Below are positions 1-15,045 of a stretch of 15,045 bases of DNA, piece after piece. The stretch is from NCBI GenBank assembly GCA_033442325.1, contig JAWQFM010000036.1:222841-237885 (forward strand), written 5' to 3'. The position numbers and the translations under genes are program-made. The notes below the pieces were generated by a model. That model ran no database searches. It was not told the origin of the DNA and was given only the letters and a program-made list of their open reading frames with translations. Position 1 is the stretch's first letter, and each line of letters starts with the position of its first letter. Origin of the DNA: Salpingoeca rosetta. Taxonomy: Eukaryota; Protista; Choanoflagellata.

Positions 1-20
1 CACACGCCGCGACGTTGCAG

Positions 21-1084
<1,064 letters not shown>

Positions 1085-1544
1085 CATGACAGCCGTGCAC
1101 ACACTTGCATCATCACGCGTTCCCCTACTTTCCTCTCTCCTCTCCTCCCCCCCCCTCTTCTTCTTTCCCTGCAGGTCATTGCTGTATTTGGTTGTATCTT
1201 GTGCAACCCAACAACTCATGTTGCCTGCACGCTTGCTCGTTCGCTCGCTTGCTCGTTTGCTGTGCTGTCACAGCCTGCACCATACAGTACAGCGAAAGAC
1301 ACTGAGACGACTTGTGGTTGTTGGAGATGGAAGCATGATGTGATGTGACATGTGACGTGTTGTGGTGTGCGACATGCTCTGGTCCGCAAACAACACACAT
1401 ACACACACGCACACGCACAGACGCACACAATTACTGCTTGTTCACTGATATTGGCTGCGGTTGCGTAACCGTCAGCACAGTTCGTTGTGGACGGACGAAC
1501 GAATGTGTGCACGATGTGTGTGGGAGAAGGGCACTTCCCCACAC

Positions 1545-1549
1545 GATAC

Positions 1550-1640
<91 letters not shown>
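1545..1640. repeat. (CA)n microsatellite upstream of small basic protein gene
   Basis: Near-perfect CA run ending ~80 nt before ATG 1723. Confidence 0.95.
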
Positions 1641-1641
<1 letters not shown>

Positions 1642-1722
1642 CACCACCCTTGCATCCGTAATCTCGCGCACAAGCCAACAAGTCAACGACAGCAGCAGCG
1701 ACGACAAACAGCAACGACAAGA

Positions 1723-2391
1723 ATGGCGTTCCGAAGAGTCGTGGGCACGGTCGTGCGTGCAGCGCGGCCGACTCACGCAAAGAAAGGTGCATATGGTGTT
1801 TGAAGGGAAACATGCACAGTACATGCACACATCACACTCGCCCGCTGCTTGTTCATCATTGGTTGATGTTGAAGTGTCATGACCCTCGCACCTGCTGCAC
1901 CCAGGCGCTCACTCTTGACACACCCACCCCGTGCGCCTCCCCCTCCCCCCATCCGCCCACCCACGCACACATGTATGCCTGCATGCATGAATGAATGTGC
2001 ATGTGTGGACGTAGGCCAGAGGCTGCCAACGCTGAAGGCGGTGCTTGAGAAAAGAGGGGAGACGCCCCGTCACAAAGTCATCACGAACACTGGCCACACA
2101 ACCATTGCGCGTGACCACAGTGACGTGCAACGCATCAGAACCGCCGATGCCAAGGTCTGTCACCCACAGCGTACACAGGCACACAGGCACACACACACAC
2201 ACAGACACAGGCAGAGACACACACACACACACACATGAGATGCCGCCTTCAGCACTGTTGTCACGTTCTCGTACTCCCTTCCCTTCCGTGCATCCCTGTA
2301 GGCCGCGGCAACGTCGCCATCATCGTCGTCGACAACGACCGTCATTCCGAACCTCCACCTTCGTGGCCTCGACGTCAGACGTGGCAAGTGA
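1723..2391 (+). CDS. Small basic hypothetical protein (~97 aa), possible mitochondrial targeting
   Basis: Exons 1723-1786, 2015-2154, 2302-2391 (GT-AG, phases 1 and 0) give MAFRRVVGTVVRAARPTHAKKGQRLPTLKAVLEKRGETPRHKVITNTGHTTIARDHSDVQRIRTADAKAAATSPSSSSTTTVIPNLHLRGLDVRRGK*. The ATG follows a CAA/CAG-rich leader like other starts in the window. No family recognised. Confidence 0.6.
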
Positions 2392-3107
2392 ACACTCTGC
2401 TCACGGTGTGGATGGTGTGGCCGTTGCGATGTGGAGTGCGCTTTCGAGAGAGGCAGATGACGTTGACGTGGCAGACCATAGTCGCTTGGTCGTGCAACGG
2501 TGTTGAGCAACATTGCTCTCGAGCTGCACCGCTACACCTTATCCCTTACTTACATAGATGTCGCTTCCTTAGTTTAGTGTGATGTAGAGTACGTGCTGCT
2601 TGTGTGCTGCGTGTGTGTGTGTGTGTGTGCGTGTGTGCGTGTGCGCGCGCGTGTGTGTGTGTGTGTGTGTATGAACGTGGGTGGGTATCCACTGCTGTTG
2701 CGTCTCTTGCTTCCATGCTGAGCAAGCGAACACACTTGACGTGCTTGCTCCTTGTTCGCCGGTGAATCACAGTGGCCGTCGATTATACTTTACTTGATGC
2801 TGCGCGAACGAGAACAGTGCGTGTGCACGCGTGATGCGCACAGGTGGTGGTATGACCACGCACGCAGCACACAGACACACATAGAGGGGGCGGGCGAAGA
2901 GATGGAATCAGGGACGGAATCAGAGAGACGTGCAGAATGTGAGAGAGAGAGAGAGGGAGGGAGGGAGGGAGGGGCGGGTGAAGGAGATGTATCGAAAGGG
3001 AGCCACGCACACACACACATTCACACACACACACACACACACTCTCTCTCTCTCTCTCACACACACACTCACACACTCACACACACACACATACACACAC
3101 ACACACA

Positions 3108-3373
3108 TCAGTAGCCTTCGTTGGAGAAGGTGATTGTGTATTCGGGGAAGCGCTGTTTCAGGATATCGACGGTAGTTTGGTGGTTCGCGCGTCCAAACGC
3201 CTACATCAGCAGCGGCGGCGACGGCAGTCGAGGAAGCATTAGGTGTGCGGGGACACAGGTACATATGAGATATGAGATGGCAGCGCACAAAGACGTTGGT
3301 GCGCACCACGGCGGTTTTGCGAACACCAGTAAAGCTTACACACAGTTGACATCCGTACCTGCCACTCGCATCA

Positions 3374-3452
<79 letters not shown>

Positions 3453-4082
3453 GCACACACACGCACACACATGTACACACACACACACTCTCTCTCTCTC
3501 TATCTCTCTCTCACCACTGAGTATCCGTAGACGAGGATGCTGCCCTCGTCCTTGTCCACTTCGATGCGCCCCCCGCCCTGCTGCTCACAATCGAATCCAT
3601 GCGCCATCGCCTCCGGCGTCACCCTGTCCAGTACATCCTCTGCCTCGCAATCATGTGCGTGTGTATGTGTTTTGGATGAGAAGGGTGAGCTGCTGCCGAG
3701 CATCGCAACTTGATGGCTGTGGCCGAATAGCAACAACACAGGCAACCATGGCAGGACGGGATTTGTACGAGGTCCGCACATTTTCGCATTGGCTTGTCGC
3801 GCAGAGACATGAAAGTGTACAGCAACACGTGCGCGCAACATATACAAACACACACGTACACACACGAACACACATGCACTACACACACGAACACACTCTC
3901 TCACGCACTCCAACACACACACCCAAACACACTCCAACACACACCCAAACACTGGACTCACGGTGGTACTCGCAGTCAGCGTAGCCCCGAACAAGCGTAT
4001 CGGACTCCCCCGTCTTGGGGTTGGTCACTCGCACCAGCACATACTTGAACGTGCCATGCTCCTCAATGTCGACCGGCTCCAT
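3108..4082 (-). CDS. PHPT1: 14 kDa phosphohistidine phosphatase (Janus/Ocnus family), 112 aa
   Basis: Minus-strand exons 4082-3962, 3639-3515, 3200-3108 give MEPVDIEEHGTFKYVLVRVTNPKTGESDTLVRGYADCEYHQDVLDRVTPEAMAHGFDCEQQGGGRIEVDKDEGSILVYGYSVAFGRANHQTTVDILKQRFPEYTITFSNEGY*. Hallmark motifs VDI..G.FKYVL, VRGY..EYH (catalytic His), GGGRI, VYGYS, G.A.H and terminal N.GY are all present. Confidence 0.96.
3375..3512. repeat. (CA)n followed by (CT)n microsatellite in PHPT1 intron 2
   Basis: Directly visible; reads (GA)n then (TG)n on the sense strand. Confidence 0.93.
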
Positions 4083-4550
4083 GATTGTTGTGGTTGTTGT
4101 TGTGCAGGCAGGATGACAGCGTTTGTGTCATGTCATCACAACATGTCACAATTCAACGTCAGTGCCAGATACTACACTTCGTCCTGTCCAATACCGTCTA
4201 CCCTGCACGATCAAAACACGTCAAGCACGAAATGAGGAGTGACCGTTGCGACGTTTATGTGAAATCTTTAACTAATGTTCCTCTTGCCGTCAAAGTCAAG
4301 TTTGCCGTTGCACCATCCCATATCGCACGCATCAACCGCACCGCGCAGCAGCTCGGGTTCCGCTCCAAGGAGGCGCACGCAGCGAGATCACACGCCCCAG
4401 TCGCTTGCCGGCACTGCCCAGAGCCCCACACAACCCCTGAAGCCCGCCAAGTGCACCCGCAACCGCATCAGTCGCTCTCGACCGCGCCGAAAACGGCCAA
4501 CGCAGCGCCAGGTGCCAAAGTCATCTTTACCTTTGGCTTCTGCCCAACGC

Positions 4551-4568
4551 AACTTTGCCGGCAAAGTT
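4551..4568. repeat. Perfect 18-bp palindrome AACTTTGCCGGCAAAGTT in the divergent intergenic region
   Basis: The sequence equals its own reverse complement; it lies between the head-to-head PHPT1 and putative TF genes. Confidence 0.85.
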
Positions 4569-4991
4569 TGACTTGCCCGTACCCTGGTGGTTGACTGGTG
4601 TGGTCGTTGTTGGAAGGACCACCGCGGCAGCTGCCTGCGAAACAGCCGTCACACGGCACCGCTGAGCCAGCCAGCCACACCCTCCTTCCCTTGCGTCGCT
4701 GGGCTTGATTTGAGCTGCTCTTGGCTTTCCAAGCGCCAACACTCACCCTTTTGCAGTCAAACCAGCAGCTCGCACACTCGCTGTCTTGTTTGGCGCTACG
4801 CATTCCTTGCACACGTTCCTCAATTGCTGCGACACAAAGGCCGAGGTGCACTGCGCTGAGCGTTCCACCTGATCCTCTTCACCAACTTCAAGGAAAAATC
4901 GCAGCAGAACAAGGTATGGCTGCGGGGTTGTGGACGATGTGTGTGCTTGTGTGCATGTGTGTTTACATGCTTACCTAACAACCCTGCTTGT

Positions 4992-5026
4992 GAGTGCGAG
5001 TGCGAGTGCGAGTGCGAGTGCGAGTG
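4992..5026. repeat. (GAGTGC)5+ hexanucleotide repeat
   Basis: Five full tandem copies plus a partial copy. Confidence 0.9.
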
Positions 5027-5172
5027 TGTGTGAGTGTGTAAGTGCATGTTCCGAACCATTTTCCTACCTCCTCGTGGTCTCTGCTCTTTTCTCATGTTCG
5101 AGCCGGCCCCGTTTGCCCCTCCTCCTCGCCCACACACGCATCCTCCAACGTATCCACCACACATCTACATGT

Positions 5173-5203
<31 letters not shown>

Positions 5204-5270
5204 GCACTGAAACAATCACACCAATGCCACCCCCTTCCACGCTCACACATCCGCACACACGCGCGAACTT

Positions 5271-6320
5271 ATGCAGATGATGAACACGGGCACACCTGGC
5301 GGCGCGCGACGCGCCAGTCACTCGCAAGATGGGCGCCCGCCAGCCAAGAAGGCCCGACGCAAGCGGTTTGTGTGGAACGACACGCTCACTGCACGCGCGC
5401 TGGAGTGCTGCATCAGCCTGCGCATTCCCTGCAAGCATGGCAAGCACGGCGTCTCCACGCTGTGGGACCAGGTGGCCACGCACATCAACGAGATTACGCT
5501 GCTGCGCCCGCACCACGCGCAACACGACACAACCGCCACCGCCAACACCGGCGGTAGTGGTGGCGCCCACAACAACAACAACAACGACAACAACGTCAGC
5601 AGCAGCAGCAGCAACAACAACCATGGCGGTAGTGGCAGCGTGCCACACGCAGGCACGCCCGTGACGGAAAGCCCCAACAGCAGCACGCTGTCCAGCGCAC
5701 CGCCGCCGTCATCATCAACGCCAGGCAGCACCGCTGGTGGCGATGACAGCGTGTCAGGCGCAGCAACAGCGACACCAACGAGCACTGCACCAGCAGTCAT
5801 GCCACAAACAACGACAACGGCAACATCAGCCGCATCCGGCACGCCATCGGCAGCGGCGGTCATGACACCGGGCAGCATGCATATGGGGACATCACCCCGC
5901 ACGCTGGCAGACGTGAACCCGGAGGACCTGTTGACCGGCGACCGCGTGCGCAAACGCATCATGAGCGTGATTGATAAGGTGGCACGCACGGACCGCCTGC
6001 AGCAGCAGCACGCCCTGCAGGTTGCAGCGGAGGGCACGGCGCTGGGCCTGGCGCCTCCGGAAGAGGACTTCTTCTCGGAGGAGGTGGTGCAACTTGCACG
6101 GAGGTTCATTATGATGCGTGGCGAGGCATTCCACCTGCGTGACGAGGGTGGCAGCGGCAGCGGCGGCGGTGCTGGTGACGTGTCCATGACGTCGATGGAT
6201 TTGAGCCCGCTTCCTTCGACCAACACCAGCATAATGGGTGGTGGTGGTGGTGTTGCCGGCGCACACGCGCACATGCACGCGCCCGCCACACACGCACACG
6301 CGCACCCTTCCCCATTCCCT

Positions 6321-6389
<69 letters not shown>

Positions 6390-7640
6390 GCGTTGTTGCT
6401 GCCACCGCACTCGCACGCCCCCGTGCACGCACATGCGCACGCGCACGCACCAGCAACGTCTGCAGCAGCAGCGGCAACCGCGTCAACACCAACATCAGCA
6501 GCAGCATCAACAGCAATGACAGTGACATCTGCAGCCGAGACAGCACCACCAGCAGCAACGGCCGGTGGCCATGATGGGCATGATGGTGATGGTGATGACG
6601 GTAACGGCGATGGTGGTGATGGTGGTGGTGGTGGTGGTGGCAGCGGCCGTGCGAGTCCAATGGAAGAACGAGGCAATAACAGCACAGGTGATGAGGGGAG
6701 AGCGCAGGACGCAGCTGCAGCCGCCACACACCACCAAGCCACAGCCGCAACCAGCAACACCGCCAACAGCACCGCCAACAGCAGCAACGGCGATGATGGC
6801 AGCACCAGCAGCAGCGGTGGTGATGGGATGATGAATACGGGTCGCGTTGCGCGCGGCAGCCGGGTGAGTTGTCGTTTGCATTGTTGTGTCTGTGATTGGG
6901 GGGGGGGAAGTGGGTGGGTGGTGGTGTTGACACGTGCGTATGTGTTTGTGTTGTTTTATCAAAGAAGCGCACGCACACAATCACACACACATACACACAC
7001 ACACACTAACACACACACACACACACACTAACACACACACACACACGAACACACACACGCACTCACTGCCTCTCACCAGGGGTCGGCTGGGCGGCGCGCG
7101 GCACGGGCACAGGGGCTGCCAACACCAGCACCAGCGACAATGGCGATGGCGAGTGCAATGGGGCAGGAGGCGCTGCAACACGACCGCCTCACGTCTCTCC
7201 TCTACAACGCCGTCAACCGCCTGCTCGACAAGTGAGTTGCGTCATCACGTCAGGCTGTGTCGCGGTGTGTGTGTCTGTGTGTCTGTGTGTCTGTGTGTCT
7301 GTGTGTCTGTGTGTGCGTGTGTGTGTGTTTTATGCTTGAGTTTCATTGCTGTTTGCTTCAATCTCGAACCCCCAACTCGTCTCATGCACAACCCCCTCCG
7401 CCCCCCCCCCCCACACACATCTACTCAACACCCTCCCTTCCCTCCCCTCCCCTCCATTGTCTCTGCGTGCACAGGTTTGATTCGCTTGAGGCGCGGCTGG
7501 GGGACGTGCAGCGCGTGGTGAAGCAGCAGGAGGAGATGCAGAAGGTGATGGTGAACTTGGACGCGTTCATGTCGCACGCCATGATGGCACAGCAGACGAC
7601 CCACCACCAGCACCAGCACCACCACCAGCAGCAGCAGCAG

Positions 7641-7672
<32 letters not shown>

Positions 7673-7897
7673 ACAGCCACACGCACAGCAACATCACACC
7701 ATGCATGCCGCACAACAGCAACAACAACAGCAGCAGCAGCAGCAGCAACACATGTCCCATCAGCACGAGCTGCCCAAGGCACCACCGGTATTGGCGCACC
7801 ACCACCACCCGCACCACATGCACTTGCAGCAGCAACAACATCAACAACATCAACAACAGCAGCAACAGCAACAGCAGCCCCAGCAACAAGCTCAGCC

Positions 7898-7928
<31 letters not shown>

Positions 7929-8006
7929 GATCCCCACCATCACCACCAGCAACATCACCAGCACCCACGCCACCCTCAGCCGCCACACCCACCCCACGCA
8001 GCTTAA
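5271..8006 (+). CDS. Putative transcription factor (~758 aa): NLS, Myb/SANT-like (trihelix-like) helices, long low-complexity regions, coiled coil, polyQ/H tail
   Basis: Exons 5271-6863, 7080-7231, 7475-8006 (GT-AG, phases 0 and 2) read through to TAA 8004-8006. Sequence includes PPAKKARRKRFVWNDTLTARALECC...LWDQVATHINEI, LLTGDRVRKRIMSVIDKV, and LLDKFDSLEARLGDVQRVVKQQEEMQKV. The true start may be ATG 5277 or 5280. Gene structure is well supported; the domain call is by eye. Confidence 0.75.
6321..6386 (+). repeat. Pure (CAG)22 coding polyglutamine tract
   Basis: 22 uninterrupted CAG codons in frame with the 5271 ORF. Confidence 0.95.
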
Positions 8007-8011
8007 CTGTG

Positions 8012-8013
<2 letters not shown>

Positions 8014-8102
<89 letters not shown>
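8014..8102. repeat. (GT)n microsatellite immediately 3' of TF stop codon
   Basis: Perfect GT run starting 7 nt after TAA 8006. Confidence 0.95.
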
Positions 8103-8104
<2 letters not shown>

Positions 8105-8636
8105 GAGCGACACGGAGTACCACAGCACCTTTCTTTCTTCTTTCTTTTTGGGTGCATCTCATGCTGTGGCTTCCCCATTTCACGACACGTGCGCTTGTTT
8201 GTTTGTCACATCATGTCACTTCCACCTCCTCCTGTTGTTGTTTGGCTGGCAAGTTCTTCGCATGTGTGCTGTTTTGGTTGTTACATTAGTTCTCGCTGTT
8301 TGCTTTATGTTGGTCGCGGGCCACTGGGCCATTGCTTCCACACGTTTCCTTCTGCACGGGGGGGGGCAAGCAGTTGTGACATGGCAGCGTCGCTTCATGT
8401 CACAGGCAGGCGTTAACTGATGCCTTGTTGTTCCCTCTCCAAGTCGTTCCCGCTTCTTCGTTCAACATGCACATGCAACAACAACACTGGCTGGCTGGCC
8501 TTCTTGAGAAGCGTGCTTGCATGCACCCGCATTGCACGCCCTGCTCCTATGACCATTGGTCACGGCCACTTGTTTCTCCCATGCGAAGACACGTGATGTG
8601 ACATGCATGCATGCGCGTTGATACAATCAGTGAGCG

Positions 8637-8637
<1 letters not shown>

Positions 8638-8682
<45 letters not shown>
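8638..8682. repeat. (GTT)15 trinucleotide repeat, intergenic
   Basis: 15 perfect copies. Confidence 0.92.
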
Positions 8683-10324
8683 GCTCGTCCGCCTTTTGTG
8701 TGCCCGCCTGCCTCCCCTTAAAACACCGAGCACTTTCGTTGTGTTGTTTGCAAGGTGGCGAGCAAATCATTGCAATGTGCGATGCATGGCAAGCAAGCTG
8801 GGTCGAAGCGGTGGGATGACGACGACGCTCATGTCCCGCCACACCACACCACGCCACGCCAGCAACCAGTGGGTGGTACAAACAAAACCAAGCAGAGGAG
8901 GAGCACTCACTGACTGAGCGAGGGAGCGAGCATGACTTGAGAAGGTGTTTACACCGCCACTGCCACGCCTTGCATTCCACGTGCACCCATCTGCGCGTGC
9001 ACGCTCCTCGCCATATCAGCCACGTTCACATGTCACACACATTTCTTCGTTTCAAGCTGGCGGTTGTCGTCGTCATGTTTTCTCTCGCCACTTTGATGAA
9101 ATGACACGCACAAGCAGCAGCTGACACAAACCACAGCTTGATGCCATCATTTTTGATGAAACGCAACCCAACTGCTGTTCCTTGGGGCGGGGCAAAACAG
9201 CGAAGCTTTGCCTGCCGTTGGCAGAACGGTCCTCAAGCAGCCCAACCCAGCGCGCAACCTTGAAACCCTGACCAATGGTTGCACATCACAACCACACATC
9301 CACACCAACGCACGCCAACCACATGTTCAGCCTACAACCGTCACCGCCATTGTTGCCCCAACCAACGCCACGCTGCCTTGACGTATTGACAGCACCGTAC
9401 TGCTTGCATCAACACACACACACACACAACTGTAACGGAAAGCTGAATGTCATCACTGCGCAGGAGGCGAAACCTGACCAGGGTTTGTTGATGCGGGGAA
9501 CAATGGCGCAGCGAACGTCAAGGCACTCGGCCGTGCATGCATGCAATGAGTCTCGTGCAGCAGCAATATGAGCAATACGTGCAATGCGCTTGGGTGCCTG
9601 TGTGACAGGGCGTGCACACCGCCCCTCTCGCACCTCCGCCCGCCAGACCCAAACTCCCACAAACACACACACACACACAAACACACCATCACTCGCAGAA
9701 AATGCATGCAGGCAACAACCACTTGTCCCCCCAACCACACATTTCGTTGACAACAAAACTATCTGTGTTGAAGCAATGCCCACCCCCACAAAGCCACCAG
9801 CACATTAACAACCGTTTCCACCCCTGCATGCGCTTGTTGGCAAGCACCCAACTGTTCACTGACGAGCACATGCCGTTTTTTTTTTTGCTTTCGTCGTTCC
9901 TCCCTTGCGCGAGCCAGGTGCGGCCACACACACACACACACAAGCGAAAAAAAAAAACTTACAGCCACACACGCCGCACACTTGCACCACACACACACAC
10001 CTGCATGCTGCGAGCTGCACCCGATGCCTGCGTCTTTTGTGGTTCATTTCTTCCTCAACAACCTGTTCCTCTCCCACCCGTTGCACGCCTGTGTTGCTGT
10101 TGTTGTTCCTCAGAGACACATACACATACACATACACCCAGCCTCCGCTTTGCTCCACCTTCCGTTGGATTGAAGCTTGCGTGTGCTGTGCGCACCCATT
10201 TTCTCCTTTTCCCACTTGTCTGCCCTGGTGAACCGAGTTCACTCTCCTCCTCTCCATTGAGTGATTGTCATATCCTCAGATATATCCGCTCCATACCACC
10301 ACCACCACCACCACCACCACCAAG

Positions 10325-11118
10325 ATGCCGCGTGCAACAAACACACGCGCGGCTTGGCTTTCGGCCTGCGTGCTCCTCTTTACCCTCGTTGCCTCTTGGC
10401 AACAGCCCATCGTCAACGCCGTGAGTGCCACCGCCTCACTGCATGCGCTTCGTCTTTGTGTTCTCTACCTCTCTGCTTCTCTGCTTCTCCTTTGTTCCTC
10501 TGCTCCTCCTTCTCAGCAAGACAAGCACGCGAAGAAGCATCTCCACCAACAGCCTGCTCACCATTGTTCCATTCACGCGTGCTGCCTGACAGGAGGTTTC
10601 CCTTGGCGATGCTCTGACCGCGTCGGAATTCCTTGATGAGCTGGTGCGTGCATGTGCTCGCTTCCTCGCTTCCTCGCTTGCTTTCTTGCTTGTATGCATG
10701 GTGGTGGCACGAGCTGTCCATCACCCAGAGCGAGCGGGCAATGCCTTGCCGTCCGTGGCGCTGTCGCCCTTGTGTTTAAAGAAAGCTCGGTTCTCAACAA
10801 CGCATATCCCTCATCCGACCACCCCCCTCCCCATCTCACCCTTCACCCTTCTTCTTCGAATGCAAAATCGCTCCACAGGCCCTCAACGACTGCGCCCAAC
10901 TGACTGACTCCAACTCCGGGTACTACTTCACAAGCGGCCAGGAAACAGGCGTCTCTCGCACACGCTGCGACACAGGTGAGGGCGCGTGCCACCGTGCGTG
11001 GCTTGCTTTGTCTTCTCCTTTGTGACGTGAAGGAGTGTTGCTGCCCTCTTCAGCCTGTTTGCCTCTCTCTGCTTCATTTATTGTGACTGATGACGGATTT
11101 GCCTGCATGCAACCCCCC

Positions 11119-11156
<38 letters not shown>

Positions 11157-14100
11157 GTTCCTGCCAGTGCCGTCGTTTCAGCGAGTGCAGCGATGGATGT
11201 AAGTCGGTCTTCAACTGGCTGTGTTTCATGCGTGCATGCATGCACATACGCTGAGAGCATTGGCGAGCGCATGCAAGGGATGGCTGGCCGCTTAGCTCCG
11301 CGTGCCCCCCTTCCGCTCCCCCCACACATCGTGCTCACAACTGAATGAACTTCCCTGTCCACCCCACATTGGCATTATCATCATCATCTAGCTTGCCTTG
11401 GCATCAACCGCTGCACCGACAGCACCGGCACCGGCTGCAAGGCCATCGCCAACTGCACCCAGACCGTCTTTGAGACCACATTCGAGGTGCGATTGTCGCG
11501 GACAGTCACCGCGCTGTGTTGCTTCACAAGGCCTCACCTTACGTGCGTTGGTTGGTGTGGGACAAGTCATAACCCTTTCCTTCCCAATGTCTCACCACTT
11601 TTCCGTGATTGTGTGCCCGATGTCCCATTCCATCTCCTCAGGTTGTCGTTGACTGCCGCGAGCCGCTTGATGAGCGCGATGAGGCCGGTATCGACTTCTT
11701 TGGCATGCGCTGGAAGCAGGCCCTCGCTGAGGACTGCAGCATTGGACGCGTGAGTTGCTCACGCGCCTGTGTCTATGTTGTGTGATTGTGTTGAGTTTGT
11801 GTGTACGCGTCTGCGTGTGTGCTTTGGTGTGTGCAGTTGTTTTCCGTATCAATACTGATCGCTCGCTTGGTCGTTACCACCTTTGTTTGCGTCCTCCCTT
11901 CATTGTCATTGCCTCACACACTCATCCCCCTTTGCGCCTCTTTCATATCCACAGGTGTGCCGCTACAATGGCGACAGCGCAGCCACGATTGAGGTCATCA
12001 ACAGCACCACCTTCCGCACCACCACCCTCAACCCAGCGCACGTGGACCACCTCACCTTCTGCGCACAGACGCAAACCTTCAAGTTCAACCGCTGTGAAGT
12101 CCTGAGCGTGCGCTTGATCCCAGACACAACAACAACGACAACAACCACAACGACGACCACTACTACTACCACCACCACGACCACGACGACAACCACCACA
12201 ACTACAACGACAACGACGACCACGACCACAACAACTACGACAACCACCCTCCCACCCTGCTCCTACAACTGTGAGGACGAGTTTGACAACTGCGTCGGCG
12301 TGGTAAGACAGCCAACAGTGTGCCGTTGTTTGCGTGTCTACCTATGTATGCGGGCATGAATGTTGTGTGTTTGCTGCGTGGCGTAGCTTGCTCGCCTGCA
12401 TGCACCTGTTGCCCATTGGCCTCGAACCACAACGCTCATTTGGCGCCTCGCTCACTCCGCCTTCTCACCACCACCACCACCACGCCCACTTTAACGCCAA
12501 CAGGCCATGTTCAGCGCCAACGTTCGCGACACCTTCACGGACTGCGTTGCGGCCACGGATCACTACAGCATCTCAAACCTGATTGACTTTGGCATCTGCG
12601 TTGGCGAGTGCGACGAAATCTCAAGCTCAAGCAACCTCACCCAGATGCAGGCCGTGCTCGAGTGCTAGTGAGTTGGCTGTGGTGCTGCGTGCGCGTGCAT
12701 TCGCGTTGCTGCTGCCTGATTGCACACAAACCACTTTGTTGTGCCGTGTTCACTCGCTTCATGTGCTCGCGTGTGCTTCGCCGCGAACCTGCTTCCGGCA
12801 TCGCCCTCCCACACCATCTTACCCACACATGCATGCACGCCACCAACAGCGTGAACTGCGCCAACGACACGGCGGACATTGGCTGCGAGGTGACCACCAC
12901 CACTACGACAACCACGACCACAACCACCCTTCCCTACGACTTGCTGGATGAAGTCAGCGACTACGCCACATTTGTCTCCAACCAGGTGTGTCACTCTCGC
13001 TGTGATTGCGCCCAGGCAAACGTGTTACGGTGCATTGCAGTCTATGTGCATGTCTGTGCATGATGTGCATTCGTGCTCTGTTGTGTGTGACGCTTATTCC
13101 CGCTGTTGTCCCCCACTCACTACTCACCATCACATACTCACGTACCCGTCATGTACTCCCCTTCATTCTCACCTTGTCCGTGGTTAGACGCGCGCTGGCT
13201 GCACGCGTTCCGTGTTGTCGACCAACGGCTACTACCTCCTCTCTGGCGCAGCTTCTGGCGTGCAGCAAGCCGAGTGTGACCGCGGTGGCGGCTGCAGCTG
13301 CTTCCACTTTGAGGAATGCAACGACCCCGAGGGTGAGTGCCAACTTGCCTTGCTGTTGCTGCAGATAGTGCTGATTGACACTCTTCTGTACTTGCGTACG
13401 TGATGTGTGTTCAAGTAACTGCTTGCAAGCAAAGTAACTCGCCCACTAATGTCGTTGCTGCAGTTGTTTTGCTGATCACTCAATCACTCACAAACATGGC
13501 TTTCGCATCTACCATGTACATCCTGTTTCGGATGTGTCACAATGCAGGCATGACATGCATGGAGGTGTACGAGTGCGAGACCAAGAGCGGCAGCGCCGAC
13601 AGCTGCTACACCTTTGACGAGTGCGTGGAGGATGACTTCCACATTGAGGCCATCATGGCAGTGTCGTGCAACGATAGCCAGCTGCTGGAGACCTTCAACA
13701 ACACCATGCTGGACGACTTTGCTGCCGACCTCAAGGCATCGCTTATCGAGGACTGCAGCGACCTTCCTCTGGTGCGTTTGTGATTGTGAGAACGGCTGTT
13801 GTTGCGCTTTTGCGCTGCTGTGTGGCACCAATGCTGGCTTGCTTGGTGCATGGTGTTGCTTTCGCTACATTGAACTGACGTTGTTTTCCCTTGCTTCCTG
13901 TTACGTCCACCACCCAACGCACGCGTGTACAGCAATGCCATGTCAAGTCTGATGATTACACGGACATTGAGGTTCTGGACAACAGCACCTTTGTCATCGG
14001 CGTCTACAAGCCAAACGTGAGTTGAGCTTGCCTTAATGTGATGTGGGCTGAGATCTTTGTCGTTTGTGGCATGGTATTTGCACTGTACAACCGTTCCACG

Positions 14101-14856
14101 AGCCTCCTACAGCTCACGAACACATGCTCACGAACACACACACACACACGCACACACTACCACTACCACACTGGCAAACACGAACAGGACATTGCCCGCC
14201 TTTCGAGCTGCGCGGAGCTGAGCTCCTTCACCTTCCACGGTTGCACCGTCGAGCTGGTGGAGCGATATGATGCGGAGGCGCAGGTCATTGTGACGCAGCG
14301 GTTTGTGGTGACGGGCGTCAACGAGTCCCAGGTCAACACCACCGCCATCAAGCAGCGGCTGTTGGCCAAGCTGCCGCAGTTCACTGCCGACCAGATTGAG
14401 GTGCGCATTGAACGGATCAGCCGTCGTGCAACGAACGATGGCTTCATTGTTGTCATCGAGTACACCGCCGATGACGAGGATGCTGAGGAGGTGGTGAACA
14501 CCGCCAACGAGGTGGCAAACAACGGCACCCTCACTGAGGCGATCGAGGAAGACACGGGCGAAATGGTGGATACGATGCAGGAAGGCGATGTCATGATTGA
14601 CTTGGTCACCACTACCACTACGACGACTACTACTACTACTACCACAACAACGACGACGACTACCACAACGACAACTACGACTACGACAACTACGACTACG
14701 ACAACTACGACTACGACAACCACGACTACGACAACTACGACTACGACAACCACCACAACGACAACTACGACTACGACAACCACCACAACGACTACGACGA
14801 CTACGACTACGACAACAACAACAACTACTACCACCACTACTACTACTACGACGACA

Positions 14857-14894
<38 letters not shown>

Positions 14895-15045
14895 CACTAC
14901 CACCACTACCACAACCACAACCACAACCACCACTACTACGACTACTACGACGACGACTACCACCACTACCACAACCACTACGACGACGACGACTACTACG
15001 ACTACACCACACTACAACGACACTACCACTACAACGACGACCACA
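10325..15045 (+). CDS. Secreted/cell-surface mucin-like glycoprotein with duplicated Cys-rich domain, SEA-like domain and poly-Thr tracts; 3'-truncated (>=817 aa)
   Basis: 13 phase-consistent GT-AG exons: 10325-10420, 10593-10643, 10879-10975, 11154-11198, 11392-11486, 11642-11749, 11955-12302, 12504-12667, 12850-12985, 13188-13332, 13548-13771, 13933-14016, 14188->15045. No in-frame stop. Exon 1 is a signal peptide (MPRATNTRAAWLSACVLLFTLVASWQQPIVNA). Many N-X-S/T sequons. The internal duplication independently supports the exon joins. Confidence 0.88.
12126..12248 (+). repeat. Coding poly-Thr tract (41 Thr, mixed ACN codons)
   Basis: In frame within exon 11955-12302; a second 12-Thr tract lies at 12893-12928. 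Confidence 0.93.
14608..15045 (+). repeat. Coding poly-Thr tract (133 uninterrupted Thr, then PHYND, then Thr to window end)
   Basis: ACN codons in frame with exon 14188; includes tandem 15-nt units ACAACTACGACTACG from ~14671. Confidence 0.93.

What the first reader, a model, noticed from the sequence alone, without database searches (positions are those of the whole stretch)
10879..14270. Unrecognised ~170-aa domain present twice with all 14 cysteines conserved
Seen after splicing. A1: ALNDCAQLTDSNSGYYFTSGQETGVSRTRCDTGGSCQCRRFSECSDGSCLGINRCTDSTGTGCKAIANCTQTVFETTFEVVVDCREP...WKQALAEDCSIGRVCRYNGDSAATIEVINSTTF...LTFCAQTQTFKFNRCEV. A2: TRAGCTRSVLSTNGYYLLSGAASGVQQAECDRGGGCSCFHFEECNDPEGMTCMEVYECETKSGSADSCYTFDECVEDDFHIEAIMAVSCNDS...LKASLIEDCSDLPLQCHVKSDDYTDIEVLDNSTF...LSSCAELSSFTFHGCTV. 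Shared motifs: GYYxxSG, GV, CDxGGxCxCxxFxEC, LxEDCS, IEVxxxxTF, LxxCAxxxxFxFxxCxV. The spacing does not match EGF, LDLa, TSP, VWC or CysD as I know them. The second half looks like a beta-alpha-beta-beta-alpha-beta (SEA/ferredoxin-like) unit, which is inference.
Basis: partly seen in the sequence, partly recalled or inferred. Interest (0 to 1): 0.75.

Follow-up and report, generated by a model that had tools for sequence, protein, structure and literature searches.

The report
Two-copy 14-cysteine domain in choanoflagellate mucin
An unannotated, spliced gene of the choanoflagellate Salpingoeca rosetta encodes a secreted mucin-like protein carrying two copies of a 14-cysteine extracellular domain; the domain belongs to a family of at least 20 loci in this genome, its second half is predicted to fold like the SEA/SoMP modules of animal surface proteins, and relatives are already tagged by a very recent Pfam entry.

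Summary
Two intron positions are shared by the copies. Exons are 97.5% identical to a paralogous gene copy against 86.8% for introns, so the exons are real and under constraint.

The domain is not a one-off. S. rosetta has at least 20 loci with the A1-type, four with the A2-type and a single-exon relative behind a signal peptide. Relatives also occur in Barroeca monosierra and in Tara Oceans contigs. Only six true hits appeared among 1.84 billion representative proteins.

The local Pfam gives no hit (EGF, LDLa, TSP1, VWC, CysD, SEA and EB included). However, precomputed annotation tags relatives with PF26750 "Triquetra_S-S", a newer Pfam entry I could neither run nor read. "Unrecognised" is therefore only partly right.

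An AlphaFold model of the Barroeca homologue (best model pLDDT 84) shows a cysteine-rich beta-hairpin half and a ferredoxin-like half. The second half's best match is the SorCS2 SoMP domain (Z 9.0), with SEA-like ectodomains at Z 5.4-6.2. This half also occurs alone next to dermatopontin domains.

Verdict: a real, lineage-restricted composite extracellular module of unknown function and moderate interest. The spliced A1 and A2 sequences were never joined for a search or a fold.

The parts
10325..10420 (+). Exon 1: start codon and signal-peptide-like N-terminus (32 codons, hydrophobic core), followed by a GTGAGT donor
   Evidence: the signal-peptide reading is by eye and no predictor was run
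10593..10643 (+). Exon 2: conserved pre-motif (LGDxLxxxEFL type) that precedes A1
   Evidence: The same motif lies before the domain in P0006 and P0007. In the model it forms strand 19-21 and helix 27-34, where the 10-residue blocks 21-30 and 31-40 average pLDDT 94 and 85
10879..10975 (+). A1 exon a: cysteines 1-2 and the GYYFTSG motif
11154..11198 (+). A1 exon b: cysteines 3-5 (GGSCQCxxFSEC)
11392..11486 (+). A1 exon c: cysteines 6-9
11642..11749 (+). A1 exon d: cysteines 10-11; first strand and first helix of the ferredoxin-like half (ends in EDCS)
11955..12101 (+). A1 exon e, 5' part: cysteines 12-14; hairpin with an N-x-T sequon, second helix and last strand
12126..12248 (+). Poly-threonine linker 1 (41 Thr)
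12249..12892 (+). Module B between the two copies: a further conserved cysteine-rich module. It spans the 3' end of exon e, exon f (12504-12667) and the 5' part of exon g (12850-12892)
   Evidence: conserved after the A1-type domain in PTSG_01494 and many paralogues
12893..12928 (+). Poly-threonine linker 2 (12 Thr)
12929..12985 (+). Probable pre-motif of A2 (end of exon g)
   Evidence: equivalence to exon 2 is by position and by eye only
13188..13332 (+). A2 exon h: cysteines 1-5 (equals A1 exons a+b)
13548..13771 (+). A2 exon i: cysteines 6-11 (equals A1 exons c+d)
13933..14016 (+). A2 exon j: cysteine 12 and the hairpin with an N-x-T sequon
14188..14250 (+). A2, 5' part of exon k: cysteines 13-14
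14251..14607 (+). Cysteine-free alpha/beta tail module directly after A2, in the same exon
   Evidence: no Pfam or PDB sequence match
14608..15045 (+). Poly-threonine linker 3. It runs to the window end and then into an assembly gap

Best explanation
The window holds the 5' part of an unannotated S. rosetta gene for a secreted, heavily O-glycosylated (poly-Thr) mucin-like protein. Its folded parts include two diverged copies of a 14-cysteine extracellular domain of about 190 residues.

The domain belongs to a family that, as far as the searches reached, is confined to S. rosetta, Barroeca monosierra and uncultured marine organisms. It is composite:
- a short strand-helix pre-motif;
- a disulfide-rich half made of long beta-hairpins (cysteines 1-9);
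- a disulfide-stapled ferredoxin-like beta-alpha-beta-beta-alpha-beta half (cysteines 10-14), of the kind that sits beside mucin stalks or the membrane in animal surface proteins (SorCS SoMP, IA-2, EpCAM/Trop2 C-domain, SEA).

A1 and A2 arose by an old internal duplication, since they share intron positions and are about 30-40% identical where alignable.

Most likely role (inferred, not shown): a rigid, protease-resistant, N-glycosylated knob that spaces the mucin stalks and offers a protein- or glycan-binding surface in the cell coat or extracellular matrix. No catalytic function is indicated.
For: - Gene structure, cysteine count and motifs.
- Copy-to-copy similarity.
- Exons 97.5% against introns 86.8% identical to the C24 paralogue.
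- Family size in the genome: at least 20 loci for the last A1 exon at E < 3e-9, 80 exon matches to PTSG_01494, and A2-type, C21 and C15 copies.
- Restricted distribution: 7 hits, 6 of them true, in 1.84 billion representative proteins.
- Secretory context: signal-peptide-like exon 1, a signal peptide directly before the domain in the C21 gene and in P0002/P0004, poly-Thr runs, and conserved N-x-T sequons.
- Fold: best model pLDDT 84.1. Residues 109-202 match the SorCS2 SoMP domain at Z 9.0, rmsd 2.4 A over 86 residues, and SEA-like ectodomains at Z 5.4-6.2. SoMP is described as RRM-like and membrane-proximal in PMC6065357.
- Second half as an independent module: two tandem copies after two dermatopontin domains in PTSG_10372.
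- Pfam PF26750 on relatives.
Against: - The model is of a Barroeca homologue, not of A1 or A2, because the joined spliced sequences were not folded.
- Only one of the five models was confident; the others had pLDDT 45-63. The alignment was shallow and made largely of exon fragments.
- The first half folded alone gave pLDDT 38, so its fold and its independence are untested.
- Foldseek found nothing at E <= 1e-3. Z 9 for a ferredoxin-like sandwich is only a little above what unrelated models reach (notes).
- No expression, localisation or binding data were found.
- The C-terminus of the window's gene is lost in an assembly gap, so secreted versus membrane-anchored is open.
Confidence: 0.6

Rival explanations
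1. It is one indivisible, new 170-190-residue fold. The ferredoxin-like look of the second half would be superficial, and the first half could not exist without it.
For: In the A1-type, A2-type and C21-type genes the two halves always occur together with all 14 cysteines. The first half alone did not fold in AlphaFold. The SorCS2 alignment reaches back to model residue 65.
Against: The second half occurs alone and in tandem in PTSG_10372, and in at least six further loci, with its own four or five cysteines. Dozens of ferredoxin-like domains align to residues 109-202 at rmsd 2.4-3.3 A. The failed fold had a 15-row alignment with only four rows covering the middle, so it is weak evidence.
Confidence: 0.2
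2. The second half is a true, diverged SEA domain that, as in animal mucins, cleaves itself and holds the two chains together under mechanical load.
For: It has a beta-alpha-beta-beta-alpha-beta fold next to poly-Thr mucin stretches. MUC16, TMPRSS6 and Gpr126 SEA domains are among the structural matches at Z 5.4-5.8.
Against: There is no Pfam SEA hit on any piece or homologue, even at E 10. No G/SVVV-type cleavage motif is seen in the hairpin of A1 or A2 (direct reading). The module is disulfide-stapled, which canonical SEA is not. SEA matches rank below SoMP and many RRM domains.
Confidence: 0.05
3. The domain is mainly a ligand-binding module (a lectin-like or adhesion domain) that recognises glycans or partner proteins in colony matrix, theca or prey capture, rather than a structural spacer.
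For: The family is expanded to at least 20 loci with diverging surfaces and invariant cysteines. Invariant glycines and aromatic residues lie in the first hairpin (GYYF). The second-half module is associated with dermatopontin, a matrix-binding domain. The C24 paralogue carries beta-propeller-like repeats.
Against: No similarity to any known lectin or adhesion family was found in Pfam or by fold search. No binding data exist. This reading is not exclusive of the best explanation.
Confidence: 0.25
4. The similarity is chance among cysteine-rich, low-complexity open frames in non-coding DNA, or the locus is a dead pseudogene.
For: The gene is not in the public S. rosetta protein set, since no representative matches exon i at 50% identity or more. 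The middle exons of A1 and A2 give no BLASTP match.
Against: All splice sites are canonical and frames stay open. Exons are far better conserved than introns against the C24 copy. Homologues are annotated or assembled in S. rosetta, Barroeca and marine samples. The 14 cysteines are invariant.
Confidence: 0.02

Closest known systems
Pfam PF26750 'Triquetra_S-S' (an entry newer than the local Pfam copy)
   Same: Precomputed annotation puts it on relatives of the window's domain: the marine homologue P0002 with an unmarked hit (E <= 1e-5), PTSG_01494 faintly, and the Barroeca protein P0007. The window's exons are homologous to these proteins.
   Different: I could not run or read the model and found no paper on it. 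It is therefore unknown which part of the 190 residues it covers and whether A1 or A2 would pass its threshold. A fragment with only cysteines 7-11 (P0010) has no hit, and PTSG_10372, which has only second-half modules, has none either. This hints that the entry covers the first half.
SorCS membrane-proximal (SoMP) domain of SorCS2 (PDB 6ffy, 6fg9)
   Same: It is the best structural match to the second half: Z 9.0 and 8.7, rmsd 2.4 A over 86 residues. It is an extracellular RRM/ferredoxin-like module (PMC6065357).
   Different: Sequence identity is 12% and there is no sequence-level match. SoMP follows PKD domains next to the membrane of a Vps10p receptor, whereas here the module follows a cysteine-rich hairpin half inside a mucin. 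Homology is not shown.
SEA domain and SEA-like ectodomains (MUC16 SEA, TMPRSS6, Gpr126, IA-2/phogrin, EpCAM/Trop2 C-domain)
   Same: The same beta-alpha-beta-beta-alpha-beta sandwich, extracellular and often beside O-glycosylated stalks. Z is 5.4-6.2 with rmsd 2.8-3.2 A over 75-86 residues.
   Different: No Pfam SEA hit, no autoproteolysis motif, and five conserved cysteines that canonical SEA lacks.
C-terminal modules of S. rosetta PTSG_10372 (dermatopontin protein)
   Same: True sequence relatives of the second half, with E 4.5e-28 to the profile built partly from them. They share the pattern C ... Q..L..F....L..F ... DC.
   Different: They lack the first, hairpin half, occur in tandem and follow two dermatopontin domains.
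EB module (PF01683), the UniRef name of paralogue PTSG_13186
   Same: Both are cysteine-rich and extracellular. UniRef calls PTSG_13186 an 'EB domain-containing protein'.
   Different: The name is not reproduced: there is no EB hit on PTSG_13186 even at E 10.

Membership tests
Pfam PF26750 Triquetra_S-S | Significant match of A1 or A2 to the family's HMM | not testable with these tools
   The model is absent from the local library. The joined A1 and A2 sequences were also not searched, by rule.
Pfam PF26750 Triquetra_S-S | Homology of the window's copies to proteins that carry the hit | tested here: met
   tblastn of P0007 to exon i gives 1.8e-6, and of P0006 to exon h 2.6e-5. P0002 and the C21 gene align over the whole domain. 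PF26750 is recorded on P0002, P0004 and P0007.
SEA domain (PF01390) | Match to the Pfam SEA model | tested here: not met
   No hit on exon pieces or on full-length homologues at E up to 10.
SEA domain (PF01390) | Beta-alpha-beta-beta-alpha-beta sandwich | tested here: met
   Shown in the model of homologue P0007. SEA domains align at Z 5.4-5.8. This holds for a homologue, in one confident model out of five.
SEA domain (PF01390) | G/SVVV-type autoproteolytic motif between strands 2 and 3 | tested here: not met
   Direct reading of exons e and j: no such motif in A1 or A2.
SorCS SoMP domain | Fold similarity over the whole SoMP domain | tested here: met
   6ffy_A residues 954-1064, Z 9.0, rmsd 2.4 A, 86 residues aligned. 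SoMP is defined as residues 958-1066.
SorCS SoMP domain | Sequence relationship and Vps10p-10CC-PKD context | tested here: not met
   12% identity. The profile search of PDB sequences found only chance RNase A rows at E >= 0.049. No Vps10p or PKD domain was found by Pfam in the pieces searched (window exons; the 862-residue downstream open frame of the C24 paralogue).
EB module (PF01683) | Match to the Pfam EB model | tested here: not met
   No hit on PTSG_13186, P0007, P0004 or the C21 open frame at E up to 10.
EGF, LDLa, TSP1, VWC, CysD (Mucin2_WxxW) | Match to the respective Pfam models | tested here: not met
   no hits at all on the domain.

The most novel reading that the evidence does not exclude
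The second half of the domain is a true homologue of the animal SoMP/SEA-type membrane-proximal modules. On this reading the mucin-stalk-plus-ferredoxin-like-knob design of animal surface mucins and receptors predates animals. The 14-cysteine composite would then be a choanoflagellate elaboration of it that builds the cell coat or colony matrix.
Probability: 0.12. Interest if true: 0.6.

Novelty: new member of a known kind. Interest (0 to 1): 0.4.

Why it matters
Choanoflagellates are the closest living relatives of animals, and their secreted matrix governs colony formation and attachment. A family of at least 20 mucin-like genes built around one uncharacterised, disulfide-rich module is a sizeable and largely unannotated part of that matrix toolkit. 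The window's gene and its near-copies are missing from the public protein set. The predicted SEA/SoMP-like half gives a concrete structural hypothesis linking choanoflagellate and animal mucin architecture. The practical gains are modest: better gene models, a defined domain boundary for expression and structure work, and a candidate set for matrix genetics in S. rosetta.

Tried and rejected
- Internal repeat within the first half. MAFFT kept placing the exon-c-type pieces on the exon-a/b region, which suggested a repeat. hhalign of the two alignments gave probability 1%, so this was rejected.
- Folding the first half alone (C21 gene) gave pLDDT 38 and was unusable.
- Foldseek against the PDB gave nothing at E <= 1e-3.
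- A profile search of PDB sequences gave only chance RNase A rows.
- The ESM Atlas gave no usable hit for P0007 or P0002.
- Word-based protein searches with P0007, alignment A2 and P0004 returned only the queries themselves, or P0002 and P0007. Length limits and low-complexity words probably hid the long mucin paralogues.
- Literature searches for PF26750, 'triquetra' and the PTSG identifiers found nothing relevant.
- The clam protein P0005 in the representative search is a Sushi-repeat protein and a spurious hit.
- The 862-residue repeat region of the C24 paralogue gave no Pfam hit.
Full report
**What is in the window**

The region is eukaryotic and intron-rich, with (CA)n runs in the introns. 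Translating each exon in frame gives a gene that starts at 10325. Exon 1 is signal-peptide-like and ends at a GTGAGT donor. A 17-codon exon 2 (10593-10643) follows. The rest of the gene, in order, is:
- five exons of copy A1 (10879-12101);
- 41 threonines;
- a further cysteine-rich module B (12249-12892, three exon parts);
- 12 threonines;
- four exons of copy A2 (13188-14250);
- a cysteine-free alpha/beta tail (14251-14607);
- a threonine run to the window end.

The final threonine run continues into an assembly gap. All splice borders are AG/GT.

Everything on A1 and A2 was done exon by exon by reference, and whole-domain work used natural full-length homologues.

Yes.

Exon-level BLASTP between the copies gives 1e-6, 9e-5 and 2e-3, in collinear order. 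The middle exons give no BLASTP match, but they sit in one family alignment with conserved cysteines.

Two introns are at equivalent positions and phases in A1 and A2, read directly.

Against the paralogous gene copy on contig 24, exons are 97.5% identical over 1,377 aligned bases. Introns are 86.8% identical over 1,492 aligned bases. This supports both the exon model and purifying selection.

**Organism and family**

The genome has 55.4 Mb in 68 contigs.

Within the genome I found the following:
- The last A1 exon has 20 matches at E < 3e-9, counting itself.
- PTSG_01494 matches 80 exon-sized places.
- A2-type copies lie at C24, at C36:488930 and, at 51% identity, at C15.
- A related gene on C21 has a signal peptide followed directly by most of the domain in one exon.
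- A third group of loci has only the second half.

A profile of the exon-i region was searched against 1.84 billion representative proteins and found seven hits. Three are S. rosetta proteins, one is from Barroeca monosierra, two are from marine metagenome assemblies, and one is a spurious clam Sushi protein.

No representative matches exon i closely. The window's gene and its near-copies therefore seem absent from public protein sets.

**Known families**

The local Pfam gives nothing on exon pieces or on full-length homologues, even at E 10. This covers EGF, LDLa, TSP1, VWC, CysD, SEA and EB. The UniRef name 'EB domain-containing' for PTSG_13186 is not reproduced.

However, precomputed annotations list PF26750 'Triquetra_S-S' on three relatives:
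- P0002, with an unmarked hit, meaning E <= 1e-5;
- PTSG_01494, faintly;
- the Barroeca protein P0007.

That model is not in the local library, and I found no paper about it. Its extent on the domain is therefore unknown.

Two observations hint that it covers the first half. A fragment with only cysteines 7-11 has no hit. PTSG_10372, which has only second-half modules, has none either. This is inference.

**Structure**

I folded the Barroeca homologue P0007, which is 202 residues and carries all 14 cysteines. The alignment had 35 rows, made of natural proteins and exon pieces by reference.

The best model has pLDDT 84.1 and pTM 0.60, but the other four models reach only 45-63. The model shows, in order:
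- a strand (residues 19-21) and a helix (27-34) formed by the pre-motif;
- long beta-hairpins over residues 39-121;
- a beta-alpha-beta-beta-alpha-beta unit over residues 113-201.

Foldseek found nothing significant in the PDB. The Foldseek-independent search and the second-look alignment both place residues 109-202 on ferredoxin/RRM-like domains. The matches were:
- SorCS2 SoMP at Z 9.0 and 8.7, rmsd 2.4 A over 86 residues;
- IA-2/phogrin ectodomains at Z 5.7-6.2;
- EpCAM/Trop2 C-domains at Z 5.5-6.0;
- MUC16, TMPRSS6 and Gpr126 SEA domains at Z 5.4-5.8.

SoMP is described as an RRM-like, membrane-proximal domain with a processing site (PMC6065357). Ferredoxin-like sandwiches are common, so this shows a fold class and not homology.

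The first half, folded alone from the C21 gene, failed with pLDDT 38. Its fold remains untested.

**Composite nature**

The second half occurs twice in tandem after two dermatopontin domains in PTSG_10372, and alone in several other loci. These copies have the same helix motif ending in DC and the same later cysteines. It is therefore a mobile module in its own right. The first half was never seen alone.

**Function**

Nothing is shown experimentally. Several features place the domain outside the cell:
- the signal peptides;
- the threonine runs;
- conserved N-x-T sequons;
- seven probable disulfides;
- dermatopontin in one relative;
- about 860 residues of beta-propeller-like repeats downstream in the C24 paralogue.

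My best reading is a rigid, glycosylated knob between mucin stalks that may also bind partners. A dedicated binding role is a live alternative.

**Novelty and score**

This is a real, lineage-restricted extracellular domain family. The window adds two unannotated members, a corrected domain boundary and a structural hypothesis for the second half. Because relatives already carry a Pfam accession, I file it as a new member of a known, though uncharacterised, kind. Interest is moderate.

Noticed in passing
window 12249-12302, 12504-12667, 12850-12892: Module B: a second conserved cysteine-rich module (about 9 cysteines) between the two copies. The same module follows the A1-type domain in PTSG_01494 and in at least a dozen paralogous loci. 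No Pfam hit.
   Followed up: partly
window 14251-14607: A cysteine-free stretch of about 119 residues right after A2, whose alternating pattern looks like another beta-alpha-beta-beta-alpha-beta unit (by eye). It has a 78%-identical DNA paralogue at C15:816594-816977. No Pfam or PDB sequence match.
   Followed up: partly
G000:C24:651892-655088 (-), C36:488269-489554 (+), C37:8004-8405 (+): Recent segmental copies of parts of this gene at 91-94% DNA identity. The C37 copy ends a short 8.4-kb contig and underlies the truncated model PTSG_13186.
   Followed up: partly
L068:4860-7445 (-), that is G000:C24 downstream of the paralogue: After about 200 threonine-rich residues, the C24 paralogue continues in one open frame of 862 residues with two kinds of beta-propeller-like repeats. 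One is of the DAFVA..DG..W..QFGT type and the other of the ADNGLIY..P....VL.ID type. No Pfam hit.
   Followed up: partly
L067 (G000:C36:237400-247000): The window's gene runs into an assembly gap of about 2.6 kb inside its third threonine run, so its C-terminus is unknown.
   Followed up: no
P0001 = PTSG_10372, L036: An S. rosetta protein with two dermatopontin domains (Pfam DERM, E 7e-74) followed by two copies of the second-half module.
   Followed up: partly
L035, L070-L072 (Tara Oceans contigs, ERZ908002, ERZ908596, ERZ27287911, ERZ27287571): Short marine metagenome contigs encode relatives of the domain. This suggests uncultured marine relatives of S. rosetta carry the family.
   Followed up: no
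window 5271-7031 (+): A long open frame rich in poly-Q, poly-Ala and poly-Gly. Another note of the scan reads a Myb/SANT-like domain here.
   Followed up: no

What the first reader, a model, noticed from the sequence alone, without database searches (positions are those of the whole stretch)
10325..15045. Hidden 13-exon secreted mucin-like protein: candidate extracellular-matrix/glycocalyx component
Seen architecture: signal peptide - 14-Cys domain A1 - Thr41 - 9-Cys module - Thr12 - 14-Cys domain A2 - SEA-like domain with RISRR - Thr133+. Established: alternating Cys-rich and Thr-rich O-glycosylated segments plus SEA domains typify animal mucins, and the S. rosetta rosette protein Rosetteless is secreted with S/T tracts and internal repeats. 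No C-type lectin motif is visible here, so this appears to be a different protein. Inference: an undescribed mucin-like ECM, theca or adhesion protein in a unicellular animal relative.
Basis: partly seen in the sequence, partly recalled or inferred. Interest (0 to 1): 0.75.

Follow-up and report, generated by a model that had tools for sequence, protein, structure and literature searches.

The report
Orphan-domain choanoflagellate mucin-like gene, gap-truncated
This is a real, spliced gene of the choanoflagellate Salpingoeca rosetta for a secreted, threonine-rich (mucin-like) glycoprotein built from cysteine-rich domains that no database recognises. It is one member of a gene family seen so far only in this species, and its end is lost in an assembly gap.

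Summary
Thirteen exons with canonical GT-AG introns give an open 817-codon frame: signal peptide, 14-Cys domain A1, Thr41, 9-Cys module, Thr12, 14-Cys domain A2, a ~110-aa alpha/beta module containing RISRR, then Thr133+. Paralogs support the model: exons are conserved without indels, introns diverge, and dN/dS is 0.12.

- The gene is not complete. The window stops at a 2,575-N gap.
- It is not unique. At least six S. rosetta loci share the exon2-A-Thr-exon8 cassette.
- A near-identical paralog runs on into two beta-propellers with no membrane helix.
- A more distant paralog ends in a membrane helix and a cytoplasmic tail.
- The "SEA-like" module is predicted to have a ferredoxin-like fold, with a conserved Arg-Arg in its central loop. 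It fails the Pfam SEA model, lacks the G/SVVV self-cleavage motif and does not match SEA above generic ferredoxin folds.

No Pfam family matches any exon. No credible relative of the module exists among 1.84 billion representative proteins. Only one exon each of the A domain and the 9-Cys module was searched outside this genome, so that absence is weakly tested.

This scan has already noted many poly-Thr mucin-like genes in this genome. I read this one as a surface-coat or matrix glycoprotein of unknown role: moderately interesting, not surprising.

The parts
10325..10420 (+). Exon 1: start codon and signal peptide (32 aa; the exon ends at the likely cleavage site ...IVNA)
   Evidence: The C24 paralog has an equivalent signal-peptide exon ending ...TATA just before a GT donor.
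10593..10643 (+). Exon 2: 17-aa linker exon (EVSLGDALTASEFLDEL)
   Evidence: Canonical splice sites. The C24 paralog has an exon of the same 51-nt length and phase. 62-80% aa identity at four other loci.
10879..12125 (+). Domain A1: 14-Cys, 172 aa, encoded by exons 3-6 and the first 57 codons of exon 7 (exons 10879-10975, 11154-11198, 11392-11486, 11642-11749, 11955-12125)
   Evidence: Colinear homologs lie at C24, C29 (two loci), C28 and C27. No Pfam match.
12126..12248 (+). Thr41 tract, a putative O-glycosylated stalk
   Evidence: Mixed ACA/ACC/ACG/ACT codons.
12249..12892 (+). 9-Cys middle module: end of exon 7 (12249-12302), exon 8 (12504-12667) and start of exon 9 (12850-12892)
   Evidence: The 54-aa peptide of exon 8 has at least 22 matches in the genome. 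An alignment of 15 copies has invariant Cys and Gly columns. No Pfam match.
12893..12928 (+). Thr12 tract
12929..12985 (+). Linker LPYDLLDEVSDYATFVSNQ at the end of exon 9. It also precedes the A domain in the C36:488k paralog.
13188..14271 (+). Domain A2: 14-Cys, 179 aa, encoded by exons 10-12 and the first 28 codons of exon 13 (exons 13188-13332, 13548-13771, 13933-14016, 14188-14271)
   Evidence: Paralogs at C24, C36:488k and C15. Two intron positions are shared with A1.
14272..14607 (+). Module of ~112 aa with a ferredoxin-like (SEA-type topology) fold. A conserved Arg-Arg sits in the loop between strands 2 and 3 (ERISRRATNDG-FIVVIEY).
   Evidence: Alignment A1. AlphaFold model with block-mean pLDDT 76-91 over residues 31-140. 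Fold searches. No Pfam SEA match.
14608..15045 (+). Thr133 tract, then PHYND, then Thr8, still open at the window edge. A run of 2,575 N follows directly.

Best explanation
The locus encodes the first 817 or more residues of a secreted, heavily O-glycosylated, modular glycoprotein of Salpingoeca rosetta.

Shown:
- A 13-exon open frame with a signal peptide.
- Two copies of an unrecognised 14-Cys domain and a 9-Cys module.
- A ~110-aa module predicted to be ferredoxin-like.
- Three poly-Thr tracts.
- Purifying selection on the coding sequence.
- Membership of a family that recombines the same exon-coded modules in this genome.

Inferred:
- The poly-Thr tracts are O-glycosylated, stiff spacers. 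They hold the disulfide-rich globular heads away from the cell or space them within the matrix, as in mucins.
- The protein is part of the cell coat or extracellular matrix.
- The missing 3' part most likely resembles that of the 89%-identical C24 paralog: a Thr tract, a PQQ/SBBP-like beta-propeller, a DUF6923-like beta-propeller and no membrane helix. That would make it a soluble or matrix-bound binding protein rather than an anchored one.
- The conserved Arg-Arg in the central loop of the ferredoxin-like module may be cut by a Kex2/furin-type convertase. The two halves would then stay joined through the shared beta-sheet, as in cleaved SEA-type modules.
For: Gene model
- Canonical splice sites and an open frame.
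- Exons are conserved and introns are not against the C24 paralog.
- Exons 2-8 are colinear at four more loci with 27-80% aa identity.
- The C24 paralog has matching exons 1 and 2.

Selection
- dN/dS is 0.12 against C24 (dS 0.088) and 0.30 against C15.

Secretion
- N-terminal hydrophobic core of Kyte-Doolittle 2.25, and no other hydrophobic stretch above 0.9 in the visible 817 aa.

Mucin-like tracts
- Thr41, Thr12 and Thr133+ with mixed ACN codons.

Internal duplication
- A1 and A2 align at z=24 with 14 of 14 Cys in register.

Module
- The fold has block-mean pLDDT 76-91. Arg79 and Arg80 lie in the loop between strands 70-75 and 86-95.
- The Arg-Arg is invariant in four copies, including a 27%-identical copy inside a 7,387-codon Ser/Thr-rich open frame on C18.

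Likely 3' end
- 89% DNA identity to C24 up to the last base of the window.
- The C24 last exon continues into PQQ/SBBP-like and DUF6923-like propellers.

Organism
- The gene next to the C24 paralog is 100% identical to 'TKL protein kinase [Salpingoeca rosetta]'.
Against: - No transcript evidence was available, so the junctions and the single-gene status rest on sequence logic and paralog conservation.
- The 3' end is unknown. The sequence after the gap shows no similarity to C24.
- The C15 paralog ends in a membrane helix, so an anchored form is possible.
- Glycosylation, secretion and cleavage are all untested.
- The Arg-Arg could be structural rather than a cleavage site.
- The fold model rests on a four-sequence alignment.
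Confidence: 0.7

Rival explanations
1. The window gene is a type I membrane mucin. The missing 3' end would encode a short stalk, one membrane helix and a cytoplasmic tail, as in the C15 paralog. That gives the transmembrane-mucin order of Thr stalk, SEA-type module, membrane helix and tail.
For: The last exon of the C15 paralog reads module, Thr43, VVAGVTAGVSFIVCIVIVGLSYL (Kyte-Doolittle 2.58), a ~50-aa tail and a stop. After the gap only ~50 nt of open frame remain before a stop, which does not look like the C24 end.
Against: The window copy is 89% identical in DNA to C24 and only 51-71% identical in protein to C15. It follows C24 into the long Thr tract up to the window edge. The 2.6-kb gap is about the size of the C24 propeller region.
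Confidence: 0.2
2. The exon-13 module is a true but very divergent SEA domain. Self-cleavage would have been lost (G-F-I-V-V in place of G-S-V-V-V) and replaced by convertase cleavage at the neighbouring Arg-Arg.
For: - The topology is beta-alpha-beta-beta-alpha-beta.
- DG-FIVVIEY lies exactly at the junction of the loop and strand 3, where SEA domains have G/SVVV.
- The module is flanked by Thr tracts in three gene contexts.
- Solved SEA-like domains score Z 6.2-8.0: Trop2 C-domain, PCDH15 MAD12 and CELSR1. PMC6586460 names the EpCAM/Trop2 and protocadherin-15 domains as SEA-like.
- An ESM Atlas SEA cluster appears at rank 8, score 0.80.
- Canonical SEA next to Ser/Thr-rich tracts is already known in craspedid choanoflagellates (PMC8011033).
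Against: - Pfam SEA gives no hit at E<=1 on the module, or at E<=10 over the whole genome except for one unrelated locus.
- hhalign against that canonical S. rosetta SEA gives 0.4% probability.
- Z values of 7-8 are the tool's stated background for models without a clear match. Unrelated ferredoxin-like folds rank equal or higher, and no canonical mucin SEA appears in the top 50.
- The Gly is not conserved in the C18 copy.
Confidence: 0.2
3. The 13-exon model joins two genes, or is a decaying duplicate, because the A2 block and the module travel as a separate cassette.
For: The C36:488k and C15 paralogs carry the block of exons 9/10 to 12/13 behind different N-terminal parts. Four other loci carry only exons 2-8 in the stretches examined. 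There is a sharp identity break near 11451-11487, which suggests gene conversion.
Against: - The frame stays open with compatible phases across all 12 introns.
- The C24 paralog has the same full order from the signal peptide to exon 13.
- There is no second signal peptide or start context before exon 10.
- dN/dS of 0.12 argues against decay.
Confidence: 0.1

Closest known systems
Animal transmembrane mucins (MUC1/MUC16 type: Pro/Thr/Ser-rich stalk, SEA, membrane helix, tail)
   Same: Long Thr tracts flank a small alpha/beta module. One paralog (C15) adds a membrane helix and a tail.
   Different: No Pfam SEA match and no G/SVVV motif. The tracts are pure Thr rather than Pro/Thr/Ser repeat units. 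There are extra 14-Cys and 9-Cys domains. A Thr tract lies between the module and the membrane helix in the C15 paralog. The window gene's own anchor is unknown.
SEA-like modules paired with a Cys-rich neighbour domain (Notch NRR, EpCAM/Trop2), as described in PMC6586460
   Same: A disulfide-rich domain (A2) lies directly N-terminal to a ferredoxin-like module that has a basic site in a loop. Trop2 is among the top structural hits (Z 8.0, and 7.8 at rmsd 3.2 A over 96 residues).
   Different: No sequence relationship. The Z values lie within background. A2 is not a thyroglobulin or LNR domain. Cleavage is untested.
Rosetteless (S. rosetta secreted C-type lectin with mucin-like Ser/Thr repeats; PMC4381721, PMC6322860)
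   Same: Same organism. Secreted, with Ser/Thr-rich tracts and internal repeats. A plausible matrix protein.
   Different: No C-type lectin domain in any exon. The globular domains are unrelated.
Craspedid choanoflagellate Sema-FN1 (FNIII array, canonical SEA with G/SVVV, Ser/Thr-rich tract; PMC8011033)
   Same: It shows that an SEA domain next to a mucin-like tract already exists in choanoflagellates. The single PF01390 hit in this genome carries GSVVV.
   Different: That domain is recognised by Pfam. The module here is not, and it shows no profile similarity to it.
Other poly-Thr surface and secreted proteins of S. rosetta noted by this scan (for example the Hoglet-like cluster 44 kb downstream, and the giant membrane mucins)
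   Same: Same design: a signal peptide, globular heads and poly-Thr stalks. A copy of the exon-8 module matches at C36:284313-284462, inside the stretch covered by note s1-435901.
   Different: Different terminal domains. No Hog module is visible in the window.

Membership tests
SEA domain (Pfam PF01390) | Match to the family profile at or above the gathering score | tested here: not met
   No PF01390 hit on the exon-13 peptide at E<=1. A whole-genome scan with PF01390 at E<=10 hits only C28:706292. hhalign of the module alignment against that SEA gives 0.4% probability.
SEA domain (Pfam PF01390) | Alpha/beta sandwich with beta-alpha-beta-beta-alpha-beta order | tested here: met
   The AlphaFold model has E32-42, H51-61, E70-75, E86-95, H96-123, E128-131 and E136-139, with block-mean pLDDT 76-91. 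This feature is shared with many unrelated ferredoxin-like folds.
SEA domain (Pfam PF01390) | G/S[VI]VV self-cleavage motif at the turn between strands 2 and 3 | tested here: not met
   The sequence there is NDG-FIVVIEY (window, C24), SG-FIVVVEY (C15) and ED-FVLVIEI (C18). There is no Ser, Thr or Cys nucleophile.
SEA domain (Pfam PF01390) | Structural match to solved SEA domains that stands above other folds | tested here: inconclusive
   SEA-like domains of Trop2 (Z 8.0), PCDH15 MAD12 (7.1) and CELSR1 (6.2) are listed. Unrelated ferredoxin folds score 7-8.5, and no mucin SEA is in the top 50.
Gel-forming mucins | VWD-C8-TIL units, CysD and a C-terminal cystine knot | tested here: not met
   No Pfam family on any exon at E<=1. 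The 3' end is not available.
Transmembrane mucins | Long O-glycosylatable Ser/Thr-rich tract | tested here: met
   Thr41, Thr12 and Thr133+. Glycosylation itself was not tested.
Transmembrane mucins | Single membrane helix and cytoplasmic tail after the juxtamembrane module | not testable with these tools
   The 3' end lies in 2,575 N. It is present in the C15 paralog and absent from the C24 paralog.
Rosetteless-type C-type lectin matrix proteins | C-type lectin domain | tested here: not met
   No Lectin_C or any other Pfam hit.
S. rosetta 'A domain / exon-8 module' family (defined here) | Colinear cassette of 17-aa exon, 14-Cys A domain, Thr tract and 54-aa Cys exon | tested here: met
   Present in the window and C24 and at C29:~661k, C28:~746k, C27:~728k and C29:~378k.

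The most novel reading that the evidence does not exclude
The exon-13 module could be an ancient, highly divergent SEA-type domain. Its self-cleaving G/SVVV would have become G-F-I-V-V, and a conserved Arg-Arg convertase site in the same hairpin would have taken over cleavage. Together with the Cys-rich A2 domain packed against it, this would be a cleaved, force- or protease-sensitive juxta-stalk switch of the Notch-NRR/EpCAM kind, already present in a unicellular relative of animals. The 14-Cys A domain would be a new extracellular fold.
Probability: 0.15. Interest if true: 0.6.

Novelty: new variant of a known kind. Interest (0 to 1): 0.35.

Why it matters
Choanoflagellate cell coats and matrices control rosette formation, clumping and attachment. 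The glycoprotein targets of the glycosyltransferases Jumble and Couscous are still unknown (PMC6322860).

This family adds candidates: secreted or anchored Thr-stalk proteins with globular heads found only in this species so far. It also shows how such genes evolve, by shuffling exon-coded modules, segmental duplication and gene conversion. If the module proves to be a cleaved SEA-type switch, it would bear on how early that animal surface-receptor device arose.

As it stands, this is one more of the many mucin-like genes of this genome. It has unrecognised domains, an incomplete sequence and no functional data.

Tried and rejected
- Pfam on every exon at E<=1: no family above its curated cut-off and no SEA; only sub-threshold hits (E 0.04-0.23) on exons 9 and 13.
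- Pfam on the whole 1,152-aa C24 last exon: nothing, probably because of composition bias. Its sub-regions did give weak propeller hits.
- Word search with the C24 last exon, region 1-140, candidates of 634-2,016 aa: nothing.
- Word search with the exon-11 alignment, candidates of about 41-130 aa: nothing.
- Profile search of 1.84 billion representatives with the module alignment: two hits, both rejected.
  - P0001 is a 5,042-aa chimeric animal LDLa/GPCR model that matches only the Cys-rich leader, four times over.
  - P0002 is a bacterial repeat protein that matches a 28-aa hairpin, seven times over.
- PDB sequence search with the module profile: only utrophin at E 0.67.
- ESM Atlas: the module is nearest to unnamed eukaryotic fragments (0.92), and SEA appears only at 0.80. 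Exon 11 gave no usable hit.
- Folding exon 11 alone: pLDDT 49, not usable.
- Metagenome scan with the exon-8 alignment: 60 pattern matches, none confirmed.
- Pfam and PDB searches on the single-exon A-like domain of the C21 locus: nothing.
- The absence of S. rosetta's own proteins among the module hits is unexplained. The reference proteome is in the word-search database. These genes may be unannotated, modelled without this exon, or clustered under Thr-rich representatives.
- Joined step left out: the spliced 817-aa model has no reference, so it was not sent to any search or folding tool. Exons were searched one by one by reference. Exons were joined only inside local scripts, to check the frame, count residues, align A1 with A2 and compute dN/dS.
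Full report
**1. Place and organism**

The window is G000:C36:222841-237885 of a 55.4-Mb, 68-contig eukaryotic genome. A control word search with the gene next to a paralog returned a 100% identical 'TKL protein kinase [Salpingoeca rosetta]' (P0003).

**2. The gene model**

Reading the sequence and scripting the splice sites gave 13 exons, from 10325-10420 through to 14188-15045. All introns are GT...AG. The phases are compatible and the frame is open for 817 codons with 38 Cys.

Exon 1 encodes a typical signal peptide: two Arg, then AAWLSACVLLFTLVA (Kyte-Doolittle 2.25), ending ...IVNA at the exon boundary.

- A1: aa 50-221, 14 Cys.
- Thr41.
- A 9-Cys module.
- Thr12.
- A2: aa 381-559, 14 Cys.
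- A ~112-aa module containing RISRR.
- Thr133, then PHYND, then Thr8 at the window edge.

A1 and A2 are 30% identical (52 of 171), with all 14 Cys aligned. The z-score is 24 against shuffles, or 17 with the Cys held fixed. Reading that alignment against the exon boundaries, they share two intron positions: SDG|SC with PEG|MTC, both phase 1, and IGR|VC with LPL|QC, both phase 0. This is an old internal duplication.

**3. Independent support from paralogs**

A DNA search of the genome found a copy on C24 that is 89% identical over window 11451-15045, introns included.

Measured exon by exon against C24:
- Exons 6-13 are 94.5-100% identical; the only indel lies in the poly-Thr tract of exon 7.
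- Introns 5-12 are 84-95% identical, and nearly all carry indels.
- Exons 3-5 are 62-70% identical, while the introns there no longer align.
- There is a conversion-like identity break near 11451-11487.

The C24 gene has its own signal-peptide exon and a 51-nt exon 2 of the same length and phase. dN/dS is 0.12 against C24 (dS 0.088, 482 codons) and 0.30 against the C15 paralog. The Thr runs use all four ACN codons, so the selected feature is the amino acid rather than a microsatellite. The gene is real and under purifying selection.

**4. The 3' end is missing**

Bases right after the window are 2,575 N. I cannot tell whether this is a true assembly gap or a withheld stretch. After it only about 50 nt of open frame remain, and nothing there resembles C24.

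Paralogs show two possible ends:
- C24. Its last exon continues after the Thr tract into a region with weak PQQ / PQQ_2 / SBBP beta-propeller matches. A Thr/Ser linker follows, then a DUF6923-like six-blade repeat, then another Thr tract and one more blade. There is no hydrophobic helix; the best 19-residue window is 1.5. The DUF6923-like part has more than 60 copies in the genome.
- C15. This paralog is 51-71% identical in protein. It ends with the module, Thr43, a membrane helix (Kyte-Doolittle 2.58), a ~50-aa tail and a stop. More than 640 Thr codons lie upstream of its A domain.

A third copy at C36:~488k carries exons 9 (partial) to 12 behind a different N-terminal region.

**5. A wider family**

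- The N-terminal peptide of the A domain (exon 10) and the 54-aa peptide of exon 8 have about 11 and 22 matches in the genome.
- Fifteen exon-8 copies align with invariant Cys14, Gly30, Cys32 and Cys36.
- At C29:~661k, C28:~746k, C27:~728k and C29:~378k, exons 2, 3, 5, 6, 7 (with its Thr tract) and 8 recur in order at 27-80% identity. The cassette is therefore shared by at least six genes.
- At C21:~1171k a signal peptide is followed by an A-like domain encoded without introns, and then by an (ST)n tract.

**6. The 'SEA-like' module**

Four copies (window, C24, C15, and a 27%-identical copy lying between Ser/Thr tracts inside a 7,387-codon open frame on C18) align with 28 invariant positions, including Arg79-Arg80-Ala81.

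AlphaFold on this alignment gives a disordered leader, which is the end of A2 lacking its partner exons. It then gives beta(32-42), alpha(51-61), beta(70-75), a loop (76-85, ISRRATNDG), beta(86-95), alpha(96-123) and beta(128-131, 136-139), with block-mean pLDDT 76-91. This is a ferredoxin-like sandwich, the fold type of SEA and SEA-like domains (PMC6586460).

Membership of the SEA family fails on several tests:
- Pfam SEA does not match.
- The genome's one canonical SEA (C28, with GSVVV) shows no profile similarity.
- The nucleophile position is Phe.
- Foldseek and VIA rank generic ferredoxin-like folds first: 1j27 at Z 8.5, then eIF2-alpha and HMG-CoA reductase domains.
- The SEA-like domains of Trop2 (Z 8.0), PCDH15 MAD12 (7.1) and CELSR1 (6.2) fall within what the tool states as background.

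Two leads remain. G-F-I-V-V sits exactly where SEA has G/SVVV, and the conserved Arg-Arg lies in the same hairpin loop.

**7. Relatives elsewhere**

- No Pfam family matches any exon above its cut-off.
- No PDB sequence matches.
- The module profile found only two non-credible hits among 1.84 billion representatives.
- Word searches and a metagenome scan found nothing.

The A domain and the 9-Cys module were tested only piecewise, because the spliced protein has no reference and was not sent to any search or fold tool. That joined step was left out. Absence of relatives is therefore strong for the module and weak for the A domain.

**8. What is known**

- Canonical SEA next to Ser/Thr-rich tracts is already described in craspedid choanoflagellates (PMC8011033).
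- Rosetteless has mucin-like repeats (PMC4381721, PMC6322860).
- A mucin survey found no true gel-forming mucins in choanoflagellates and left mucin-like proteins open (PMC4948705).
- This scan has about 80 notes on mucin-like genes in this genome, including SEA-like modules with basic loop sites. The design is common here.

**9. Verdict**

This is a genuine, selected gene that is truncated by an assembly gap. It encodes a secreted mucin-like glycoprotein and belongs to a family, so far seen only in this species, of shuffled unrecognised Cys-rich modules.

The SEA label holds only as a fold type. The matrix or adhesion role is plausible but untested.

I rate it a new variant of a known kind, of moderate interest.

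Noticed in passing
L015 (G000:C18:142130-145441, minus strand): A 7,387-codon open frame made mostly of Ser/Thr tracts, with repeated STESGMEPTTT units. It carries one copy of the same Arg-Arg ferredoxin-like module. It looks like a giant mucin-like gene.
   Followed up: partly
L007:3860-7315 (G000:C24, minus strand): The last exon of the C24 paralog holds a PQQ/SBBP-like beta-propeller, unique in the genome, and a DUF6923-like propeller with more than 60 copies, many of them on contig C4.
   Followed up: partly
window 11451-11487: Identity to the C24 paralog jumps here from about 60-70% to about 90-100%. This looks like the edge of a gene-conversion or segmental-duplication tract inside the gene.
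   Followed up: partly
L046:1921-3003 and 3253-4506 (G000:C21:~1170-1173k): A family member with a signal peptide and an intron-less A-like domain, followed by an (ST)n tract and a ~350-aa domain with no Pfam match. It is the best contiguous template for folding the A domain.
   Followed up: partly
G000:C36:284301-284462, 292412-292543, 340191-340322: Copies of the exon-8 Cys module lie 46-100 kb downstream on the same contig.
   Followed up: no
L009:3938-5428 (G000:C36:~487-488k): The third paralog has a different N-terminal region: a Cys-rich part and then a stretch that looks alpha/beta. A ~130-aa Thr tract and the shared LPYDLLDEV linker follow.
   Followed up: no
window 5271-7031: The upstream gene is a long low-complexity ORF (Gln, Ser, Ala and His runs), already noted by the scan as Myb/SANT-like. 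About 2 kb of (AC)n-rich spacer separates it from the mucin-like gene.
   Followed up: no
L027:~1423-1719 (G000:C28:706292-706501, minus strand): The only canonical Pfam SEA hit in the genome, with an intact GSVVV motif. It may be the Sema-FN1 SEA described in PMC8011033.
   Followed up: partly
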